Source: Sedimentisphaerales bacterium (GTDB lineage Bacteria; Planctomycetota; Phycisphaerae; Sedimentisphaerales; Anaerobacaceae). From it: a DNA stretch of 64,000 nt. The position numbers and the translations under genes were made by a program. Shown one piece after another: positions 1 to 64,000 of the stretch; within the stretch, counting starts at the first letter, position 1; each line of letters starts with the position of its first letter. The stretch covers positions 1 through 64,000 of the forward strand of contig JBEKZW010000005.1 in the NCBI GenBank assembly GCA_049509475.1, written 5' to 3'. The notes under the pieces are model-generated. The model had not been told where the DNA came from, searched no databases, and was given only the letters and a program-made list of their open reading frames with translations.

Positions 1-507
1 CACCTGACAAACGTCTCGTATATTACGGCCGACCTCGCCGCCGCCGGCCTTCGGCTCGCAAATACCCATTTTATCCTCAGCGTAAACACGCTCATTATGC
101 CCTCGCTGGCCGCCCGGCTGCGCATTCTCGACGTTATGGCAGGCCACATCCTTAAAAATGGGCACCTGGTACTCGTTGTCCCCTCGCTGGAGTCGGCTAT
201 GCTGACCGATTTTTGCCTCATCCAGATAAATCTGCGTAACGGCTTCACTCCCGCGTCGGCTATCCGTTCCGGCTTTGAAAAAAACGGCCACTATCATCTG
301 CGCCAGGGTATTGTCCCCATCGATAATGTCCCTACCAAGCATTACCTCAAAGAGGAGCTTGTCTCGCTGCTGGAGCGAAGGGACCTGCGCATTATTAAAA
401 TCAGTAAAATCGAATACCCGTGGAATACCGAGTTCGATTCTCCTCCCCGCTGGTTGAAAGCTCCATTCCCATGGGATTGGCTCGTCGTTGCCCGGAAAAT
501 AAAATAA
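1..507 (+). CDS. SAM-dependent methyltransferase-like protein, C-terminal part (5' end outside window)
   Basis: Frame 1 is open from base 1 to the stop at 507. The translation looks like the C-terminal half of a class I methyltransferase fold. Assignment is by eye only. Confidence 0.4.
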   Translation, partial: HLTNVSYITADLAAAGLRLANTHFILSVNTLIMPSLAARLRILDVMAGHILKNGHLVLVVPSLESAMLTDFCLIQINLRNGFTPASAIRSGFEKNGHYHLRQGIVPIDNVPTKHYLKEELVSLLERRDLRIIKISKIEYPWNTEFDSPPRWLKAPFPWDWLVVARKIK

Positions 508-593
508 CGGCGGAAAGATTCACCCCTTGAGATAGGTGAAGCCGCCATCTAACGGGGTTAACGCGGATTGACACTGTTTCCTTAAAATACTTA

Positions 594-640
594 GCCCCGC
601 CATCTCCGCATTTTGGCGAGTGGCGGGGTTCTCTTGATTT
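594..640 (+). terminator. Rho-independent terminator-like hairpin after the methyltransferase gene
   Basis: GC stem GCCCCGCCA ... TGGCGGGG is followed by a T-rich tract (ttctcttgattt). Confidence 0.5.
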
Positions 641-666
641 GTCATTCCCGCGAAAGCGAGAATCCA
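638..666. repeat. Short hairpin repeat, TTGTCATT-CCCGCGAAAGCGAGAATC family member
   Basis: The motif tttgtcattcccgcgaaagcgagaatcc recurs with variation at 22691-22720, 33533-33562 (reverse complement), 51167-51198 and 51843-51857. Confidence 0.5.
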
Positions 667-829
667 GTTTAGTCTGGTTTTTCCGTCTTCTGTCCTCTGA
701 TTTCCCCCTCGCCGGAAATAAAACAATTCGTAATGACTCAATTTTCTGCTCTCTGTAGCTGAAACGATTTCAGTTATCTTACAGAAACCATTTTCTTCCA
801 AAGGTATTGAGGTTACAATCAAGATACTG

Positions 830-1483
830 ATGATGTGGCATGAAATTAAAACTTGGGCAAATGACAATCAAGGCCTGTTGGCTTTGATAGCTCTGTTTAT
901 GGCAATTATTCTTCCACTGACTTCGGTTTTGGTGAAGTGGCCTAAAAGGTTTTGGCCGAAAAGACGACCTAAAGTAGTTATCATCGCTAAGGATTTAAGC
1001 CGCAGAGAACAATGGAGGTCTGCATTTGAAGATTATTTTGTTAAGAGCGGCACCGAAGGGGATGAAAGACCGATGTTGATCAGAGATATAGATGGAATCA
1101 AACATTATCCAGAGAGCGCATGGTTCAAACTTTGGTTGGTTGGATTTTATCACAGTGGGTTATTACTGTCTTTTAATGTTTTATATAGTACACATATCAA
1201 GGCAGTGGAGGATCAAAAAAACTGGTATTACTGTGATAGCAAGGATGAATTTGGCATTAAAGTATTTTGTGTCGCCAAAATTTCGTACGATAGGATAGAA
1301 CATGTTGACTGGAAGGGGGACGAATACTGGCCATTTACGCATATATACTGCAAGTTCGACTCAAAAGATGATGATCCCTTCGAAGAAGTTGTTTATTGTG
1401 AACGGATTGAGCGAGAAGGGGAAGCCCCTTATTACCGGGAGATTGTCAAGCTAAATGATATGAGGAATAATAGGATATGTTGA
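830..1483 (+). CDS. Hypothetical membrane-anchored protein (low-GC insert)
   Basis: 217 aa ORF with an N-terminal hydrophobic helix (LLALIALFMAIILPLTSVLV). The region is markedly more AT-rich than its neighbours. No recognisable domain. Confidence 0.5.
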   Translation: MMWHEIKTWANDNQGLLALIALFMAIILPLTSVLVKWPKRFWPKRRPKVVIIAKDLSRREQWRSAFEDYFVKSGTEGDERPMLIRDIDGIKHYPESAWFKLWLVGFYHSGLLLSFNVLYSTHIKAVEDQKNWYYCDSKDEFGIKVFCVAKISYDRIEHVDWKGDEYWPFTHIYCKFDSKDDDPFEEVVYCERIEREGEAPYYREIVKLNDMRNNRIC

Positions 1484-1519
1484 GAACTGTAGTGTGCTAC
1501 GGTTACATTTTTTTGGGGG

Positions 1520-2593
1520 TTACTCTTTAATTACCACATTTCCTGTGCCGGAAGTGATTCTGCCAATCTTATAGACCTTCTCGCCGTAACCGGTGAGTTT
1601 TTCGGCAATCGAGTCGGCGAAGTCCTCCGCGACGACTAACACGTAACCAATCCCCATATTGAAAACGCGGAACATCTCTTCTTCTTCAACCGGGCCTTTT
1701 TCAGCTAAGAATTTGAAAATCGGCTGTATCGGCCAGCTATCTTTTTTCAAAACAGCGTCGCAGTTGCGGGGCAGCACTCGCGGGATATTGCCGGGCAATC
1801 CTGCGCCCGTGATATGCGCCATGCCGTGAATGACCTTTTTGACCTTGTATTGACTAAGCAATTTGATAATGGGCCTGACGTAAATCTTCGTCGGCTCAAG
1901 CAGAACGTCCCCCAGAATCCTGCCATCGAGTTCTGGGATATTATCCGTCGGCTGGTATTGATTGGTCTTGAAGCAGATATTGCGGGCGAGGGCATAGCCA
2001 TTGCTGTGCAGGCCGCTTGATGCGAGGCCCAGTATTACGTCACCTTTGCGGACCTGTTTTGCGCCCGAGACGATTTTTCTCCGCTCGACTACCCCGACCG
2101 CGAAGCCCGCCATATCGAAATCGTCCGTTTTATACGTATCGGGCATCTCGGCTGTCTCGCCGCCAATCAATGCGCAATCCGCGATTCGGCAGCCCTTCGC
2201 GACACCCTTGACCATTTCCGCCACGACGTGCGGGTCGAGCTTATTGAGCGCGATATAATCCAAAAAGAACAATGGCTCCGCCCCCAGCACAAGCATATCG
2301 TTTACGCTCATCGCGACCAAATCAATCCCCACGGTATCGAAGCGGTTCATCGTCGAGGCCAGAAGCACCTTACTGCCCACGCCGTCGGTGCAGGCGACCA
2401 GCACCGGGCTTTTGTAGTTTCTTTTGAAGAGGCGTTCATCGTAATCCAAACGGAATAGCCCCGCGAACCCGCCTTTGAGCGCCATCACGCGCGGGCTGAA
2501 CGTGCTCGCGATGTGCGGGTAAATAAGGTCTTCCATCTCGTCGCTGGCGTCGATGTTCACGCCGGAAGTGGCATACGTAAAATATTTAGCCAT
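1520..2593 (-). CDS. purM: Phosphoribosylformylglycinamidine cyclo-ligase (AIR synthetase)
   Basis: 357 aa with PurM-family hallmarks over its full length (DGVGSK...GIDLVAMSVNDM...GGETAEMP). Confidence 0.9.
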   Translation of the reverse strand: MAKYFTYATSGVNIDASDEMEDLIYPHIASTFSPRVMALKGGFAGLFRLDYDERLFKRNYKSPVLVACTDGVGSKVLLASTMNRFDTVGIDLVAMSVNDMLVLGAEPLFFLDYIALNKLDPHVVAEMVKGVAKGCRIADCALIGGETAEMPDTYKTDDFDMAGFAVGVVERRKIVSGAKQVRKGDVILGLASSGLHSNGYALARNICFKTNQYQPTDNIPELDGRILGDVLLEPTKIYVRPIIKLLSQYKVKKVIHGMAHITGAGLPGNIPRVLPRNCDAVLKKDSWPIQPIFKFLAEKGPVEEEEMFRVFNMGIGYVLVVAEDFADSIAEKLTGYGEKVYKIGRITSGTGNVVIKE

Positions 2594-2796
2594 ATAGACT
2601 TACAACTTATTCTGAAGTTCAAATCTAGATTCAGCTTTAAAAATCCAAATTTCTAAATCCTAAATCCGAAACAAATTCAAAATTCTAATCTTCAAATACT
2701 AAAAACACAAGGCGAGAGCCGTTTCGAATTTCGAGTTTTGGTAATTAGTGCTTGTTTAGAATTTAGAGATTAGTGCTTCGAATTTCAAGCAGATTC

Positions 2797-4299
2797 TTAC
2801 TGCGAATCCTCGAACATCCTCAACTGGTAGTGTTCGAGCGCGAATTTCGTCATAGCCACATCAACCGGTATTCTGTATTTGCCCGCCCAGCAGGCAGTGC
2901 AATAATGGTCAGGCGGTAAAGTCGCACAGCTAAGCAATCCCTCGAGGGACATATAGCCCAGCGATTCGACGCCGAGGAAGTCGCGTATTTGTTCGAGCGT
3001 CCGGTTGTTGGCGATAAGCTCTTCCTTGGTCGGGAAGTCGATGCCGTAAAAGCAGGGGAAGCGAATCGGCGGGCAGCTCACCCGCATATGAATCTCTTTT
3101 GCGCCTGCGTCGCGGAACGCCTTGATTTTACCTTTAGTGGTGGTGCCGCGGACGATGGAATCATCGACGACGACGATGCGTTTGCCTTTTACGACTTCCC
3201 TGATTGGCGCAAGCTTGATTTTGACGTCCAGTTCGCGCATTTGCGGGTCCGGCGAAATAAAAGTCCTGCCGATGTAGTGGCTTCGCACCATACCCATATC
3301 GAACTGGATTCCCGATTTTTCAGCGAAGCCGATGGCCGCCGATGTTCCTGAGTCGGGAATGGGGACAACAACGTCGGCCTTGACGGGATGCTCAGCCGCT
3401 AATCGCCGGCCGAGCTTTTTGCGGAATTCGTAAACGTTCTCGCCGAATATGCTGCTGTTCGGCTTTGCGAAGTAAATATGCTCGAACAGGCAGTGTGCGG
3501 GTTTGATACTGCCCGGCTTTATAAAGAACCTGCTGGATAGCCCATTTTTACTCAGCGTAACGATTTCTCCCGGCTCGACCTCGCGGATAAATTTCGCGTC
3601 GATGGCGTCGAGTGCGCAGGTTTCGCTCGCGAAGACGTATGCGCCCGCCGCGGTTTTGCCGATGCACAGGGGCCGAATGCCGTATGGGTCGCGCGCGGCA
3701 TCGATATGGTCGGGGAAAAGGAATAATAACGAATATGCGCCCTGCAAATGGTTGAGGACGTGGCCCAGCGGGTCGGGTTTCGAGACGTGGGTGGGTTTGG
3801 CTATAAGATGGGCGATTATTTCTGTGTCGGTGGTGGATTTGAATATGCTGCCGTATGCCTCGTACTCGTCGCGGAGGAGACCTGCGTTGATGAGGTTGCC
3901 GTTGTGGGCGATGGCGCATTGGCCTCGTGAGTATTCCACGAAAAACGGCTGGCTATTGGCCGCCTTCGATGAGCCGGTCGTTGAGTAGCGGACGTGGCCT
4001 ATGGCGATTGGGTTGGCAAGGTTTTCCATTATGCCTGTGCCTGCGCGGAAGACCCGCTGGACGTTGCCCATTGCCGTATAGCAGTTGATTGATTCGCCGT
4101 TGCTCGACGCGATGCCTGCGGATTCCTGCCCGCGGTGCTGCAGGGCGAAAATCCCATAGTATGTTTTCTGTACGGCTTCCGGGTCGCCGAATATGCCGAA
4201 CAGGCCGCAGTTTTCCTTCTTTTCACATGTAAAATCCGCACCGGCAAGGCCGATACCCTCGCCGCTATGCGGACAGTGTTCGCTTTCGTAATGCATCAA
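2797..4299 (-). CDS. purF: Amidophosphoribosyltransferase
   Basis: CGLFGIFG N-terminal glutaminase nucleophile region and a PRTase motif (VVVDDSIVRGTT). The ORF may carry a propeptide or start further downstream. Confidence 0.9.
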   Translation of the reverse strand: MMHYESEHCPHSGEGIGLAGADFTCEKKENCGLFGIFGDPEAVQKTYYGIFALQHRGQESAGIASSNGESINCYTAMGNVQRVFRAGTGIMENLANPIAIGHVRYSTTGSSKAANSQPFFVEYSRGQCAIAHNGNLINAGLLRDEYEAYGSIFKSTTDTEIIAHLIAKPTHVSKPDPLGHVLNHLQGAYSLLFLFPDHIDAARDPYGIRPLCIGKTAAGAYVFASETCALDAIDAKFIREVEPGEIVTLSKNGLSSRFFIKPGSIKPAHCLFEHIYFAKPNSSIFGENVYEFRKKLGRRLAAEHPVKADVVVPIPDSGTSAAIGFAEKSGIQFDMGMVRSHYIGRTFISPDPQMRELDVKIKLAPIREVVKGKRIVVVDDSIVRGTTTKGKIKAFRDAGAKEIHMRVSCPPIRFPCFYGIDFPTKEELIANNRTLEQIRDFLGVESLGYMSLEGLLSCATLPPDHYCTACWAGKYRIPVDVAMTKFALEHYQLRMFEDSQ

Positions 4300-4440
4300 G
4301 ATTTACCCCTGGATACCGCCCACACTTCGCCGGCAGGCAAGGGGTTGGCGGTAAAAGAATAGTTTACCTGAACCGGCTCCTTACGTCAAGAGCGGCGCTA
4401 ACTTAATATCTACGCCAGCGAGAGCGATTTGGCCCAAGGT

Positions 4441-4860
4441 TTACGCGTCGGGATACATAAATTCGGGCATCCGGCGGATTTTGCCTTTGTTATCGACGCA
4501 GGCAAGGACGCTTTCGGCCTCGGCCAATAATTCGCCGGTAGCAGGACGGATGAGTTTGTAAGAATGCTCGACTTTGCTGGCGGTAACGTTGATGCAGGTT
4601 GTTTCGAGGTTGAGTTTTTCATCATAAAAAGCGGGTCTGCGATACTTGATGCGCAGCTCGGCTATTACGAAAAAGACGCCCGCGGCCTCGAGGTCCTTGT
4701 AGGCCAGGCCGTTGGCGCGAAGCAGCTCGGTTCGGCCCATCTCGAAATAGACGGGATAGACACTGTGATGGATAACGCCGCCCTGGTCGGTTTCGCTGTA
4801 ACGCGGCTGGATGGTTATTGTGCAGGATTTAATCTTTGTATGGTCCGGGAAACTCATCAA
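4441..4860 (-). CDS. Acyl-CoA thioesterase, 4HBT/YbgC hotdog family
   Basis: 139 aa. The motif YSETDQGGVIHHSVYPVYFEMGRTELL is typical of YbgC/4HBT thioesterases. Confidence 0.75.
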   Translation of the reverse strand: MMSFPDHTKIKSCTITIQPRYSETDQGGVIHHSVYPVYFEMGRTELLRANGLAYKDLEAAGVFFVIAELRIKYRRPAFYDEKLNLETTCINVTASKVEHSYKLIRPATGELLAEAESVLACVDNKGKIRRMPEFMYPDA

Positions 4861-5041
4861 GTTATTGTCCTGAGTATATCATAATATCGTATTTAGTAAC
4901 TTCTGACGAACACAGAGGATACCAAAATCAGGACGGGTTTGTCAAAATATTCAATTGACTTTTGGGTGTTGTTGTGAGAAAATTGCCGCCTCGTGTTTTA
5001 ACGGAAATGTTCCGAATTTATACTCCACGAAAGGATGTTTT

Positions 5042-6343
5042 ATGAGAGTAACTATGAAATTAGTCGTGATGCTGGTTTTTGTATCGGCTGGATTGGTTTT
5101 TTGGGGTTGCCAGAAATCCAACGCACCGGCCACAGGCGTGAAGACTGAAGCCAAAGAAGCAAAGCCGGCGGCCAAAGCGGAGGTCAAGGAAGCCAAAGCG
5201 GAGGTCAAGGAAGCCAAAGCGGAGGTCAAGGAAGCCAAAGCAGAGGTCAAGGAAGCGAAAGCAGAGGTTAAGGAAACGAAGACAGAGACCAAGGCGGAGG
5301 TTCCGGAGACCAAGCCGGCAGCGCCGGAGGCGAAAGTTACGGTTGCGGAGCCGAACAAGGCTGCCGCGGAGGGTAACGACATAGCGGTGACAGTCAATGG
5401 AGTTGTTATTAAGGACGCCGATGTTGACGCGAAGGTAGATGCTTTTATGCAGAGAGCGGCGGCACAGATTCCGCCGAATATGGTTGAGCAGTATAAAACG
5501 CAAGTTCGGGGTCAGGCGCTCGAAAGTATGATTATGGAACAGCTTCTTGCTGAGGAGGTAAAGAAAAAGGGCATTGAGATAACGGATAAAGACGTCGACG
5601 ACAAGCTGAATGAAGTAGTAGCTGCCCAGCCGGGGATGACAATGGAGTCGTTCAAGGAGATGCTGGCCGCGCAGGGGCAGTCGTTCGACGTGGTAAGGGG
5701 ACAGATTAAAAAGACGCTTGGTTATGAGAAGCTTCTCGGCACAGTCGAAGTTAACGATGCCGAGGCAAAAGCATTTTATGATGAAAACAAAGACGATTTC
5801 AATATGCCCGAGCAGGTCAAGGCCAGTCATATACTGATAAAGGTTGCTCCGACAGCAACGCCCGAGGAGAAAACCGCGGCAAAGGCGAAGATAGACGGTT
5901 TGCTCAAACAGGCAAAGGCGGGCGGGGACTTCGCTGCGCTGGCGAAGGAAAATTCAGATGACCCGGGGTCTAAAATCAAAGGCGGCGACCTCGGATTTTT
6001 CGATAGAAGCACGATGGTCAAAGAGTTTGCTGATGCCGCGTTCGCAACGAAGGTCGGACAGTTAAGCAAGGTAGTCGAGACGCAATACGGCTACCACATA
6101 ATAAAGGTCACCGACCACAAAGATGGCGGCATGACGTCATTCGACAAGGCAAAGGCGGATATCGTCAAATCGCTTCAGGACAAAAAGAAAAACGAGGCGT
6201 TCAAGCAGCTAATCGAGAAGGTAAAGGCAGGGGCGAAGATTGAGTATCCGCCGGGCAAGGAGCCGAAGCCGCGGATGCCGAGGATGATGCCGAGACCGAA
6301 TACGCCGGCACCCCCGCCACAATCTGCACCAGCGACGAATTAA
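5042..6343 (+). CDS. PpiC-type peptidyl-prolyl cis-trans isomerase lipoprotein (PrsA/SurA-like) with N-terminal tandem repeats
   Basis: Signal peptide with lipobox (LVFWGC), an AKAEVKE tandem repeat block, and a C-terminal parvulin domain (ASHILIKV...GGDLGFFDRSTMVKEF...GYHIIKV). Confidence 0.8.
   Translation: MRVTMKLVVMLVFVSAGLVFWGCQKSNAPATGVKTEAKEAKPAAKAEVKEAKAEVKEAKAEVKEAKAEVKEAKAEVKETKTETKAEVPETKPAAPEAKVTVAEPNKAAAEGNDIAVTVNGVVIKDADVDAKVDAFMQRAAAQIPPNMVEQYKTQVRGQALESMIMEQLLAEEVKKKGIEITDKDVDDKLNEVVAAQPGMTMESFKEMLAAQGQSFDVVRGQIKKTLGYEKLLGTVEVNDAEAKAFYDENKDDFNMPEQVKASHILIKVAPTATPEEKTAAKAKIDGLLKQAKAGGDFAALAKENSDDPGSKIKGGDLGFFDRSTMVKEFADAAFATKVGQLSKVVETQYGYHIIKVTDHKDGGMTSFDKAKADIVKSLQDKKKNEAFKQLIEKVKAGAKIEYPPGKEPKPRMPRMMPRPNTPAPPPQSAPATN
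5171..5296 (+). repeat. Coding tandem repeat, 21 bp x about 6 (gccaaagcggaggtcaaggaa)
   Basis: Near-perfect 21-bp direct repeats encode (AKAEVKE)n inside the PPIase gene. Confidence 0.85.
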
Positions 6344-6367
6344 ACCGGCTGATGTAAACGTAAAACA

Positions 6368-6406
6368 AGCCGGGTTCCCGCAGTGAATGGGAACCCGGCT
6401 TTTTTA
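6368..6406. terminator. Bidirectional rho-independent terminator between the PPIase gene and nagB
   Basis: 12-bp stem AGCCGGGTTCCC / GGGAACCCGGCT followed by TTTTTTATT. Confidence 0.75.
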
Positions 6407-6420
6407 TTAGCATTTCATTT

Positions 6421-7233
6421 CTATTTCAGAAGTGAGGCGGGGTTAAGATTTTCGGATTCGATGTCCTTGAAGTATTTCACGGTGCCGTATTTCAATTCTA
6501 CGGCGGCATCTTCGTCGCAGACGATGATTGTTTTGGGATGCAACTGAAGGACGCTGACCGTCCACAAATGATTTACGCCCTGGTCGATTGCGTGATGCAG
6601 AGCGCGTGCCTTGCTGTGGCCTGAGGCGATAATCAGGACTTCTCTTGCATCCATCACGGTAGCGACGCCGACGGTAAGTGCGGTTTTGGGGACTTTGTTT
6701 GCGTCATCATCAAAGAAGCGTGAGTTGGCGATGATGGTGTCCTGGGTGAGGGTTTTAACTCGCGTTCTGCTTGCCAGCGACGAGCCGGGTTCGTTGAAGG
6801 CGATGTGTCCGTCGGGGCCTACGCCTCCGACGAAAAGCTCGATGCCGCCCAGTTGTTTCATTTTTTTCTCATAGCGTTCGCATTCGGCTTCGAGATTTTC
6901 GGCGTTGCCGTCGAGGATGTTGATGTTTTTGGCGGGGATGTCGATATGGCTGAAAAAATTGTTCTGCATATAGTAATGGTAGCTTGCGTGGTGGTCTTCG
7001 GGCAGGCCGACGTACTCATCCATATTAAAAGTGACAACGTTTTTGAACGTTACCTTCTTTGACGAGTTGAGCTTAATCAGGTCTTTATACATACCAAGCG
7101 GCGAAGAGCCGGTGGGCAGGCCGAGAAGGAAAGGTTTTGTTTTAGTCGGCCCAAAATCATTTATTTTTTTCGCGATGTAATGTGCCGCCCATTTTGAGGC
7201 GAGCTTGTAATCCGGTTGAATTATCACTCGCAT
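6421..7233 (-). CDS. nagB: Glucosamine-6-phosphate deaminase
   Basis: 270 aa that matches E. coli NagB along its whole length as recalled from memory ([33 protein letters not shown]). Confidence 0.9.
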
Positions 7234-7261
7234 AATATTTCCCTCCGAAGCCGAATCGGTA

Positions 7262-9259
7262 TTAATGAATTTTTTGCAATCTGCGTGTCAGCTCACCTGC
7301 CAGCCGGGATTTTTCTTCGATGTGCTGTTTGATTTCCCCGGCGACCGTATTTGTCTCGAATGCGCCGCGGACGTTAGCGAAGTCCGAGGTTCTTTCGACG
7401 AAACTGCCGTCGATGCCGTAGCTGGTCTGGACGGTCTCGGCAAATTCCTTTTCGGTGTCTGCCAGGAGCATATTATCAAGCTCAATTACGGCGGATTTCC
7501 ATTTGTTAATCATATCAATGATGTCGCTTGAGCTGATTGCGTCGGTTGTTTTGCCTAAACGCTGCTGGAGGACGTTTGCCGCCCAGGCCCATTCGTATGC
7601 GAGGTAATTTTCATGCATCGAGGTGAAAGCCGCCGTTATCTGGTCGAGAGTCGCCAGTTTGCCTGATTCGATGTCGTCGAGTATTTTGGCGATGGCTTCT
7701 TCCGGTGCGAACAATCCTGCCAGGTCTGCCCATTTGCCGGGCCCGATATCAGTTTGCGGTTTAAGCTCTGCCCGTAATTGCTGAACATTTGTGAATTGTT
7801 TGCCGTTGAGATGATGGATGAGACAGTTACCGAGGAATTTATCGATGCCGATTTCGTAAAGGCGGATGCCCTTGTCTAAGGAGTCGTGTTTTATTTTGAC
7901 GCCATGATAGGTGAAATATCCGGCAGTTTCGATTCCGGTGTCTTTGAGGTTTCGCAGGAGCTTGCAGCCGTTGAGCATTTTCTGAACGGTGTAGGGGCTG
8001 AGCAGCTTGAAATTGATGAGGTCGAGCTTTTTAGGGTCTTTGCGGTTGTCGCGAGTCGGCCATTTTTTGGCGTCGCGGACGGTCCCGACACTTTTAAGGT
8101 TTACGGCCGGGACGAGAACGCTTTCATCTTCGTGTTCGATGAGGTATGAGAAGGGCAAATCGGAGGTGTCGGAGTTGCGGTAGTGTCTGCCCATAACGAC
8201 GGTGAAAGCGCCGACCCTGGCGGGCCAGAGCATATAGGAATCGGAAGCGGTTTTTGAGCCGCGTTCGACGATACCCTGATGGACGGGGCCGAGTTTGTAC
8301 AGGTGGTTACTCTGGTTTGTGCCTGAGCCGGCATTGAGGAAGCTGAAAAGGCCCGCGATGAGGAGTGTTGATTTATGGTGGGTCACGGTATATGGGCCTG
8401 CGAAGACGGAGCAGGCCTCGCCGTGGAAGCCGACGCAGTTTGCGAAGAAGACGGAATTTTCGGCGGAGTATTGCCTGCCAAGTTCGGTGGACTGGCCTAT
8501 GAAGCATTTGTAAAGTGAGACGGCTTCGGTGATTTTTGAGCCGGAGCAGACGATGAAATCGCGCGCCAGAACGCCGGGTCCGATATAGACGGGGTCCTGT
8601 GGACAACTGTTGATGGAGCCGTTTTCGAGTCGGCTGGCGGCCTCGATTGTCGCAGCGGGGCCTATCTTGACGTTCTTGATAATTCTGCTGTTGAAGATTT
8701 TCGCGCCTGTTCCCACAACGCCCATCGATGAGGTGCCGGAAGCCGCATACCGACTAATCATCGCCCGCAACTTTTCGATGAGCTTTGGCCTATGGCGATA
8801 CAGGGCAATCACGTATCCCAGTTGAGCCGAAAGATTGTCATATATAGGGATTTCCCTGCCGCCCGCTTCGTTTATGACGGCGACATCGGTTCCGTTGCCG
8901 AAGCTTGTCTGGCCGTCGAGCGCCAGCAGGTCAACATTCTCGATAATCACATCATCTTCGATTGTGTAGTTAGCGATGTAGCTTTTGACCTGGTTGATAT
9001 AGACGTTGCTGCCTATTTGGCAGTTATGAATTGTGGCGTGAGAAATTCCCGATGGTTTTGTAAATCCGCCGCAGAACCGGACATCTTTGTTGAACAGTCC
9101 GAGGCGGATGTCTCCTGAAAAGGCGGTGGTTTTAACCTGTTCGGGGTTGAAACCGTCGCAAACCTGCACTTTTGACCAGTCAGGGCAGGTGCAGCCCTGA
9201 GAGGTCAGTTTGGAGATTTCAGCGGGTGATAAGGGTCGCCATTTAGAAGCCATTTTCAC
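7262..9259 (-). CDS. Conserved hypothetical protein (possibly DUF4954-like)
   Basis: 665 aa soluble protein with hexapeptide-like stretches. The family assignment is from memory only and is uncertain. Confidence 0.55.
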
Positions 9260-9479
9260 CTCATTTTATTATTGGACTATGCCGGTGGTAACCGCGTCAG
9301 CACCGGGTAATTGACCGCACGGTACAACCGCAACGAAAATGACTGTTTAACAGCCGGAAGGGGTCAGGTCAAGTAATTTCCGGCTGTATCGAAAATAGCG
9401 TTTGGAAAGGATGAATTTAATTTGAATAATTTAGTATATTTGCGCAAAAAAATTTACAGCCACACGTAAGGGGAAGCCG

Positions 9480-10100
9480 ATGAATCACTGTATAAACGAT
9501 TGTATTTGTGGAAGTCGTGTCATTATTGGTTTTTTTAACAGGCAGGGAAATATGCCAAATCAGTCGCGAGTAACGAGGGTATTGGTGGTGTTGCTCGTTT
9601 CGATGACGACAGGTGCGGTTGTGCTGATGGCTTTGGGTAATCATCCGCCGTCAGCGGGGCCGTTCTGTCTTTCGACTTATTATCGGCTTGACCCGATCCA
9701 GCAGGCAATTTGCTCTCGCGTTACACAGGCCCCGGGCCGATGGGAAAGCATCGAGGTTTACTACAGCGGCACAAAGGCGGGCAATATCGAGCAGATAGCG
9801 TCGCTGAGCGGCTTAGTCAACTCCGATGACATCAACTGTCACTTCGTCGTGTGCAACGGCTTGGGCGGCAGCGACGGCCAGATACAAACCACCGAAAAAT
9901 GGCAAAAGCAGTGGTCTGTAATACCGGACCATACATGGTATGGCTCAGGCAGGACGATTCGGGTTTGCCTTGTGGCTGACGGCAGGGGCGTCCGGCTGAG
10001 CGGCTCGCAGATTCAAAGGGCCGAGGCGCTGGTTGAGGCGCTGTCGATGAAGTTCAACGTCCCCGCGACCAAAATCTTCTATCCCACCAACTGGCGATAA
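9480..10100 (+). CDS. Amidase_2/PGRP-like domain protein (putative N-acetylmuramoyl-L-alanine amidase-like); start may be the Met at 9552
   Basis: N-terminal hydrophobic segment. Weak resemblance to the AmpD/PGRP core (HFVV..G...Q, TIRVCLV...FYPTNW). Zinc ligands are not clearly conserved. Confidence 0.35.
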   Translation: MNHCINDCICGSRVIIGFFNRQGNMPNQSRVTRVLVVLLVSMTTGAVVLMALGNHPPSAGPFCLSTYYRLDPIQQAICSRVTQAPGRWESIEVYYSGTKAGNIEQIASLSGLVNSDDINCHFVVCNGLGGSDGQIQTTEKWQKQWSVIPDHTWYGSGRTIRVCLVADGRGVRLSGSQIQRAEALVEALSMKFNVPATKIFYPTNWR

Positions 10101-10363
10101 ACCCTTCTAAGATTTTCGATTGCCGATTGTCGATTTCAAAAACCTTGCAGCCAGTGTTCTACAAGCGCAGCCAAGTCATCCAGATTGACTAAGCCGTCGC
10201 CGGTGAGGTCTTCCCCGCCGCAGTAAAGAGTTGAGTCAGCCTGCATCCATTTGTTGCCCATAGCAGCGAAATCAATGAAATTGACATCTTTATCATTATC
10301 AGAATCGCCGACGACAAACTGCCAGGCAAGCTCAGGATGAACAGACCCCGCCCTACGAAATGT

Positions 10364-11608
10364 TTACTTGAAATCCGGATTGGGGACGGGGTTCTGGCCG
10401 TATTGCTCGAGCATTTCGGGCTGGCAGACGGACTGGCGTTTGATGATGTATGAGTCACCCTCGATTCTGCCGCCGGTTTGCAGGATTGCTTTTTCGGCGC
10501 GCTTGAGTGAGCTGTTGATAAGGTCGGCATAAGTGTAATTAGTATGGCTGTATTTGTTATTGGGATATTTTTCGATTGATTCTTTCCACTGCTTGGGGAG
10601 TTTGTCGTAGCCGAGCATTGTCCCCACGATTGCGCCGGCGTTGGCGGGGTTGCAGTCGGAATCCTGGCCGCAGCGTATGGCATATTCGATGGTTTTTAAG
10701 ATGTCCCCGTCGCCGTAAAGAAGTCCGATAGTGATGAACGCGCCGTTGAATGACGCGGCGATTTTGAAGTTATCGCCTTCACTATTACTATTGCAATCGA
10801 CGGCGGTGTCGAGATATTTGTCGTTGATGAATTTCCAGCAGGCCTTGAAGTCGTCGGGGTTTTTATCGTGGAAGTCGATAACGTCTTTGATTGTCTGGTA
10901 GTATTGCGATTTTCGCGGCATTGATTCGATTGCCCGGCTGACGATTTTGTGAATGTCGTTACATTCGAAGGCGAGCGCAACCATCGTGCTGACGTAGCGG
11001 CCTCCGTAGACGCCGTCGCCGTAATTCATAACGTGGCCCACGCGGTCACTGAGCTGCGCCGCGGTCATCGGCATCGCCGGGCACATCAGGCCAATCCAGT
11101 CGCACTCAATCTGCCAGTCGATATCGTTGGCGCATTTGTTGAATCTTTTGCCCGGCCCCGCCCACATTCCGGTTTGCGGCGGTTTCATGCCTTTGCGGAG
11201 ATTTTCTCTGCCTGCTTTATTTGCGTGCCAGAGTTCGTAGCCGCTTTTTTTGAACGCCGCGCCATAATCATCCATAGTCGCCGCGAAGATTCCTTCGGGG
11301 TCGGCGAGTTTGGCGTCCATTGCGGAGATGAAGGTTATCTGCACATAGATATCATCCTGCGAGAAGCCGTCGTTGAGGTCTTGATACAGGTTGACCGCGC
11401 CTGTGAACATTTTGCCTTTGGCGTTGAATTCCGTCGGTCCCCCAATGCAGACGCCCGCTGTTTTGCCAAGCCAGCCGCCTTTTATTTTATCTTCGAGAGC
11501 TGATTTGCTGATTTTGAAATCACCTTTGCAGCGTTGCTGTTGCTGCCGGCAGCTTGCGCAAAAAACGACAACGAGTATCAAACCGGCAATCGCCAATTTT
11601 GTCCGCAT
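10364..11608 (-). CDS. ADP-ribosylglycohydrolase family lipoprotein
   Basis: Signal peptide plus Cys (FCASC). ADP-ribosylglycohydrolase motifs GGWLGKTAGVCIGGPTEF and CGQDSDCNPANAGAIVGTMLG. Confidence 0.8.
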   Translation of the reverse strand: MRTKLAIAGLILVVVFCASCRQQQQRCKGDFKISKSALEDKIKGGWLGKTAGVCIGGPTEFNAKGKMFTGAVNLYQDLNDGFSQDDIYVQITFISAMDAKLADPEGIFAATMDDYGAAFKKSGYELWHANKAGRENLRKGMKPPQTGMWAGPGKRFNKCANDIDWQIECDWIGLMCPAMPMTAAQLSDRVGHVMNYGDGVYGGRYVSTMVALAFECNDIHKIVSRAIESMPRKSQYYQTIKDVIDFHDKNPDDFKACWKFINDKYLDTAVDCNSNSEGDNFKIAASFNGAFITIGLLYGDGDILKTIEYAIRCGQDSDCNPANAGAIVGTMLGYDKLPKQWKESIEKYPNNKYSHTNYTYADLINSSLKRAEKAILQTGGRIEGDSYIIKRQSVCQPEMLEQYGQNPVPNPDFK

Positions 11609-11792
11609 GTCAAATCTCCTGTCAATTTACTGAATGACTGTTAAGCAGCGTATTCTGTAGGACAATATCAAAATCAGCATTGTTCGGCAAGCAAAAGAAA
11701 ATGTTGCTGGGCCGGTAAAAAAATGGCTGTGTGCCTCTCAATGGCACACAGCCAAAGCTCCAAAATAGTGATTAGGAGATTGAGTACTTTTT

Positions 11793-12530
11793 TTACCAGC
11801 CCCAATCCGGAGGCGGGACGTTGTGTCTTTCACGGTGAGGCATATTCCATTCCTGTTGCCCCATATTGTCCGTGCCTGGTCCCGGATTCCAGTTTTGCTG
11901 GAAACGATGCCCCCAGCCGCGCATCGGCCCGGGGCCACCTTGCTGAGGCGCCCAGTTATTCATGCCCATATAGCCCTGCTGACAGGGCATCTGTTCGCAT
12001 CCGCCTGCTGTTGGTCCAATACCGCCGCGATGGAATCCGCAGCAGCCGTTCATTGCTTCAAACTGCTGCCAGCGAGGGCCAGCCATTGGGTATCCCCAAT
12101 TACCAAACTGGCCTGGCATTGCCCAGCCCTGATTCCAGCCTGGGCCTGCCATTTGCGGGCCTTGACCCCAACCGGGACCTGCCATCTGTTGGCTCCAACC
12201 CCAGCCGAATCCCATCTGCCTCATCATTCGGCGATGTGCCCACCTGTGCCACCTGTTGAGTTTTACGAATTCCCGCATTTTTTCTCTGCGTTCCTGCATC
12301 TTGTTGATGATTTGACCCATTTTTTCTCTATCGTTGGCCTTATAGGCCTCGACCAGCTCATCGAGGAGCCGCTCGTGCCGGCCAAATCCCTGTGCGAATT
12401 GTTCGCCGACTTTTGCCTTTGAGGAGGCTTTTTCAGCGGATGCCTTTTCTTTCGCTTTTTCCGCGGCGAATACCGCTATAGTTACCAGTAAAACGGCCGC
12501 GATTATCCCTGTAACGATTTTTCTTGTCAT
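11793..12530 (-). CDS. Secreted low-complexity protein rich in Gly/Trp/Gln/Met/Pro
   Basis: Signal/anchor helix, a charged helical segment, then repeated MAGPGW / GWG / QQ units. No known domain. Confidence 0.55.
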   Translation of the reverse strand: MTRKIVTGIIAAVLLVTIAVFAAEKAKEKASAEKASSKAKVGEQFAQGFGRHERLLDELVEAYKANDREKMGQIINKMQERREKMREFVKLNRWHRWAHRRMMRQMGFGWGWSQQMAGPGWGQGPQMAGPGWNQGWAMPGQFGNWGYPMAGPRWQQFEAMNGCCGFHRGGIGPTAGGCEQMPCQQGYMGMNNWAPQQGGPGPMRGWGHRFQQNWNPGPGTDNMGQQEWNMPHRERHNVPPPDWGW

Positions 12531-12551
12531 ATTTCACCCCACTTAAAATTT

Positions 12552-12740
12552 TTGTTATTACCCAGTTCACGAATACAGACGTTTGACGAGTTAGTTTTAT
12601 TGCGATTTGATTTCGCTGCTATGGGCAGCAAATGGATGCAGGCCGACTCTAATCTTTACTGCGGCGGCTCAGACCTCACCGGTGACGGCTGGGTTGATTT
12701 GGAAGACCTCGCGGCTTTCGTCAACAATTGGCTGCAATAA
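12552..12740 (+). pseudogene. Orphan dockerin-like C-terminal fragment (likely gene remnant or mini-ORF)
   Basis: Encodes ...CGGSDLTGDGWVDLEDLAAFVNNWLQ, the calcium-binding-loop-like motif seen at C-termini of PVC-type secreted proteins. No upstream catalytic domain is present. Confidence 0.3.
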
Positions 12741-12857
12741 CCCAGCGTACCCAAATTCTTAATGTCCGAAAACACTTGCGAGTAGTCATCGTTCGAATTA
12801 AAATACACCTTAGCCGAATTAGGATACACCTTTCCTTAAAACTAAAACGAGGAACCA

Positions 12858-14387
12858 ATGCTGGCTAAATTATATAGTGTCGCGATTGAGGGTATCGAGG
12901 GAATCATTTGTGAAGTCGAGGTCGATGTCGCACGAGGCGGGTTCGACAAGACGTTAATCGTCGGACTGCCTGACGCTGCGGTAAAGGAAAGCGCCGAAAG
13001 AGTCCGAAGCGCAATCGTCAACTGCGGGTATAAATATCCGAAGACACAATCGCTGGTTAATCTTGCGCCGGCGGACATTAAAAAAGAAGGGCCTGCGTTC
13101 GATTTGCCGATAGCGCTGGGAATTCTTTTAGGGGAAAACGTTTTCAGCAGCGCTGTTTTGAAAGATTATACAATCGTGGGCGAATTGGCGCTAGACGGCA
13201 GGGTGAGGCCGGTCAACGGAGTGTTGAGTATGGCGATGACGGCCAAGACGGCGGGCTTTCGCGGGATAATCGTTCCCTTGGATAACGCGGCAGAGGCGGC
13301 GGTCGTCGAGGAGCTGGAGGTTTACGGCGTGGGGTCATTGACGCAGGCGGTTGATTTCCTGGGCGGGAAATTGCCTTTGCAGACCACGGCGATTGACGTC
13401 GACAAAATTTTCGGCGCCGAAAGCAAATACGACGTTGATTTTTCGGATGTTAAGGGACAGGAAAGCGTCAAGCGAGCGTTGACGGTGGCGGCAACGGGCG
13501 GACATAATATATTGATGATTGGTCCGCCGGGAGCGGGCAAGACGATGCTCGCGCAGCGGTTGGCGACGATTCTGCCTCCTTTGACATTAGCGGAGTCGCT
13601 TGAGACGACTCGCATATACTCTTCCGTCGGCCTTTTAGGAAAAGGCAAGGCGCTATTGGCGACGCGGCCTGTTCGTATGCCTCATCATACGGCGAGCGGC
13701 CCCGCCCTTGTGGGCGGCGGCGTAAACGCCAGACCCGGCGAATTGTCGTTTGCGCATCACGGGATATTGTTTCTCGATGAGTTCGCGGAGTTTCCGCGTC
13801 ACGTTCTTGAAATGATACGCCAGCCGTTAGAGGACGGCACGGTTACGGTTTCACGCGCCAAAAAATCTATCAAGTATTTCGCCGCGTTTTTGCTTGTGGC
13901 TTCGTGCAATCCGTGTCCCTGCGGGTATTTCGGGTCCGATTCGAGGCGGTGCAAATGCACGCCCGGGCAGGTAGAACGATATTTGTCGAAAATTTCAGGA
14001 CCGTTGATTGACCGAATCGATATTCATATAGACGTGCCCGCGGTGAGTTTCTACAAGCTGCGCTCGAGGGCGAACCAGCTTGATTCGGCGACGATAAGGG
14101 GGGACGTGATGAGGGGACGTGCGATTCAGGCGAAGCGATTCGACGACGGCAAACTAATAACCAACGCGAGAATGACGCACAAGCAAGTCGAGAAGTTCTG
14201 CAAGCTGGATGAATCGGGCGAGATGCTTCTCAAAGAGGCGATGATGGAATTCGGCTTGTCGGCCCGTGCGCACGACAAAATCTGCAAGGTCGCCCGTACC
14301 ATAGCGGACCTGGCCGGCTGTGAGGACATAAGGCCCGAACACGTCGCCGAGGCAATTGGCTATCGGAAATTAGACAGAAAACTCTAA
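12858..14387 (+). CDS. comM: YifB/ComM family Mg-chelatase-like ATPase
   Basis: 509 aa. N-terminal Lon-like domain, Walker A GPPGAGKT, Walker B LFLDEFAEF, and a C-terminal ComM tail. Confidence 0.9.
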   Translation: MLAKLYSVAIEGIEGIICEVEVDVARGGFDKTLIVGLPDAAVKESAERVRSAIVNCGYKYPKTQSLVNLAPADIKKEGPAFDLPIALGILLGENVFSSAVLKDYTIVGELALDGRVRPVNGVLSMAMTAKTAGFRGIIVPLDNAAEAAVVEELEVYGVGSLTQAVDFLGGKLPLQTTAIDVDKIFGAESKYDVDFSDVKGQESVKRALTVAATGGHNILMIGPPGAGKTMLAQRLATILPPLTLAESLETTRIYSSVGLLGKGKALLATRPVRMPHHTASGPALVGGGVNARPGELSFAHHGILFLDEFAEFPRHVLEMIRQPLEDGTVTVSRAKKSIKYFAAFLLVASCNPCPCGYFGSDSRRCKCTPGQVERYLSKISGPLIDRIDIHIDVPAVSFYKLRSRANQLDSATIRGDVMRGRAIQAKRFDDGKLITNARMTHKQVEKFCKLDESGEMLLKEAMMEFGLSARAHDKICKVARTIADLAGCEDIRPEHVAEAIGYRKLDRKL

Positions 14388-14580
14388 GGTGTAACCCAAT
14401 TTCCTTTTGCTTTTTGGGGTCCTAAAAACATCTGTTTTCCATCAAATCCCATATTCAATATATCCATCTAAGTCCTTCTGTGGCAAGGTATTACGTTTTT
14501 GTGTTTTTTGCTTAACCTGCCCTGTGCAGATGTCGATAGAAAGTATGCTGTATTAAGAACCAATTTTTGAGGGTTAAAAA

Positions 14581-14916
14581 ATGGGAATTCAGAACTGGTC
14601 GGAAAATATAGTTCTCGTTGACCTGCCTGCCGAACCGCTGATGGGCGATGAGCTGAAGACCGTCGCGGACATTATAAAAGACAGAGGCGATTGCGACGTG
14701 GTGGTTGATTTCTCTACCATTGACATTATAACATCATCGAGCTTATCGAAGTTTCTCAAGCTGCGAAAAATGTTGATGGATTGTGGCCACCAGCTCATCT
14801 TTTGCAATGTCTCGCCGGCCACAAAGGGCATCTTTGCCGTGACGGGTCTTGAGGGCGTCTTTAAGGTTGTTGAAGATAAATTTGTCGCCCTTGCGGGTCT
14901 TCAGTTAGTCAGGTAA
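14581..14916 (+). CDS. STAS-domain anti-sigma factor antagonist-like protein
   Basis: 111 aa with the SpoIIAA-like pattern (VVDFSTIDIITSSSLSKFLKL). Confidence 0.75.
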   Translation: MGIQNWSENIVLVDLPAEPLMGDELKTVADIIKDRGDCDVVVDFSTIDIITSSSLSKFLKLRKMLMDCGHQLIFCNVSPATKGIFAVTGLEGVFKVVEDKFVALAGLQLVR

Positions 14917-14971
14917 TCAGGGTCCAAAAGTATCCTGCGAAAAATCACCCCTGCCCGATAACGCTGTCCAG

Positions 14972-16144
14972 CTACTCGCTAATTTTCCCGCGCAGTGATG
15001 AGACTGAGTTACATATTCGCTCAACGGCAAAATCGATTTCCTGTTCCGCAGTAAAACGCCCCAGGCTGAACCGCACGGCGCTGGCTGCAGAATCTTCACT
15101 GACACCCATTGTTCTGAGGACATAGTTTGAGCCGGAGGTCCCGGATTCACAGGCCGAACTGGCTGAGGCGGCGACTTCAGGAGTTTTGCCGAGCAGGGAA
15201 ACGGCCTCAATACCTCCAAAGGAAACATTCACGGTGTTGGGCAGGCGTTCGGAGGGGTGACCGTTTATCTGTATATCAGGAATAGTTTTTTTCAGGCCTG
15301 TTTCCAGTTTATCTCGCAGTTCGGCCGACAGGGAAGGTTTGTCGCCGAGTTCCTCTTCGCACAATTCACAGGCCTTGCCTAGTCCGACAATTCCGGGGAC
15401 GTTGAGTGTTCCGCTGCGAAGGAAATGTTCCTGTCCGCCGCCGTCGATTTGGGCGGTCAGCCGGACTTTGGGGCTTTTGCCTCGCATGTAAAGAGCTCCG
15501 ACACCTTTAGGGCCGTAAATTTTGTGTCCGGAAAACGCCAGCAAATCGGCATTTAGCCGGTTCACGTTCACCGCGAGTTTCCCAATTGCCTGGGTGGCAT
15601 CGCAGAAAAACAGTATTCCGTGTTTTTTGCAGATTGCGCCGATTTCCTCCGCGGGGTTAATCGTTCCCACGACGTTATTGGCGAGCATAACGCAGACAAG
15701 TATAGTTTGTTTTGTAATCGCTTCGGCCACCTGCTCCTGTGAAATACGACCAAAGGAATCAGGACGAAGCACCGTCAGCGAGAAACCCTGCTGTTGGAGC
15801 CGTTTGCAGGGTTCGAGGACGGCTTTATGCTCAATGGCGGAGACAATAATATGATTACCTCTTTCGCGATACGCCTCTGCTGCGCCTTTAATCGCAAGAT
15901 TGCAGCCCTCCGTTGTGCCGGATGTGAAAATAATTTCCCTGGCGGATGCGCCGATAAGTTTGGCTGTCTGACTGCGGGCGGCCTCGACCATATCTCTCGC
16001 CTGGCGTCCCAGCGAATGACTTTCGCTGGAAGGATTCCCGAACGCTGAAGTGAGGGCGGGCATCATACTTTCGAGCACGCGCTTATCCAAAGGTGTTGTC
16101 GCGTTGTAATCGAGATATACGGGCTTATTTATTTTAGCTTCCAT
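14972..16144 (-). CDS. iscS: Cysteine desulfurase (IscS/NifS family)
   Basis: 390 aa. Class V aminotransferase hallmarks: PLP lysine region SGHKIYGPKGVGALY and active-site Cys loop SSASACESG. Confidence 0.9.
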   Translation of the reverse strand: MEAKINKPVYLDYNATTPLDKRVLESMMPALTSAFGNPSSESHSLGRQARDMVEAARSQTAKLIGASAREIIFTSGTTEGCNLAIKGAAEAYRERGNHIIVSAIEHKAVLEPCKRLQQQGFSLTVLRPDSFGRISQEQVAEAITKQTILVCVMLANNVVGTINPAEEIGAICKKHGILFFCDATQAIGKLAVNVNRLNADLLAFSGHKIYGPKGVGALYMRGKSPKVRLTAQIDGGGQEHFLRSGTLNVPGIVGLGKACELCEEELGDKPSLSAELRDKLETGLKKTIPDIQINGHPSERLPNTVNVSFGGIEAVSLLGKTPEVAASASSACESGTSGSNYVLRTMGVSEDSAASAVRFSLGRFTAEQEIDFAVERICNSVSSLRGKISE

Positions 16145-16152
16145 CAGGAGTT

Positions 16153-16929
16153 CTATGGCTCAAGGAACTCAAAATTTTTGTGAACACAGCAGGGACAATC
16201 GGCGTTCTTGTTCAGTTTCGAGACATCGATTTGCTTTGCAACATTATTCCATACGTCAAAAACAAGCAGGCATTGTCCTCCCTTGTCCGAATTGCCGGAG
16301 AGAATTTTTATTGCCTCCGATGCCTCGAACGCGGCCACCATTGCCACTGCCGGGCCAAGCACACCGGTTTGTCGGCAGGTTTGCCCGTTACACGCGGGAG
16401 GCGAACCGAGCAGGCAGCGAAGGCAGGGGGTTTTGCCTGGGATTATGGCCATCACCTGCGCCTCAGTGCCGAGGACGCCGGCGAACACCCACGGTTTTGA
16501 TTTTTTTATCGCGCAGTCGTTGAGGATGAACCTTGCGGGGAAATTATCTGTCCCGTCGATAATCACGTCGACACCTTCGGTCAGCCGGTTTGCAGTCAGC
16601 CGGTCTATTCTCGCGAAGACGGTTTCAATTTCGCAATTGCTGTTAATTTCACGAAGATGGTTTGCCGCTGCGTTTATTTTTAAAGTGCGTTGGTTCGCGT
16701 CTTTTTCAGTAAAAAGCGACTGTCTGTGTATATTGGTCAGCTCAACGTAGTCATCGTCCACGAGCCGGAGGCGCCCGACGCCTGCGCGGACGAGCAATTC
16801 CGCAACCCACGAGCCGAGTCCGCCGACGCCGACGATGAGGGCGCTGCTGTCGGCGAGACGACGCTGGCCTTCTTCGCCGAATGGTTTGAAGGTAATCTGT
16901 CTTGCGTAGCGTGAGAGATCCGGGTTCAT
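16153..16929 (-). CDS. ThiF/MoeB-family E1-like adenylyltransferase
   Basis: Nucleotide-binding GVGGLGS motif and CxxC pairs (CLRC, CPCC). Transcribed in tandem between mnmA and iscS with 2- and 9-nt gaps. Confidence 0.85.
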   Translation of the reverse strand: MNPDLSRYARQITFKPFGEEGQRRLADSSALIVGVGGLGSWVAELLVRAGVGRLRLVDDDYVELTNIHRQSLFTEKDANQRTLKINAAANHLREINSNCEIETVFARIDRLTANRLTEGVDVIIDGTDNFPARFILNDCAIKKSKPWVFAGVLGTEAQVMAIIPGKTPCLRCLLGSPPACNGQTCRQTGVLGPAVAMVAAFEASEAIKILSGNSDKGGQCLLVFDVWNNVAKQIDVSKLNKNADCPCCVHKNFEFLEP

Positions 16930-16930
16930 T

Positions 16931-18019
16931 TTATAGTGAGCTTGTCGAGCTATTTGTTTTTTCTTTTATCCACCCGCCTCCGAGAAGACAATCCCCGGAG
17001 TAAACCACGGCCGCCTGGCCTGGAGTAACCGCCTCTAATGGCTTGTCAAAACGCACCCTGAAGGTGTCTTTGCCTGTAATAATGACCTTTGCCGCGGCGC
17101 CGCGATGATTATAGCGGATTTTTACCGTTGCGTCGAATTCAGTCGGTACGTCAACCTGCCAGTTTGCGCCGTCGGCGGTCAGGCCGCCCGCAAGCAGGTC
17201 TTTTTTTTCGCCGATGGTTACGTCGGCTGTTTGCGGATTTATATCAGTAACATAAACGGGATGTCCCGCCGCGATACCCGTGCCGCGACGCTGGCCGATA
17301 GTGAACTTGCCGTAACCGTCGTGTTTGCCGATAATTTTGCCGGATGTGTCTATGAAATTTCCCGCCCGAAGCGCCGAGCTATTGTGCACCTCAAGCAATT
17401 TTGCGTAGTTACCGTCCGGGACAAAACATATATCCTGGCTGTCGGGCTTGTCGTGGACCTCCAGGCCCAGCTCTTTGGCAATATCTCTGACGGCCTGCTT
17501 GTTTTTCAACTGGCCGACGGGGAAAATAATCCTGTCTAATTTTTCGCGTGGTATGCTGAATAAAACGTATGACTGGTCCTTGCCCGGCGCGAGAGCGGGT
17601 GCAACGGCGTGTTGTTTTTTGTAGTCGATAATTCTGGCGTAATGCCCTGTTGCCACATATTGCACGCCTAAGGAATCTGCCAGCTCGAAGAGTTTGCCGA
17701 ACTTGATTTTCTCGTTGCATCGGACGCAGGGGTTGGGTGTTCGGCCTTTTTCATAATCATCGATAAAGTTTTTGATTATGGTTTCAAAATCTTTTGTCGC
17801 CGACAGGGAAATGAACTTCACACCGAGCTTTGCGGCGATTTGCCGGGCATCGGCTGCATCCTGCGGGGTGCAGCAGGAACGTGAGTTGCTCTCGAAAGCG
17901 TGTTCCATTTGCAAGCAAAGGAACACCGCAGTAACGTCGTATCCCTGCTTTTTGAGCAATGCCGCGGCCACCGCCGAGTCAACGCCGCCGCTAACAGCCA
18001 CCAGTACTTTTTTTCGCAT
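16931..18019 (-). CDS. mnmA: tRNA-specific 2-thiouridylase
   Basis: 362 aa. PP-loop SGGVDSAV, catalytic Cys regions, and MnmA-like length. Confidence 0.9.
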   Translation of the reverse strand: MRKKVLVAVSGGVDSAVAAALLKKQGYDVTAVFLCLQMEHAFESNSRSCCTPQDAADARQIAAKLGVKFISLSATKDFETIIKNFIDDYEKGRTPNPCVRCNEKIKFGKLFELADSLGVQYVATGHYARIIDYKKQHAVAPALAPGKDQSYVLFSIPREKLDRIIFPVGQLKNKQAVRDIAKELGLEVHDKPDSQDICFVPDGNYAKLLEVHNSSALRAGNFIDTSGKIIGKHDGYGKFTIGQRRGTGIAAGHPVYVTDINPQTADVTIGEKKDLLAGGLTADGANWQVDVPTEFDATVKIRYNHRGAAAKVIITGKDTFRVRFDKPLEAVTPGQAAVVYSGDCLLGGGWIKEKTNSSTSSL

Positions 18020-18256
18020 ATCCGTATTTCGTATCCTGTCAAGCCAACAGGCCGTGCGGAGATGAACCGCTGACGTTTCGCCTGTTCTACAATGATTTTA
18101 GCTTACCTGGATTTGTTTTCGAGGATTTTTTGGAATATCCGGCAGGGAACAGATATGAGTATGCGCAAAAAAAGACAATTGGAAGTTCCGATTTTTGAGG
18201 AACGCCAATTGTCGCTTTGGTCGGTGATGGCCGAGCCGAATAATAACTTTACGAGG

Positions 18257-18622
18257 TCAGGCGGAGGATTCTTTGTCTTTGGCTTTTCTCTTCCACCATT
18301 CCGGCTTGGCCGGTTCCTGCACCCTCTGCTCCCACTTCTCTCCCTGCTTATCGAACTGAACCTTGTCCGCCTTTATATCAAACACCTTGACGTCGTGGAT
18401 TATGTCGCCCTTGTGGAGCATCTGGTCTTCGATGAGAACAGTCGGAGTGTCGTCGCAATACAGGATAGCGGTTATCACTCCGAACCGTGGTTCGGGGCGT
18501 TCAACCACCGCCGCTGCATCTTTTTTCCCGTCTTTAGAGGCCTGTGTAGCAACTTTCCAGCCGAGCATTCCGCAGATGGCTATAGCCGCCAAGACGAGCC
18601 ATTTTATTGTGCTTTTATCCAT
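18257..18622 (-). CDS. Small secreted/membrane-anchored hypothetical protein
   Basis: 121 aa with an N-terminal hydrophobic helix. No known domain. Confidence 0.45.
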   Translation of the reverse strand: MDKSTIKWLVLAAIAICGMLGWKVATQASKDGKKDAAAVVERPEPRFGVITAILYCDDTPTVLIEDQMLHKGDIIHDVKVFDIKADKVQFDKQGEKWEQRVQEPAKPEWWKRKAKDKESSA

Positions 18623-18930
18623 AGATTCAAGTAAACAATAAGTCGTTCAAGATGCGTATTTTCGTCACGTCCGTGCCTCTTCTGCCAAAGTACTGTGCCC
18701 GAATGTGCCGACACTGAACCCATCGGCATTATCACACCTTCTCCTAAAATTCGTTCTTACCCATCACTGTTATTTGTACTCAAATCCTCAACGTCCGAGA
18801 AAATCCCGTCTGAACGGGCATAGATTCGGCGGTATTGCTCTAATTTATAATATACAATTCCCACGCCGAGTCCCTAACGGCTTTTGGAAAATAATTTAGA
18901 GAATAAATGATGCGGCCGGGGCCGGCGGAT

Positions 18931-19566
18931 TCATATCGTGTGTTCTTTTTGCCTTTTGGGGACAGATATTTCCAATCCATGGGGGGTTTGGAAAACAGGT
19001 GCGGAGTCGGCGGCATCCACCGTTTGGTGTCCCTCACGGGACTGTGGCGATTTACCCATCCGGCTGCGGCCCGGCTCATTCGTTGTTTCCGGGTTCTCAA
19101 CATCGCCTACGATGGCAGGAGTTCGTCCGGCCAATTCCGCCATCGCATGGCAGCGGATAACCTTGCCGTAAAATCCGTCTTTGTCCAGCGTGTAAACTTT
19201 CAGGGCACTGCTCGCCACCGCCCCAAGCTCGCCTCTGCGGGCAAGCTCGGCGAAACACAGCCGGCGCATTTCGATATCTCGCTGGTCAGGTGAATCGGCC
19301 TGCTCAACAAGGCCTACTAAAAAGTTTCTGGCTAAAAGCTCCATACCGCTGGAGAGGTTGCGTTTTTTAACGAGCGGTTTAGGGGGCTCGACGATGGTCT
19401 CGATTATTTCATCGTGGGCTTCCTGCTCGACGCGTTTGGCGCGGGATTTGACTAGGCCGTAAATGCCAACGCCGGCGGCCAGGATGACCACCATCAGCAG
19501 TTGAATCCAGAATGTCCCTTCGTCCTCAACCGCTCCAAGAACAATAACCGCAAGACACCGGCTCAC
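18931..19566 (-). CDS. Membrane-anchored hypothetical protein, paralog B of a tandem pair
   Basis: About 80 aa core (GMELLARNFLVGLVEQAD...MRRLCFAELARR...YGKVIRCHAMAEL) is shared with the upstream ORF 19591-19989. Confidence 0.5.
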   Translation of the reverse strand: MSRCLAVIVLGAVEDEGTFWIQLLMVVILAAGVGIYGLVKSRAKRVEQEAHDEIIETIVEPPKPLVKKRNLSSGMELLARNFLVGLVEQADSPDQRDIEMRRLCFAELARRGELGAVASSALKVYTLDKDGFYGKVIRCHAMAELAGRTPAIVGDVENPETTNEPGRSRMGKSPQSREGHQTVDAADSAPVFQTPHGLEISVPKRQKEHTI

Positions 19567-19590
19567 AGGCCCTCGCTTGGCATACGCCGA

Positions 19591-19989
19591 TTAACCCTTT
19601 TGCTCAGTCCGACGGGTAAGCTCCTTCATCGCTGCGCACTGAATGTCCTTGCCGTACAGGTTTTTTTCGTCCACGGAGTAAACCATCAGCGAGGAGCTGT
19701 CTATTTCGCTTTGCTGATTTCGGCGAAGCACCTCATTGAAGCTGAGCCGGCGCATCGCGACGTCGTTTTTGTCTTCGCCGTCGGTGTTTTCGATTACGCC
19801 CAGCAGGAAATCCATTTCGAGCATTTCCATGCCGCCCGCCAGGTTTCGCCCCGTTCTGGTCTTTTTTTCCATCGTCGCCTCTCCTGAAATCTCTTCTGTT
19901 TGGCCCAGTTCAACAATCCTTGTTCCTGAGCTTTTACGGACTTCGAATTTTCTGTCTCCGATTCCAAATGCCATCGTCGTATCCTCCAA
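19591..19989 (-). CDS. Hypothetical protein, paralog A of a tandem pair
   Basis: The same core domain as 18931-19566 (GMEMLEMDFLLGVIENTD...MRRLSFNEVLRR...YGKDIQCAAMKEL). Confidence 0.5.
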   Translation of the reverse strand: MEDTTMAFGIGDRKFEVRKSSGTRIVELGQTEEISGEATMEKKTRTGRNLAGGMEMLEMDFLLGVIENTDGEDKNDVAMRRLSFNEVLRRNQQSEIDSSSLMVYSVDEKNLYGKDIQCAAMKELTRRTEQKG

Positions 19990-20139
19990 AAAATAATACC
20001 TGCCACCCTGAATTACCGGGGCAGCTTCATTTCCATATTGCCCAGATTATACACCCGTGCCGGTAATCATATCAAACAAAATTCCAAATCCGCCGGTTCC
20101 CGGTCGGATTATTTGCGTTGAGGAAAGAATTCTGGTATT

Positions 20140-21051
20140 TTGGCGGTGATGGATGCGTTGGAGCTTAATGGTGTGTGTAAAACGTTCGGGCAGGTTCGCG
20201 CGGTCGATAACTTAGGCGCGAAGATTCCGGCAGGGAGCATTTATGGTTTTCTTGGGCCTAACGGCGCGGGCAAGACCACGACTTTGCGGATGATTATGAA
20301 CATTATCCGCCCGGACGCAGGCAGCATAAGCGTGTTCGGGAACAATTTAACCGAAAAGGCCAAGAGTCATATCGGCTATATGCCCGAAGAAAGAGGCCTG
20401 TATCGCAAGATGACGGTCAGCGGGACGCTCGCTTTTTTTGGCGCTCTCAAGGGATTGGCTTCGAGGGAGCTGGCCGAGGTTGTTTCCGTGTGGTTAAAGC
20501 GAATCGAGCTGAACGACCGAGCGAATAAGAAGGTCGAGGACCTTTCGCGTGGTATGCACCAGAAGCTGCAATTCGCAGCGACGATAATAAATGAGCCGGA
20601 TTTGCTTATACTCGATGAGCCGTTTTCCGGGCTTGACCCGCTGAACCTCGATTTGCTCAAGGGCATTATCCTTGAGATGAAAGACAAAGGAAAAACCGTC
20701 ATTTTTTCCACTCACGATATGCACGGGGCGGAGACGCTTTGCGATTACATCCTGCTCATAAACAAAGGCAAAATCATCCTCGACGGCAAACTGGGCGATA
20801 TCCGTTCGCAGAGGGCGTCCAACGCGGTCATTGTCGAGGTCGAGGGCGACCCGGATTTTATAAACACACTTCCAATGGTAACGAAGGTCGAGCAAGGGCA
20901 AAATACGATTGAAATCACACTCGGTAAAGGCGCTGACCCGCAGGATTTGCTCAAGGCCATTGTGGCCAAGGTGCGCGTGCGGAAGTTCGAAGTGAAGATG
21001 CCTTCGCTGCATGAGATTTTTGTTGAGCTTGTCGGGGGCAGCAATGCGTAA
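20140..21051 (+). CDS. ABC transporter ATP-binding protein (ABC-2/NatA-like)
   Basis: Walker A GPNGAGKTT, signature LSRGMHQKL, Walker B LILDEP. Confidence 0.9.
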   Translation: MAVMDALELNGVCKTFGQVRAVDNLGAKIPAGSIYGFLGPNGAGKTTTLRMIMNIIRPDAGSISVFGNNLTEKAKSHIGYMPEERGLYRKMTVSGTLAFFGALKGLASRELAEVVSVWLKRIELNDRANKKVEDLSRGMHQKLQFAATIINEPDLLILDEPFSGLDPLNLDLLKGIILEMKDKGKTVIFSTHDMHGAETLCDYILLINKGKIILDGKLGDIRSQRASNAVIVEVEGDPDFINTLPMVTKVEQGQNTIEITLGKGADPQDLLKAIVAKVRVRKFEVKMPSLHEIFVELVGGSNA

Positions 21052-22312
21052 AGTTTTTGAAATTGCCCGGCGTGAGTACATCGATACCGTCAAGACAAGG
21101 ACATTTGTGTTCAGCTTGCTGTTTACTCCCGTTCTTATCATTTGCATTGGTCTTTTTGCAAGCAGGATTTCCCGTGTTGAGGGGGGACGCCCTCCGGTCA
21201 AAGTGGTCGTAACGGACTTAACGACGCAACTCGCAGGCGAAATAGAGGCGGCGATAAATAAGCACAATCAGTCAAACCCTAAAAGACAGATTATTTTTGA
21301 GTCGCTGCCTGTTGGGGGTGATGCCAACGCGGTTGAGGAACAGGGCAGAAAGCAACTGCGTTTGGGTGGGGCCGAGGCCTATATTGTTATTGACACCAAT
21401 ATAATCGAAGGCAGCGGCAGGACGTATGTTTATACTTACAAATCGAAACCAACTATGATGGACGCGACCTGGGCCGTCGAGGAGTTTATCCGTAACGCCG
21501 TAGTTGCCCAGAGGTGCAAAGCCCGGAACGTTTCCCAGAAGCTTCTCGATGAGATTCGCAATGTTCCGGTCGAGCGGGTAGAGATTGGCGAAGCGGCCGG
21601 CGAACAGCATGTGCAAAGCCGGAATCAAGCTAATATAAAAATGATGGTCCCCTTCTTTTTTATGTTCATGATATACATGGGAATCATCGGTATCGGCCAG
21701 CAGATGCTAAGCAGCGTAATCGAGGAGAAAAACTCGCGGATTATCGAGATGCTGCTTTCGGCGGTCAGCCCGTTCGAGCTTATGGCGGGCAAGATTCTGG
21801 GGCTGGGGGCAATAGGTCTGACAATTATTGGTCTGTGGACCGCGGTATCTTACGGTTCGGTCCTGTGGCAGGGTATCAGCGTGGATATTACCGGCAAGCT
21901 GCTGTTTTTCTTTGTGGTTTACTATATTCTCGGGTTCCTGCTGTTCAGCTCGCTGCTGGCGGCGATTGGCTCGGTATGCAATACGCTCAAAGAGACACAG
22001 GAGCTTATGATGCCCGTTATTTTAATACTCATACTTCCGATGATAGCGTGGTTCAAGCTCGTTCAAAGCCCCGACGGCGTTTTTACGAGGGTTTTATCGA
22101 TTGTTCCGCCTGTGTCGCCGCTTGTGATGCCCTTGCGGATTTCAGCCGGCTCAAACGTGGGCATCGTCGAGATTCTCGCCTCGGTGGGATTATTGGCTGC
22201 ATCTGTGCTTTTAATGATGTGGCTGGCAGGCAAAATTTTCAGGACGGGTATCCTTATGTATGGCAAACGCCCCTCGTTGCGTGAAATATACCGCTGGTTA
22301 AAGGCAAGTTAA
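21044..22312 (+). CDS. ABC-2 family transporter permease (NatB-like)
   Basis: ATGCGTAAAG start/stop overlap with the ATPase gene. N-terminal TM helix, a large extracytoplasmic loop, and a C-terminal multi-TM bundle. Confidence 0.8.
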   Translation: MRKVFEIARREYIDTVKTRTFVFSLLFTPVLIICIGLFASRISRVEGGRPPVKVVVTDLTTQLAGEIEAAINKHNQSNPKRQIIFESLPVGGDANAVEEQGRKQLRLGGAEAYIVIDTNIIEGSGRTYVYTYKSKPTMMDATWAVEEFIRNAVVAQRCKARNVSQKLLDEIRNVPVERVEIGEAAGEQHVQSRNQANIKMMVPFFFMFMIYMGIIGIGQQMLSSVIEEKNSRIIEMLLSAVSPFELMAGKILGLGAIGLTIIGLWTAVSYGSVLWQGISVDITGKLLFFFVVYYILGFLLFSSLLAAIGSVCNTLKETQELMMPVILILILPMIAWFKLVQSPDGVFTRVLSIVPPVSPLVMPLRISAGSNVGIVEILASVGLLAASVLLMMWLAGKIFRTGILMYGKRPSLREIYRWLKAS

Positions 22313-22343
22313 ACCGGCAGGCGGCGGAAATGCGATTCCTTAT

Positions 22344-23189
22344 TTATCGTTGCTTAACTATTGCGTCGGGGCCGCGGATGTAATTGGGCGTGAGGGTAAG
22401 GGGGTCGGCGAATTGGCGTTGCAGGGCGAGTTGCCAGCCGAGGCGGTGAATATTGGCGGCGGAGGGGTTCCAGAACTTTTCATCAAGCACGCGAATGTTC
22501 GGGTTGGTGAATTTGTCTTTGTAAAAAACCAGGCCTTCGCCAATCAGGGCGGTCAGTTTATCGGAGAACCGGGCGAGGAATTCTTCGGGAGTCATTAAGC
22601 AATCGGGAAGAATTTTTATTAGCGGATAGCGGGTAGTGGACAGCGGACAGTCGGTTTTTAGTTTTGAGTGTTTAGTTCTGAGTTGATTGAGATTGCTTCG
22701 CTTCGCTCGCAATGACAAATCAGATTGCGACACAGATTCATATACAGCGATGAAGAACTGGCCTCGTTTGGCGTCGAGGATTGTTGCCAAACGTTCGTTT
22801 GGCAACAACAGCGAACAGCGTTCAGCGTTCGGCGTACAGGCAAGGTTAATCACATTGGCGGCGATGCAATCGAGGGTATCAACTGCGACGATTTTTGCGT
22901 CGTTTGCCAGGGCCATAGTTTTTGCGAGGGTCACGGCGATTCGCAGGCCTGTGAAGCTGCCGGGGCCTGCGGAGATATAAATGTGCTCGATTTGGTCCGG
23001 CTTTTTGTTGAACCTACCCAATAAATGAGTAATAGCGGGGAAAATCTCTGCACTGTGGCGCATTGGACCTGAGAAGCTGGTTTCAGACAGGAGTTTATCG
23101 CCATGGGCGAGCGCGACCGAACCCAGCCGGCCGCTGGTCTCGATGGCCAATATGAGAGGATTATCGAAATTGGCTGTATCTGTCGTCAC
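22344..23189 (-). CDS. tsaB: tRNA threonylcarbamoyladenosine biosynthesis protein TsaB (YeaZ) carrying an in-frame repeat insertion
   Basis: N-terminal TsaB core (ILAIETSGRLGSVAL...GPGSFTGLRI) and C-terminal PNYIRGPDA tail. The middle 45 aa are encoded by dispersed-repeat sequence. Confidence 0.75.
   Translation of the reverse strand: MTTDTANFDNPLILAIETSGRLGSVALAHGDKLLSETSFSGPMRHSAEIFPAITHLLGRFNKKPDQIEHIYISAGPGSFTGLRIAVTLAKTMALANDAKIVAVDTLDCIAANVINLACTPNAERCSLLLPNERLATILDAKRGQFFIAVYESVSQSDLSLRAKRSNLNQLRTKHSKLKTDCPLSTTRYPLIKILPDCLMTPEEFLARFSDKLTALIGEGLVFYKDKFTNPNIRVLDEKFWNPSAANIHRLGWQLALQRQFADPLTLTPNYIRGPDAIVKQR
22615..22737. repeat. Composite short repeat inserted inside tsaB (AGCGGGTAGYGGACAG...TTTTGAGTTTAG unit plus GTCATTGCGAGCGAAGCGAAGCAATC hairpin)
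   Basis: The first unit recurs at 32835-32885. The second belongs to the TTGTCATT hairpin family (636-668, 33533-33562, 51167-51198). Confidence 0.55.
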
Positions 23190-23280
23190 TATGGTTTTAC
23201 GCCCTTAATTCAAAATAATAGTCAGACGGGATAATACCCTTCAGACGAACACCGGGCAACCCTTCCGGTGGGCGGCAAAT

Positions 23281-23320
23281 CAAAAAAAACAGGCCCGGAG
23301 GTTATGCTCCAGGCCTGAAA
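23281..23320 (-). terminator. Rho-independent terminator of the repeat-protein gene
   Basis: Minus-strand hairpin CAGGCCTGGAG...CTCCGGGCCTG followed by an 8-T run. Confidence 0.6.
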
Positions 23321-23386
23321 ATTCATCAAAACTGCTGTTTTCACTAAGACCGTCTCATTACCTAATGATGGCAGGGTATCGCGTAA

Positions 23387-24031
23387 TTATTTCTTGCTGT
23401 TCGGGTCCGCTGGTTTGTTTGCGTCTTTATCCTTTTCGCAGCCTTTAACCTTCTCTGCGCCTTCGGTCTTTTCGGAAACTGCGCACATCTTGCTTTTGTT
23501 CGGCTCTGCCGGCTTATTTGCGTCAGCGGGCTTGTTTGCATCGGCTAAGGCGCCGAAATCGCTCGCTCTGATGATGGTGGCTTTGTTCGGCTCGGCGGGC
23601 TTATTCATATCGGCGGGTTCGTTCGGGTCTTTCTTGTGGTGTTTGCCTTTTTTGCCCTTTTCAGCCGGCTTATTTGCGTCTGCGTATGTGCCGAAATCGC
23701 TCGCGCTGATGATGGTGGCCTTGTTCGGCTCGGCGGGCTTATTCGTATCGGCGGGTTCGTTCGGGTCTTTCTTGTGATGTTTGCCTTTTTTGCCTTCGGA
23801 GGCGGCGAGCTTGCTTTTGTTCGGCTCCGCCGGCTTATTTGCGTCAGCGGGCTTGTTTGCATCAGCTAAGGCGCCGAAATCACTTGCGCTGATGAGGGCG
23901 GCCTTGTTCGGCTCAGCCGGTTTGTTCGCATCGCCGGGTTTATTGGCGTCAACTGTTGCCGCGAGGCAGTTAGTCGCAACGAATGCGACTGCAACGATTG
24001 CCAGCACTGTTAGTAGTGTTCTTGTATTCAT
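23387..24031 (-). CDS. Secreted repetitive protein with ANKPAEPNK / ISASDFGALADANKPA repeats
   Basis: Signal peptide followed by about 5 degenerate 40-aa repeats rich in Lys/Pro/Ala/Asn and KKGKHHKKDPNEPAD blocks. Confidence 0.65.
   Translation of the reverse strand: MNTRTLLTVLAIVAVAFVATNCLAATVDANKPGDANKPAEPNKAALISASDFGALADANKPADANKPAEPNKSKLAASEGKKGKHHKKDPNEPADTNKPAEPNKATIISASDFGTYADANKPAEKGKKGKHHKKDPNEPADMNKPAEPNKATIIRASDFGALADANKPADANKPAEPNKSKMCAVSEKTEGAEKVKGCEKDKDANKPADPNSKK
23400..23990. repeat. Coding tandem repeats (about 120 bp units) within the repeat-protein gene
   Basis: Near-identical DNA blocks, e.g. ttgttcggctcggcgggcttattc.tatcggcgggttcgttcgggtctttcttgtg.tgtttgcc, recur. Confidence 0.7.
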
Positions 24032-24372
24032 TCCCTTGTCATCCTTAAAAATCTTGAGTAAAGTTCAGCCTGAATCGGCCAAGACACGTCCGAAAATCAT
24101 ATACCTTTTTCAGGAGGTAGCAATAAAAATCTGATAATTTCAAGCATTTTTTTTTAATAGCCGGCGTCAGGGCGGGCAAACCCTCGTTTTTAAGCTGAAA
24201 ACGGGGTTTCGTGGATTTTCTGGGGGGCAGAAACGAAAACCCGGTAATCATAAAATCATCAAAAAATAATCCGCATTGACTGCGGGATGGCGAGGTGCAT
24301 ATAATTTGCGAATCGAGGAAGGTTGCAAAGGAACTTAAAGACAAGGGTTTTTTTAAGTGAAGGAGAGCCGTT

Positions 24373-26388
24373 ATGAACGTTCAATTCTTACAGGATAGTA
24401 TTGTTGCGGTATCCGGGGCAGGGGTTGTGGTGGTTTACTTTTTGATTTTGCTGTTGCTGGTAATTATTTTGCCGTCGTTTCGGGTGATAGGGCCGACGCA
24501 GGTCGGGCTTGTAATGAAGAGGTTTTCGTTTAAGAAGCTCCAGGAGGATAACCCGATTGCGTTCAATGGCGAGGCGGGTTATCAGGCGGATTTGCTTATG
24601 CCGGGCTGGAGGTGGAAGTTCTGGGTTTTATACAGCGTGCGGAAATTTCCGTGGGTGCAGATACCGGCGGGGCAGATTGGTGTGGTGCTTGCGCAGGTTG
24701 GGCAGCCCCTGCCGATTGGGGCGAAATCGGCGGTTTTCAAAAAGGAGTTCGCTAATTTCAGCAACGTTCGCTCGTTCATAGAAAATGGTGGGCAAAAAGG
24801 TGTTCAAAGGCCGGTGCTATCGCCCGGAACGCTTGTGCCGATGCACCCTGTAGCTTTTATGGTGATTACGAAATTCCAAACATACGGGGTTCCGATATCG
24901 CCAGATTTGGAAGGGCTGGCTAAAAGGTCGGGCAATCTTACCGCGGCATCATTTGGTCTTGCTGCTGAGCAATTGGACGTTGTGCGGATTGAGCCGCAGT
25001 CGCGGGGCGATAAGGGGCTGATTGATATGGTCGGGATAGTAACGACATACGAAGGTCAGCCCCTGCCAGGCGGCAGCATCGCCGGCAGGTTGGGCGGGTT
25101 CTCGGATATTGAAGAGCTTGAGCAGAAAGGCGCGGACAATTCGCAGCTTATCGAGGTGGTGCTGGGGAGCAAAAACGAGCTGCACAACAACTATCAGGAT
25201 TTCCAGTTGTTCCTGGATAACGGCGGCAAAATCGGTTTGCAGCACGACCCGCTGCTTTACGGTGCTTACAACCTTAACCCGTTCCTCGTTTCGGTGGAGC
25301 TTGTGCCGATGCTGGTTGTCGAGCAGGGCGAGGTCGCGGTGATAAAGTCATACGTGGGCCTTGTCAGCGAGGATACATCGGGTGCGGAGTTCAAGTTCGG
25401 GACGCTTGTTAAGCCGGGGCACAGGGGAATTTGGGAAGAGCCGATTAGAACGGGTAAATACCCGATTAACCCGCATTGCTATCGGGCGGAAATCGTCCCG
25501 ACGTGCATACTGACGTTAAACTGGGCGGAGGCCGTCTCGGAGGCGCACAAACTCGACCAGCATTTGAAAACGATTGTCGCGAAAAGCCGGGAAGGTTTCA
25601 TTTTCTCAATCGATTTACAGGTGCAGATACACGTGGCGGACACACAGGCGCCGAAGGTTATTTCGATTGTCGGCACGATGAGCAACTTAGTCAGCGAGGT
25701 TCTTCAGGCGGCTGTTGGCAACCATTTCAGAGACAAGATTCAGAGTATGCCCGCGATAAGATTTATCGAGACGCGACAACAGGTCCAGGAAGAGGCGTAT
25801 CAGCATATCGAGCTGAAACTGCGTGATTACAAGATTGAGACGAAGGGCGTGTATATACAGGACGTTATTTTGCCCGAGGCGCTTGTGCAGGTTTTGACCG
25901 ACAGGGAAATCGCAAACCAGGAAAAGCAGACGTACAAGATGCAGCAGGAGGCGCAGGAGCAGCGAATCCTTACGGAAAAATCCAAAGGCACGGCGGATAT
26001 GCAGGCGGACCTCGCCAAATCGCAGGTTGGAATCGACATCAAGACCAATAATGCCAACGCCAGACAGGCCGAAGGTCGAGGCGAGGCGGCGTATATCGAG
26101 CAGACGGGTAAGGCACAGGGCGCGCAGGTCGAGGCGATTGGTATGGCGCGGGCCAAGGCCTACGAGGCACAGGTAAGGGCACTTGGTCAATCGCAGACGG
26201 CGCTGGTTAACGTGGCGACGGTGCTTTCGGAAGGCAAGGCGAAATTTGTGCCCGATGTTCTTGTCGCGGGCGGCGGCGGAAGCGTGGAAGGATTGGCCGC
26301 GACGCTGATTAAGCATTTTGAGAAAGGTTCCGGTCAGCAGACGGTCGTGCCGGTTCAGCCGGTTAAGACAGATGTGAAAAGGATGTAG
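24373..26388 (+). CDS. Flotillin/SPFH (band 7) domain membrane protein
   Basis: 671 aa. N-terminal TM helix, an SPFH region, and a long coiled-coil C-terminus (QEAQEQRILTEKSKG...AKAYEAQVRALG). Confidence 0.8.
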   Translation: MNVQFLQDSIVAVSGAGVVVVYFLILLLLVIILPSFRVIGPTQVGLVMKRFSFKKLQEDNPIAFNGEAGYQADLLMPGWRWKFWVLYSVRKFPWVQIPAGQIGVVLAQVGQPLPIGAKSAVFKKEFANFSNVRSFIENGGQKGVQRPVLSPGTLVPMHPVAFMVITKFQTYGVPISPDLEGLAKRSGNLTAASFGLAAEQLDVVRIEPQSRGDKGLIDMVGIVTTYEGQPLPGGSIAGRLGGFSDIEELEQKGADNSQLIEVVLGSKNELHNNYQDFQLFLDNGGKIGLQHDPLLYGAYNLNPFLVSVELVPMLVVEQGEVAVIKSYVGLVSEDTSGAEFKFGTLVKPGHRGIWEEPIRTGKYPINPHCYRAEIVPTCILTLNWAEAVSEAHKLDQHLKTIVAKSREGFIFSIDLQVQIHVADTQAPKVISIVGTMSNLVSEVLQAAVGNHFRDKIQSMPAIRFIETRQQVQEEAYQHIELKLRDYKIETKGVYIQDVILPEALVQVLTDREIANQEKQTYKMQQEAQEQRILTEKSKGTADMQADLAKSQVGIDIKTNNANARQAEGRGEAAYIEQTGKAQGAQVEAIGMARAKAYEAQVRALGQSQTALVNVATVLSEGKAKFVPDVLVAGGGGSVEGLAATLIKHFEKGSGQQTVVPVQPVKTDVKRM

Positions 26389-26494
26389 TAAAAGCAAATT
26401 GAATAACCAAAGTGACTGAATGAGGTTTTGTAATCTCGTCGGCCCCATTTTTTTGTTAGAGGCAAAAGTGGTCAGGCGGTTTTTGGACTCGGCT

Positions 26495-26630
26495 GGGGCG
26501 AAAAAGAGACCTGCGCCAATCAGTAAAGCGGAGACGGGGCAATAGAACGTATCAGCGGTTGATTTTACTCAGTAACTCTTTACTGGCCTGGACGCGGAGC
26601 TTGGCGTTCTCGTAGCGTCTTTTTTCATCC
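26495..26630. repeat. Dispersed 3'-end repeat, copy 1 (downstream of the radical SAM gene)
   Basis: About 130 bp shared with 28518-28630 and 30490-30575 (aacgtatcagcggctgattttactcagcaaatctttyctggcctggacgcggagtttggcgttctcgtagcgtcttttttcatc). Confidence 0.75.
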
Positions 26631-28166
26631 GTTGTCAACGGCTGTGCCGCATTTGTTCATTGAGCTGTCGGCGATTTCTTTCATTTGAGGGTAAATATTT
26701 TTTAACATCTTACGGAAATGGAATCCATATATAGACAGGCGAACAGCCATCACCAGACGGCGCGGGCTCCTGATTGCCCAGAACAGCAGCATCCAATAAT
26801 ACATCTTGCCCTTATCTATTATGCCGATTTTCCAGATTGACCTTAGAAACGCCCTGATGTCGCTGTATCGCAGTTTTAGTTTTGCCTTATTACTGAAATT
26901 GTAATTCTTAAGAAACGTTTTGATGCGTTTGCAATAGTATTTCTGCGAGTAAATGGTATTCAGCACTTTGAGATACCCGTGCATAAGTTCGTGGATATCC
27001 ATCCTCGGAATAAAATTCATTGTGCAGTCCATGTTGTCTCCGGATGCCGGCATTGTTAATCTGTTTTCACTCATCAGCTTCTTATGGAGTTTTGTTCCTG
27101 GAGGGGCGTTGAGCAGTCCGACCATCGCGGTGACCACGCCACTGTCCTGAATCAGGCTTATCAATTTATCAAACACACTTGGCTTATCATTGTCAAAACC
27201 GAGAATAAAGCCGGCCTGCACCTGTATGCCAAACCGCTGGATTTTTTTAACCGCCGCGACAATGTCACGTCCGGTGTTTTGCATTTTGTTGCATTCAGCC
27301 AGACTCGATTCATTCGGGGATTCGATGCCGATAAATACACTGCTGAAACCGGCGCCGGCCATCATTGTCATAAGCTCCTCGTCGTCCACCAGGTCGATAG
27401 AGGTCTGTGTATTGAAGGAGAACGGGCGTTTTCTTTTGTTCATCCAGTTTGTGATTGCCGGCAGCAGTTCGTTTTTAAGCTGCTGGCGTTTTCCTATAAA
27501 ATTATCGTCCACAAAGAAAACGTCGCCTCGCCACTTATGAACATAAAGGGCTTCAAGCTCATCGATTATCTGGCTGGTTGTCTTTGTTCTCACCTTATGG
27601 CCAAGCAGGGCCGTGATATCGCAAAAATCACAATTAAACGGACATCCGCGGGAAAACTGAATGCACATCACGGCATATTTTTTCATGTTAATTAAATCCC
27701 ACTGCGGGACCGGCGTATTTTTCAGGTCAGGTTTTTCGTGAGTAGTATAAAAAGGTTCGGGGCATCCTTTTTCGAGGTCACTTAAAAAAGCAGGCAGCGT
27801 GATTTCCGCTTCTTTTAATACGAGGTGGTCAATATTCAAATATCCTCCGGGAAACACGGTAAACAGCGGACCTCCGGCGACGATTCTGGCGTTCAGTTTT
27901 TTACAGCGTTCGATAATCTGGTCAACGGATTTTTTCTGAATCACCATTCCTGTTATGAATACATAGTCTGCCCATGTGATATCCCGGTCGCGCAGAGCGG
28001 TTACGTTCATATCAATTAGTTTTTTCTCAAAAGATTCCGGCAGCATTGATGCAACAGTAAGCAGCCCGAGGGGCGGAAGAAGCGCCTTTTTTGAAACGAA
28101 TTTCAGGGCGCTTTTCAAACTCCAGAAAGTATTTGGGACTTCGGGATTTACAAGCAGGATTTTCAT
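26625..28166 (-). CDS. B12-binding domain radical SAM protein (class B, DUF4070-type C-terminus)
   Basis: N-terminal B12-binding-like region, CxxxCxxC cluster (GCPFNCDFCD), and a C-terminal DUF4070-like tail. Confidence 0.85.
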   Translation of the reverse strand: MKILLVNPEVPNTFWSLKSALKFVSKKALLPPLGLLTVASMLPESFEKKLIDMNVTALRDRDITWADYVFITGMVIQKKSVDQIIERCKKLNARIVAGGPLFTVFPGGYLNIDHLVLKEAEITLPAFLSDLEKGCPEPFYTTHEKPDLKNTPVPQWDLINMKKYAVMCIQFSRGCPFNCDFCDITALLGHKVRTKTTSQIIDELEALYVHKWRGDVFFVDDNFIGKRQQLKNELLPAITNWMNKRKRPFSFNTQTSIDLVDDEELMTMMAGAGFSSVFIGIESPNESSLAECNKMQNTGRDIVAAVKKIQRFGIQVQAGFILGFDNDKPSVFDKLISLIQDSGVVTAMVGLLNAPPGTKLHKKLMSENRLTMPASGDNMDCTMNFIPRMDIHELMHGYLKVLNTIYSQKYYCKRIKTFLKNYNFSNKAKLKLRYSDIRAFLRSIWKIGIIDKGKMYYWMLLFWAIRSPRRLVMAVRLSIYGFHFRKMLKNIYPQMKEIADSSMNKCGTAVDNG

Positions 28167-28435
28167 TTTATTTTCCTAAGCTGGACGCCGGCGGATTGGC
28201 TTGTGATTCGGGTTTTGAATCAGCATTCTTAATCAACAGAAGAGAATTGGTTTTTGCTATGTTTAATAAAATAACTAATACGCCTTTTGTCTGTGGCCCT
28301 TAATGGTTTTTAAGCAGCATTCGGGATGAGCGGATGGCTTACCTAAAGATGATTATCGGTTTGGCAATGAACAATGCAAGAGCAAATTGCCTAATTCAGA
28401 CATCTCAAAAGCTTATAGTTCAATCGCCGAGGGCT

Positions 28436-28485
28436 AAAAAGGGCGTTAATCAGCGTCTAAAGCCCTTTTGGTTTTAGGAATTTTG
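28436..28485. terminator. Hairpin terminator-like element between the pectinesterase gene and the radical SAM gene
   Basis: AAAAGGGC ... GCCCTTTTGGTTTT; works as stem plus U-tract in either orientation. Confidence 0.45.
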
Positions 28486-28517
28486 AATAATTTTTTATTA
28501 TTTTGGTGCGACGGGAG

Positions 28518-28630
28518 CGGGCGAAAAAGAAATCAGCGCCCATTAAACGTATCAGCGGCTGATTTTACTCAACAAATCTTTCCTGGTTTGGATACGCAGT
28601 TTGGCGTTCTCGTAACGTCGTTTTTCATCC
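28518..28630. repeat. Dispersed 3'-end repeat, copy 2 (immediately after the pectinesterase stop codon)
   Basis: On the minus strand it continues in frame after the TAG stop, encoding DEKRRYENAKLRIQTRKDLLSKISR-stop. Confidence 0.75.
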
Positions 28631-30435
28631 TACTTCACTGTCAATGAAGCCGGCTGGCTCGTTACGCGGCCCAATCCATTCATCACGGTGACGGTATAGG
28701 TCGCCGCATCCCTGGCGCGAACATTTTCTATTTTTAACATCGCATCCGTTGCGCCGCTGATAGCGTTACCGTTCTTGAACCATTGACAGGTCGCTGTCGG
28801 AATAGCTTCGGCCTTGACACTGAAGGTTGCTGTTTGCCCAGCCGTTGTAATTACTGCCGCCGGCTGCGACAATATTAGCGGAGCCATCGAAGGAGACCAT
28901 CCGCCAAGCACATAAGAAGGATTGCTGTAGTTGGCGATTATCTCGGCGTCTTTGTCTTTGGTCAGTTGTCTGGAGGCGGGATGCCGCCGGCTGACATCAA
29001 CCGGTTTGCCGTCGCTGATGTTGGAACTATTGTATTCCCAATAATGAATATTCGATGTGTCGGGGCCTACCGGACCCCACCCCGCGGAGCTGATGCCCGC
29101 AAGGGCGCAATTGAGCAATACTGCTTCGCAGTATGGGTAATCCTTGCCTTTGTTCGTGGGCGCACGGGCGATTTCAGTCTCGCGTGCCCCTTCAGTTTGA
29201 AACCTGCAATTGAGAAAGACATTACCGTGGTTAGCGGATGTGTTGCGTATCCACATATAGGCGCCGCCATGTGAAATGAGCTGGCAACGGTTGAGGAACG
29301 CCGGCCCGCGGCCGAGGATTATATCTCCGTCGCCTGTAATCCGGCAATCGGTCAGGTAAACCGAGCCGTTCACCTGTAAGGCATCTCCTGAGCCTTCAAT
29401 ATTAACATTGCTGACGATATTTTGCCCGCCCGCCAGAAGCAGCCCTTCGGCCTGACCTTTCGCTGTGGTTTTGACCGTGAAGTTGACGAGGTGAATCCCT
29501 TTTGAATTATCTCCCATGAACGCAGCGCGACGGGAAGGAAATGTACCCGGCATCTCGTTGGTGGCTACGTTCGACGGATGCGGATTAAAGACTTCATTAT
29601 TGGCGTAACACACAATTGTCTTGTCCCGGTCTTCGCCGAGGAATGTGATGTTCGTCTTGTTGCGGAAATAAACGATTTCCTCATATGTGCCGTTTTTGAT
29701 GAATATAGTTACGCGATTGGGATTGTTATCGGGGAGAAAATCGACCGCGCCCTGCACGGTGCTGAAATCGCCAGAGCCGTCGCCAGAGACCACGAGCCGC
29801 TGGGGATTCCCTGGAAGCGGATTTTTTTTGGTTTTGAAAGTCCATCCGGTTTTGCCTGTGATTCCGGAGAAGCTGCCGTCGCTGAGGCTCAGTACTCCGG
29901 GGTCGATCTGCACGTAATATGTCTTGTTATACTCCAGAAGATTATTGTGAGGGTATATTGTCGCCACGGTGTCATGGATGATGACAGGGTAAAAGTGAAA
30001 CGCATCGGTGAAGCCTCCGATGATCGTAAGCTGATAGTTATCCGGCGTGGCAAGCGCAGTGCCGGATGGAGTCCCCGGTTTAGTGTTGGCATTGGTGAAA
30101 CGGCCTGAGACGTATTCGTAAGGAGTCGTTGTGTAAGACACCTGGGTCCTGTCGCTGGTTGTCGGGCCTGCTGGGATGTTCATGTCCAGGACGTCAACCA
30201 GACGGTCATCTGCTGCGTCATAAATACGAATCTGTCCCGAATTGCCTAATGTCGGCTTGCCGGGGAAAATGAGCACCAGATGTGTGTCCGGATTTACTTC
30301 CTTAGCTTTGTCCGCGGGCCAACACGAAATAGTTTGGCGGAGTTCTTCTTTTTGTGCAAAAAGTAAATTGCATAAAGTAAGAAGAGCGGCGACCTTAATG
30401 GCGATATACGTGTTTCGAGTCATGGCTGTCTCCAT
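28630..30435 (-). CDS. Pectinesterase (CE8) with signal peptide and C-terminal Ig-like domain
   Basis: Pectinesterase signature FIKNGTYEE plus the beta-helix catalytic region (GDGDIILG). C-terminal I-set-like Ig domain. Confidence 0.85.
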   Translation of the reverse strand: METAMTRNTYIAIKVAALLTLCNLLFAQKEELRQTISCWPADKAKEVNPDTHLVLIFPGKPTLGNSGQIRIYDAADDRLVDVLDMNIPAGPTTSDRTQVSYTTTPYEYVSGRFTNANTKPGTPSGTALATPDNYQLTIIGGFTDAFHFYPVIIHDTVATIYPHNNLLEYNKTYYVQIDPGVLSLSDGSFSGITGKTGWTFKTKKNPLPGNPQRLVVSGDGSGDFSTVQGAVDFLPDNNPNRVTIFIKNGTYEEIVYFRNKTNITFLGEDRDKTIVCYANNEVFNPHPSNVATNEMPGTFPSRRAAFMGDNSKGIHLVNFTVKTTAKGQAEGLLLAGGQNIVSNVNIEGSGDALQVNGSVYLTDCRITGDGDIILGRGPAFLNRCQLISHGGAYMWIRNTSANHGNVFLNCRFQTEGARETEIARAPTNKGKDYPYCEAVLLNCALAGISSAGWGPVGPDTSNIHYWEYNSSNISDGKPVDVSRRHPASRQLTKDKDAEIIANYSNPSYVLGGWSPSMAPLILSQPAAVITTAGQTATFSVKAEAIPTATCQWFKNGNAISGATDAMLKIENVRARDAATYTVTVMNGLGRVTSQPASLTVK

Positions 30436-30489
30436 TTATCCTGAATTTTCCATATTAAACTATTCCTATCAGAATAGCCGAGGCAAGTT

Positions 30490-30575
30490 GAACATATCAG
30501 CGGCTGATTTTGCTCAGCAAATCTTTTCTGGCCTGGACACGGAGTTTGGCGTTTTCGTAGCGTCTTTTTTCATCA
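30490..30575. repeat. Dispersed 3'-end repeat, copy 3 (forms the C-terminal coding end of the thioesterase gene)
   Basis: Encodes the genuine C-terminal tail PETPDEKRRYENAKLRVQARKDLLSKISR of the YciA-like thioesterase. Confidence 0.75.
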
Positions 30576-31000
30576 GGTGTTTCCGGCAATATCGGCGGTA
30601 CAGGACAGGGGTGTTTATCTTTATCAAGTGCGACAAAAGTCAGATGAGCGGTCGTAGCGATAACCTGTTTGGCATCGTAAGGGTCTTCGCGAATGACGCG
30701 AACGCCGACTTCCATTGAAGTATGGCCTACATAATTAACAGAGGCCTTCAGCACAACGTGGTCGCCGACGCGAACCGGCTCTCTGAACGATAGCGAATCG
30801 ATGCTTGCCGTTACGACCTCTTTGCCGCAATGCCTCTGGGCGGCCATTGAGGCGACCATGTCAATCCAGGCCACAATCGCCCCGCCCAAAGCGGTCCCGT
30901 AAGGGTTCGCCTGATTAGGCATCAGCAGATACCTGCTCTCAACGGCGCTGTCTGATGGTTTTTTGCCTGCCATATTTTCTGCCATTTCTAAAAACTGCAA
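30497..31000 (-). CDS. Acyl-CoA thioester hydrolase, YciA/BFIT-like hotdog family
   Basis: 167 aa. The hotdog core (YLLMPNQANPYGTALGGAIVAWIDMVA) and a basic EEKRRFEE-like C-terminal tail are typical of this family. Confidence 0.8.
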   Translation of the reverse strand: MQFLEMAENMAGKKPSDSAVESRYLLMPNQANPYGTALGGAIVAWIDMVASMAAQRHCGKEVVTASIDSLSFREPVRVGDHVVLKASVNYVGHTSMEVGVRVIREDPYDAKQVIATTAHLTFVALDKDKHPCPVPPILPETPDEKRRYENAKLRVQARKDLLSKISR

Positions 31001-31009
31001 AGTTTCTTA

Positions 31010-31290
31010 GCCATAGAGTATTTTAGCCACAGATTCCACGGATTGACACAGATTTATTTTAGACGCTGATTGCGCTGGTTACGCTGTTTTTTCAGACACG
31101 GATTAACACTGCATTTGCTCGGTTTGGCGTTCTGCGGCTAAGGGTATTCTCGATGCAAGCATCTGCGATACCCTTTCGCCTTGTCCGCGAAGGCCTTTGG
31201 CCTTCATTTTTGAGCCGAGCACACGGAAGCGAAGTGACGGGCCTGCTTCAGAAATAACACGGATTTAGACGGTTGAACAAGCCCTTCGAC
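31010..31290. repeat. Cluster of short degenerate dispersed repeats (TAGCCATAGAGTATTTTAGCCACAGA; CACGGATTAACACTG units; GTTGAACAAGC...GGGAACTGCTTA)
   Basis: Units recur at 31806-31880 and 32881-32927, flanking the small RF-1-domain gene. Confidence 0.6.
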
Positions 31291-31352
31291 GGTTCGACGA
31301 CGCTCACCGTAGACATGCTCAGGGTGGGTATTGAATACGCAGCGGGAACTGC

Positions 31353-31700
31353 TTACGAGGAGGTTCTGCGTCTATTCCTGTCTTTCTGCTTTCGAATCTT
31401 TTCTATCCTTTTTGCTTCCGGGCTTTCTTGCCCAAATAGTTTATTCTCAAGCAGCTCACACATCCTTTTTCTGGCATAATAACGATTAAGTCCCTGGCTG
31501 CGGCTCTTTTGAATTTTTACTGATAATCCGCTGGGGATATGTTTCAGATGAACACAGGAGGAGCTCTTATTGACCTTCTGGCCTCCTGAACCAGCACTTT
31601 TGACAAATTTTTCTTCTATATCTTTTTCGAACAAATTGCATTTTTGCATACGTTGTTCGAGTTCTTCTTTTTTTTGTTCTGTAATTCCAAAGTTAATCAT
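31353..31700 (-). CDS. Peptidyl-tRNA hydrolase / RF-1 domain protein with GGQ motif (ArfB-like)
   Basis: 115 aa. SGGQKVNKSSSCVHLKHIPSGL matches the class I release factor GGQ domain, and the basic C-terminal tail matches ArfB-type rescue factors. Confidence 0.7.
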   Translation of the reverse strand: MINFGITEQKKEELEQRMQKCNLFEKDIEEKFVKSAGSGGQKVNKSSSCVHLKHIPSGLSVKIQKSRSQGLNRYYARKRMCELLENKLFGQESPEAKRIEKIRKQKDRNRRRTSS

Positions 31701-31805
31701 AGGTTCTCAGCGTTTCCCATAGCCCCCGCGTCTCGTTTTGCGAGGCCCGGTTCGGACCGAGTGCAAAACGGCGGGGGTTCTAACCATCACCACGCCAAGG
31801 CCGAG

Positions 31806-31880
31806 CGAAAATATTCAGACACGGATTAATACTATTTTACACTGTTGAACAAGCAATGGGAACTGCTTATAATGGCAAAA
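31806..31880. repeat. Second copy of the CACGGATTAATACT...GTTGAACAAGC...GGGAACTGCTTATA repeat
   Basis: Direct repeat of 31256-31350 on the other side of the RF-1-domain gene. Confidence 0.55.
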
Positions 31881-31939
31881 CAGGCGGTGTTTGGCGGTTT
31901 ATGCAGACTGCGTAATCATTAATAGGGATTCAATAGAAC

Positions 31940-32401
31940 ATGATAATGGCGTCTAACCTACAAATTTATCTTTCAATAGCTAAAGACTCTTTGGCAAAGT
32001 CGGATAGAATAAGTGCAGCTCAGACGAGACCTAAACCTAACGGCGAGAAAGGTTCAATTATAACCTATGATTTTAAACACAAGTCCTTCAAGCACAGTCT
32101 TGTCGCCATTGTATTCGCTGGTATTTATCTCGAAGCCTTCCTATACATCAAAGGTGTCAAACTTCTGGGTAAAGCTGCCTACGATAAAATAGATTTTAAA
32201 ACCTATGAAGAGAAGCTTAAGGTGCTGAAGATAACCGACCCTCATCTACTTGACACATGTAAACGTTTCCGCATAGCTCGTAAAGAGCTAGTGCACGACA
32301 AGCCATTTCAGCAGAGTGAGGTAAGGTTTGCACAAATTGAAGCACGCAAGGCGATAGATTTGATTGATCGCATAACTCATCTTCTAACAGACAACCCCTA
32401 A
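31940..32401 (+). CDS. Hypothetical protein (low-GC island gene)
   Basis: 153 aa ORF in a markedly AT-rich segment. One hydrophobic segment. No known domain. Confidence 0.45.
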   Translation: MIMASNLQIYLSIAKDSLAKSDRISAAQTRPKPNGEKGSIITYDFKHKSFKHSLVAIVFAGIYLEAFLYIKGVKLLGKAAYDKIDFKTYEEKLKVLKITDPHLLDTCKRFRIARKELVHDKPFQQSEVRFAQIEARKAIDLIDRITHLLTDNP

Positions 32402-32834
32402 CCAAGCGGTGCGGGAATCGTGGACACCATACTTATTTCTTCTGATATCCTCAATTTAAACTACCTGCTCTACGCTGATCCTATATCTGCTGAATTTCGA
32501 GATGACATCGGGCGATTAAAGAATCCCTTCATATGTTCATTCTGAAAAATTCACAAGAAAATTAGCCGAAAGACAAAAAGTCACAAAATTTCCTTCTTGA
32601 AGCAAACTCCTGAAAATCCTCGTTATTGGGCTGAAAAGGGGGTTTTTAGCAGTCTGCTTGTTTTGTAAATAGTTAATAATAATATATTTTCGTTTATTTA
32701 CGAATAAACACTTGACATTAGTTAAGATGGATATAAAATACGACGCCGTTGTTTGGTTAATATATAACAACAAGCGAGCAGAAGGTGAAAGGCCCATTCG
32801 ACAAAGCTCAGGGCGGGCAGCCGAAGGGGACGGA

Positions 32835-32927
32835 GTGTAGACAGCGGACAGCGTGTAGCGGGTAGCGGACAGTTTTGAGTTTAGCCATAGAGATTTTTAG
32901 CTACAGAAGTCACAGAGGACGCAGAGA
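32835..32927. repeat. Dispersed repeat copy (GACAGCGGACAG...AGCGGGTAGCGGACAGTTTTGAGTTTAG + TAGCCATAGAGATTTTTAGCTACAGA)
   Basis: Matches 22615-22670 (inside tsaB) and 31015-31050. Confidence 0.6.
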
Positions 32928-32977
32928 AATAATAAGAAGGAAAAAGCAAAAAGTGGAAAATAAGGAAGGGGAATACT

Positions 32978-33412
32978 ATGGCGAGGAGCAGGACGTTTCA
33001 GAGGATTGATGGGGGCGGAAGAGTGGAAGCAGAAACTGCGGGGAGAATCGACCTTCTGCGGAGCAGGGCGGGGCTTTTGAGGGGCAAGGACAGCGCCCTG
33101 ATGCAGATGTACCTGAACGGCTCGGGGACATTGGGCCAGATGGCGCGGCTGGCGGGCGTAAATGAGGCGAATGTTGCCAGAAGGATTCACAAATTAGTTC
33201 GCCGGCTTCTGGACGGGCAATACATCACCTGCCTGCGCAGCCGCGACAAATTCAGCGATGAGCAAATCGAAATGGCGAGGGACTATTTTGTCGACGGGCT
33301 GCCTATGAAGGAAATAGCCGACAGGCACGAAACGACGTATTACGAGGTGCGAAAAACGATGCGGAAAATTCAGCGGCTGACAACTGTAACACGGACTCAC
33401 ACGGATCATTAA
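32978..33412 (+). CDS. Small DNA-binding protein with two sigma-70 region-4 / HTH-like segments (putative island regulator)
   Basis: 144 aa. HTH-like segments LGQMARLAGVNEANVARRIHKL and LPMKEIADRHETTYYEVRKTMRKI. Confidence 0.45.
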   Translation: MARSRTFQRIDGGGRVEAETAGRIDLLRSRAGLLRGKDSALMQMYLNGSGTLGQMARLAGVNEANVARRIHKLVRRLLDGQYITCLRSRDKFSDEQIEMARDYFVDGLPMKEIADRHETTYYEVRKTMRKIQRLTTVTRTHTDH

Positions 33413-33532
33413 AGATTGCCAATTTTTGATTGTCGATTGCCGATTTAATTTCGGATTTCGGATTGTAGATTGCAGATTTTAACCACAGGTTTTACAGATT
33501 GCGCGGATAGTTTTTGGTTTTGATGAGGAAAT

Positions 33533-33562
33533 GGATTCCCGCGTTCGCGGGAATGACAAATG
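33533..33562. repeat. Hairpin repeat GGATTCCCGCGTTCGCGGGAATGACAAATG (TTGTCATT family, reverse orientation)
   Basis: Near-perfect palindrome GATTCCCGCG / CGCGGGAATC, related to 638-666. Confidence 0.55.
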
Positions 33563-33599
33563 TTAAACTTTATTTTTAGAAACTATTTGGGATTAAGCG

Positions 33600-34271
33600 A
33601 TGCGTAAATTTTCAGTGGCGAAACAATTCGAGGTGAATCCGCAAAGAAGCGAGCGTGTTACGACGGTGATGCGGATGTTCGGCGTCGGTATCGACCGGCT
33701 CAAAGACCAGCAAACGACGCACAGTTGCGAAGTCGAGGTCAAGGATGGGGACATCGTTTACATAACCGGGCCTTCCGGCGCGGGTAAAAGCGTGCTGCTT
33801 CGTGAAATGCAGGCGGCGGTGGCCGACGACGAGAAAATTATTATCGAGCAGATAGCTTTGCCTTCGGACAAAGCGGCGATTGATTGTGTGGGTGGTTCGA
33901 CAGAGCTCACCACAGGCGGGACGGGGGTTATTGGCGCATTATCGCTGCTGAGCTACGCGGGATTGAGCGACGTGTTTTGTATGCTCAATGCGCCGACGAA
34001 TCTCAGCGAGGGACAGAAATATCGCTTTCGACTGGCTTGTGCGATGGCTTCGGGCAAAAAATTTATCTTCGCAGACGAGTTTTGCAGCAACCTGGACCGC
34101 ATCACCGCGGGCGTAATCGCATACAACGTCCGCAGGTTCGCGAAACACAACGGAGTTACGTTTTTCCTCGCGTCGGCCCACGAGGACATATTGGCGGATT
34201 TGCAGCCGGATGTGCTGGTCGTAAAAAACTTCACGGGAGAGGCGGAAGTCACATATAAAAGTAAAAAGTAA
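33600..34271 (+). CDS. Standalone ABC-type ATPase (nucleotide-binding domain only, no permease partner)
   Basis: Walker A GPSGAGKS, ABC signature-like LSEGQKYR, Walker B FIFADEF, H-loop ASAHED. 223 aa with no TM domain and no adjacent permease. Confidence 0.6.
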   Translation: MRKFSVAKQFEVNPQRSERVTTVMRMFGVGIDRLKDQQTTHSCEVEVKDGDIVYITGPSGAGKSVLLREMQAAVADDEKIIIEQIALPSDKAAIDCVGGSTELTTGGTGVIGALSLLSYAGLSDVFCMLNAPTNLSEGQKYRFRLACAMASGKKFIFADEFCSNLDRITAGVIAYNVRRFAKHNGVTFFLASAHEDILADLQPDVLVVKNFTGEAEVTYKSKK

Positions 34272-34308
34272 AAGGTAAAAAGTAAAAAGGGAAGAGCAAA
34301 AAGCAAAA

Positions 34309-35049
34309 ATGGAAACATGTACCGTAACTAAAAATCTGGGAATTGTCCCCGGTACGAGGGCGGATTATGAATCGCTTTCGCATTATCATTACCGCGAAGG
34401 CCATTCGGGGCCTTGTGTGGCGATTTTCGCACTGAAGGGCAAATTCAGAACAGCGACGAAGCTCGAAACCGTTGGCGTGATTGTTTATTCGATGCCGACA
34501 GCGGGGGCGCAGATGCGAAATGTCGCGACGGGCGGAGTTTTCGCGGGGCTGGAGAGGGGCACGCAGTTGAAACTCATCAACAGGAATATCCGCACAATCA
34601 GCAGGGTGATTATCGAGCCGAGGTTTCGCTCGCTGGGGCTTGCGGTTCGATTAGTCAGAGAAACGATGTTTTTGCTCAATGTCCCCTTCGTCGAGGCGCT
34701 GGCGGTGATGGGCAGGGCGAACCCGTTTTTTGAAAAGGCGGGTATGACCCGATACGATGCACCGATTTCGGCTTCGTGCGTTCGGCTGATTGAGGCGTTC
34801 AGTGCGGTCGGCGTTGATGAGCAGGATTTGATTGACCCGGTAGTTGTGCAGCAAAAGCTCGACAAAGTCTTGTCCGACAAATCAAGTTTTATCGAAAGCG
34901 AAATGACACGATTTCTTCAAAGTTATGGCCAAAGGCGGCTGATGCAGCCCGGCATCGTTCGCACAAGATTCGTCCTCAGCAAACTCACCGACAGGCCCGT
35001 GTATTATCTTTGGAAAAACCCAAACATAGAATTGATTATTGATGATTGA
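34309..35049 (+). CDS. Hypothetical protein, possible GNAT-like acyltransferase fold
   Basis: 246 aa. IIEPRFRSLGLAVRLV resembles GNAT motif A (R/QxxGxG/A). Assignment is weak. Confidence 0.35.
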   Translation: METCTVTKNLGIVPGTRADYESLSHYHYREGHSGPCVAIFALKGKFRTATKLETVGVIVYSMPTAGAQMRNVATGGVFAGLERGTQLKLINRNIRTISRVIIEPRFRSLGLAVRLVRETMFLLNVPFVEALAVMGRANPFFEKAGMTRYDAPISASCVRLIEAFSAVGVDEQDLIDPVVVQQKLDKVLSDKSSFIESEMTRFLQSYGQRRLMQPGIVRTRFVLSKLTDRPVYYLWKNPNIELIIDD

Positions 35050-35711
35050 TTATTGGAAATTTTATGAAGCACATAACACAATCAATCGAATTGAATAAAC
35101 TTGTGGCACATCCGGATAATCCCAACGTGATGAGCGAGGCGACGTTTCGCAAGCTGGTTCGCAATATCGAGCGGACGGGGCTTTATGAGCCGATTGTCGT
35201 CAGGCCGCACCCCCAAAAACAGGACTGCTTCGAGATTATTAATGGCCATCATCGGGTAAAGGCCCTCGAATGGCTGGGGCGTAACGAGGCGGATTGCGTT
35301 GTCTGGGACGTGGACGATGAGCAGACGGCGATTTTGCTGACGACGCTAAATCGTTTGGCGGGTTCGGATACGCTCGCGAAAAAGATTGAACTGCTGAAAA
35401 AACTTACGCAGCGGATGGGGACAGCCCAGCTTGCCAAATTACTGCCTCAGACGGCCAAGCAGATTGAGCGGCTTACTAACCTGAAACTGAATAGTGTCCC
35501 TGTAAAGTTAAACGCCGAGAGTTTCGCTGTTCCGCTTGTGTTTTTTGTGACAAAGCAGCAGCAGGGGGTTATCGAGAATGCAATTGAGGCAGCAGCGTTC
35601 AGCGAACAGCGTACAGCGGACAGGACACAAACGACAAAGGCACAGCGTCGCGCCAGGGCGATTGCGGAAATAGCAGGCCAGTTTATGGAGGGTGAAAGAT
35701 GCCGGATGTAA
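35046..35711 (+). CDS. ParB-like nuclease domain protein
   Basis: ParB/Srx N-terminal domain motifs (LVAHPDNPN...EPIVVRP...IINGHHRVKA). Its ATGA start overlaps the upstream stop. Confidence 0.75.
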   Translation: MIIGNFMKHITQSIELNKLVAHPDNPNVMSEATFRKLVRNIERTGLYEPIVVRPHPQKQDCFEIINGHHRVKALEWLGRNEADCVVWDVDDEQTAILLTTLNRLAGSDTLAKKIELLKKLTQRMGTAQLAKLLPQTAKQIERLTNLKLNSVPVKLNAESFAVPLVFFVTKQQQGVIENAIEAAAFSEQRTADRTQTTKAQRRARAIAEIAGQFMEGERCRM

Positions 35712-36112
35712 AACCACTTACAAAAAAACAACTCGCAGTAATTGAGGATTTGTTTGTGGGCGAGCTTGAGGAGCAGCAGATTTTAGAAAAGCACAAAATT
35801 GACAGGCGGACTTACGATAAATGGCTGGCGGAAGAGAATTTCGCGGGGGAGTTTGACCGGCGAATTAAATCCGCACATCGGCGAGGCGAGCTGATAATCG
35901 CGAGATTCGCTAATGTGGCTGCGGCCAAACTTGTCCAGTTGACTGAATCAGAAAACCAGGAAACCTCTCGCAAGGCCTGTTTGGACGTTATAAATTATCT
36001 CCGGCAAAAAGCCGAACCCGTGTCCGACGACCAGCCTGAAGCTGAGAAATTGCCGGATTTGTCGCCGGAACTCGCAAGTCGGTTATTAGCTGCTCTGGCT
36101 GCGAGCGAATAA
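35699..36112 (+). CDS. Putative phage terminase small subunit-like protein
   Basis: 137 aa. The N-terminus (LTKKQLAVIEDLFVG...) resembles the HTH of Terminase_2-type small subunits. It overlaps the ParB-like gene by 13 bp and lies upstream of the large subunit. Confidence 0.35.
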   Translation: MPDVKPLTKKQLAVIEDLFVGELEEQQILEKHKIDRRTYDKWLAEENFAGEFDRRIKSAHRRGELIIARFANVAAAKLVQLTESENQETSRKACLDVINYLRQKAEPVSDDQPEAEKLPDLSPELASRLLAALAASE

Positions 36113-36749
36113 AAACGAAGGGAGACACTCGCTCATTTAAGGTACGCATAATTTGCCGAGCGGTCTCCCTTGTATCATCATCGCCTTCTTATTATCGCTT
36201 CTTTGAGGCTTCGTGCCTCGCGGACCCGCGGGTCCCCATCACCATCCTCCATAGAAAGTATAAGTCATATTTTTAATAATGCAAAATGGCAGTTCGCAAG
36301 GATTGATAATTGTTTATTGATTATTGATTATTACAGACGACAGGAATGTGATTGATAAGTGTTAATCATCAATAATCACTCTGTGTTTTAATGTCTTAGT
36401 GGTTACGAGGATAGTCACATAATGACTATTTAAGGGGACATTTAAAAATAAAGAAAGAGAGACGCAGGCCCGAAATATCTCGCCCTCACTTTCTTCCAAG
36501 GGGCATCGTCTCTCTTTATGAAAAGCTTTTTGGCACTAACCCCGCACCTATTTTGGAATCACCACAGGTTTCCGCACCCATCGGCACGGCAAATCCGACA
36601 TCCCAAAACAGGTGCGAGGCATTCTTCCACTTAGAATATACGTTTGATTTTTAGGGGCCCAAAATTAATGCAGCGGAAATTTTTTGAGCCGGCGGGCGAT
36701 TGCCGTTATAATCAGACGCTCGGCGAAACAGCCGGAAAGGATACGATTG

Positions 36750-37181
36750 ATGAAAATAGCTATTGGCGCAGACCAGGCAGGGTTCAAATACAAGGAAATC
36801 ATAAAGAAGTTTCTTATCGAGAAGGGGCATACCGTTGACGATTTCGGCACGGATTCGGAAAAGCCGTGCGATTACCCCGATATTATGAGGCCTGTGGCAA
36901 AGGCCGTCGCCGCGGGCAAATACGACCGAGGTATCATACTTGGCGGCTCAGGCAACGGCGAGGCGATGGTCGCCAACAGGGTCAAGGGCGTGCGATGCGC
37001 CTTGTGCTGGGATTTGCGTTCCGCCCGGCTCAGCAGGGCGCACAACGACGCGAATATACTGGCGATGGGCCAGCGTATGATTGCGATTGAGGAAGCCCTC
37101 GAAATCGTTGAGCTTTGGCTCAATACCCCCTTCGATGGCGGCCGACACCTCACCCGCATCCAGAAAATCGACGCGGAATAA
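36750..37181 (+). CDS. rpiB: Ribose-5-phosphate isomerase B (RpiB/LacAB family)
   Basis: 143 aa that matches E. coli RpiB along its whole length as recalled from memory (MKIAIGADQAGF...GILLGGSGNGEAMVANR...NDANILAMGQR...GGRH). Confidence 0.85.
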   Translation: MKIAIGADQAGFKYKEIIKKFLIEKGHTVDDFGTDSEKPCDYPDIMRPVAKAVAAGKYDRGIILGGSGNGEAMVANRVKGVRCALCWDLRSARLSRAHNDANILAMGQRMIAIEEALEIVELWLNTPFDGGRHLTRIQKIDAE

Positions 37182-37248
37182 AGCCGGGTTTAGTTAAGAT
37201 TCAAATTATAAATTTTCAATTTCCACATCTGGAATTCGGAGGCATACT

Positions 37249-38733
37249 ATGACTAACGGTATCATTCTGCCGGCAAATGCGCAGGCCCAAAGTGTTTCCC
37301 ATTTGTATGAGTCGCTGCGGCGGGCAAGGCCGACGACAAAAGACGACATGAAAAACTATATCAAGGTCTTTTTGGGAATCGACGTGCCGGATAAGCGAAT
37401 CTGCCCTGAGCACAACAGTCCCCTCGATTATCTCTGGCACAGTTTTAATTGTGATTTTGCAAATCCGAAACTTGCCAATGCTGATTGCATTGTCTGGGCG
37501 AATCGGGGCGGGGGCAAAACCGACCTTGCGGCTGTGGCGACGCTACTGGACTGCGTCTTCAAGCCGAATTGCCAGGTTCGGATATTAGCCGGCTCAGAGG
37601 AACAGGCGGGCAGAATGTATCAATACCTCACCGCCTTTTTGCGTAAAGGTTACGAGCAGTTGCTTTCGGAGCCAATCAGGAAGACGGGGTGTCGATTTGC
37701 TAATGGTTCGGCTGTTGATGTTCTCACGCAGTCGCAGGCGAGCGTTCGAGGCCAGCACATTCAGAAACTCCGCTGCGATGAGGTTGAGCTTTTTGATAAC
37801 GATGTATTTAATGCCGCGAAATTCACCACTCAAAGTAGTGATGACATAATCGCCGGTATGGAGACAATCAGCACAATGCACAAACCCTACGGCCTTATGC
37901 AAAAGCTCGTTTCCTCAGCGGCCAAAACAAACACTCCCGTTTTCAAATGGTGCGTCTGGGAGACAATTGAGAAATGCACAGACCGGAATTGTTCACAGTG
38001 TTTGCTGTGGGGCGATTGCGCGGGCAGGGCGAAACAGGCAGCAGGGTATTTGAAAATTGACGATTGCATTACGCAGATGCGGCGCAGCAGCAGGGCGGGC
38101 TGGGAAGCCGAGATGCTGTGCCTGAAACCTAATCTCGAAAACGTTGTCTTTGACCAGTTCGACCCGGCTATTCACGTCAGGCCCGTCGAATATGACGCGA
38201 ATTTGCCTTTGTATCGTTCGCTGGATTTTGGGTTTGCCAATCCCTTTGTCTGCCTGTGGATTCAGATCGATAGCGAAGGCGTAGTGCGGGTGATTGATGA
38301 ATACGTACGCTCTCGCGCGACAATCGATGCTCACGCGGCTGAGTTGAAGAGCAGAATCTCTGGAGGTGAGTCGCGAGTCATAGCGACATTTTGCGACCCT
38401 GCCGGTGCGGGAGCAAATGATGTTACCGGCACAAGTGCGGTTCGTGAATTGCGTTCGCTGGGCATAAACGTACGGTATCGCAGAAGCGGCATCGCGGAAG
38501 GTATCGAGTCAATCCGCCGGGCGATACGTGATGGCGCAGGCAAAAGCCGATTTGTTGTCTCACCCAAATGCGCCCGCCTTATCGAGGCCCTGACCTGCTA
38601 TCACTATCCTGATACGCCAACAGGCGACGAATTACCTCTGAAAGACGGCGTTTACGACCACCCTATCGATGCCCTGCGTTATTTCTTCGTAAATTACGAA
38701 CACAATACGCAAACAAGGCATAGGATTTATTGA
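37249..38733 (+). CDS. Phage terminase large subunit-like protein
   Basis: Walker A-like ANRGGGKTD, ATPase coupling DEVELFD, and a C-terminal RNase-H-like nuclease domain (SLDFGFANPFVCLW, FCDPAGAG, DHPIDALRYF). Confidence 0.8.
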   Translation: MTNGIILPANAQAQSVSHLYESLRRARPTTKDDMKNYIKVFLGIDVPDKRICPEHNSPLDYLWHSFNCDFANPKLANADCIVWANRGGGKTDLAAVATLLDCVFKPNCQVRILAGSEEQAGRMYQYLTAFLRKGYEQLLSEPIRKTGCRFANGSAVDVLTQSQASVRGQHIQKLRCDEVELFDNDVFNAAKFTTQSSDDIIAGMETISTMHKPYGLMQKLVSSAAKTNTPVFKWCVWETIEKCTDRNCSQCLLWGDCAGRAKQAAGYLKIDDCITQMRRSSRAGWEAEMLCLKPNLENVVFDQFDPAIHVRPVEYDANLPLYRSLDFGFANPFVCLWIQIDSEGVVRVIDEYVRSRATIDAHAAELKSRISGGESRVIATFCDPAGAGANDVTGTSAVRELRSLGINVRYRRSGIAEGIESIRRAIRDGAGKSRFVVSPKCARLIEALTCYHYPDTPTGDELPLKDGVYDHPIDALRYFFVNYEHNTQTRHRIY

Positions 38734-38764
38734 AGAGGGTGGGCTTTCGGCGCAGAAAAAAACA

Positions 38765-38808
38765 GGACTGGGTCGGAGGGAGGGGAGAAAGCGAGATATC
38801 CCAGCCCT
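38765..38808. other. Stem-loop element with GGAGGGAGGGGAG loop, copy 1
   Basis: GGACTGGG...CCCAGCC stem. A paralogous hairpin lies at 39073-39116. Confidence 0.45.
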
Positions 38809-39072
38809 GTTGTTGGTACAAAAATCACGAAAGTTGGCGCATAAGTGCCTATTGGTGTGGGAACCTTTCGGCAAACTCTCGCCTTAATAATATAACGAAA
38901 TCATCCTACCATACTCAGCCGGGTTCGACAAGGAAAATTTTCGCGAAAAACACGTATTTTTTGCTTTTCTGGCGAAAAACGACCTCCCAAATCTGCCATT
39001 TCCAGATATCCCTGCATTCGCGTAAAACCCATCAGTTCTGCGTATAACAGCACTATTTGCGGGAAAAAGATT

Positions 39073-39116
39073 GGGCTGCGGTCAGGAGGGAGGAGAGGAG
39101 AGAATTACCGCAGCCC
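39073..39116. other. Stem-loop element with GGAGGGAGGAGAGGAG loop, copy 2
   Basis: GGGCTGCGG...CCGCAGCCC 9-bp stem. The purine-rich loop is related to copy 1. Confidence 0.45.
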
Positions 39117-39559
39117 GTGGTCATCGTTCACAGCATATACGCAGACAAGTCAAAGCAGGTTCGCATCTTTGAAGGCATATTGCTGAAAATCATCGGCTCG
39201 CTTAAAAATCGGATAATAAGGGAATTGTAATACGGGGGTTGCGCAAAGGCAAATTAAATTGTTAAAAGAACGGGTATCTGATATTCCCCTTAATCATCAT
39301 AGGCATTAAATTTCATCTCCGCCGGCACGAAATGGCCGCTTGGACTTGTTAATCGAACCCGGGCAATCCGTCTTTGTTCTGAAGACGTATAAATAAATGA
39401 AGAAGGTTAATACGAAAGTGAGGTTTTTATGAAGAATAATTGTGCTCAAAGGTTGCCGAATGTTACAATTGCCATCGAGATTAGCAAGACAAATCAAGAG
39501 CAGCAACGCGGACCGTGAGAACGGAGCGATGAAAATAAAAACCGTCAAAGAAAGGCGGT

Positions 39560-40912
39560 GTGACAATGTTTACCAAGTTTAAAAAAAGTTTGATTATGCT
39601 TTTAATGTTTTCGGGCTTAGTTTTGTACACTGAGCCGGCATATGCCAGAGGCGAAGGAGGCGGCAGTCGAGACGGTGAAATGGGAATGGGGCACTTCAAT
39701 GGTGATGGTGGCCATGGTGGTGGAATGAGCCACTTTAGCGGCGGCGCTATCTGGAACAACAACTTCAGAGGCGTTGGTGTTATTAGTGGGGGCAGCATTG
39801 GTGTCAGAAGCGGCGGTTTCGTAAGTAGTCCTTCCGGCATGAGAAGCGGCGGCTGGAGCAGCGGCAACGGCGGTTCTCAGAGAGATATGGATGTCCATGA
39901 ATCTCATAGCCAAGGTTTTCACAACGACGCCTTTAACAGAGATATGGGCGGCAGGGAATTTAACGGCGGGGAAGGACATGGGCATGTCGGGTTCAGAGAT
40001 TTTGACCATGGCCATGATTTTGACCATGACAGAGGTCACTTCTCCGACCAGGACCGTGATTTCCACCACAACCATTTTTTCTTTAACCCAGTTTTTGACA
40101 GTTTCTTCTTTAACCCATTCTTTGAGACGGGTGTGTTCTATAACCCCTGTTTCAATGGGTATTACTATGGTTCGCCCTGGTACGGCTACTATCCATACTA
40201 CGATTATTACCCTTATGGGTATAGCTATGGCACAGGCGGGAACAGTTATTACAACACGTATAATTACTACACCAACCCGATAGTCGGAACAGAGAATGGT
40301 GCCGGAGCAGCCGGTTCGACGACGTCTGCGGACAATTATTTCAATGAAGGTGTCAGGATGTTCGGGAACGGCAATTTCACCTTCGCAGCGGAGAAGTTCA
40401 AAGCGGCTATGTCGCTTGTACCGCAGGACAAGGTTTTACCTTTTGCTTATGCCCAGGCGGTTTTCGCCAGCGGTGATTACGTTACGGCCGCAACAGCAGT
40501 TCGCGATGCGGTTGCAAGAATCACGCCCGAGACCGAAGGGATTTTTTATCCTCGCAGAATGTATTCGAGCGATGTGGTTCTCCAGCATCAGATAAAAGCG
40601 CTTGCCGGAGCCGTGCAAATGAACGAGAACAATGCGAGCCTGCAGCTTCTGCTTGGATATAATGAGCTTGGGATAGGTGAGCTTGACAAGGCGGAGGCGG
40701 CTTTAAAGATTGCCAGCACTGACCAGGCAAACGGGCCGACAGCAACAGCGCTTCTGAAGCTGGTTGCTAAGCTTCGGACAGCAGGCGCTGAAACACCCAA
40801 GGCCGTAACACAAAAGACGGAGAATACGGCGCCGGGAATTCCAAAGACACAGAATCCGATGACGGAAACTGCGCCGCCGGCAGCACCGAAGGCGGAAACG
40901 CCTGTATACTAA
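39560..40912 (+). CDS. Secreted Gly/His/Asp/Tyr-rich low-complexity protein with C-terminal TPR-like helical domain
   Basis: Signal peptide, GG/HG/DHD/FN repeats (HGHDFDHDRGHFSDQDRDFHHNHF), a Tyr-rich block (YYPYYDYYPYGYSYG), and a C-terminal helical region. Confidence 0.6.
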   Translation: MTMFTKFKKSLIMLLMFSGLVLYTEPAYARGEGGGSRDGEMGMGHFNGDGGHGGGMSHFSGGAIWNNNFRGVGVISGGSIGVRSGGFVSSPSGMRSGGWSSGNGGSQRDMDVHESHSQGFHNDAFNRDMGGREFNGGEGHGHVGFRDFDHGHDFDHDRGHFSDQDRDFHHNHFFFNPVFDSFFFNPFFETGVFYNPCFNGYYYGSPWYGYYPYYDYYPYGYSYGTGGNSYYNTYNYYTNPIVGTENGAGAAGSTTSADNYFNEGVRMFGNGNFTFAAEKFKAAMSLVPQDKVLPFAYAQAVFASGDYVTAATAVRDAVARITPETEGIFYPRRMYSSDVVLQHQIKALAGAVQMNENNASLQLLLGYNELGIGELDKAEAALKIASTDQANGPTATALLKLVAKLRTAGAETPKAVTQKTENTAPGIPKTQNPMTETAPPAAPKAETPVY

Positions 40913-40961
40913 GCCGTAACTAAAAGCTGAGTGAAAAGCCGGAGAGAGGGGGACAAAATTG

Positions 40962-40995
40962 TGGAGCCTTGCTCCATTTTTTTATTTGTCCGGAG
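40962..40995 (+). terminator. Terminator-like hairpin between convergent genes
   Basis: GGAGCCTTGCTCC followed by ATTTTTTTATTT. Confidence 0.4.
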
Positions 40996-42073
40996 CGGGT
41001 GCATCAGCCGGTTTTGGCACAGGGGCGGAACTGCCGTGAGCGAGAATCTCGTGGAGCAAACTGTAGCCAACAGCCAGCAGGGTGGGCCCAAGAAAAACGC
41101 CGATGAAGCCGAACGCCACTAAACCGCCAAGCACGCCGATAAACGTTACGATGAATGACAGCTTGGAGCCGCGGCTGATGAGATAGGGCTTGATAAAATT
41201 ATCGATGCCGCTGATGCCGAAGATACCGTAAATAACCATAAAAACGCCCCAGCCGGTACGCCCCTCAGCTAAAAGCCATATGGAGGCGGTTATCCAGATA
41301 ACCGGCGGGCCGAAGGGAATGAAACCGAGGATAAAAGTCATCGTGGCAAGCAGCATCGGTGAAGGCACCCCGGCGATACTGAATCCAATCCAGGCCGCCA
41401 AACCCTGGGCCAGAGCTGTGCCTATGGTACCATAAACAACGCTTCGCACGGTTGTTTTTACGACATCCATCAGGTGCTGAGCAGAGTCGCCGCTTATCCT
41501 CTGAAAGAGCTCACTAATATTTTCCACAATCCCGTTGCCGTCACGGTAGAGGAAAAACGCAATCAGCACACTCATCGCGAGGGTGAAAACGCCCTGTGCA
41601 AAATTGAAACTGTATTTCAGCAGCCACAAACCCGCTTGCTCAAACCACGGTTTGAGCCGGTTTAGGGCGGGTTCCGCATCTTCAGCCAGGCTGGACCAGT
41701 ATTCAGTAATCTTCGCACCAACGAGGGGAATGCGTTCGACCCACGCGGGCGGCGGGAGGAAGCCTGTTTCCTTCTGTGTGTCGAGCCATTGCATCGCGGA
41801 GCTAATGCTGTCTGTAAAGGTGAGGCCGACGACGAAGAAGGGGACGAAAAGCACCAGTAAAAGTAAGACAGTCATAATCGAGGCGGTAAGGTTGTACCGG
41901 CCTCGAAACCATTTTAATAACAGCTCACGCAGCGGCCATGTGACAAAACACAGGATAGCCGCCCAGATAATAGCCAGGGCAAAGGGCCGCAGCACAAGCG
42001 CACAGCCGACAATTAGCACGCCGATAAGGATTAGTCCCGCTATCTGTTCGATTCTTTGCTGATTCTTTATCAT
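40982..42073 (-). CDS. AI-2E family transporter (PerM/YhhT-like)
   Basis: 363 aa. Eight predicted TM helices with the AI-2E-type conserved central loop. Confidence 0.8.
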   Translation of the reverse strand: MIKNQQRIEQIAGLILIGVLIVGCALVLRPFALAIIWAAILCFVTWPLRELLLKWFRGRYNLTASIMTVLLLLVLFVPFFVVGLTFTDSISSAMQWLDTQKETGFLPPPAWVERIPLVGAKITEYWSSLAEDAEPALNRLKPWFEQAGLWLLKYSFNFAQGVFTLAMSVLIAFFLYRDGNGIVENISELFQRISGDSAQHLMDVVKTTVRSVVYGTIGTALAQGLAAWIGFSIAGVPSPMLLATMTFILGFIPFGPPVIWITASIWLLAEGRTGWGVFMVIYGIFGISGIDNFIKPYLISRGSKLSFIVTFIGVLGGLVAFGFIGVFLGPTLLAVGYSLLHEILAHGSSAPVPKPADAPAPDK

Positions 42074-42324
42074 TTACATTTCCCTGTTTGTCAACCTGCG
42101 TAAGTATACAAATCTGGCTGCCGCATAGCAACCGCTAAACCATTGCTTGTGAATTGCCAATCGGTTCAGCAGTTATAGTGATGTCCTGTTCATGCCTCTT
42201 ATCAGGTCGCGTCGTCGTTTCGGAAGCCAAAAACTGTTATCGGCGGAAATTGCTGATTGACGTGTGCCTGCAGCAATAATAAACTTACGATTTTACGCAC
42301 ATTAACTTTTTTGGAGATGCAGGC

Positions 42325-43200
42325 GTGGAAGAAGCTATTACCAAGGCCCAGGGGCTTATCGAGGCGATGGCGTACATTCGCAAGTTCCGGGGCAAGATAG
42401 TGGTGGTGAAACTGGGCGGCAGCGTTCTGGACGATGAATGTCTGCAAAAAAAGATGCTTACCGATGTGGCGTTTATGTCAACGGTCGGTATCAGGACGAT
42501 AATCGTCCACGGAGGCGGCAAGGCGATAACCCGTGCGATGAACGAGGCGGGGCTGGAGCCGGTCTGGGTGCAGGGCAGACGCTATACCGACGAGCGGACG
42601 CTGCGAATCGTCGAACATACGCTGGTTCACAGCGTAAATGACCCCGTTTGCAAAGTCCTCGGTGATTTGGGCTGCCGGGCAATGGCGCTGCACACATTGA
42701 GCAGTTGCGTGCTGTTTGCAGAACAATTGCGATTAGACGGCCCTGACGGACGCAAAATCGATTTGGGTTTTGTCGGCAAAGTGACTGAAGTCAACGGCCA
42801 GCTTTTGAAGACGCTTTGCGCCGACGGGACGATACCGGTAATAGCATCGGTCGCGATGGACCAGTTTGGCGGAACACTCAATGTCAACGCCGATACCGCG
42901 GCGGGAAAAGTCGCTGCGGCGGTCGAGGCCGAAAAGCTGGTAATGGTCAGCGATACGCACGGGATTCGCAGGGATATGAAGGACCCCAATAGCTGGGTTT
43001 CGAGCCTGAATGAGCAGCAAATTAAGGAAATGATTGACGCGAAGATTATTACCGACGCGATGTTCCCCAAGGTCGAGGCGTGTTTAATCGCCCTTGAGGC
43101 AGGCGTCAAAAAGGCGCATATTATCGACGGGCAGATTGAACATTCGCTGCTATTAGAGATTTACACCGATAAGGGCGTTGGAACCGAAATTGTTAAGTAA
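42325..43200 (+). CDS. argB: Acetylglutamate kinase
   Basis: GTG start. The N-terminus matches ArgB (YIRKFRGKIVVVKLGGSVL, IIVHGGG). Confidence 0.9.
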   Translation: MEEAITKAQGLIEAMAYIRKFRGKIVVVKLGGSVLDDECLQKKMLTDVAFMSTVGIRTIIVHGGGKAITRAMNEAGLEPVWVQGRRYTDERTLRIVEHTLVHSVNDPVCKVLGDLGCRAMALHTLSSCVLFAEQLRLDGPDGRKIDLGFVGKVTEVNGQLLKTLCADGTIPVIASVAMDQFGGTLNVNADTAAGKVAAAVEAEKLVMVSDTHGIRRDMKDPNSWVSSLNEQQIKEMIDAKIITDAMFPKVEACLIALEAGVKKAHIIDGQIEHSLLLEIYTDKGVGTEIVK

Positions 43201-43237
43201 GTAAAAAGTAAAAAGGTAAAAGGAAAAAAAGAGAAAA

Positions 43238-44419
43238 ATGACGACACAGGAAACGATAGAGCTATACAGTAAATACGTAATCGCGAATTACAAGCGGCTG
43301 CCGCGGGTGATTGTTAAGGGTGAAGGGTGTTATCTTTACGACGCCGAGGGCAATAAGATTCTCGATATGTTCCCCGGCTGGGCGGTCAGCGGAATCGGTC
43401 ATTGCCATCCGAAAGTGGTTGCGGCGATTCGCAAGCAGGCGGGCGAGCTTCTGCATATCGATAACACATTTTATTCGGAGCAGCAGGGCGAACTGGCGAA
43501 ATTGCTCAGCGAACGCGGCTTCGGCGGCAAATGCTTTTTCTGCAACAGCGGCGCGGAGGCAAACGAAGGCGCATTGAAACTGGCGCGTCTGGCGACGCCT
43601 GATGGGAAGTATAAATTTATCACAGCCGAAGGCAGTTTCCACGGCCGGACATTTGCCACGGTTACCGCGACTGCGCAGCCCAAATATCATGAGGGTTTTT
43701 TGCCTTTGCTGCCGGGTTTTGTTTACGTGCCTTACAACGATATAAGCGCTCTCGAAAAGGCGTTCACCGATGAGGTTTGCGCGGTGATGATTGAGCCGAT
43801 TCAGGGCGAGGGCGGCATAAACGTCGCGACGAAGGAATATGTCGAGACGATTCGTCAGTTGTGCGACGAAAAAGGCGCGGTAATGATATTCGACGAGGTG
43901 CAGACCGGTATGGGACGAACGGGCAAATGGTTCGCGTATCAGCATTATGATGTTGAGCCGGATATTATTACGTTGGCCAAGGCGCTCGGCGGCGGCGTCG
44001 CAATCGGGGCAATGATGGCGAAAGAGGAGCTTGCCGCCAAATTAGTCCCCGGCAAGCATGCCTCGACATTCGGCGGCAACTGCATCGCCTGCGCGGCAGG
44101 TATCGCGGTCGTTGACGCGATTGAAGAAGACGGCTTAATCGAAAACGCCGTGAAGATGGGCGAATACGCGAAGCAAAAGCTTGAACAGCTCGGCGAGAAA
44201 TACGACATCATCAAGGAAGTCCGCGGTAAGGGCCTGATGATTGGCGTGCAGTTAGCGTCGCCGGGGGCGGCAATTGTCGATAAGTGCCTAGCGCGGGGCC
44301 TGCGAATCAACTGCACGAATAATACCGTGCTGCGTTTTATGCCCGCGATGATTGTCACGAAAGAGCAAATTGATGAGGCGATAAATATCCTGGACAGTGT
44401 AATGGGTGAAAGCAAATGA
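43238..44419 (+). CDS. argD: Acetylornithine aminotransferase
   Basis: Class III aminotransferase (GWAVSGIGHCHP, PLP-lysine region FDEVQTGMGRTG). Confidence 0.9.
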   Translation: MTTQETIELYSKYVIANYKRLPRVIVKGEGCYLYDAEGNKILDMFPGWAVSGIGHCHPKVVAAIRKQAGELLHIDNTFYSEQQGELAKLLSERGFGGKCFFCNSGAEANEGALKLARLATPDGKYKFITAEGSFHGRTFATVTATAQPKYHEGFLPLLPGFVYVPYNDISALEKAFTDEVCAVMIEPIQGEGGINVATKEYVETIRQLCDEKGAVMIFDEVQTGMGRTGKWFAYQHYDVEPDIITLAKALGGGVAIGAMMAKEELAAKLVPGKHASTFGGNCIACAAGIAVVDAIEEDGLIENAVKMGEYAKQKLEQLGEKYDIIKEVRGKGLMIGVQLASPGAAIVDKCLARGLRINCTNNTVLRFMPAMIVTKEQIDEAINILDSVMGESK

Positions 44420-45327
44420 AACATTTTTTGTGTATAAGCGATTGTTCGACGGAAGAATTGAATGAGCTGCTCGATTTAAGCACCTCGCTGAAGAAGCTCT
44501 ATAAGTCCGGCGGGCGGGACGTATGTCTGGCGGGCAAGGTCCTGGCGATGGTGTTCGAGAAGCCGAGCTTGCGGACGCGAATCAGCTTTCAGGTAGCAAT
44601 GACCGATTTGGGGGGCTCCGCGATATTCATCCGTCCCGAAGACATAGGCGGCATCGGCGCGCGCGAGCCGATTAAGGATATGGCACGGGTGCTGAGCCGA
44701 TATGTTGACGGAATAATGGCGCGGACGTTCGCACATAACACCGTTGTTGAACTCGCAAAATACGCGACGGTTCCCGTGATAAATGCGTTGACCGAATTAT
44801 CGCATCCCTGCCAGGCGATGGCGGACGTGCTTACGATAAAAGAGCACCTGGGCCGATTGTCAGGCGTAAAAATCGCATTCGTCGGCGACGGCAACAACGT
44901 CGCTCGCTCGCTCGCGTTCGCGGCTGCCAAACTGGGTATGAAAATGGTTGTCGCTTCGCCCAAGGGCTACGAGCTTGACTGGGGCACAGTCGAGAAGGCC
45001 AACAGCATCAAGGCTGACAGTGTCTCGATTGGCAATGACCCCGTAAAGGCAGTCGCAGGTGCCGATGTCGTCTATACCGATACATGGGTCAGTATGGGCC
45101 AGGAAGCTGAAAAGAAAAAACGCATCAAGGCCTTCAAAGGTTTCCAGGTCAATGCCGAATTGCTCAAATCGGCCCCGGCAGGTGTAAAGATTATGCACTG
45201 TCTGCCTGCATATCGCGATTATGAAATCACCGATGAGGTTGTCGAATCGCCGAATTCGATTATATTCGACCAGTCCGAAAATCGCCTGCACTTCCAGCGT
45301 GCGCTTGTTAAAAAACTGATGAGCTGA
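44416..45327 (+). CDS. argF: Ornithine carbamoyltransferase
   Basis: STRTR-like SLRTRISF motif, HPCQAMAD, HCLPA motifs. 4-bp overlap with argD. Confidence 0.9.
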   Translation: MKHFLCISDCSTEELNELLDLSTSLKKLYKSGGRDVCLAGKVLAMVFEKPSLRTRISFQVAMTDLGGSAIFIRPEDIGGIGAREPIKDMARVLSRYVDGIMARTFAHNTVVELAKYATVPVINALTELSHPCQAMADVLTIKEHLGRLSGVKIAFVGDGNNVARSLAFAAAKLGMKMVVASPKGYELDWGTVEKANSIKADSVSIGNDPVKAVAGADVVYTDTWVSMGQEAEKKKRIKAFKGFQVNAELLKSAPAGVKIMHCLPAYRDYEITDEVVESPNSIIFDQSENRLHFQRALVKKLMS

Positions 45328-45373
45328 TCTTGTGACGCATTGAATATCAGTCCAGATCACAGGAGGGAATGGT

Positions 45374-45937
45374 ATGAACTTCAAAATTAGCTATATCCAA
45401 AATTATATATCACCAAGCAATTTGGATACAAATGCGATTCTCAAGATATACGGAACTTCTGTGGATTCTTTGGAGAGCGCTTTGAAAAATACCTTATTTA
45501 TTTATCAAAACATCACTAAAGGATTCCAAAAAGAGTTGGCTAAACAAATCGAAGATGTTCTTAAGAAACACTTTCAAGGAGTGGGGGGGCAGTTATGTTT
45601 TGGTAGGTTATATTCGCCAGTATTGGGCGAAAAACCAGATGTAGCTATTGGCCTAAAAGGACGCTCTAAAAAAATATTCATCGAAATAGAGTTCCGACCA
45701 AACGAGCACAAAGACATTGTGAAATTTCTCATTGGGCACAAAAAACAAACGCTTGAACTCGCTATTCTGATAGTCCCTGTTGATAGAAAAACCATAACTA
45801 AGTATTATCCTAAGAGATATAAGACGAAATATCACACTATGACTGAATTTGGGAAATGCGTGAAAATCATCGAGGAGCTACAGTCCGATTGCCCTATATG
45901 GGTTATGGGATTTGATGGTAAATGGGTTTCAGCGTGA
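45374..45937 (+). CDS. Hypothetical protein (AT-rich insert; possible PD-(D/E)xK-like nuclease fold)
   Basis: 187 aa in a low-GC segment between argF and rdgB. KPDVAIG...IFIEIEF pattern. No confident domain. Confidence 0.45.
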   Translation: MNFKISYIQNYISPSNLDTNAILKIYGTSVDSLESALKNTLFIYQNITKGFQKELAKQIEDVLKKHFQGVGGQLCFGRLYSPVLGEKPDVAIGLKGRSKKIFIEIEFRPNEHKDIVKFLIGHKKQTLELAILIVPVDRKTITKYYPKRYKTKYHTMTEFGKCVKIIEELQSDCPIWVMGFDGKWVSA

Positions 45938-45992
45938 TGATAGAAATACGAACTAAAGGCAGACTGAATCTAAACTTCGGGCATATGGAATA

Positions 45993-46271
45993 ATGGACAA
46001 AGATTGTTCTCCCATTTATATAAAAGAATTCCCTGAGGTTTTCGACAGGTTCACTTTTGATTATCTGTTCAAAAGGTTATTGTTTGATGGTTACGACCAG
46101 GAAGCAGCGAAGGAAATCATCTTGTACAACTGTGCATTAAGTTTGCTGGTAATGCAAGAACGGGTAGATAACAAGTATTATTTGAAGATGAAAGCAAACG
46201 ATGGCGTTGCCCCAGACCTTCTTGCTATGTTGCATGAAGAGTTAATGAAAAAAACATATCGTTGGAATTGA
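45993..46271 (+). CDS. Hypothetical small protein (AT-rich insert)
   Basis: 92 aa ORF adjacent to 45374-45937 in the same low-GC block. Confidence 0.4.
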   Translation: MDKDCSPIYIKEFPEVFDRFTFDYLFKRLLFDGYDQEAAKEIILYNCALSLLVMQERVDNKYYLKMKANDGVAPDLLAMLHEELMKKTYRWN

Positions 46272-46289
46272 TGGAACAGGCCTTGAGCG

Positions 46290-46910
46290 ATGGTGATTCA
46301 CAGAAAGATACTCGTAGCCAGCACGAATCCGGGGAAGCTAAAAGAGTTGCGAGAGATGCTCGATGGCGATATTGAATGGGTTGGCTTATCGGATTTCCCC
46401 AGCGTGGGTGAGATTGAGGAGGACGGCAAAACATTTGCCGAGAACGCCCGCAAAAAGGCGCTCGGCTACGCGAAGGCGACAGGCCTGTGGACATTAGCGG
46501 ATGATTCGGGGCTGGTCATTGATGCGCTGGGCGGAGAGCCCGGCGTAAAGAGCGCAAGATTTTCCGGCGACAAAGAGGCAAACCGAGGTCTTCTCGACCA
46601 CAAGAATATGGCCAAGGTCTTGAACCTTCTGCAAGGTGTGCCAAAAGAAAAAAGGACCGCTCGATTTATGTGCTGTCTGTGTTTGGCAAGTCCTGAAAAA
46701 GTTTTGGTTGAGACGGAAGGGAAATTAGAGGGGTTGATTATCGATAAGCCAATGGGCGAAAACGGTTTCGGATATGACCCGATATTTTTTGTGCCAGCGT
46801 TGGACAAGACGGTTGCCCAGATGACTTCCGAAGAAAAAAACGCCATTTCCCATCGCGGCAACGCAATTCGGAAATTTAAACCGAAACTCGAGAAACTTCT
46901 CAGGGGTTAA
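46290..46910 (+). CDS. rdgB: dITP/XTP pyrophosphatase (Ham1/RdgB family)
   Basis: ILVASTNPGKLKE, FGYDPIFF and SHRG motifs. Confidence 0.9.
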   Translation: MVIHRKILVASTNPGKLKELREMLDGDIEWVGLSDFPSVGEIEEDGKTFAENARKKALGYAKATGLWTLADDSGLVIDALGGEPGVKSARFSGDKEANRGLLDHKNMAKVLNLLQGVPKEKRTARFMCCLCLASPEKVLVETEGKLEGLIIDKPMGENGFGYDPIFFVPALDKTVAQMTSEEKNAISHRGNAIRKFKPKLEKLLRG

Positions 46911-47352
46911 TCAATCCGAAATTTTCTTTTGGTGTCAGAACGACCCATGCGCGCCAGTCGAATTTTTTTATGAATCGATGAGGGATCGGCTGCACATCTT
47001 TTAACCAGACGAGAACCCCGTATCGCGAGTTTGCTTTTTGGCGCCAGTGTTGGTCATCGCCGAGGACTTGCTGATTGTATTGCTTTTGCATTTCTAAAAT
47101 CTGTTCTGCAGTCAGGTTCTCGTAATATTTCACCTTGTCCACTGTCGCGGTCGCCATAACGGGACCTGAGCTTGCCTTAAGGAAGATTTTGTCGCCAGCG
47201 CTTATCTGCGAAAGCCATTTCTGCCTTGTCTGGTAAAGACGCGACTCAATTGTCTTGCGTCCCGCCAGTATCAGGTCCAAATACGGTTTTTTCAAAATTG
47301 CCAGGTGATGGTTCATTTCGTCTTTTATAGTGACAAAGACGTTGTTTGGCAA
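46900..47352 (-). CDS. ASCH domain protein
   Basis: 150 aa. The DLILAGRKTIESR beta-barrel motif is characteristic of ASCH/PUA-like domains. Confidence 0.75.
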   Translation of the reverse strand: MPNNVFVTIKDEMNHHLAILKKPYLDLILAGRKTIESRLYQTRQKWLSQISAGDKIFLKASSGPVMATATVDKVKYYENLTAEQILEMQKQYNQQVLGDDQHWRQKANSRYGVLVWLKDVQPIPHRFIKKFDWRAWVVLTPKENFGLINP

Positions 47353-47397
47353 TAACTTTGACCGTTCGCGGTGGCTGGTTTATAATCGCCGGGGAAA

Positions 47398-47658
47398 ATG
47401 AAGACAATAGTGAAGTCAATAATTAAAAAAGTAATCGGCGTAATTCTGATTATCTATGGGATTTTTGCTTTATTGACGCCTTTCACACCCGGCTCGTGGC
47501 TTGCGTTAATAGGGCTTGAGCTTGTGGGGATTAGGCAATTTATTTTCAGGAAGTTTCTCAACGACAAACAAAGGGCCGTCGCTGAGGCATTTATGGAAAA
47601 GCTGAAATCCAGGTTCAAAAAGAAAACCGACAACAAGACCGACGAAGAACAATCGTAA
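47398..47658 (+). CDS. Small membrane protein
   Basis: 86 aa, two TM helices, and a basic C-terminal tail. Confidence 0.45.
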   Translation: MKTIVKSIIKKVIGVILIIYGIFALLTPFTPGSWLALIGLELVGIRQFIFRKFLNDKQRAVAEAFMEKLKSRFKKKTDNKTDEEQS

Positions 47659-47662
47659 TCAG

Positions 47663-47845
47663 AATACTCAGGCGTACCACTGACGCTGTCTTTCTTTTGT
47701 TTTTTCGAGGACTTCGCGGACAATGCCCGCGTCTTCGGCAATCTGGAAATCGAACATACCCACGGCAATGAAATCCGCGCCGTTTTCAAAGGCGTATTTG
47801 AAGCCGCTTTTAGGCGATGAGACCCCGACGAGTCATCTTGTGAGA
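47663..47845 (-). pseudogene. Remnant of an OMP-decarboxylase/HPS (KGPDC)-family TIM-barrel gene (C-terminal 47 codons only)
   Basis: Translation SSPKSGFKYAFENGADFIAVGMFDFQIAEDAGIVREVLEKTKERQRQWYA-stop has no start codon and lies 30 nt after the HAD gene stop. GADFIAVG...AED resembles the PyrF/HPS C-terminus. Confidence 0.35.
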
Positions 47846-47876
47846 CATAATATCGTTCTTTCCGGGTGCAACAGTA

Positions 47877-48491
47877 TTATACAATATTCGGGAAAAATCC
47901 GGCTATGTCTTTTTTGAAATTGCAGGTGTTTTCGAAGAGAATCGTTTGAAGGCCTATCCGTTTTGCCCCGTCGATATTTTCCTGTTTGTCATCGATGAAT
48001 AATGCCTGCCGGGCCGGAATACCGAGCCGGTCGAGGGCGATTTCGTAAATTTTTCTTCCGGGTTTGGCTGTGCCTTCGAGGCAGGACAGGACCGTTACGT
48101 CGAAAGAGCCGTATCTTTGCTTGTTTATTATTTCGACAACGGGTTTTTCGGTATTGGACAATATCGCGGTTTTGCAGCCGGCCTTTCGCAGACGGGACAC
48201 CAGCGAGAACATTTCCTGTCTCGGTTTATACGCTGCCCTGAATGCCTCTGTCCAGAGCGAATTTACTTTGGGCATCGGCACGTTGAGGCGCTGAGCCATA
48301 TTCGACCAGAACTGCTGTTCGGTAACTATTCCGGTCTGGAAATCATTGATACAAATATCGAAGGCGGTTACATATTGCTCGATGCTTACGCCGAAGGCGT
48401 TTGCGCAATATTTGAACAGCGCAGGCGCCGGGTCCTCGATTAAAACACCGCCCCAGTCAAAAATTACCGCGTTTATTTTTTCCATAAGCAC
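47877..48491 (-). CDS. HAD-IA family hydrolase
   Basis: DxDGVL motif I (VIFDWGGVL), motif II/III (LSNT, FIDDKQEN). Confidence 0.85.
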   Translation of the reverse strand: MLMEKINAVIFDWGGVLIEDPAPALFKYCANAFGVSIEQYVTAFDICINDFQTGIVTEQQFWSNMAQRLNVPMPKVNSLWTEAFRAAYKPRQEMFSLVSRLRKAGCKTAILSNTEKPVVEIINKQRYGSFDVTVLSCLEGTAKPGRKIYEIALDRLGIPARQALFIDDKQENIDGAKRIGLQTILFENTCNFKKDIAGFFPNIV

Positions 48492-48614
48492 AAGAGCATA
48501 TTTACAGAGAAAGTTAATATCAACTGAAAAGTGAGTTTCAAATGATTATTGATGATTGATTAGGCAGTTGATGACGGTTACAATCACCGCTTCTTTTGCG
48601 GAACAGATTGAGAT

Positions 48615-49847
48615 ATGAAACAGAAACTCGACAAACATAAATTAAGTAACGGGATGATACTGCTTGGCGAACGTATGGAAGCGGTGGAATCGGTGGCATT
48701 TGGTTTTATGCTGCCGGCGGGCGCAGCGGTGCTGCCGGCGGGCTGCTGCGGCGCGGCCAATGTAATATCTGATTGGATATTCCGCGGCGCAGGCGAAAGA
48801 GACAACAGGCAATTAGGCGACGCCCTCGACGGGCTGGGCCTTCAGCGTTCAGCAGGTGTCGATAGCGCACATATCTCTGTTGGAGCCGCCCTTGAGGCAA
48901 GCAACTTGTCGGCGGCGATTGATTTGTATGGCGATATCATACTTCGCGCAAAACTTGAGGATGAGCAGTTTATCCCGGCCAGACAATTGGCAATCGAGGG
49001 GGTAAAGGGACTTGATGATGACCCCCGGCAAAAGGTGATGCTTAAATTGCGGGAGCAGTTTTATCCTGAGCCGCTTGGCAGAAGCACCGCCGGGGAAATC
49101 GCAGACCTCGAAGCGCTTACGCCCCAGACGACCAAGAAAATTATCGCCGAGAGATTCAATCCCGCGGGGACGATTTTTTCGGTTGCGGGAAAATACGATT
49201 TTGACGCGGTCGTGCGACAGGCGGAAAAGATATTCGGCGCAAAAAGCGGCAGCCGGTTCAGGTCGCCCAAAACCGGCGAAGCCGGCGGGCGATATAAACA
49301 TATTCCCAATGACGGCGCACAGGTGCACATCGGACTTATGACGCCGACGGTAGTTTTGAAAGACAAAAATTACTATAACGCGCGTGTCGCCGTGGGGGTG
49401 CTGTCAGGCGGGATGGGCGCGAGGCTGTTTACGGAGGTCAGGGAAAAACGCGGGCTTTGTTACGCAGTCGGCGCACAATATCACGCGATGAAAGAAGCGG
49501 CTGGTGTAATGTGCTATGCGGGGACGACGCCCGATAAGGCGCAAGAGACTTATGATGTAATAGTCGCGGAATTTAACCGCCTCGCGGAGGGCATAAGCGA
49601 AGAGGAGCTTCAGCGGGCCAAAGTCGGGTTGAAATCGGCGATGATTATGCAGAGCGAGTCATCGAGCAGCAGGGCGGGCTCAGTCGCTGGCGATTATTAT
49701 ATGTTAGGCAAAGTGCGGACTCTCGATGGAATCAAAAAGGCAATTGATGGTACAACCGTCGATTCGGTGCTGACTTTCCTGCGAGAAAATCGTTTCAAGG
49801 ATTTTACGGTCGTAACAATAGGCCCGAAGGAAGTGAAAGTTGGATAA
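48615..49847 (+). CDS. M16 family peptidase-like protein (no HxxEH; probable non-catalytic subunit)
   Basis: Insulinase-fold sequence that lacks the zinc-binding HxxEH motif. Paired with the downstream M16 gene. Confidence 0.75.
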   Translation: MKQKLDKHKLSNGMILLGERMEAVESVAFGFMLPAGAAVLPAGCCGAANVISDWIFRGAGERDNRQLGDALDGLGLQRSAGVDSAHISVGAALEASNLSAAIDLYGDIILRAKLEDEQFIPARQLAIEGVKGLDDDPRQKVMLKLREQFYPEPLGRSTAGEIADLEALTPQTTKKIIAERFNPAGTIFSVAGKYDFDAVVRQAEKIFGAKSGSRFRSPKTGEAGGRYKHIPNDGAQVHIGLMTPTVVLKDKNYYNARVAVGVLSGGMGARLFTEVREKRGLCYAVGAQYHAMKEAAGVMCYAGTTPDKAQETYDVIVAEFNRLAEGISEEELQRAKVGLKSAMIMQSESSSSRAGSVAGDYYMLGKVRTLDGIKKAIDGTTVDSVLTFLRENRFKDFTVVTIGPKEVKVG

Positions 49848-49930
49848 TAAAAAAATTGCCAATTACCAATTTCCAATTGCCGATTTTTTTACAATTGGCA
49901 ATTGACAATCGAAAATCGGAAATTTGCTTT

Positions 49931-51157
49931 ATGGAATTCAAAAGCCACAAGCTGAAAAATGGACTGACGGTCATAGGCGAGGTGAATAAGAGCGCCAAAT
50001 CGACCGCTGTCGGGTTTTTTGTGAAGACCGGCTCGCGCGATGAGGATTTAAAAATCAACGGCGTGTCGCATTTTCTCGAACATATGGTCTTCAAGGGCAC
50101 GCAGCGCCTGAGTCCCTTCGCGGTCAACGAGGCCTTCGACAAAACCGGGGCGCAATATAACGCCTTTACCAGCGAGGAGAACACCGTATTTTGGGCGGCG
50201 GTGCTGCCTGAATACATCGAGGAAATTACAAAGCTGTGGATTGAGATGATGAGGCCCGCTCTTCGCACAGAGGATTTTACAATCGAAAAAAATGTCATCA
50301 AGGAAGAAATCGCGATGTACAAGGACATGCCCAATTTCGATGTTATGGACCGCTGCCGGGAGCTTTATTTCGCCGGGCATCCCTGCGGTCACAGCGTCCT
50401 GGGCAGCGAAGAGTGCATCGATGCGATGACAGCCGAGCAGATGCGCGGGTATTTTGCCAGCCGTTACGCGCCGAATAATATGGTCGCGGCGGTCACCGGC
50501 AATTTCGACTGGGAGCCGATTCGCGATATTATTGAGGCGGGCTGCTCAGGCTGGCAATACCAGGATACCGGAAGGAAACTGGCCGATACACGCGGAGGTC
50601 GCGACAAAAAACGGCTGGAAAAAGCCAATCTTTCCCGCGAGCATATCTGCATAGTAAGCCCCTCGGTATGCGCGCAGAGCGATAAGCGGTTCACGGCCGC
50701 TCTTTTGAATATGATTATCGGCGACGATGTCGGCTCACGGTTTTTCTGGGAGCTTGTCGATAAGGCAATCGTCGAAACGGCGTCTTTCGACTTTGCCCCT
50801 ATGGATGGCACCGGCGCAAATTATACCTATATCAGATGCTCCAGCGAAAACACCGGCAAAGCGATGGAAATCATCAACAGGATATTTGCCGACCTGACCA
50901 AAACAGGCGTCACTGAAGATGAATTGACCAAGGCCAAAAACAAGGTCCTTAGCTCATTAGTTATAAAAAACGAATTGCCTATGGGCCGGCTCGTTGATTT
51001 GGGATTCAACTGGACGTATCTCGGCAAGTATCGCAAAATCGAAGATGATGTTCAGGCGATAAAGGCCGTTACAGTCGCTGAAATAAACACACTTCTAAAA
51101 GAATACCCCCTCGGCGAATTCGCCCAATTCTCCTTATCCCCCGCACAAAACAGCTAA
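49931..51157 (+). CDS. M16 family zinc peptidase (catalytic subunit)
   Basis: HFLEHMVFKGT inverted zincin motif. The ORF may start at the upstream Met at 49856. Confidence 0.85.
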   Translation: MEFKSHKLKNGLTVIGEVNKSAKSTAVGFFVKTGSRDEDLKINGVSHFLEHMVFKGTQRLSPFAVNEAFDKTGAQYNAFTSEENTVFWAAVLPEYIEEITKLWIEMMRPALRTEDFTIEKNVIKEEIAMYKDMPNFDVMDRCRELYFAGHPCGHSVLGSEECIDAMTAEQMRGYFASRYAPNNMVAAVTGNFDWEPIRDIIEAGCSGWQYQDTGRKLADTRGGRDKKRLEKANLSREHICIVSPSVCAQSDKRFTAALLNMIIGDDVGSRFFWELVDKAIVETASFDFAPMDGTGANYTYIRCSSENTGKAMEIINRIFADLTKTGVTEDELTKAKNKVLSSLVIKNELPMGRLVDLGFNWTYLGKYRKIEDDVQAIKAVTVAEINTLLKEYPLGEFAQFSLSPAQNS

Positions 51158-51166
51158 ACGTCGATT

Positions 51167-51198
51167 GTCATTGCGAGGAGCAAAGCGACGAAGCAATC
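51167..51198. repeat. Hairpin repeat GTCATTGCGAGGAGCAAAGCGACGAAGCAATC
   Basis: Same family as 22691-22720 and 638-666. A partial copy lies at 51843-51857. Confidence 0.5.
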
Positions 51199-51358
51199 TC
51201 ATGCTCCGAACGTCATGCTTTTCAACAGTTCCGCTGTCCCTATTTATTCCGACAGCAACGAAAAAGGCCCGGGAAAAATCCTCCGAGCCAATCTAAATGC
51301 CACAAAAGCACTGAACCATTATACCGAGCCAAGTTAAGACCTGAAATCCACTAAAATA

Positions 51359-51661
51359 CTATGTTTTTTTTGCCAGCGTGAATCCCCAAGGACTCTGTAA
51401 TATTTTATCTTCATCTCCATCAGGTGCTTCATCAAAAGAATCTGGTGCACCACAGTTCGGACAATTCACGGTTTCTGATATGTTCAACCCATACAACGCT
51501 CGTTGTGATAAATCATCTGGGTTCAAAAAAATAAACGAAATCTCTTCATCATATAATGCGTATGAACCACACCTGTTGCACTTTAGAATATATAATCTTG
51601 CATTGTCAGTATAACCACCTCGGCTTGTAATCTCTTTGTTATTCTTTGCTCTTACTGCCAT
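51359..51661 (-). CDS. Small zinc-ribbon protein (CxxC...CxxC), AT-rich
   Basis: 100 aa with CNRCGS and CPNCGA pairs. Low-GC local composition. Confidence 0.45.
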   Translation of the reverse strand: MAVRAKNNKEITSRGGYTDNARLYILKCNRCGSYALYDEEISFIFLNPDDLSQRALYGLNISETVNCPNCGAPDSFDEAPDGDEDKILQSPWGFTLAKKT

Positions 51662-51970
51662 ATAGTTCCCTTGAAATCAGAGCTATTTTACATTAATAAA
51701 TAACAAATAAATAAGGACAGCTCCACAGCCACCTATTATTTTCCACAAGCTCGGTCCGACGTCCCTTAGCCGAAATCATTATATTCCAAATCTCCCGATT
51801 TAGCAAATCAGCAACTTCTTTTCCCCGCCACAGGCGGGTAAACCTCGCAATGACAAAAAGGGGAGAATTTTCAAAAAAACGTGAGTAATGGAAGCATTCT
51901 GCGCATAATATCTTATGAAAACCCTACTTCGCCCTGCGGGCTACGCAGGGCAGGCCGGCGAAAAAATTGA

Positions 51971-52567
51971 ATGAGTAAGGGACAGGTGGAACAGGAGCCG
52001 AAAAAACACGCGTGTTCGGGGCTTGTCGAAGGCGACAGCGGGGCTTGGCAGCAGCTTCTACAGCAGATTATTCCGCAGCTTTATGGGATGTTCCTCAAAA
52101 GCTGGCCAAACCCGTCGCTTGCAGAAGAATTAGTGCAGAAAACCGTCTTCGACGCGGTCCGCGGGCGGACCACCTTTGACCCCGAAAAAGGCGCCTTCGA
52201 GGAATGGATATTCGGCATCGCCCATAACAACATCCGGCTTGAAATACGAAAACGGGCGGCCAGGCCCACTGTGGATGGTGACATCAGCGATTATATCGAC
52301 GTAATGGATACAGAGCCGCTGCCTGATGAGCTGCTGGAAAATAAAGAGACCGCCGATATCGTGCGGAGGGCCTTAGGGCAGCTTGACCAAAAAGAGCAGA
52401 TGACGTTACGGGCGATGTATATCGAAGGTCTCTCGGCACGCGAGATTGCCGAACGGATGGAACTGACGGAAAAAGCTGTGCACAGTATTCTTTACAGGGC
52501 AAGAAATTCTCTCCGCGCCAAGCTTAAGCAATTGGCGCGTTTGGATAAACAGGAGTATGACAAATGA
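51971..52567 (+). CDS. ECF-type RNA polymerase sigma factor
   Basis: Sigma-70 region 2 (FDAVRGRTTFDPE) and region 4 HTH (LSAREIAERMELTEKAVHSILYRARNSLR). Confidence 0.85.
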   Translation: MSKGQVEQEPKKHACSGLVEGDSGAWQQLLQQIIPQLYGMFLKSWPNPSLAEELVQKTVFDAVRGRTTFDPEKGAFEEWIFGIAHNNIRLEIRKRAARPTVDGDISDYIDVMDTEPLPDELLENKETADIVRRALGQLDQKEQMTLRAMYIEGLSAREIAERMELTEKAVHSILYRARNSLRAKLKQLARLDKQEYDK

Positions 52568-54666
52568 AACCGGAAAATAACAATCTTGAAAACAATATCT
52601 CGCGGCTGGTGAAGCTGGCCGGCGATTCGAATCAGCCCCCAAAGGCGTTTACCGACTCTCTTGTTAATAAGGCAATCGATGAATTATCGCAGCCCAACGC
52701 CACGCGAGAACGAAAGAGCAAAATTATGACTGCTAATAAACGATTAAAAATATTTGCAGAAGCCGCAACGGTTCTTATCGTCTGCGGCGTTCTGGCTGCG
52801 ATAATGATGCCGCCTCTCAGTAAAACCAGGGAACACGCTCGTCGTGTCGCAAAACTTTCGGATGAGAAGCAAAGTAACTTACAGAAATCTTTTGAGGCAC
52901 AGCAGCCGCAAACACAGGCGATGCCTCAAGGCGAGCAAAAAGGGGCTAATGTCCCGCTACCTTCGGCAGCTTCAGCGCCTTTAGAGTACACACAAGGCAA
53001 AAACAAACCTTTAATTGCTTCAGACATAAAAGCTACACGTGAATTAGGCAAGGCTGAACAACTGTATTGGCACGGACAGCCGCAGCCGGGCGACCATTTC
53101 ATAAGTGGGGAAGAGGCAAAGGGTGTTAGGGGTTATGGAGTAGTACAACAAAGGGCATACGACCTTTGTATGCCTTATCCACCTCCCTGCAAGTTGCCGA
53201 TACCTTCTTGTCCGCCGCCGATGGCGCATGGCGGGTCGGTGCCGCCGAACGGCGAGGATGTAGATGCGATGTTCTTCAAGAACTATGGCGTCAATCCTTT
53301 CATCGATACGGAGGACGACCATTTGTCGACCTTTGCGATGGATGTCGATACGGCGAGCTACACGCTTATACGCGGGTATCTGCACGACGGGCATATGCCG
53401 CCGAACGATGCGGTTCGTGTAGAAGAGTTCGTGAATTACTTCAAATACAATTATCCAGCCCCGAAAAAGGACGACTTCGCGGTATATTCTGAGGCGTCGC
53501 CCTGGCAGTTCGGCGCAGATAGAAAGAACAGCTATCTGCTTCGGCTGGGGCTAAAGGCAAGACAGATAAGCGAAGAGAACCGCAAACCCGCGATTTTGAC
53601 TTTTGTGATTGATGTCTCCGGCTCGATGCAACGCGAAAACAGGCTGGGGCTTGTCAAAAAGTCGCTGCGCCTGCTCATCGATAATTTGAAACCCGATGAC
53701 AAAATCGGAATCGCTGTCTATGAAACGAGAGGCCGCAAGGTGATGGACTATAAAGGCCTCGTTGAGAAGGACGATATTCTGGCGATAATCGATTCCCTCA
53801 CTGCAGGCGGTTCGACCAATGCCGAGGAAGGAATCAGGATTGGTTACGAAATGGCCGAAAGGGCATTCAAACCCGGCTATATCAATCGCGTTATACTTTG
53901 CACCGACGGCGTCGCCAACGAAGGTCAAACTGCTGCCGAAGACATCCTGAAGGAAATTAAAGAAAAAGCGGACAAGGGAATTACGCTTTCCGCAATCGGC
54001 TTTGGAATGGGTAACTATAATGACGTGCTTTTGGAGAAGCTCGGCGACAAAGGCAATGGCCATTACGCTTACGTCGATACAATCGCCGAAGCCAAACGCA
54101 TCTTCGAGGAAAACCTTACAGGTACGCTTCAACTGATAGCCAAGGACGCCAAGATTCAGGTTGATTTTAATCCTGATGTTGTTCGCAGTTACCGGCTGAT
54201 TGGTTATGAGAACAGGGATGTCCCCGACGATAAATTCAGGGATGACAAATACGACGGCGGTGAAGTAGGAGCGGGGCATTCTGTGACCGCGCTTTACGAG
54301 CTTAAGCTGTGGCCCGAAAAGAAAGGCAAAATAGCCACGACTTATGTGCGATACAAAAACGCCGAGAGCGGGGCAGTTACTGAATTCAAAAGTGAATTTA
54401 ACAGCAGCCAGTTGAGTCGCAGTTTTGATGATTCGAGCAAACAATTCCGGCTTGCGGCGACCGTGGCGGAGTTTGCGGAGATTCTTCGCAGCAGTTACTG
54501 GGCCAAAGGCGCGACGCTCGAGCCGGTTCTGCAGCAGGCACAAACGCTTTGCGGCGAATTTAAAGGTAATGCTGATGTGATAGAGCTTGTCGATTTAGTA
54601 TCGAAAGCAAAGCAATTGACGCTAAAGTCACCCGTCCAGCCGGCCGAAAATTCACAAAGCGAATAA
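52564..54666 (+). CDS. Anti-sigma-like N-terminus / single-TM / von Willebrand factor A domain protein (YfbK-like)
   Basis: 4-bp overlap with the ECF sigma gene. TM helix at about aa 70. VWA MIDAS region FVIDVSGSM...T.G..N. DUF3520-like C-terminus. Confidence 0.8.
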   Translation: MKPENNNLENNISRLVKLAGDSNQPPKAFTDSLVNKAIDELSQPNATRERKSKIMTANKRLKIFAEAATVLIVCGVLAAIMMPPLSKTREHARRVAKLSDEKQSNLQKSFEAQQPQTQAMPQGEQKGANVPLPSAASAPLEYTQGKNKPLIASDIKATRELGKAEQLYWHGQPQPGDHFISGEEAKGVRGYGVVQQRAYDLCMPYPPPCKLPIPSCPPPMAHGGSVPPNGEDVDAMFFKNYGVNPFIDTEDDHLSTFAMDVDTASYTLIRGYLHDGHMPPNDAVRVEEFVNYFKYNYPAPKKDDFAVYSEASPWQFGADRKNSYLLRLGLKARQISEENRKPAILTFVIDVSGSMQRENRLGLVKKSLRLLIDNLKPDDKIGIAVYETRGRKVMDYKGLVEKDDILAIIDSLTAGGSTNAEEGIRIGYEMAERAFKPGYINRVILCTDGVANEGQTAAEDILKEIKEKADKGITLSAIGFGMGNYNDVLLEKLGDKGNGHYAYVDTIAEAKRIFEENLTGTLQLIAKDAKIQVDFNPDVVRSYRLIGYENRDVPDDKFRDDKYDGGEVGAGHSVTALYELKLWPEKKGKIATTYVRYKNAESGAVTEFKSEFNSSQLSRSFDDSSKQFRLAATVAEFAEILRSSYWAKGATLEPVLQQAQTLCGEFKGNADVIELVDLVSKAKQLTLKSPVQPAENSQSE

Positions 54667-54730
54667 TCCCGCCTCCCGTAAGGGACGCCTAACGGCGTAT
54701 GGCGGATAAGTCCAGCCGATTAACAGACGA

Positions 54731-54764
54731 GGGCCTGCGAGGAGGGCAGGCCCTTATTTTTTTG
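54731..54764 (+). terminator. Rho-independent terminator after the sigma/anti-sigma operon
   Basis: GGGCCTGC gaggagg GCAGGCCC followed by TTATTTTTTT. Confidence 0.7.
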
Positions 54765-54859
54765 CCCCATAACTTACCTCGCCTTTTGCGATTCCTACTT
54801 GAATCATACCTGTCCTGATGTTAAGATAGATAAGTTGGCATAGACGGGATAAATAACAA

Positions 54860-55231
54860 ATGGCCGAGACAGACAGACAAGCTGACGAATATAAGACGCC
54901 CCGCAGGCCTGTCCTGCGAGCAAAGGACATAATACCCGGAGCCGCCAGTCCAGCGGGCAATGATGAGGGCGTTAGCAATACTGATATCCCGCGTTTTGAC
55001 CTGGCGGAAGACATAATGGCAGAGCAGCGCCGGCTGACCGCTGTGCGCCGTAAAGGGCCGGGCAGCCCCGAACTGGCTAATCTTCCCCCGTCTCCCCGAT
55101 TGCCGATGGCTATAAGTCCGTCCCAAAGCATTCATAGCTTTTCAGGAGGCTTTAATTACATCAGTGACCCTATCATAGCGGATATCGTGGCCAGAGATAT
55201 TGAACGGTTCTGCGGCGGTTTCCGGGCATAG
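54860..55231 (+). CDS. Hypothetical protein
   Basis: 123 aa ORF with protein-like composition. No RBS or domain support. Confidence 0.3.
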   Translation: MAETDRQADEYKTPRRPVLRAKDIIPGAASPAGNDEGVSNTDIPRFDLAEDIMAEQRRLTAVRRKGPGSPELANLPPSPRLPMAISPSQSIHSFSGGFNYISDPIIADIVARDIERFCGGFRA

Positions 55232-55341
55232 GTCAAAAATCGCGGTTTTTGCTTCGTAGAGAATTTTCTTTGTTCCCACTTGCTTTCTGCGCGATAAAAG
55301 TCCTATAATCAGCGATGCGAGTTTAGTTTTTTGCTGCTTGA

Positions 55342-55590
55342 TTGAAAAATAAATACATGGCATTTGCATTATGGGGAGAGGAAATGAAACACACTTATAC
55401 ATATTGCAAGGATTGCAAGTGGTGGAGCCAGCTTGCAGATCATGGGCCAAAGAGAAATCAGGGTGAATGCCGCAGGTATCCGCCGGCGGTATTTTTCACC
55501 GGACGGGTGTATCAGACCTTCTGCGAGGTGTCGGAACGCGGTTTTCCGATTACCGCCGAGGACTGGTGGTGCGGCGAATCGAAATTTTAA
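55342..55590 (+). CDS. Small Cys/Trp-rich hypothetical protein
   Basis: 82 aa (CKDCKWW...C...C...WWC). Confidence 0.35.
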   Translation: MKNKYMAFALWGEEMKHTYTYCKDCKWWSQLADHGPKRNQGECRRYPPAVFFTGRVYQTFCEVSERGFPITAEDWWCGESKF

Positions 55591-55726
55591 GCTGGCTTCG
55601 GGAAATTTGGGTTTGGAAGACGACATGATATCCGTCAAAAAAATCATAAAACCGATTGCAGAAATCGGCGAAATCGCGCATAATTATAAGTTCGAAATTC
55701 TGGCACGCAATTTTGAAAGGCAATAG

Positions 55727-56461
55727 ATGGGTTCGGTATTACAGGCGCTGGTAAAGCTTCAGAGCGTGGAGAACCGCCTGCGGGCGGCGAAAGCGAAGCT
55801 TGCCAGATGCAGAAGAAACGTCATCATACAGGAAAATCAGATTCGCACGCTTCAAAACGCCCTCGAAGCAAAGAAAGAAGAAGTCCAGCTCACAACGATA
55901 CAATCAGACCGGCTTGAGCTTGAGCTTAAGACCCGGGACGCGGATATTGCCAAGTTAAGGGCGTCGCTGAATACGGCCAGGACCAACAAGGAATATGCGG
56001 CGGTGTTGACGCAGCTGAACACGACCCGGGCCGACAATTCCAAAATCGAGTCGCAGATTCTCGACCTGATGAAGGATATCGAGGTTGATAACACGGAATG
56101 CCAGAAACTTCAGCAGCAGATTGACGAGCAAAAAGGAAAACTCGAGCAGGTCCGCAAGGAATCGGAACAACTGGCGACCAAATACGAAGCCGAGACAGAC
56201 CAGATTCAGTGCGAGTGGGACGCGGCGGCCGGTCAGGTGCCCCCTGAGCAGCTTGAGATATTCAAACGCGTTGCCGAGACATACGACGGCGAGGCAGTCG
56301 CCATTATCGAGCATGGCCAGGGCAGGACGGGCGCTTACACCTGCGGGGGCTGCTTTATGGGCGTCACCGACGAGTGCGTCAATCAACTGATGACCAAAGA
56401 CGATATAATCCGCTGTCCCAACTGCACGCGAATACTGGTGCTCAATCCTTCGCAGGAATAA
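55727..56461 (+). CDS. Coiled-coil protein with C-terminal C4 zinc ribbon (COG1579-like)
   Basis: Long coiled coil followed by C..C...C..C (YTCGGCFMGV...IIRCPNC). Confidence 0.8.
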   Translation: MGSVLQALVKLQSVENRLRAAKAKLARCRRNVIIQENQIRTLQNALEAKKEEVQLTTIQSDRLELELKTRDADIAKLRASLNTARTNKEYAAVLTQLNTTRADNSKIESQILDLMKDIEVDNTECQKLQQQIDEQKGKLEQVRKESEQLATKYEAETDQIQCEWDAAAGQVPPEQLEIFKRVAETYDGEAVAIIEHGQGRTGAYTCGGCFMGVTDECVNQLMTKDDIIRCPNCTRILVLNPSQE

Positions 56462-56464
56462 AAA

Positions 56465-56535
56465 AGATTGATTATTGATAATTGATTATTAATGAATATG
56501 GCCGGTGTTTTTAATAATCAATTATCAATCATCAA
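56465..56535. repeat. AT-rich 24-bp inverted repeat (ATTGATTATTGATAATTGATTATT / AATAATCAATTATCAATCATCAAT), TTGATTATTGAT family
   Basis: Related palindromic units lie at 35031-35058, 36307-36380 and 48541-48565. Here it sits where an intrinsic terminator for the upstream gene would be. Confidence 0.6.
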
Positions 56536-56561
56536 TAAACAATGAACGCGGAGGCAAGGCA

Positions 56562-57647
56562 TTGGCAGATAGTGTGATAGCTCACATCGACGGCGGAAGC
56601 AGAGGGAATCCGGGACCTGCGGCGGCAGCGTTTGTGCTGACGGATTCACGCGGGAAACAATTGCAGGCCAAAGCTTTTTTTCTCGGTTCAGCGACCAATA
56701 ACTTTGCGGAATACACCGCTATTCACAAGGCGGTTGAGGCGGCCAAATCGCTCGGCGCGGCGCAAATCACCATTTACAGCGACAGCGAATTATTAGTCAG
56801 ACAGATAAACGGACAATATAAGGTAAAAAGCGAACAGATAAGACCGCTCTTCGCTCGGGCCGTCGAGATGCTCGCCGGATTCGAGAACTGGCAGGTCAGG
56901 CATGTTTTCAGGGAGGATAATAAACAGGCCGACGAACTTGTAAATCGCGCCCTCGATGGTAAAAAAGATGTCGAAATGAAGGTTGATAAGGCAAAAAAAG
57001 TAAAGCCCGTCCGCCTCGGCGTTTTAATAAGCGGCGGCGGCACCACGCTGATAAATCTGGTTGAGTGCATCAAGCAGGGTAAACTTGACGCCGAAGTGGC
57101 TGTCGTGATAAGCTCGCGTTCAACCGTCGCCGGCGTCGAAAGGGCTAAAGCCGCCGGCCTCAATGTCAAAATTATTCGCACAAAGGACCATCCTTATATA
57201 GATGAGTTCAGCCAGTGTATAGAACGGGAGTTGGTCGTCGCGAAGGTTGACCTTGTTGTGCAAGGGGGCTGGCTTTGCCTTTGGAAGATTCCGTCGCGTT
57301 TTAAGAACAGGGTGATGAACATACACCCGGCGCTTTTGCCGAGTTTTGGTGGGCAGGGAATGTGGGGACATCACGTTCACGAGGCGGTTTTGAAGGCCGG
57401 GTGCAAGGTCAGCGGCTGCACCGTGCATTTTTGCACGAACGAATACGACAGCGGGCCTGTTATCGTCCAGCGGTGCTGTCCCGTGAAAGATGACGACACG
57501 CCGGATACGCTGGCCGCAAGGGTGTTCGAGCAGGAGTGCGTCGCTTACCCGGAGGCAATTCAGCTATTCGCCGAAGGCAAATTGGTTGTGGAAGGGGGGC
57601 GGGTGAGAATATTATCGCAGGGTAAAACACGGGTGGTGCGGATATGA
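56562..57647 (+). CDS. purN: Bifunctional RNase H-like domain / phosphoribosylglycinamide formyltransferase (PurN) fusion protein
   Basis: N-terminal RNase H domain (HIDGGSRGNPGPAAAAFVL...YTAIHKAVEAA...IYSDSELLVRQ). C-terminal PurN (LGVLISGGGTTL...NIHPALLPSFGG...). TTG or GTG start after GGAGG. Confidence 0.75.
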   Translation: MADSVIAHIDGGSRGNPGPAAAAFVLTDSRGKQLQAKAFFLGSATNNFAEYTAIHKAVEAAKSLGAAQITIYSDSELLVRQINGQYKVKSEQIRPLFARAVEMLAGFENWQVRHVFREDNKQADELVNRALDGKKDVEMKVDKAKKVKPVRLGVLISGGGTTLINLVECIKQGKLDAEVAVVISSRSTVAGVERAKAAGLNVKIIRTKDHPYIDEFSQCIERELVVAKVDLVVQGGWLCLWKIPSRFKNRVMNIHPALLPSFGGQGMWGHHVHEAVLKAGCKVSGCTVHFCTNEYDSGPVIVQRCCPVKDDDTPDTLAARVFEQECVAYPEAIQLFAEGKLVVEGGRVRILSQGKTRVVRI

Positions 57648-58093
57648 CCAAACTACAGAGGCAGATTCTGGTGAATTTCGTTGTTGTGACGATAATTACC
57701 GGCGCTGCGGTTGTCGGGATGGTTGAGCTGAAAAATCAGGTTAACCGTTCCGAGGCGATGCGTGCGATGGAAAGTTTGGGGCAGGTGGTCAGCGCCTATA
57801 AGCAGAAGAACGGCTCGATACCGCCAGAATCGTATGTGGACGGGATTATAAAATCGTTCGAAGGGCAGCTCCGGCTCGGTGACCTGCATTACAGGGCGCA
57901 ATGGATAGCGTTCGATTCGCCGCCGGATACCATTCTTGCTTATGTAAGAAAGAACTATCATTCCCTGTTTTTCCGTCCCGGGGCGATTGTTCTTCGGTTT
58001 GATGGTCGTACCGAGTGGATTAACAAGGCAACTTTCGACAAGCTTATCGCGAGCCAGCAAATGCCGATGGAGCGGGAAATGGCGCCCAAATAA
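57644..58093 (+). CDS. Membrane-anchored hypothetical protein
   Basis: 149 aa with an N-terminal TM helix. 4-bp overlap with the upstream gene. Confidence 0.5.
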   Translation: MTKLQRQILVNFVVVTIITGAAVVGMVELKNQVNRSEAMRAMESLGQVVSAYKQKNGSIPPESYVDGIIKSFEGQLRLGDLHYRAQWIAFDSPPDTILAYVRKNYHSLFFRPGAIVLRFDGRTEWINKATFDKLIASQQMPMEREMAPK

Positions 58094-58112
58094 TCGCCTG
58101 TACGGTTTCGAT

Positions 58113-60617
58113 TTAGACGACCGCTTTTTCGTTCTTGGCCGGCTGAGGTGTTTCGAATCCCTCGAGTTTGAGGTGCTCCTCGTCCTGCACGTCGATTCTG
58201 ATTACGTTCTTGCCCTTGAATTCGCCTCGCAGCACTGCTTCTGCCAGCGGGTCTTCTATGTAGTGCTCGATGGCTCTTCGCAGCGGCCGCGCGCCGAATT
58301 CGGGGTTATAACCCTTTTCAATGACGAATTCCTTGGCCGCGTCGGTCAGTTCGAGCTTCAGGCCGTGCTCTGTCAGCCGTTTGAATACCTTGACAAGCTC
58401 GTAATCGACTATCGTTCTCAGGTTTTCCTTTGAGAGCGGCTTGAAAACAATTATGTCGTCGATGCGGTTGAGGAACTCAGGCCTGAAGTGACGCTCGACC
58501 TCTTTGTGGAGCATGTCCCTCATCTTCTCATAGTTTGCCTCGGGGGTCTTTTTGCCGAAGCCAAACCCGCTGTTGTTCTTAATCAGTTCGGCGCCGATGT
58601 TGCTTGTCATAATGACGACAACGTTCTTGAAGTCGATGATTCTGCCGAAGCTGTCGGTGAGACGCCCCTCGTCCATTATCTGCAGCAGGATATTGTAAAC
58701 GTCCGGATGCGCTTTTTCGATTTCATCGAGCAGCAGCACCGAGTACGGTCTGCGTCTGATTCTCTCGGTGAGCTGTCCGCCCTCTTCGTAGCCAACGTAT
58801 CCCGGAGGAGCGCCGACAAGCCGGCTGACATTGTGCTTTTCCATGAACTCGCTCATATCCAGCCGGACAAGGGCGTTTCTGTCGCTAAACATAAATTCCG
58901 CCAGTGCCTGCGCCAGCAGCGTTTTGCCCACGCCGCTGGGGCCTAAGAAAATAAAGCAGCCCATCGGGCGGTTGGGGTCTTTCATTCCGCTTCTGCTGCG
59001 GCGAACCGCCTTGGCGATTGCGGCAACCGCGTCATCCTGCGAAACGACCTGCTTGTGTATCTCGGCCTCAAGCTCGAGAAGCCGCTGTGTTTCCTTTTTC
59101 TCTAATCGCGTCAGCGGCACGCCTGTCATATTGCTTACGACCTCGGCGATTATCTCCGGGTCAACTATGCCTGTTGTCTCCTTATTCTCATCGTACCAGC
59201 TCTTCTGCATTTGCGTCTTTTCGTTGAGCAGCTGCTGGGCTTCGTCTCGCAGCGACGCTGCGCGTTCATAGTCGGCGTTGCGGACCGCCTCGTCCTTTTC
59301 ACGCTGGAGATTCTCTATTTTCTTCTCAAGCTCCGCCATATTTGGCGGGGGCGCCATATTTTTCAGCCTGACCCTCGCGCCCGCCTCATCGACAACGTCA
59401 ATTGCCTTGTCGGGCAGGCATCTGCCGGTGATATACCGCGTCGACAGCTCTACCGCCTGGAACAGCGCCTCATCGGTGAACTTGACCCTGTGGTGCGCCT
59501 CGTAGCGGTCCTGAAGTCCCCTGAGTATCTCGACCGTTTCTTCTTTTGAGGGCGGTTCGACGATAATGGTCTGGAATCTTCGCTCAAGTGCGCCGTCCTT
59601 CTCGATGTGCTTTCTGTATTCATCGAGGGTGGTTGCGCCTATGCACTGCACCTCGCCGCGGGCTAAAGCGGGCTTAAGAACATTCGATGCGTCGATTGCG
59701 CCTTCCGCTCCGCCCGCGCCGACCAGCGTGTGCAGCTCATCTATAAATAATATTACGCTTTTTGCTCTTCGCACCTCGTTGATTACGGCCTTTATTCGCT
59801 CCTCGAATTGTCCACGGTATTTTGTCCCCGCTACCATCATCGCAAGGTCGAGCACTACGATGCGCTTGTCCTTCAAAATCTCCGGCACCTGCTTATTGAT
59901 TATCTGCTGGCCCAGTCCTTCGACTATTGCGGTTTTGCCCACGCCCGCCTCGCCCAGCAGCACAGGATTGTTCTTTGTGCGTCTGCACAGTATCTGAATC
60001 AGGCGCTCTATCTCGCGTTTTCTGCCTATGACCGGGTCAAGCTCTCCGTCGATGGCTAATTGTGTCAGGTCCCTGCCGAAACTGTCGAGCGCCGGTGTTT
60101 TGCTCTTGGGTTTGCCTCCCATTGCCGCGGCAGGCCCGCCCATCTTCATATCAAGCCCGGTCGGCTCATTGGTATCGACGCCGGCCCCAAGCAGATTCAG
60201 CACTTCCTGGCGAACGTCCTCCAGCCGAAGACCAAGATTCATCATTACCTGTGCCGCGATGCCTTCGGTCTCGCGCAGCAGGCCCAACAACAGGTGCTCT
60301 GTTCCGACATAATTATGATTCAGCGACCGAGCTTCCTCTATCGCGAATTCGATTACCTTCTTTGCCCTCGGCGTATGAGGCAGCTTGCCCATTGTGACCA
60401 TATCCGGGCCGCTCTTAACTAACTTCTCAACTTCCAGACGCAGTTTCTTTATATCCACGTCGAGATTTTTAAGAACGGTTGCGCCGACGCCGCTTCCTTC
60501 CTTGACCAGACCAAGAAGGATGTGCTCGGTCCCGATGTATTCGTGGTTGAAACGCTGCGCTTCCTGATTGGCAAGCGCCATTACCTTGCGTGCCCTGTCT
60601 GTAAATCGCTCAAACAT
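58113..60617 (-). CDS. clpC: ATP-dependent Clp protease ATP-binding subunit ClpC
   Basis: Two Clp-N repeats, two AAA+ modules ([16 protein letters not shown]), and a UVR-like coiled coil. 834 aa. Confidence 0.9.
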
Positions 60618-61210
60618 TTTTTACCTCGAGTTAGCAGTATTCAAAGTTTGTTCAAACGCCTTAACCCTTGTGTTCTCCGCAGTTGCTATTCTACCCTGTT
60701 TGCTCGTCCTGTCAACGATTACCGAATGTTGCACAGGACTTTCCTTATATTTATATTGCCGTTTGGCCTTTGATGTTCATTTATCAGACCATAAGCCGGA
60801 CACCCTGCCTTGATATCGGCCAAAACAGGGTTTGACTTTTTCATAAAAGAACGCGAAAAACCCTATTCTTGCATAAAAAAATGCCAAGTCCCAAAACATT
60901 ATTTATCTGCTTGCCACGGCGTCCTGTCCGGCGTAGCTCTTAGCGAACTCGGAAGCCCTTAGACGAAGCCGGATCCTCATTCCCAAATCGCCGTTTACCA
61001 TCCCATTTTGACAGTGCGAAATATCTGCTAAGTGATTCGGCCCATCCGATTAAGTAATTCCCCTATTTGCAATCCTATCATACTTAGCGGAAGATTATGC
61101 CGTTATCATCTTTAATATTTCTTAGCATTGAGTTTTTCGTTAGCAAATCGCGAGACTGCATCGCTAGACGAAGGTGAAAAGATAATAACACATTGTCTGA
61201 AAGGATCTCA

Positions 61211-64000
61211 AATGAAATTGCATGCATTTCTGACGGTTTCGTTAAGCATTCTGATATCAAATACTGTCGGATGGAGCCAGGCCGCGCCGGCGATTCAGCT
61301 CGACGTGGTGCCACTGGGTCCGCTGGTCGCCACGGGCGGCGGCCACTATGAGATAGCCCCGCTGATCACCAAAGATGGCAGCCGCGCCGTCGTTGTCGTC
61401 TCCAAAGGCAGCCGGGTGCAGGCGTATGTGGACGGCGTGCCCGGCCCCATCGTGCGCGACGTTCGCGCCCTGCAAGCGAACCCGACCAGCGGCTCGGGCT
61501 CCCCGGCCTTCAGTTCCGACCAGAAACGCGTCGCCTACATCGTCGGCCTCGACGGCGGCAAGCAGGCCGTCGTCGTCGATTCAACCCAAAGCCCCGCGTA
61601 CGACGGTGTCGCTTGGCTCGGCTTTGCCCCTGTCGGCCACCATTTCGCCTACATTGCCCAGCGCGCCGGCAAGTACTTCGTCGTCGATAACGGCCAGGCT
61701 GGTCTCATGTACGACGGCATCCAGCCCAACATGGCCACCTTCAGCCCCGATGGCGCCCACTGTGCTTACGTCGCCTTCGCCACGCCCACCACTACCCTCC
61801 CGCCTGCCCAGCAACACGGCCTGCAACCGCAGCGTTTCCGGGTCGTGCTCGATGGCAAGGAACAAAAACACTTCGAACCCGCGGGCAAGCTCACCTTCAG
61901 TAACGATGGCAAGCACTTTGCCTATCTGGCCGGCACCAACGGCCTTGCCCTCACCCGCGCCGTCATCGACGGCCAGGAAGGTCCCGTCTATGACCTCGTC
62001 AATCAGGTTATCTTCAGCGACGACGGTTCCCGCTCAGCCTACATAGCTACCAAGGATATGCAACACCTCGCCGTCGTCGACACCGGCAAGGAAGGCCCCG
62101 CATATAACGACATCAAGAACCTCGTCGTCAGCCATGACGGCCAACGTGTCGCCTACATTGGTGTGAATACCACCAGCGGCCAGATGCAATCCGTCGTTGT
62201 GGACAATGGAAAGCCCGGCATCCAGTACGTCATCTGTGAAAACCTGCAATTCAGCCCCGACGGCAAAACTCTAGTCTACACCGCCCATGCCGCGCACGGG
62301 GAGTTCCTGGTTTCCAACGGCGATGAGGCCGGCCCGTTCACCGCCGTCAATTCCAACATCGTCTTCAGCGAGGACAGCAAGCACTGGGCCGTCTGCGTCG
62401 ATCCGCCCACCGGCGGCCACGCCGTCGTTGAAGATGGCAAAACCATCCCGCTCAATCCCGCCGTCACCCCCGGCCCCCTCACATTCCAGCCAGGCACCGA
62501 CCGCCTGATCCTGCAAACCCGCAGCGCCTACAGCGGTGGCCCCGTCACCGTCGAAGTCGGTGCTCCTGCCGACTCTATCGGCATCGTCTCCACCCTCATC
62601 TACAGCCCCAACCTACAGCATTGCGTCAAAATCTCCACCGCCGGCTCTGGCACGTCTGAAGTCAAAGAGCAAATCGCTATCGACGGCCAGCCTGCATCGG
62701 GCAATAGCTACATGAACATCAACCACGTCGCCATCAGCGATGACGGCAAGCACGTCGCCTTCATCGGCACCTACTACGGCGGCGGAGCAGGTGCATCGAC
62801 CCACGCTATCTTCGACGGCAAGGAAGGCCCCGCTTACCAAGCGATCGACGATCTGCTCCTCAGCCCCGACGGCCAGCATGTCGCCTACGTTGCCGAAGAC
62901 CACATCAATCATGCCGGCAACTGGTTCGTCGTTCTCGACGGTCTCGCCAGCCCAGCTTTACAGGACATCCTCCCTCTCACCTCCTACCAGGACGGCGACC
63001 ACCGCCTCCGCTTCGCGCCCGATGGCTCGCTGCACTTCATGGCTCTCCTCAATGGCCAGTTGCATCGCTGCACCTACTCCGCCGGTGTTTTCAAATCCCT
63101 GCCATCGCTAGCCACCACCGAAGCCGCCAAGCCCGGCCTGCGCATACTGCACTCGTTCACCGGCACCGCCGTCCAAATGATCCTCGCCCCTGATGAAACC
63201 CTCTTTGGTATCAGCACTCGCGACGGAAAATTCAACAAAGGCACGCTCTTCCAAATGAAAACCGATGGTACCGGCTTTACCGTCCTGCATGACTTCTTCG
63301 GCGGCGATCTCGACGGCGAAAATCCGCTCTCTCTTCTGCGCAGCCCCGAAGGCACCCTCTTCGGCACCCTCGATCGCAAGGTCTTTCGCTACGATCCCAA
63401 ATCGCAACAATACTCCATCCTCAACATCAACACGCGAGATGTTCTTGGCGGCTATTTCGCTGGCTTTGCCGCCGATGGCGCCATCGTCGGCATCACCGGG
63501 GTTTTGAGCGGTGCCGGTAGCGTTTTCAGCATGATGCCCGACGGCAGCAACTATGTGTCTGTCGACAACAGCCAGTTCAGCAAGCCCCTGCGCATGTACA
63601 GCCAGATAGTCCCCGCTAAAGACGGATCGTTCTTCGCCGTCAGCTTTGCCAGCGGTAATTGCCTCGTGAAATTCAAGAAGATCACCGATGCCGCGAACAT
63701 AGTGCATAAGTTCGTCAACGCGCCCACCGACGGCACCAACCCCGAACCCGATCTGACTCCCGATAGCAAAGGCAATTTCTACGGCACCACCGTCCAAGGC
63801 GGGATGTCCCAGAAGGGCGTGATCTATAGAATTGACGCCGATGGCTCCAACTACCAGATCATCTACAACCCCGATCAGTTCACGTTCCCCAAAAGATTCG
63901 CCGTCGGCAACGATGGCACCCTCTACGCCGTCTCTCGCGAAGGTCTCTCAACGCTTGCCCCCGGCGCACCCCAGTCCACCATTGTTCTTCCCTTCCAAAA
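61211..64000 (+). CDS. Large secreted repeat protein (PD40/TolB-like repeats then GloVer-like repeats); 3' end outside window
   Basis: Hand translation of frame 2 from the ATG at 61211 is open to the window end. Signal peptide MKLHAFLTVSLSILISNTVGWSQA. Repeats of FSxDGK..AY.A...VVDGKEGP.YD. Later LHSFTG...GTLFGT... units. Local GC is clearly higher than the surroundings. Confidence 0.6.

Follow-up and report, generated by a model that had tools for sequence, protein, structure and literature searches.

We found that the tsaB gene in a 64,000-nt stretch of DNA (hereafter the window) carries, in frame, a 126-nt segment of short repeats in place of a 30-nt loop. The segment is probably a real enlargement of a single TsaB surface loop, made from the intergenic short-repeat repertoire of the genome, and it is a new form of in-frame selfish-repeat insertion, to be compared with the RPEs of Rickettsia, the heptamer and small dispersed repeats (SDR) of cyanobacteria, and the neisserial repeat mosaics. 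Judged from its relatives, the host genome is Sedimentisphaerales-like, that of an uncultured peat/sediment planctomycete.

Extent of the insert and its position in TsaB

The tsaB gene occupies 22344–23189 on the minus strand and encodes 281 aa. Judged from the open reading frame list, profile searches and an AlphaFold model, its product is a full-length TsaB, the dimerisation subunit of the t6A complex. Specifically, the product matches the TIGR03725 TsaB profile over positions 1–212 of 212 (scoring 136.3 bits where the cutoff is 69.3; 1.3e-39) and also the Pfam TsaD family, and its GPGSFTGLRI motif (G75–I84) is invariant in a protein alignment of TsaB relatives. The model (pTM 0.80) adopts the two-lobed ASKHA fold with a confident, YeaZ-like core, its best PDB match being E. 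coli YeaZ (1okj; target-normalised TM 0.85). The core is under purifying selection (omega 0.115–0.153 against four relatives). A preliminary description of this DNA had placed the repeat segment between conserved parts of TsaB, and the rest of the gene is indeed well conserved, with a core omega of 0.12–0.15; a pseudogene or decaying copy of tsaB was considered and dropped because of the same values.

The composite insert, here called site C, lies at 22611–22736 on the minus strand (CDS 454–579), in agreement with the in-frame insertion of repeat DNA reported earlier at 22615–22737. The insertion is confirmed by alignment with orthologs. P0006/L038 and P0002/L042 are the nearest orthologs without the insert; they share 82–84% protein identity with the window TsaB and read KTQDAIWKK at this site. 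In the DNA alignment they carry 30 nt (KTQDAIWKKV) versus 126 nt in the window, and the frame is kept. The net gain is 96 nt or 32 residues (41 versus 9 between 'YE' and 'LPDC'), fewer than the roughly 45 first estimated, and the conserved C-terminal half of TsaB resumes in frame beyond the insert. A 9-nt sequence, CGCAATCTG, can be aligned between the ground state and the window, giving a 100-nt insertion with a compensating 4-nt loss; this alignment is unparsimonious, and the shared 9 nt may be a chance match.

The insert encodes SVSQSDLSLRAKRSNLNQLRTKHSKLKTDCPLSTTRYPLIKI, and peptides spanning its junctions include FFIAVYESVSQSDLSLR and YPLIKILPDCLMTPEEFLAR. A capped search with the 47-aa insert peptide against an index of 5.8 billion proteins returned no match, as no candidate shared three 5-residue words with it. 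No Rfam family reached the gathering threshold in the window, and even with E allowed up to 5 nothing meaningful emerged around tsaB. All intact homologs keep the frame and the stop-free orientation, as expected only if the segment is read, and the insert is most likely translated. An intein, splicing and ribosomal bypass were also considered and dropped, since the insert has no catalytic residues and keeps both frame and stop-free orientation.

In the model, the insert sits in the beta2–beta3 surface loop of the C-terminal lobe, between strands 145–152 and 190–199, with pLDDT 48–70 (below 50 at residues 175–185); a surface-exposed linker had earlier been suggested as something to check. The ground-state turn aligns with the QRDENG turn of E. 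coli TsaB, and the alignment gives a short turn at this position in the E. coli, Salmonella and Vibrio proteins. Strand topology, taken together with PMC4330362 and PMC13276492, suggests that the loop faces away from the TsaD/tRNA interface, and the insert would be functionally neutral.

Repeat modules in tsaB and between genes

The window allele is composed, in order, of an 18-nt leader, a 31-nt element termed H1, a CTCAAAA-type heptamer array and a T(G/A)NCCGC-type heptamer array. The segment thus contains three modules, one more than the two repeat units proposed before, and tandem heptamers make up two thirds of its length. The CTCAAAA-type array (22654–22683, minus strand; TTTTGAG on the plus strand) encodes LRTKHSKLKT in about four degenerate units (TRF period 7, 3.4 copies) and is perfect over 4.6 copies in the relative P0003. 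The same unit type makes up a second insertion site, site B, in other relatives (LKTQNSKLKT) and occurs in the window at 32873–32882. The T(G/A)NCCGC-type array (22620–22647, minus strand; AGCGGNN on the plus strand) encodes CPLSTTRYPL in four units (TRF period 7, 4.0 copies). Within its repeat family, D14, the stretch 22620–22650 is 83% identical to 32843–32872, and the family also includes 35594–35623 at 73%. Both array families recur in intergenic DNA at 32840–32885. The repeat character of the segment is above chance: TRF finds 16 period-7 arrays in the window, three of them within tsaB, versus 1.2 expected from Markov-2 simulations, and the H1 pattern occurs twice versus never in 100 shuffles. 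In the relatives, 20 of 29 period-7 arrays in 220 kb around tsaB lie inside the gene, as counted from coordinates. The DNA of the ground-state loop is itself a small heptamer array (AAGACAC AAGACGC AATCTGG).

The H1 module of tsaB (TTGTCATTGCGAGCGAAGCGAAGCAATCTCA; 22688–22718, minus strand) encodes LSLRAKRSNL and has the form TTGTCATTGCGAG...GAAGCAATCTCA, reading ATTGC-N12-GCAAT. The second copy found by pattern search is intergenic (51165–51201, plus strand) and has a core 6 nt longer; both window copies are solo. The preliminary description had grouped this module with a hairpin family at 638, 33533 and 51167. It does belong with 51167, but the true hairpins at 638 and 33533 have no more than the termini (TTGTCATT...AATC) in common with it. 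As a hairpin, the tsaB copy was rejected, its fold being insignificant (z +0.4 and +0.6). H1 is identical in P0003 and P0007, and P0004 differs by one leader base. Additionally, H1 occurs on at least 120 metagenome contigs of 28–64% GC, across which 25 terminal bases stay identical, on 40 viral contigs, and on plasmids of cyanobacteria (Nostoc punctiforme, Calothrix and relatives) and of alpha- and gamma-proteobacteria. The metagenome copies are imperfect palindromes of 30–45 nt outside genes, usually in inverted pairs with short spacers (59 of 85 copies paired 2–58 nt apart, versus 4% in controls). Rfam holds no family for ten metagenome loci with H1 pairs, and a full-text literature search for the sequences of the modules brought up nothing beyond unrelated matches to primers. 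The H1 of tsaB is a solo half-element from a palindromic family that crosses phyla.

The preliminary description had also called the insertion MITE-like. A classical MITE would be a non-autonomous transposon placed by a single transposase event, bounded by terminal inverted repeats and flanked by a duplicated target site. The size of about 100–126 nt would fit, the inverted H1 pairs of the metagenomes (59/85) resemble MITE or BIME termini, and within the insert a 24-nt core has GCAATCT on either side. However, GCAATCT is also a heptamer-array unit and does not stand at the 126-nt ends; no clear target-site duplication is seen. The segment has only one H1 half, with no inverted partner in or beside 22611–22736, it lacks terminal inverted repeats and an overall fold (RNA z +0.19), and two thirds of it are tandem heptamers. 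Moreover, the window holds no second copy of the whole composite; its modules recur there separately, in varied orders and orientations. A classical MITE is accordingly not what these features describe, and we consider one improbable.

Among the intergenic relatives of the modules is a mosaic at 32840–32935, recognised by repeat comparison and TRF, which joins an AGCG-type array, a TTTTGAG unit and a CACAGAG-type module. Its part at 32886–32935 is 84% identical over 51 nt (E 5e-9) to the site-B insert of the P0004 tsaB, and 32842–32873 is 87.5% identical to the P0004 site-C array. The intergenic hairpin H2 (ATTCCCGCGTTCGCGGGAAT; 33535–33554) is of the neisserial dRS3 type, an exact ATTCCC-N8-GGGAAT with a DNA fold z of −3.35, and a second intergenic copy of this pattern, with one mismatch, lies at 644–663. 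The dRS3-type sequence of the window has at least 40 hits per record in N. gonorrhoeae, and in the tsaB genes of L001, L017 and L034 a dRS3-type hairpin occupies the H1 position of site C.

Site B of the window gene (NLACTPNAERCSLLLPNE; 22791–22850, minus strand), identified by TRF and ortholog comparison, is a second repeat-derived segment and includes a CTGAACG-type heptamer array (22816–22839, minus strand). It was absent from the preliminary listing. Minimal relatives have seven residues there (SPQDNSQ), and the E. coli protein shows a gap of 12 columns; in the model, pLDDT falls below 50 at residues 117–125. Site B is identical to that of P0002 and P0006 at 60 of 60 nt, despite a core pS of 0.35–0.44. 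Where its end joins the native RLAT codons, a perfect 13+2+13 palindrome, TTGTTGCCAAACG-TT-CGTTTGGCAACAA, spans 22781–22808; it is present in L002 and L038 and reduced to 8 bp in L042.

Variation of the loop among relatives

Site C is hypervariable among 120 close homologs, being rebuilt differently in almost every close relative. A 9-residue turn is found in 44 of the 120 and the turn plus seven residues (three more heptamers) in 35; in 89 of the 120, the length is 2 mod 7 residues (9, 16, 23, 30, 37 or 44 aa). The site holds 2-unit and 5-unit heptamer arrays whose units differ by lineage (AAGACCC, GGGACGA, GTCACGA, ATGAACA), and other alleles carry the H1 module, a Neisseria dRS3-type hairpin or nested elements of 24–33 nt. 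On a core-only tree, nearest neighbours share the site-B state and differ in the site-C state (for example P0033 versus P0003, and P0032 versus P0013/P0018); this tree, on which gains and losses were mapped, is a rough neighbour-joining tree built from 225 columns.

The leader–H1–array–array architecture of the window recurs at the same codon positions in three assemblies from other samples (P0003/L041, P0004/L164 and P0007/L043), and over all 126 nt the insert is 88% identical to P0003 and 86.5% to P0004. An assembly artefact, which had been left as an option, is practically ruled out because independent assemblies carry the same architecture. A chimeric join at repeats might be suspected, given that only one MAG contig is known to carry this exact protein (P0001), that assemblers can be misled by repeats, and that the L034 gene ceases to be tsaB directly after its hairpin module, either by misassembly at the repeat or by a real disruption. 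Against it, both window junctions are in frame with tsaB continuing past the segment, the other-sample assemblies agree at 86–88% identity, and two further assemblies have an identical site B.

Divergence differs sharply between gene and insert: core dS is 0.92 with omega 0.115, and insert dS is 0.20 with omega 0.54, so that synonymous divergence of the insert is 4–5 times below that of the gene. The insert DNA is less diverged than tsaB and has therefore been recently exchanged, converted or inserted, although a nucleotide-level function, and not recency, could account for how little the modules diverge at synonymous sites. The same difference speaks against a native TsaB segment of ancestral origin that some relatives have lost. 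Related composites do appear in several branches of the family, but the 9-residue turn is seen in 44 of the 120 and its extension by seven residues in 35, the enterobacterial and Vibrio proteins above have a short turn, and the segment consists of repeat families that are also intergenic. Ancestry of this kind is very unlikely.

An adaptive gain has to be weighed as well, in which the basic arm LSLRAKRSNLNQLRTKHSKLKTD would help TsaBDE to hold tRNA or another partner. The arm is net positive (seven Lys/Arg, one His and one Asp), a helix is predicted at low confidence within the insert (residues 155–171), and TsaB contributes to binding of the anticodon loop through its C-terminal helix and a C-lobe Arg (PMC13276492). 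However, the arm is patchy among close relatives, in which the same site holds modules of other composition (VSFPRKRESIDDYPLYATRYPL), its omega far exceeds that of the core, its peptide sequence is set by the 7-nt periodicity of the DNA, and in the model the loop would lie at the beta2 end opposite the conserved Arg142 turn. We give this reading little credence.

Small elements are also nested within the arrays. A 33-nt hairpin (fold z −1.8) interrupts the TAYCCGC array of P0007 and is absent from P0003, about 96% identical to it. At a further site, D, a 24-nt module is identical at 24 of 24 positions in four genomes whose flanks are 70–81% identical, and the same module lies inside an ATCNNAA heptamer array of a viral contig. 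Nesting is visible in the protein too, as TCPELVEG within the hairpin module of P0016 and LRQAQGRQ within an AAGACNC array. The same modules occur in frame elsewhere, in PheT, an M50 protease, an Eco57I-type methylase and the IleS of Sphingopyxis indica.

Such conservation raises the question of whether the modules are nucleotide-level sites, for example sites of a site-specific recombinase as proposed for neisserial dRS3/NIME arrays, kept or re-created time after time in tsaB, with the peptide as a by-product. They are far more conserved than nearby codons (site B 60/60, site D 24/24, dS 0.20 versus 0.92), H1 and dRS3-type cores interchange at one position between the same flanks, a stem is kept by compensatory change (CCCGCG/CGCGGG versus CCTGC/GCAGG), and the site-B edge bears the 13-bp palindrome; for dRS3 elements, phage integration has been documented and a role as recombinase sites proposed (PMC1797815). 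On the other side, the site-C modules are dispensable, since the closest relatives are wholly without them, the window H1 folds no better than shuffles, and no recombinase was found among the 10 scanned of about 63 window ORFs. Recent horizontal exchange accounts for the same low divergence, and we hold the nucleotide-site reading to be rather unlikely.

Proposed origin and relation to known repeat systems

Loop expansion from the intergenic repertoire, the reading we favour, would proceed as follows. A heptamer array inside a gene could grow or shrink only by three units at a time (21 nt, seven residues), and small elements would be drawn to such arrays; in the window allele, the ground-state loop would have been replaced by the leader, H1 and two-array mosaic. 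Selection would act only as a filter, passing multiples of three nucleotides, stop-free orientations and loops that spare the fold and also the TsaD/tRNA-facing surface. The mosaic would evolve as DNA repeats and not as protein: arrays would slip and homogenise, the H1 core could be swapped for a dRS3-type hairpin, hairpin elements of 24–33 nt would nest inside, and whole modules would pass between related lineages through recombination or conversion. The generating mechanism, whether slippage with recombination or insertion by some enzyme, is conjectural, because no enzyme and no insertion signature (terminal inverted repeats, a clear target-site duplication) was found. More speculatively, the tsaB loops might be landing pads that record the activity of very small cross-phylum elements moving or converting faster than their hosts diverge. 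It is likewise a tentative idea that 24–33-nt hairpins targeting heptamer arrays, together with H1/dRS3-type palindromes, routinely remodel surface loops of essential proteins tied to translation (TsaB, PheT, IleS and RseP).

Three known systems share features with the insert, and a fourth with its H1 module. RPEs (Ogata et al. 2000), as described in PMC10969869, are single palindromic units of about 100–150 bp that encode a conserved peptide and occur in Rickettsia alone. Taken by that description, they resemble the insert as short selfish repeats lying in frame in unrelated housekeeping genes, where they add a peptide at fold-compatible positions, with the same families between genes; the tsaB insert is likewise a dispersed repeat found in frame and intergenically. 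By the same description it differs in not being a single palindromic unit of about 100–150 bp: it is a mosaic of a 31-nt half-element and two heptamer arrays with no overall palindrome, its site has been repeatedly rebuilt among close relatives, and its modules are common to several phyla.

The arrays recall cyanobacterial repeats. Elhai et al. (2008; cited in PMC5861425) reportedly described heptamer tandem repeats (STRR) and SDR there as mainly intergenic. Likened by description, both cases have abundant tandem heptamers of varied unit, with very small elements (24–33 nt here) set into the arrays and into one another, heptamer arrays are over-represented in the window (16 versus 1.2), and H1 itself occurs on Nostoc punctiforme and Calothrix plasmids; unlike STRR/SDR, the arrays and nested elements here lie inside an essential gene, with length quantised in 21-nt steps. 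Over-representation of heptamers has been described (PMC4692102).

The neisserial dRS3 is a 20-bp inverted repeat, ATTCCC-N8-GGGAAT, and NIMEs are defined as intergenic (PMC1797815). The window shares with them the dRS3-pattern hairpins at 33535–33554 and 644–663 and the intergenic mosaics of short repeats, and relatives carry a dRS3-type hairpin in tsaB where the window has H1. The window tsaB copy, however, is of the H1 type, and the dRS3 pattern is met only between genes. REPs and BIMEs belong to enterobacteria and pseudomonads, the REPs being species-specific and linked to RAYT transposases. Metagenome H1 resembles them as short imperfect palindromes in inverted pairs outside genes; it differs in that its termini are constant across GC 28–64% and that the window copies are solo.

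The modules have diverged less than the gene, and distant phyla have them too, the neisserial dRS3 type among them; this points to active exchange or insertion. Repeat inserts of this kind inflate apparent protein novelty, seed spurious 'hypothetical proteins' and can break metagenome assemblies. If the landing-pad reading were true, the RPEs of Rickettsia would have a counterpart that crosses phyla, driven by some enzymatic machinery. The family offers a dense natural allele series of non-coding repeat DNA turning into protein sequence, in which a beta-turn of two heptamers grows by seven residues and then takes up palindromic modules and nested mini-hairpins while the essential gene stays intact. 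The tsaB of this clade is thus a handy natural reporter for the machinery that gives rise to heptamer arrays and to dispersed repeats of very small size.

A repeat-derived expansion in tsaB

The host gene of the insert is a minus-strand ORF of 281 residues (22344-23189). Its product matches the TsaB equivalog profile TIGR03725 end to end (136 bits against a cutoff of 69) and also the Pfam TsaD family, while the AlphaFold model (52 homologs, pTM 0.80) finds its best solved-structure match in E. coli YeaZ/TsaB (1okj; TM 0.85, normalised to the target). Together, the profile and structure matches identify the gene as a bona fide tsaB. The neighboring minus-strand gene (23387-24031) encodes a 214-residue protein without Pfam match, which combines a hydrophobic stretch at its N-terminus with DANKPAEPNK-rich repeats of 46 residues in tandem (138-nt period, 91% identity).

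We retrieved 3387 homologs from a large protein collection and used the best 120, which are 55-84% identical and 232 to 321 residues long. The closest insert-free relatives (P0006/L038 and P0002/L042, 82-84% protein identity) read GAA-AAGACACAAGACGCAATCTGGAAGAAGGTT-CTTCC in the DNA alignment at the expanded loop, here site C, whereas in the window these two flanks enclose 126 nt (22611-22736), a net gain of 96 nt or 32 residues that keeps the frame. This alignment to orthologs confirms the extra segment and agrees with the placement at 22615-22737 in the preliminary description, whose estimate of about 45 added residues was too high. The proposed in-frame, tolerated repeat insertion also holds, and the conserved C-terminal half resumes past site C with LPDCLMT, GEGLVFYKDKF, WNPSA and PNYIRGPD. 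An assembly artefact, offered there as the alternative, is rejected because the frame is kept and tsaB continues past the insert. Two other candidates, an adaptive basic arm and an ancestral native loop, were likewise rejected or judged unlikely.

On the coding strand, the segment comprises an 18-nt leader (TCTGTGTCGCAATCTGAT), a 31-nt module termed H1 (TTGTCATTGCGAGCGAAGCGAAGCAATCTCA, 22688-22718), a CTCAAAA array of about four degenerate units (22654-22683), and lastly an array of four T(G/A)NCCGC units preceded by CCGAC (22620-22647). In the homolog P0003 both arrays are nearly perfect heptamers, with 4.6 copies of CTCAAAA at 100% matches. The whole segment forms no hairpin or palindrome (RNA fold z +0.19) and has no terminal inverted repeats, so that the earlier label "MITE-like" is dropped and a classical MITE is improbable. 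The H1 copy in tsaB shows no folding advantage over shuffled sequence (z +0.4 and +0.6), in contrast to the true hairpin at 33533 (z -3.35).

The window holds exactly two copies of the H1 pattern, in tsaB and at 51165-51201, against none in 100 shuffles. The T(G/A)NCCGC family recurs at 32843-32872 (83%) and 35594-35623 (73%), and at 32840-32885 such an array adjoins a TTTTGAG unit, as it does in tsaB. The dispersed origin first proposed for the insert is upheld for the arrays at 32840-32885 and for H1, but not for the hairpins at 644-663 and 33535-33554, which have in common with H1 only the termini TTGTCATT...AATC and fit the dRS3 pattern ATTCCC-N8-GGGAAT. Period-7 arrays number 16 in 64 kb versus 1.2 expected from Markov-2 simulations; four of them lie clearly within long ORFs, three in tsaB and one in an ORF with a ParB_N domain (35046-35711). 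The latter, an in-frame AGCG-type array near the C-terminus (35593-35623, AAFSEQRTADRTQ), is the only clearly intragenic one outside tsaB.

Longer repeats are also present in the window. Inverted repeats of 131 nt at 10145-10275 and 12607-12737 (81% complementary) surround 2.3 kb with two minus-strand ORFs (10364-11608 and 11793-12530). A 98-nt sequence occurs three times at about 2-kb spacing (26545-26642, 28545-28642, and 30490-30587; 79-86% identical), at the ends of three successive minus-strand ORFs that are probably tandem paralogous genes. Within the 462-residue ORF 4955-6343, a 21-nt tandem repeat (5147-5294, about six copies, 91-96% identity) encodes AKAEVKE-type heptad repeats.

A second insert and the positions of the loops in the protein

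A second repeat-derived, in-frame insert, absent from the preliminary description, lies at 22791-22850 (site B, residues 114-131, NLACTPNAERCSLLLPNE) and contains a CTGAACG-type heptamer array (22816-22839). This position holds seven residues (SPQDNSQ) in minimal relatives and a 12-column gap in enterobacterial TsaB. A perfect 13+2+13 palindrome (22781-22808), made of the end of the insert and the native RLAT codons, suggests an inverted duplication or template switch.

In the model, the site-C insert connects strands β2 (residues 145-152, QFFIAVYE) and β3 (190-199) of the C-terminal lobe, with pLDDT values of 48-70 that fall below 50 at residues 175-185, against values mostly above 90 in the core. 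When aligned by profile with solved TsaBs, the turn KTQDA of the short, insert-free ground state falls opposite the E. coli turn QRDENG. TsaB contacts TsaD through its N-terminal helical bundle (PMC4330362), and touches the tRNA anticodon loop with its C-terminal helix and a C-lobe arginine (PMC13276492). The counterpart of this arginine here is most likely the invariant R142, which sits in the β1-β2 turn of the model, at the opposite end of strand β2 from the insert. Judged from this topology, the insert would face away from the functional surface. Five relatives (P0015/L001, P0051, P0074, P0104, and P0118) carry inserts of 33-44 residues at site A, after FSGP in the β3-α1 loop. In E. coli YeaZ this loop lies next to the ADP site at the interface and shifts conformation when TsaD binds (PMC4330362), which makes site A a less obviously harmless place than site C.

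Heptamer-based variation among relatives

These relatives are MAGs of Sedimentisphaerales/Phycisphaerae that come from peat, fen, and sediment. Between YE and LPDC, 44 of the best 120 homologs have nine residues (KTQDAIWKK) and 35 have 16 (e.g. KTQDPRPKTPDPIWKK); the length equals 2 mod 7 in 89 of these 120. The ground-state DNA reads AAGACAC AAGACGC AATCTGG, and the 16-residue forms have five heptamer units that vary by lineage (AAGACCC, GGGACGA, GTCACGA, or ATGAACA). The length pattern follows from the loop DNA being itself a heptamer array, since three units, 21 nt or seven codons, are the only frame-preserving step.

The other site-C alleles are mosaics of modules. LSLRA(K/E/Q)RSNL is the translation of H1; VSFPRKRES or LSFLRKQES corresponds to a dRS3-type hairpin (in L001 it reads GTCATTCCTGCGAAAGCAGGAATC, the stem being compensated); LRQAQGRQ lies inside an AAGACNC array, and TCPELVEG inside the hairpin module. 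Alleles with H1 and alleles with the dRS3-type hairpin have the leader, linker, and downstream array in common, so the composite is homologous between them and differs in its core alone. Other loops behave alike in relatives, with gains of 8 residues (site D, TCGERSRT, 14 sequences) or 11 (site F). Across 220 kb surrounding tsaB in the relatives, we counted 29 period-7 arrays from coordinates, 20 of them within the gene itself. In contig L034 (2845-2872 and downstream), likeness to tsaB ends right after the dRS3-type hairpin at site C, which may reflect a chimeric or misassembled join at the repeat, or a real disruption.

The modules are less diverged than the gene that carries them. Between the window and P0003, the core gives dS 0.92, dN 0.106, and omega 0.115, versus 0.20, 0.108, and 0.54 for the site-C insert, where H1 is unchanged and most differences fall in the heptamer arrays. 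At site B, all 60 nt agree with P0002 and P0006, though core pS is 0.35-0.44. The 24-nt module of site D, ACCTGTGGTGAGCGAAGTCGAACC, occurs unchanged and at the same codon of tsaB in four genomes (L003 3574-3597, L011 1260-1283, L013 3490-3513, and L016 3505-3528) whose 180 flanking nt are 70-81% identical, and recurs in a viral contig (L325 3779-3800). Identity between the tsaB genes of P0007 (L043) and P0003 (L041) is about 96%. They are set apart by a 33-nt insertion that forms a hairpin (CGCCTCGGCGTAGCCGGTAGGCGAAGCCGGGCT, L043 3538-3570) within the TAYCCGC array and by a single 9-nt unit at site B, and a concentration of mismatches in their final 150 nt suggests recombination. In a crude core-only tree, nearest neighbors are alike at site B and unlike at site C, and one site-C composite stands beside differing site-B states. 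Slow vertical decay of an old neutral loop does not fit the divergence and these patchy site-C states. From these comparisons, the modules would be either younger than the gene or constrained as DNA; they fit one or a few initial insertions, after which modules turned over, arrays slipped, further elements nested inside, and lineages recombined with one another.

Module families beyond the clade and interpretation

The H1 pattern (TTGTCATTGCGAG-N(4-20)-GAAGCAATCTCA, 25 fixed terminal bases) occurs in at least 120 metagenome contigs, 80 of which we analysed (28-64% GC). There, an inverted partner lies no more than 130 nt away for 59 of 85 copies, usually at a spacing of 2-58 nt, versus 4% in controls. 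With paired copies in the majority, the usual form is a REP/BIME-like pair, of which the tsaB copy is a solo half. H1 is also found in 40 viral contigs and on plasmids of Nostoc punctiforme, Calothrix, Novosphingobium (at least 40 places in one record), Methylobacterium, and others; no Rfam family was found for it, and a literature search gave no description. Its 25 terminal bases are identical across this range of GC content and on the plasmids of cyanobacteria and proteobacteria alike. The dRS3-type hairpin occupies at least 40 places per record in Neisseria gonorrhoeae and Photobacterium, and is present in Azospirillum, Legionella, Cupriavidus, and at least 120 viral contigs. The viral copy of the site-D module is embedded in an ATCNNAA heptamer array and flanked by ATCATAA direct repeats; small dispersed repeats of cyanobacteria likewise occur within arrays of heptamers.

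Genes other than tsaB also host such modules in frame. H1 is in frame in PheT beta subunit (L071 1707-4031), M50 (RseP-like) protease (L048 1019-2155), and Eco57I-type methylase (L075 2-1975) genes on unrelated metagenome contigs, and a dRS3-type pair (RHPRESGDPE...SRFRGNDK) in ileS as annotated on plasmid pMC4 of Sphingopyxis indica (L343 1404-1643). As read from the sequence, TTTTGAG contains TGA and AGCGGAT AGCGG contains TAG in one frame; since a heptamer array traverses all three frames per 21 nt, a stop is inevitable in this orientation from three units onward. No frame of CTCAAAA or TACCCGC contains a stop, nor does any frame of H1 in its tsaB orientation. A filter imposed by translation would predict this stop-free orientation.

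The best-supported reading is a putatively translated, tolerated loop expansion drawn from the short-repeat repertoire of the genome, at a loop whose own coding DNA is a heptamer array; selection would do no more than screen for frame, stops, and position. The main rival holds that the modules may persist because they act at the nucleotide level, for instance in recombination, a role proposed for dRS3; in Neisseria the 20-bp dRS3 repeats mark the borders of intergenic mosaic elements, and filamentous prophages integrate at them (PMC1797815). This rival overlaps with a reading of the tsaB loops as landing pads for very small elements, and the low divergence of the modules is compatible with recent exchange and with nucleotide-level constraint alike. 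Tolerated in-frame repeat insertion, the preferred reading, is an event type already known; noteworthy here are the series of alleles, the length steps of seven residues, and modules that occur across phyla and have diverged less than the gene hosting them.

Follow-up and report, generated by a model that had tools for sequence, protein, structure and literature searches.

Copies of a thioesterase gene end as probable scars of gene insertion at a recombination hotspot

Organization of the locus

The window analyzed here, a stretch of 64 kb, comes from a Sedimentisphaerales (Planctomycetota) bacterium. It contains a thioesterase gene (TE), a pectinesterase gene (PME), and a B12-binding radical SAM gene (rSAM), each ending in or at a copy of the same sequence, and beyond them an SPFH/Band_7 block (Table 1). 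In the PDB, TE matches Acot12, Acot7, and acyl-CoA hydrolases, with its tail aligned to the Acot12 C terminus, and its orthologs are 63 to 96% identical in 80 Planctomycetota loci. Upstream of the array lie TE itself, an RF-1-domain gene, a 153-aa open reading frame (ORF), and a sigma-like regulator.

A repeat search of the whole window revealed three direct 98-nt copies (26545 to 26642, 28545 to 28642, and 30490 to 30587) with 79 to 86% identity, spaced by 2000 and 1945 nt. Accordingly, a profile of the 78-nt core found exactly three sites (E = 2e-25 to 6e-25) and no further match below E = 1 in the 64 kb, which is far beyond chance. A sequence-only reading of this DNA had reported three copies within 4 kb at the ends of minus-strand genes and had described their frames; both observations hold, while the literal 84-nt string that it gave is absent from the window (0 matches at ≤3 mismatches) and is a blend of the copies.

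The core of copy c3 is the final 26 codons of TE (DEKRRYENAKLRVQARKDLLSKISR, stop). That of c2 directly follows the PME TAG, in frame and with no intervening stop (DEKRRYENAKLRIQTRKDLLSKISR, stop), and c1 overlaps the rSAM TGA (GGA TGA / G GAT GAA), lying in the +1 frame (DEKRRYENAKLRVQASKELLSKINR, stop). The repeat exceeds the coding part, with extra nucleotides that match the native TE downstream flank in each copy, and the total lengths differ (110 nt in c3, 121 nt in c2, and 159 nt in c1); the 5' boundary is identical in c1 and c2. Window positions 29022 to 26553 recur with 100% identity in an independent ENA contig (L163, 2470 nt). Since both junctions lie within this contig, the arrangement is not an assembly artifact.

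Table 1. Genes, blocks, and repeat copies of the locus, in the order of the minus strand
Feature	Coordinates	Strand	Basis or composition
Acyl-CoA thioesterase gene TE (hotdog fold, Acot/YciA type), 167 aa, intact	30497..31000	-	Pfam 4HBT, E = 3.9e-21
Copy c3	30465..30574	-	Core 30497-30574 + 32 nt (30465-30496) resembling native flank d1, then PME upstream region
Pectinesterase gene PME, 601 aa, C-terminal Ig domain	28630..30435	-	Pfam Pectinesterase + Ig_3
Copy c2	28509..28629	-	Core 28552-28629 + 43 nt TE downstream flank (d2, to ...CCCGTCG)
Noncoding conserved stretch X	28189..28508	-	Alignment; L084 sequence
B12-binding radical SAM / DUF4070 unit rSAM	26623..28188 (CDS 26625-28166)	-	Pfam
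Copy c1	26471..26629	-	Core 26552-26629 + 81 nt colinear with native TE flank (d1, d2, ...GAGTCCAAAAACCGCCTGAC)
SPFH/Band_7 block	24292..26470 (CDS 24373-26388)	+	Pfam Band_7; alignment with L011

Thioesterase origin of the copies

The core is carried once, as their own C-terminal helix, by 74 related TE genes, and 69 related species have one core copy per locus. Copy c1, together with its 81-nt flank, runs colinear with the native sequence downstream of TE in L002 and L011, two of the related loci (L numbers) compared; positions 10405 to 10543 of L002 match window positions 26636 to 26498 with 91% identity over 139 nt, and the gene directly after TE in L011 is the repeat-protein gene that the window has as well. 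This colinearity indicates that c1 is the original gene end, displaced by about 4 kb. Several lineages retain the flank elements d1 and d2 downstream of their TE gene.

In the TE frame, the substitutions between pairs of copies are distributed over the codon positions as 0/1/7, 4/0/6, and 4/1/8, and in the two other frames they would be almost only amino-acid changes. Relative to the native consensus, c1 shows 8 differences and c2 and c3 show 7 each, and all of them, except one in c1 and one in c2, occur in native TE genes. The exceptions are R>S in c1 (0/74 natives, at a residue invariant in the 74) and the near-private V>I in c2 (1/74); the ortholog of c2 in L084 carries D>Y (0/74). These private changes are all nonsynonymous and at otherwise invariant residues, and c3 has no private substitution against the 74 native cores. 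The copies thus stem from real thioesterase alleles, and the combination of native alleles with private hits at invariant residues implies that they diverged while they still served as gene ends and were released from constraint afterwards. Copy c3 is the working TE 3' end, and on this pattern c2 and c1 would be dead, displaced 3' ends. We saw no sign of a function for either.

A variable region downstream of the thioesterase gene

L001, L002, and L084 share TE and its upstream genes in synteny, at 75 to 95% identity, and the inserts start inside or just after the TE 3' end. Downstream of TE, the content differs in nearly every relative, with many different breakpoints, and from 17.9 to 43 kb the window is, outside the inserts, syntenic with L002. 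The proposal that the repeat marks a recombination hotspot is supported by this variation in gene content and breakpoints, the copies standing at insertion junctions. The SPFH/Band_7 block belongs to the same variable region: it is absent from L011, whose sequence CCGCCTGAC joined to GCCATCCCGCA it interrupts in the window, and it splits the native intergenic region between TE and the repeat-protein gene without a duplication.

PME is the cargo of the insertion closest to TE and adjoins it only in the window, L001/L082/L083, L084, and L087. A second core copy is likewise found only in the PME clade, that is, in the window, in L084, and as a remnant in L001/L082/L083. The order in L084 is TE, PME, TAG, GATG, a 75-nt hairpin insert, and core positions 15 to 78, followed by d1, d2, and X; this copy is identical to c2 at 57 of 63 positions. 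In L001/L082/L083, c2 is cut to 13 nt after the TAG (GATGAAAAACGAC). Judging from this ortholog and this remnant, c2 is old. Between lineages, the third-codon-position identity of PME is 86 to 89% vs 74 to 77% for TE, which suggests a more recent sharing of PME. The copies differ almost only by states found in native alleles of other lineages; as the core has only 78 nt and its synonymous sites are prone to parallel change, we name no donor.

Between c2 and c1 stands a piece of ordinary chromosomal neighborhood (X, DUF5670, DUF3185 ... rSAM ... Band_7) that is found elsewhere without TE. In L001 and L084, X, for which Rfam gave no match, stands after PME, and L081 has it after the rSAM gene. 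The window has X joined straight to the rSAM upstream region and lacks both the DUF5670 and the DUF3185 gene, which X precedes in L084.

Junctions and microhomology

The rSAM unit matches L081 by blastn with 91% identity over 28188 to 26623 and nothing outside that range, the common part starting no more than 22 nt ahead of the ATG and ending 2 nt past the stop codon. The L081 gene itself is 92% identical and lies in another context, ending GACAACGGATGAAA/tccggc, where TE reads GACAGCGGATGAAA/AAAG. The rSAM/c1 junction thus falls within 6 to 9 bases that are identical between the native rSAM end and TE. The native flank in L081 is GACAACGGATGAAAtccggc, the very microhomology of this junction, and it could be a 7-nt remnant of an older rSAM/R junction; at least GGATGA is native to rSAM, because the family ends in G and a stop (DNG-stop in the window, a C terminus native to the family). 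At the other junction, the PME C terminus LTVK-stop is common to distant orthologs, which end TAG GATAGG or TAG GACGGA, and comparison of the native PME ends (TAGGATAGG and TAGGACGGA) with TE (GCGGATG) leaves about 4 nt shared between PME and c2.

Both illegitimate junctions lie at the same TE position, GGATG at codon 142; for two independent events, such a coincidence has a chance of only a few percent. All three duplication-flanked insertions of this neighborhood (PME, rSAM, and the RF-1-domain gene with motif A) stop 0 to 2 nt from the cargo stop codon.

Proposed origin of the repeat

The reading that we favor, at a probability of roughly 0.6, is that the repeat is the scar of gene insertion and serves neither as a mobile element nor as a terminator or a signal for readthrough. 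DNA of related lineages probably entered this hotspot through insertions that were homologous on one side and mediated by microhomology on the other. This would have happened twice next to TE, each incoming piece consisting of a TE 3' end and another gene, either PME or a block ending in rSAM. On the TE side, the incoming DNA would have paired by ordinary homology; its far end, at the cargo stop codon, would have been joined illegitimately to codon 142 of the resident TE, with GGAT shared at the join for PME and (C)GGATGA(AA) for rSAM. Since the incoming DNA carries a TE 3' end and only its far side is joined illegitimately, it would supply the new gene end, and the last 26 codons of the resident with their flank would be stranded behind the cargo gene. 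We infer homology-facilitated illegitimate recombination (HFIR), the order of the events, and the route of DNA entry into these uncultured bacteria from these comparisons. The insertions ending at a cargo stop codon are a regularity that HFIR does not predict. The coincidence of both joins at codon 142 and the possible origin of the L081 microhomology as a remnant also weigh against it, and no donor genome in which X...rSAM comes right after TE turned up among the relatives compared.

The copies could instead be attL/attR-type scars of small integrative elements inserted at the TE 3' end by tandem accretion, the integrase having since been lost, as for the cis-mobilizable elements (CIMEs) known from the 3' ends of fda and tRNA genes. 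Such a history would account for the same-orientation direct repeats that bound each cargo unit (c3, c2, and c1 around the PME and rSAM units), for the 5' boundary common to c1 and c2, and for the functional copy standing next to the gene body with the original end furthest away, which is the layout given by tandem accretion (PMC5704250). A defined site would also make the coincident junction positions and the junctions at cargo stop codons natural. We nevertheless hold it to be rather unlikely. No integrase or recombinase is found by Pfam or NCBIfam in the inserted PME, rSAM, SPFH, RF-1-domain gene, or 153-aa ORF, and the ORFs that follow TE in L002, L003, L004, L007, and L010 showed none either (ORF listing, not all by Pfam). 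The synteny with L002, the absence of core copies from the viral contig collection, the single copies of the 69 related species, the unequal repeat lengths, and the ordinary chromosomal origin of the c2-c1 unit also speak against it, as do the coincidence of the rSAM junction with an identity that preexisted in the native rSAM end and the many breakpoints downstream of TE, which do not form one site. Nor is the site repeatedly occupied by different elements across genomes. The mobile 3' element of the sequence-only reading is not supported: the core is the native C-terminal helix of TE, aligned to the Acot12 tail, it is present once per locus and varies in the TE frame, and it has no match in the viral contig collection.

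It is quite improbable, although conceivable, that an undescribed process moves ORF-sized units into the hotspot and duplicates 25 to 160 nt of the target. The basis for this is that PME, rSAM, and the RF-1-domain gene each end 0 to 2 nt from their stop and are followed by a local copy of the target, rSAM being trimmed to -22...+2. If true, the locus would represent a cassette system with neither attC sites nor a recognizable integrase, instead of accidental illegitimate joins.

A functional 3' module behind several genes (a terminator, an mRNA-stabilizing 3' UTR, or a 3'-derived small RNA, which in TE would be coding too) is very unlikely. The copies do follow stop codons directly, the window and L084 share 90% identity in c2, a weak hairpin and T6 occur on the opposite (+) strand of each copy, and d1 and d2 are conserved downstream of TE. 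However, the sense strand folds no better than shuffled sequence (z = -0.08, -0.16, and -0.02), the copies contain no sense-strand terminator-like site, and Rfam gave no match at E ≤ 1. The antisense hairpins are weak (-5 to -8 kcal/mol) and consist of nothing but the codons of DEKRRYENA, and the variation tracks codon positions, not pairing. The identity of c2 is close to that of the PME third positions (86%) and so fits neutral drift, and the copy is truncated in L001/L082/L083 and interrupted in L084. The shared terminator or UTR module suggested earlier is thus not borne out.

Programmed recoding, in which TAG readthrough after PME and a frameshift at the rSAM stop would append the basic TE helix to a fraction of both proteins, is scarcely credible: it could draw on the in-frame position of c2, the open 26-codon frames kept in c1 and c2, and the A AAA AAG run after the rSAM stop, but L084 reads TAG GAT GCG TAG, with an immediate second stop, the frame of L001/L082/L083 turns into an unrelated peptide after 13 nt (the sequence-only reading, which raised readthrough, had itself named a lack of the in-frame arrangement in related genomes as refuting it), L081 has no core after its rSAM stop, the A run lies behind the stop codon at which ribosomes in the rSAM frame terminate, the private substitutions of c1 and c2 alter residues invariant in 74 native genes, PME is secreted and ends in an Ig domain, which leaves no obvious role for a TE helix, and at this low divergence chance alone would leave 26-codon frames open.

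Comparison with known systems

The locus resembles the cassette arrays of integrons (ORF plus attC, e.g., the VCRs of Vibrio) in its ORFs of a single orientation, each with a repeat of about 120 nt that is 80 to 90% identical. Unlike attC sites, the copies form no imperfect palindrome (fold z of about 0, no inverted repeats), their substitutions follow codon positions, and the repeat belongs to the first gene as native coding sequence. Among the genes upstream of the array (TE, the RF-1-domain gene, the 153-aa ORF, and the sigma-like regulator), none is an IntI-type integrase.

The tandem accretion of integrative elements and CIMEs at a target gene's 3' end (Pavlovic et al. 2004; review, PMC5704250) has a similar layout: copies of the 3' end in direct orientation separate the cargo blocks, the working end lies by the gene body with the older ends outward, and the units lack an integrase of their own. 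The present case differs from it in that neither an integrase nor a relaxase was found in the neighborhood or in relatives, the copies have no identical crossover core, and the repeats are of unequal length. Single housekeeping-type genes from ordinary chromosomal contexts make up the cargo, and the junctions coincide with microhomology to its native flank.

HFIR during the uptake of foreign DNA has been described by de Vries & Wackernagel 2002, Prudhomme et al. 2002, and Meier & Wackernagel 2003 (summarized in PMC6382021), with junctions of 3 to 10 bp documented in S. pneumoniae, A. baylyi, and P. stutzeri (PMC6382021). As in those systems, one side would be anchored by homology (here TE, 91 to 95% identical between lineages) and the other joined at 3 to 10 bp of microhomology (about 4 nt and 6 to 9 nt in this locus), with foreign genes added next to the anchor. 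The present case departs from them in being reconstructed by comparison of sequences only, not observed, and in the outcome: the join lies inside the anchor gene, so that a recipient piece of 110 to 160 nt is duplicated and not deleted, and it occurs twice at the same position, with the donor end exactly at the cargo stop codon.

Three copies of a thioesterase gene end

A repeat search of the window found three direct copies of 98 nt, 79 to 86% identical to one another and spaced 2,000 and 1,945 nt apart, that share a 78-nt core (see the table). A profile search of the 64 kb with this core matched only these three sites (E ~1e−25), and neither search found a further copy in the window. Copy c3 comprises the final 26 codons of an acyl-CoA thioesterase gene (TE; 167 aa). 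Copy c2 is in frame directly after the TAG of a pectinesterase gene (PME; 601 aa), and c1 is in the +1 frame, overlapping the TGA of a B12-binding radical SAM gene (rSAM; 513 aa). The likeness extends beyond the TE stop codon for 32 nt (c3), 43 nt (c2), and 81 nt (c1). A separate ENA assembly (contig L163) is 100% identical to window positions 29022 to 26553, covering both junctions. The threefold repeat described in a sequence-only reading is confirmed, including its copies and frames; the 84-nt string quoted for it has 0 literal matches, being a composite of the copies.

TE belongs to the Acot/YciA-type hotdog enzymes, and its tail DEKRRYENAKLRVQAR aligned with DDFRRYRGAIARKRIR of Acot12 in a PDB comparison, so the core natively encodes a C-terminal helix typical of the family. 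Orthologues of 63 to 96% identity were present in 80 related loci, mostly from Sedimentisphaerales/Phycisphaerae MAGs. The core was single, as TE's own end, in all 69 loci with DNA-level detection, and nhmmer with self-blast of each of the 80 loci revealed no extra copies. Two other short repeats lie near the gene: a 36-nt repeat (TTAGCCATAGAG.TTTTAGC.ACAGA...), found just upstream of the TE start and at two intergenic sites near a sigma-like regulator gene, which is probably a shared promoter element, and the motif (T)TAATCCGTGTCTGAA with its variants, occurring four times upstream of TE, which could be an operator or promoter element.

Positions of the repeat copies, genes, and motifs (window coordinates unless a related locus is named)
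Feature	Position	Strand	Length
Direct copies	26545-26642, 28545-28642, 30490-30587		98 nt
Core c3	30574-30497	minus	78 nt
Core c2	28629-28552	minus	78 nt
Core c1	26629-26552	minus	78 nt
TE gene	30497-31000	minus	167 aa
PME gene	28630-30435	minus	601 aa
rSAM gene (CDS)	26625-28166	minus	513 aa
Hairpin + T6	26603-26625, 28602-28626, 30548-30570	plus
Conserved noncoding stretch X	28189-28508	minus	~300 nt
X in relatives	L001 ~12540-12850; L084 ~12020-12330; L081 ~6700-6980
Long-hairpin inserts	L001 10493-10582 (= L082, L083); L084 11804-11878
RF-1-domain gene	31353-31700 (within 31331-31869)	minus	115 aa
25-nt motif	31845-31869, 31331-31355		25 nt
25-nt motif in relatives	L004 9902; L005 4802; L006 9770; L007 9745; L011 9823; L087 898
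36-nt repeat	31007-31042, 32881-32916, 33463-33498		36 nt
Motif (T)TAATCCGTGTCTGAA and variants	31091-31110, 31814-31833, 31255-31282, ~31045
PAEPNK/DANKP protein gene	23387-24031	minus	214 aa
Terminase_6C ORF	37249-38733	plus	494 aa

The ancestral end and the insertion junctions

In the related locus L011, TE is followed by ~360 nt and then by a PAEPNK-repeat protein gene, a TsaD-like gene, and ABC genes, the same as in window 24031-17900. In L002 and L011, a colinear match to the 81 nt beyond c1 (d1 and d2, successive pieces of the native TE flank, and ...GAGTCCAAAAACCGCCTGAC) begins immediately behind the TE stop. Locus L002 is 91% identical to the c1 region over 139 nt, and the L011 intergenic sequence picks up again beyond an SPFH gene, at window 24291. 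Therefore, the ancestral TE end is c1, which together with its flank has been displaced by ~4 kb and is separated from the TE body by the stretch that runs from c3 as far as the rSAM stop. A tandem duplication was ruled out as the source of c1, since its flank runs on as L011-type native flank and that of c2 becomes X, a conserved noncoding stretch. The PAEPNK/DANKP gene encodes a secreted protein and contains repeats of 134 nt in its DNA (identities of 91% and 72%), whose copy number and length vary among L002, L010, and L011.

The rSAM gene of L081, 92% identical to that of the window, lies in a different neighborhood without TE, and the likeness is confined to window 28188-26623, from 22 nt before the ATG through 2 nt after the stop. 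Its 3' end reads GACAACGGATGAAA|tccggc, and TE reads GACAGCGGATGAAA|AAAGACG, which places the rSAM|c1 junction within 6 to 9 shared bases. The family C terminus ...D(N/H)G* is native, and the flanks differ in more distant orthologues. Distant PME orthologues end in TAG GATAGG (L085) and TAG GACGGA (L086), giving ~4 shared bases (GGAT) at PME|c2. Both illegitimate junctions fall at the same GGATG, in TE codon 142.

The copy behind the pectinesterase gene

The adjacency of TE and PME is confined to a small clade of metagenome PME loci (the window, L001/L082/L083, L084, and L087). In L084, whose PME is 89% identical to that of the window, the gene is followed by TAG, GATG, a 75-nt hairpin-forming insert, core positions 15 to 78, complete d1 and d2, and X; since L084 carries the c2 order, c2 is older than the split of these lineages. 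In L001/L082/L083 (PME 92% identical), the TAG is followed by GATGAAAAACGAC only, then by ~95 unrelated nt and X. With c2 broken in the former and cut in the latter, the in-frame extension is not conserved, and PME readthrough, which had been proposed subject to related genomes sharing the in-frame arrangement, is refuted by its absence from all four loci. The c2 copies of the window and L084 are identical at 57 of 63 positions; selection on c2 was rejected as the cause of this 90% identity, since the third positions of PME reach 86% in the same comparison. The 13 nt behind PME in L001 were likewise rejected as a recombinase core site, given the fuller c2 in L084 and only GGAT in distant orthologues.

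Third codon positions are 86 to 89% identical to L001 and L084 in PME and 74 to 77% in the better-conserved TE, and the 3' half of PME shows 94 to 99% nucleotide identity between lineages; these comparisons suggest that the PME segment was exchanged between lineages later than the flanking genes. Two related long-hairpin inserts (GCGAAG..CCCCG.GTCGT ... CGGGGA) lie inside TE-end copies: one rewrites the TE C terminus to ...SKISSERPL*, and the other replaces positions 5 to 14 of the post-PME copy. An abundant MITE family was discarded as their source, as no further copies occur in 2 Mb of fetched loci.

Substitutions among the copies

Counted by TE codon position (1/2/3), the differences are 0/1/7 between c1 and c3, 4/0/6 between c2 and c3, and 4/1/8 between c1 and c2, and in both non-TE frames almost all of them alter amino acids. 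In a comparison with 74 native cores, native genes contained all variant bases of c3 and all but one in each of c1 and c2. The exceptions are AGG>AGT (R>S) in c1, seen in 0/74 natives, and the nearly private GTC>ATC (V>I) in c2 (1/74); the L084 orthologue of c2 carries a private GAT>TAT (D>Y; 0/74). All three changes are nonsynonymous and affect otherwise invariant residues. Most simply, each copy would have diverged while still functioning as the end of TE in one lineage or another and then, once displaced, taken a few unconstrained hits. This accounts for the codon-like pattern with no need for c1 or c2 to be translated, and it argues against in situ duplication followed by drift. In the +1 frame, an ORF of 19 aa (MKKDATRTP..., with its ATG at the repeat start and an ATGA overlap with the rSAM stop) was rejected, because copy differences there are 0 to 2 synonymous versus 7 to 10 nonsynonymous and the peptide is not conserved.

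A variable neighborhood and a third insertion

The genes downstream of TE are a PNPOx-like gene and one for an 828-aa protein in L002, a gene for a 601-aa membrane protein in L010, and a Maf block in L003, L004, L007, and L084. Breakpoints vary as well, falling after a hairpin, within d1, or after d2, and this variation among relatives supports the earlier suggestion of a recombination hotspot. Modules recur in changed orders: the contig carrying P0003 has MS-channel, DUF5670, DUF3185, and rSAM genes followed by a PNPOx-DUF1444-Band_7 block, and L084 has X-DUF5670-DUF3185 behind c2. In the window, X abuts rSAM directly, which implies an internal deletion. Upstream of TE, a 1.5-kb part of the window (~31050-32550) has no counterpart in L001, L002, or L084.

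Stretch X contains ...TATAGGCATTTGCGATGTC.AAATAGGCAA... and lacks an Rfam match; it lies behind PME in L001 and L084 and, in L081, behind the rSAM gene. It usually precedes MS-channel-like, DUF5670, and DUF3185 genes and is a possible promoter, leader, or unknown RNA. Farther off, an ORF with a recorded Terminase_6C match adjoins ParB_N and ABC genes; an NCBIfam search of it gave no match, and its synteny in L002 indicates that it is not a recent prophage.

An RF-1-domain gene (ArfB/PrfH-like, GGQ) has on each side a direct copy of a 25-nt motif, TAAGCAGTTCCC..TGC.T.TTCAA, which is single in relatives, 100 to 250 nt upstream of TE. The downstream copy opens with the TAA of this gene, and RF-1 genes elsewhere end in CCTCATAA|ttt or CCTCATAA|taa. 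The motif holds the inverted repeat TAAGCA N8 TGCTTG, and the segment 31087-31844 is missing from relatives. All duplication-flanked insertions (3/3) end 0 to 2 nt from the stop codon of their cargo; the SPFH block, without duplication, ends 82 nt past its stop. There is a small chance that a dedicated ORF-moving process lies behind this regularity, and only if the stop-codon-precise junctions came from such a cassette-moving mechanism would the locus be of greater importance.

Origin of the displaced ends

The sequence-only interpretation is partly supported, in that the hotspot stands and the mobile element, terminator, and readthrough do not. We propose, with a probability of roughly 0.6, that c1 and c2 are relics of former gene ends, left when foreign genes were inserted one after another into the 3' end of the conserved TE, most likely by anchor-plus-microhomology recombination. 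The incoming DNA would derive from related lineages, with TE, far better conserved than either flank, serving as the anchor; every insertion would supply its own copy of the TE end and strand the previous one.

Site-specific accretion of the CIME type (PMC5704250), with the copies as integration scars, would yield an identical layout and would account for both junctions at one TE position. It is nevertheless unlikely, as the inserted genes lack a recombinase, repeat lengths vary, the cargo was taken out of ordinary chromosomal contexts, and the junctions show microhomology with its native flank. Moreover, the arrangement does not recur in 69 species and the core is absent from viral contigs (two degenerate patterns for a phage or provirus attP gave 0 matches in the viral collection); the single core per locus and its absence from viral contigs also speak against a mobile 3' element. 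A terminator or UTR module shared by several genes is highly improbable, since fold z-scores are near zero (structure not above shuffles), no Rfam match occurs in 24000-33000 at E ≤ 1, no sense-strand terminator was found, and c2 is lost or disrupted in sister lineages, the weak hairpin with T6 on the plus strand of all three copies (−5 to −8 kcal/mol) being most likely a mere by-product of the reversed DEKRRYENA codons. In c1, this hairpin with T6 sits downstream of the convergent SPFH gene, at a distance of 215 nt.

Under serial insertion, the locus would be a natural example of a conserved gene beside a variable region that gathers foreign genes, and comparative evidence that anchor-plus-microhomology insertion shapes the genomes of uncultured peat Planctomycetota. 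An untranslated repeat may show codon-like substitutions merely inherited from its former coding life, and readthrough or dual coding should not be deduced from sequence alone. Two coincidences, the shared junction at TE codon 142 and the stop-codon ends, merit a systematic survey. A one-sided homologous anchor joined with a microhomology of 3 to 10 bp is the signature of homology-facilitated illegitimate recombination (HFIR; PMC6382021); the scar is of a known kind, and this new example of it is of modest interest.

Follow-up and report, generated by a model that had tools for sequence, protein, structure and literature searches.

The question raised by this locus is why a bacterial chromosome should carry genes for packaging DNA into a phage head next to no gene for the head itself. 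The stretch of DNA analyzed (the window, 64,000 nucleotides) covers positions 1-64,000 of the forward strand of contig JBEKZW010000005.1 from a Sedimentisphaerales bacterium (GCA_049509475.1). A first-pass annotation had described the block as a repeat-flanked island with an ABC-ATPase/GNAT-like cargo pair, and had offered a satellite-like element, a decayed prophage or a domesticated module as explanations. Taking gene content together with comparison to related genomes, we consider that positions 32978-38733 are probably the DNA-packaging module of a phage-derived head-tail system, i.e., of a split, domesticated element resembling gene transfer agents (GTAs), or "viriform", made up of chromosomal genes.

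All the genes named in that annotation are present on the + strand, with the boundaries that it gave. The first (32978..33412) encodes a protein of 144 aa with two HTH units of the sigma-70 region-4-like/YlxM-like kind, as judged from weak matches to Sigma70_r4 and UPF0122. It opens the cluster in 23 related loci and directly adjoins TerL in a distant one (L174). Approximately 240 nt 5' of it lies the best sigma-70-like match, TTGACA-16-TAAAAT (32712..32739, + strand, 11/12), a candidate promoter of the packaging operon by consensus match only. The HTH protein is itself a candidate transcription activator of the cluster. The following gene (33600..34271; PF00005, 4e-11; phrog_293, 1e-29) encodes a stand-alone ABC-type ATPase with the motifs GPSGAGKS (Walker A), LSEGQ (signature) and FIFADE (Walker B) and no membrane partner. 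Next comes a protein of 246 aa (34309..35049), in which an N-terminal GNAT fold, carrying the acyl-CoA-binding motif (R/Q-x-x-G-x-G/A) of the GNAT acyltransferase superfamily, is followed by a helical C-terminus of ~100 aa. The ParB N-terminal-domain (ParB_N) protein (35046..35711; PF02195, 1.4e-8, and many ParB-like PHROGs) carries a GHHR variant of the motif and is conserved in 39 loci, with dN/dS of 0.15-0.32. Translational coupling of these genes had been proposed on the basis of two overlaps. The 13-bp overlap between the ParB and TerS-like genes is correct, while the reported ATGA between the GNAT and ParB genes reads TTGA if ParB starts at the TTG at 35046, and gives way to a 14-nt gap if it starts at the ATG at 35064.

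The TerS-like gene (35699..36112) encodes an all-helical protein of 137 aa with an N-terminal HTH (phrog_2538, 3.5e-9; PF13022, 9e-4) and is always found between ParB and TerL in related loci. It has no PDB match, and its AF2 model (pLDDT 47) was unusable. One PHROG match and the position before TerL make it a candidate small terminase subunit. The next gene, rpiB (ribose-5-phosphate isomerase B, 36750..37181; PF02502, 4.5e-57), has a promoter-like site of its own (36684-36712) and occupies the TerS-TerL gap in some lineages only, others having different genes there, e.g., a sulfatase-like gene. It is a host gene lodged in a variable gap, and we do not consider it a functional part of the system. 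The last gene (37249..38733; Terminase_6C PF17289, 2e-9; phrog_2, 5e-22) encodes TerL. The terminase homology and the intact motifs attributed to it were borne out, since the protein combines an N-terminal ATPase (Walker A and B) with a C-terminal RNase-H-like nuclease and its acidic triad, as in large terminases of the Terminase_6 type, and residues G88-T91 (Walker A), D177/E178 (Walker B) and D326, D383 and D470/D474 (nuclease) are invariant in 15 homologues. Its profile match to the TerL structure 5oe8 is weak.

The origin of the module can be traced by comparison with complete viruses. In Pseudomonas phage nickie (Nickievirus), the SSU5-like phage-plasmids (SSU5, PhiR41_1, Cyrano) and the Rhizobium phages RHph_X66 and B1VFA a homologous run of genes occurs in the same order, which in nickie and the SSU5-like phages is ParB - MTase - ABC - GNAT-like - DNA-binding protein - TerL - portal - capsid. 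This order points to a phage origin of the whole module. Identity to these phages amounts to 37-40% for the ABC ATPase (the gene 5' of terminase in nickie and PhiR41_1), 22-30% for the GNAT-like protein (phrog_886) and ~30% over the nuclease half of TerL. Unlike the locus, they are complete viruses that also encode a ParB-methyltransferase and replication functions, and in them TerL is directly followed by portal and capsid genes. BLAST shows no relation between these portal and capsid proteins and the Planctomycete ones, nor could homology be detected between their DNA-binding protein and the TerS-like protein, which has no similarity to the nickie counterpart. The presence of the same ABC/GNAT pair just 5' of TerS/TerL in nickie and SSU5-like phages, together with its fusion into a single protein in one distant relative, shows its description as cargo to be wrong; on this comparative evidence the pair is a conserved component of the cluster, and the GNAT-fold protein may well work with the ATPase.

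Whether the block is mobile was examined from several sides. Its small size, the pairing of TerS with TerL, the lack of structural genes in the window and, upstream, a variable AT-rich stretch that carries a 36-nt repeat pair would all suit the remnant of a decaying prophage, or else a PICI-like or cf-PICI-like phage satellite hijacking a helper phage. However, the 36-nt repeats (31007, 32881 and 33463) all lie 5' of the block and bracket only the ArfB/orf153 segment, and a search for att-like direct repeats pairing 31000-33000 with 38734-39560 found none, so the block cannot be called repeat-flanked. Neither does it stand out as an island, its GC content (0.505) matching that of the window (0.507), i.e., the host's, and its genes being conserved across the order. 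The first-pass annotation rightly saw neither structural phage genes nor an integrase beside the block: no portal, capsid or integrase gene was found in the 64 kb, the window had no tblastn match to related sequences of portal, scaffold and MCP, and the flanking ORFs are housekeeping genes. The cf-PICIs and other satellites likewise are small chromosomal blocks of packaging genes without a full virion set, but they possess an integrase, a replication/primase module, att sites and helper-dependent mobility, and are patchily distributed. No such gene or repeat was found in or beside the block, and its conservation is order-wide.

The order HTH-ABC-GNAT-ParB-TerS is kept in ~40 related Planctomycete loci, TerL following after 0-6 kb in the same orientation. 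The flanks of the cluster differ among them, and host genes are inserted in the TerS-TerL gap; the genome-context comparison that had been proposed yielded a conserved unit and no mobile block. More than 2326 TerL homologues were found, the best 120 being 66-91% identical and located on contigs of up to 686 kb. Among GTDB species representatives there were 469 matching stretches, and the best 80 of them (67-91% identical) all carry Sedimentisphaerales, Phycisphaerae or Planctomycetota in their titles. One MAG has two TerL copies, one of them on a 1.7-kb contig. All six genes have dN/dS values of 0.05-0.33 (0.05-0.13 for TerL, 0.09-0.22 for the ABC ATPase), the same range as for the neighboring ArgF, Ham1, AI-2E and HAD genes. 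The dS of the cluster genes equals that of the flanking genes, including the arg genes, and therefore points to vertical inheritance. These comparisons indicate that the cluster has been inherited vertically in the Sedimentisphaerales under purifying selection. Among 2.9 million viral contigs (IMG/VR), the closest TerL is 42% identical over part of the protein length and the capsid gene discussed below occurs in just two; the cluster as such is absent from viral collections and does not look like a circulating virus. Given this order-wide presence, the co-divergence with flanking genes, dN/dS well below 1, the host genes inside the cluster and the lack of an integrase, a replication gene or att-like repeats, a mobile island of either kind is highly improbable. 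Of the three explanations originally offered, only the domesticated module is retained.

The missing head genes were found in relatives. A cluster of portal, scaffold and SU10-type capsid genes followed by ~11 tail-like genes adjoins the packaging cluster in many of them and lies elsewhere in others. In L048, L064, L069 and L086, no more than 10 kb separates portal, scaffold and SU10_MCP from the packaging genes; in 9 of the 24 long capsid loci, as well as in L255, the portal/scaffold/capsid genes and the HTH gene are divergent and 2-3 kb apart. The capsid protein has a constant length of 384 aa and is 85-100% identical among the best 120 of more than 4595 matches. The order portal-scaffold-MCP plus ~11 genes is conserved between flanking housekeeping genes, and the cluster includes a variable segment with Laminin_G_3 or polysaccharide-deacetylase domains. 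Searches detected no homologues of the 11 "tail" genes, for which we infer a tail role from their position and a few domain matches. It had been argued that portal, capsid and tail genes nearby would reveal an ordinary prophage. Relatives do have such genes, in some of them next to the packaging cluster and in some at a distance, but the genes are chromosomal, conserved order-wide and interrupted by host genes; no integrase or replication gene occurs within 10 kb of either module, and a contiguous block with integrase and att sites, a patchy distribution or the relaxed selection of a decaying prophage was not observed. Judged by gene content and inheritance, the arrangement is not an ordinary prophage. 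In distant Planctomycete relatives (TerL 41-46% identical) the same cluster, in housekeeping surroundings, stands beside a LexA-like S24 repressor, which is also a prophage trait and counts against domestication.

An alternative that retains domestication is that the packaging genes were co-opted for a cellular job without a capsid, such as an anti-phage or anti-plasmid nuclease or a TerL-ParB-ABC-GNAT machine for DNA processing or modification. In some loci (e.g., L033, L039 and L050) TerL is over 10 kb away from the rest of the packaging cluster, and at times far from the capsid genes too, so that a capsid-independent role is possible for some genes. The ParB-like and TerL nucleases with an ATPase resemble the parts lists of defense systems, and a weak PADLOC match of the ABC protein to mad3 points the same way. 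However, the PADLOC check suggested at the outset did not support a defense identity: in PADLOC-DB 2.0 the gene set matches no system model, the only matches being isolated and weak, namely the ABC protein with mad3 and mad8, and ParB with the N-terminus of MTase_II. An order-wide, apparently mostly single-copy cluster with housekeeping-like dN/dS is also unlike defense islands, and the capsid, portal and scaffold are better conserved still and repeatedly linked to it. We regard such a role as quite improbable.

We thus return to the domesticated GTA-like element. Its support comes from homology and gene order, from conservation across the order under purifying selection, from divergence in step with the flanking genes, and from head/tail linkage in relatives; the chromosome carries phage-derived terminase genes, with the head/tail part read from related genomes, and inheritance is vertical and clade-wide (469 stretches, dN/dS 0.05-0.33, dS equal to that of flanking housekeeping genes). 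Against it, no lysis gene was seen, the system is known here from genes alone, and the literature offered no support for phage-like gene transfer in this group. The packaging cluster is a candidate for an undescribed GTA-like particle, which the split element would presumably produce. The system may have been captured by an ancestor of the Sedimentisphaerales (Phycisphaerae, Planctomycetota) and then passed on vertically. The sigma-4-like HTH protein would switch on the operon, the TerS-like protein would bind DNA and recruit TerL, and TerL would cut the DNA and pump it into procapsids whose portal, scaffold and SU10-type capsid proteins are encoded elsewhere in the genome's lineage. The ParB-like protein could aid DNA recognition or cleavage, like the HNH/ParB-type terminase partners of some phages, and the ABC-ATPase/GNAT pair might form one ATP- and probably acyl-CoA-dependent enzyme acting on DNA or on a packaging protein.

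Among known systems, RcGTA of Rhodobacter capsulatus (Alphaproteobacteria) is comparable in having head-tail and terminase genes of phage origin that are fixed in the chromosomes of a clade, vertically inherited under purifying selection, at more than one locus and without integrase or replication genes, here within 10 kb of either module. A dedicated sigma-like/HTH activator beside structural or packaging genes is a further likeness; in RcGTA the activator is GafA. However, no relationship was seen at the sequence level, the present capsid is of the SU10/DUF5309 type, the ParB-like and ABC-GNAT genes are absent from RcGTA, and the present system, recognized only by its genes, has its terminase and head genes split or divergent. 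PBSX of Bacillus subtilis is a domesticated, SOS-induced defective prophage and BaGTA of Bartonella a split-locus GTA; in both, chromosomal genes for a phage-like particle are kept by the host lineage. The LexA-type repressor in distant relatives recalls PBSX, whereas conservation at the depth of an order or more, with housekeeping genes interrupting the set, is nearer to GTAs.

To our knowledge very few independent gene transfer agents have been described, none of them from Planctomycetes, which are hard to manipulate genetically and whose routes of gene exchange are obscure. If our reading is true, a vertically inherited capsid/tail/terminase set shared by hundreds of uncultured species from sediment and peat would rank as a major candidate for a route of gene flow, and could become a genetic tool for Planctomycetes. 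The ABC-ATPase/GNAT/ParB module precedes terminase in several unrelated phages, and we know of no role for it there. That selection has kept it in a domesticated system suggests that it matters for packaging and not for a viral life style, and the cluster offers a setting in which its function can be tested.

Finally, the noncoding DNA reported 3' of TerL is real (826 bp, 38734-39559) and contains two hairpins. Hairpin e1 (38755..38815) begins 22 nt past the TerL stop codon and has a 10-11-bp stem (CAGGACTGGG / CCCAGCCCTG) and a loop of 27 nt in which GGAGGGAG is invariant; read on the minus strand, the hairpin is followed by U7. Its paralogue e2 (39063..39123) has the stem GGGCTGCGGT / ACCGCAGCCC and a loop with GGAGGGAGGAGAGG, and scores 63.6 bits with covariance model R1. 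The place and orientation of both beside TerL are constant, their stems covary, and they are up to 100% identical across genomes; for e1, identity reaches 98.7-100% over 65-77 nt even where the TerL of the locus is no more than 75-91% identical. This conservation, along with the conserved TerS-like protein, which suggests sequence-specific recognition, and the lectin-like and polysaccharide-deacetylase domains in the variable segment of the structural cluster, would agree with a real particle that does not serve gene transfer, namely a killer particle, an adhesion or biofilm tool, or a vehicle for specific DNA whose packaging start is marked by the hairpin array. Yet the intact TerL ATPase and nuclease, the portal and the scaffold favor DNA-filled heads, and the mismatches in the hairpins fit an opposite-strand RNA better than they fit a DNA site; we find such a particle unlikely. 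For the GTA-like element a broader proposal is offered tentatively, as possible although we would not expect it to hold in full: that the Sedimentisphaerales, and probably further Phycisphaerae or other Planctomycetota, possess an independently domesticated GTA-like system, the first for the PVC group, in which ABC-GNAT, as an ATP-dependent GNAT enzyme of two parts, and the ParB-like protein mark or modify the DNA during packaging and the hairpin array by TerL is a cis-acting control or recognition element. The invariant hairpins themselves constitute an unreported conserved nucleic-acid motif.

The cluster lies on the plus strand between 32.9 and 38.8 kb of the window. Gene calls combined with domain and PHROG profile searches confirmed every gene named in the first-pass annotation, and integrase, portal and capsid genes were absent from the window. 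The first gene encodes a protein of 144 aa whose two HTH units weakly resemble sigma-70 region 4/YlxM (32978-33412), and the best promoter-like site of the region (32712-32739) is located 5' of it. It is followed by a stand-alone ABC ATPase (33600-34271; PF00005, 4e-11; phrog_293, 1e-29), a 246-aa GNAT-like protein (34309-35049; phrog_886, 1e-11; the Pfam GNAT domain was barely matched, at 0.07), a ParB N-terminal-domain protein (35046-35711) and a 137-aa helical TerS-like protein (35699-36112) matched by one small-terminase PHROG (3.5e-9). After a gap of 637 bp come rpiB (36750-37181) and the 494-aa terminase large subunit TerL (37249-38733; Terminase_6C, 2e-9; phrog_2, 5e-22), whose Walker A and Walker B residues and the acidic residues of the nuclease did not vary across 15 homologues. 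The GNAT-like and ParB genes had been reported to overlap at an ATGA; the junction actually reads TTGA, and there is possibly no overlap at all if ParB starts at the ATG at 35064. No named NCBIfam family matched any of the cluster proteins, PDB profile searches with the GNAT-like, TerS-like and HTH proteins gave nothing usable, and an AF2 model of the TerS-like protein, run without an alignment, reached a pLDDT of 47 and was set aside.

The block had previously been described as a repeat-flanked island, and a mobile island is contradicted by our data. A search for direct and inverted repeats over 30900-39700, together with a pattern search, revealed repeats on the upstream side only. The notable ones are direct repeats of 36 nt at 31007, 32881 and 33463, all upstream of the block, and they enclose an AT-rich stretch with an ArfB-like gene and an orphan ORF rather than the block itself. 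The GC content of the block (0.505) equals that of the window (0.507), and TerL relatives and the gene order are widespread across related genomes. In addition, the rest of the window, scanned from 16.9 to 52.6 kb, carries housekeeping genes, including those for a pectinesterase, a thioesterase, an RF-1-domain protein, an AI-2E transporter, argB/D/F, Ham1 and M16 peptidases. No tRNA, tmRNA or Rfam family was found in the window, and in the two non-coding gaps relaxed Rfam thresholds returned just chance-level eukaryotic families.

Some variation was observed on either side of the block. The repeats at 31007 and 32881 are 81% identical and bound a 1.9-kb segment with a GC content of about 0.41-0.45 (31007-32916), which contains the ArfB-like RF-1-domain gene (31353-31700, minus strand) and the orphan ORF (31940-32401, 153 aa), the latter having no homologue in any related locus. 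The gene content of the thioesterase-to-HTH interval also differs among close relatives. On the other side, a gene for a 450-aa protein with a low-complexity, Gly/His/Asp/Tyr-rich N-terminal half and C-terminal TPR repeats (39560-40912) separates the conserved hairpin e2 from the gene for the AI-2E transporter. The 450-aa protein had no tblastn match in the related loci, where the transporter gene is found directly 3' of e2, and its gene therefore looks like an insertion specific to this lineage.

The cluster was found to be broadly conserved. More than 2326 TerL homologues were detected; identity is 66-91% for the best 120, which are located on contigs of up to 686 kb. In a GTDB scan with one genome per species, 469 stretches encoded a TerL relative (67-91% identity for the best 80), all of them titled as Sedimentisphaerales, Phycisphaerae/Phycisphaerales, Planctomycetota or "uncultured Pirellulales" MAGs. 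The GNAT-like protein has a 100% identical counterpart in a Sedimentisphaerales MAG. The best TerL relative among 2.9 million viral contigs shows 42% identity over part of the protein. The one-strand order HTH-ABC-GNAT-ParB-TerS, with TerL downstream on the same strand, was observed in about 40 loci, while the neighbours vary by lineage (for instance, PfkB and MlaE versus TsaD and AI-2E). TerS and TerL can be nearly adjacent or up to about 6 kb apart, and the space between them is occupied by lineage-specific host genes: rpiB in the window and, in other lineages, a sulfatase-like gene, an 800-aa protein or a Fic-like gene, the last three labelled by reading the sequences rather than by a domain scan. 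Insertions split ABC from GNAT or ParB from TerS in a few genomes, and in some TerL is more than 10 kb away from the other packaging genes.

Comparison of the window with 12 relatives revealed purifying-range dN/dS values for TerL (0.05-0.13), ABC (0.09-0.22), TerS-like (0.07-0.23), HTH (0.07-0.26), ParB (0.15-0.32) and GNAT-like (0.07-0.33). This is the range of the neighbouring genes for ArgF (0.06-0.08), Ham1 (0.07-0.14), AI-2E (0.10-0.20) and HAD (0.11-0.22), with argB and argD lower still (0.02-0.04). For the nearest relatives, dS is 0.4-1.0 in the cluster and agrees with the values for the adjacent arg genes; the cluster and its surroundings have therefore diverged together. As far as sequence comparison can tell, these results characterise a gene set that has been domesticated and passed on vertically. 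They fit neither a prophage nor a satellite nor a defence island, and the PADLOC defence-system models matched no system in the cluster.

In further Planctomycete MAGs, TerL relatives of 41-46% identity belong to the same cluster, which is once more surrounded by housekeeping genes (those for EF-Tu, SecE, NusG and ArgRS, among others). In L086, one of these distant loci, an SPP1-type portal, a scaffold and an SU10/DUF5309-type capsid start 6 kb past TerL, after several host-type genes. A search with the L086 proteins as probes located the portal-scaffold-capsid trio in three Sedimentisphaerales-type loci too, at less than 10 kb from the packaging genes, and the capsid of these loci is 65% identical even to that of L086. 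Capsid matches exceed 4595, the best 120 all being exactly 384 aa long and 85-100% identical, and the closest capsids of cultured phages are at most 32% identical. In a metagenome scan, all 24 long loci kept the order portal, scaffold, capsid, 218, 123, 258 and 262 aa, a variable segment of 1-4 kb, and 166, 229, 612, 111 and 93 aa, flanked by housekeeping genes. PHROG scans of the 11 post-capsid genes gave nothing informative even at E values up to 5. The packaging genes lie divergently at 2-3 kb from the portal in 9 of the 24 long loci and in three further ones (L064, L069 and L255), and elsewhere the two halves are apart. The gene content suggests that the window represents the packaging half of a system whose structural half is known from related genomes; a search for the capsid locus in the window's own MAG did not find it. 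A rival explanation assigns the packaging genes a nuclease or modification role independent of any capsid.

The variable segment, between the 262-aa gene and the 166- and 229-aa genes, holds unrelated genes in different genomes (e.g., L089 13941-15017; L090 14523-15269; L255 14011-15285 and 16988-18565), with Laminin_G_3 or polysaccharide-deacetylase domains in some loci, a pattern that would be expected of receptor-binding tail proteins. A LexA/CI-like repressor with HTH_3 and Peptidase_S24 domains is encoded divergently to the packaging cluster in distant Planctomycete relatives (L086 5648-6424, L088 5115-6140, L173 6090-6956 and L174 7277-8074, all on the minus strand), which suggests SOS-type control there; no such gene adjoins the cluster in the window or in the Sedimentisphaerales relatives. 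A lone capsid homologue of 69% identity, with portal and scaffold not nearby, was detected in a viral contig (IMGVR_UViG_3300027852_000006, locus L171, 5970-7124) beside DnaB-like helicase, SEC-C-motif, C5-methylase and SocA/Panacea genes, a context unlike that of every other copy.

The ABC and GNAT-like genes had been considered a cargo pair, a view that their phage counterparts do not favor. By tblastn, the GNAT-like protein and TerL were matched in the same cultured-phage genomes, namely Pseudomonas phage nickie, SSU5-like phage-plasmids and Rhizobium phages. These are annotated with the order ParB-like, (methyltransferase), ABC ATPase, phrog_886 protein, small DNA-binding protein, TerL, portal and capsid, and their ABC genes are 37-40% identical to that of the window; hhalign detected no similarity between the TerS-like protein and the DNA-binding protein of nickie. 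The pair thus precedes TerL in phages too, one phage record names the homologue an "ABC-type ATPase fused to a predicted acetyltransferase", and in the distant Planctomycete locus L173 both form a single 495-aa polypeptide (hhalign probability 99.8%), indicating a part of the machine rather than cargo. Given this fusion and pairing, the two proteins are predicted to act together, and the entire ParB-to-TerL run is an old phage module. TmcA/NAT10 are ATP-dependent GNAT enzymes acetylating nucleic acids, and Mom is a DNA modifier with a GNAT fold. By analogy with these enzymes, the most attractive guess is that the pair modifies the DNA under packaging.

The simplest account would be that a phage was captured before the radiation of the group, and that its head-tail and packaging genes were then maintained by the host, drawn apart and interleaved with host genes. 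Host-kept, dispersed phage genes are the known pattern of gene transfer agents (GTAs), and the same pattern is seen here, as read from the genes alone. We consider it rather probable that DNA-containing particles are made, and actual gene transfer by them less so; a particle with a purpose other than gene transfer is another rival explanation. Nothing relevant emerged from literature searches covering terminases and GTAs in Planctomycetes, Phycisphaerae and Sedimentisphaerales as well as DUF5309 and COG2401, and no publication describing this packaging/structural system was found in the literature searched.

The paired hairpins noticed after TerL proved to be real and far beyond chance, as judged by cross-genome identity, stem covariation and covariance-model copies. 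Both e1 (38755-38815) and e2 (39063-39123) share one motif, in which an A-run is combined with a stem of 10-11 bp (GGGCTG... / ...CAGCCC) and a loop of 24-30 nt carrying an invariant GGAGGGAG. Over 65-77 nt, e1 is 98.7-100% identical between genomes that differ by 9-25% in TerL and have nearly saturated synonymous sites, and a recognisable e1 core is still present in the most distant Sedimentisphaerales loci. The inner stem covaries between G-C, A-T and C-G (3 pairs, 9 cells with double changes), a level reached by none of 500 shuffles. Applied to 1.05 Mb of TerL loci, a covariance model detected about 70 strong copies, 1-4 per locus, nearly all downstream of TerL and on its strand, sometimes separated by an inserted gene; none was found in distant relatives or phages. 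In 460 kb of capsid loci the same model gave two strong copies and one weak match. A genome-wide REP-like repeat was rejected, given only two strong copies in the 64-kb window and two in the capsid loci, compared with about 70 located 3' of TerL. Both strong capsid-locus copies belong to L219 (6345-6400 and 6741-6802), 600-1000 nt upstream of the portal gene and on its strand, and would fit an ancestral order TerL-hairpins-portal. A weak partial match at 23282-23323 of the window, far from the cluster (25 bits, E about 8e-4 by rough calibration), is probably due to chance.

The stems contain five internal mismatches, each of them A·C when read on the TerL strand and G·U on the opposite strand, where a U-run follows each hairpin and folding is better than that of shuffles (z -2.8 and -3.1). 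These features hint at an RNA read towards TerL and ending in a terminator-like hairpin with a CU-rich loop. Identity with RNase P, SRP or 6S RNA was rejected, as Rfam gave no match in the hairpin region. The motif may be the 3' end of an sRNA, insulate against convergent transcription, act as a control element or serve as a DNA site for packaging proteins. About 14 genomes carry an inserted two-gene cassette in the TerL-e1 interval (L030 11634-13236; the same spot in L043, L046, L047, L056, L062, L066, L084 and others), encoding a protein of about 369 aa with an XRE-type-HTH-like start and an HExxH motif, as read from the sequence, and a protein of about 177 aa.

Finally, rpiB has its own promoter-like site (TTGAGC-N17-TATAAT, 36684-36712). 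The roughly 200 non-coding nt 5' of this site (36454-36650) are far better conserved than synonymous sites among genomes with TerL relatives of 82-91% identity, and gave no Rfam match. When other genes enter the TerS-rpiB interval, this stretch travels with rpiB and not with the packaging genes, and it is absent in distant relatives. It can form a long hairpin (AAAGAGAGACG...CGTCTCTCTTT) with only 3 compensatory pairs in the region and, in some genomes, a variable inserted stem, and it may represent a leader or an sRNA.
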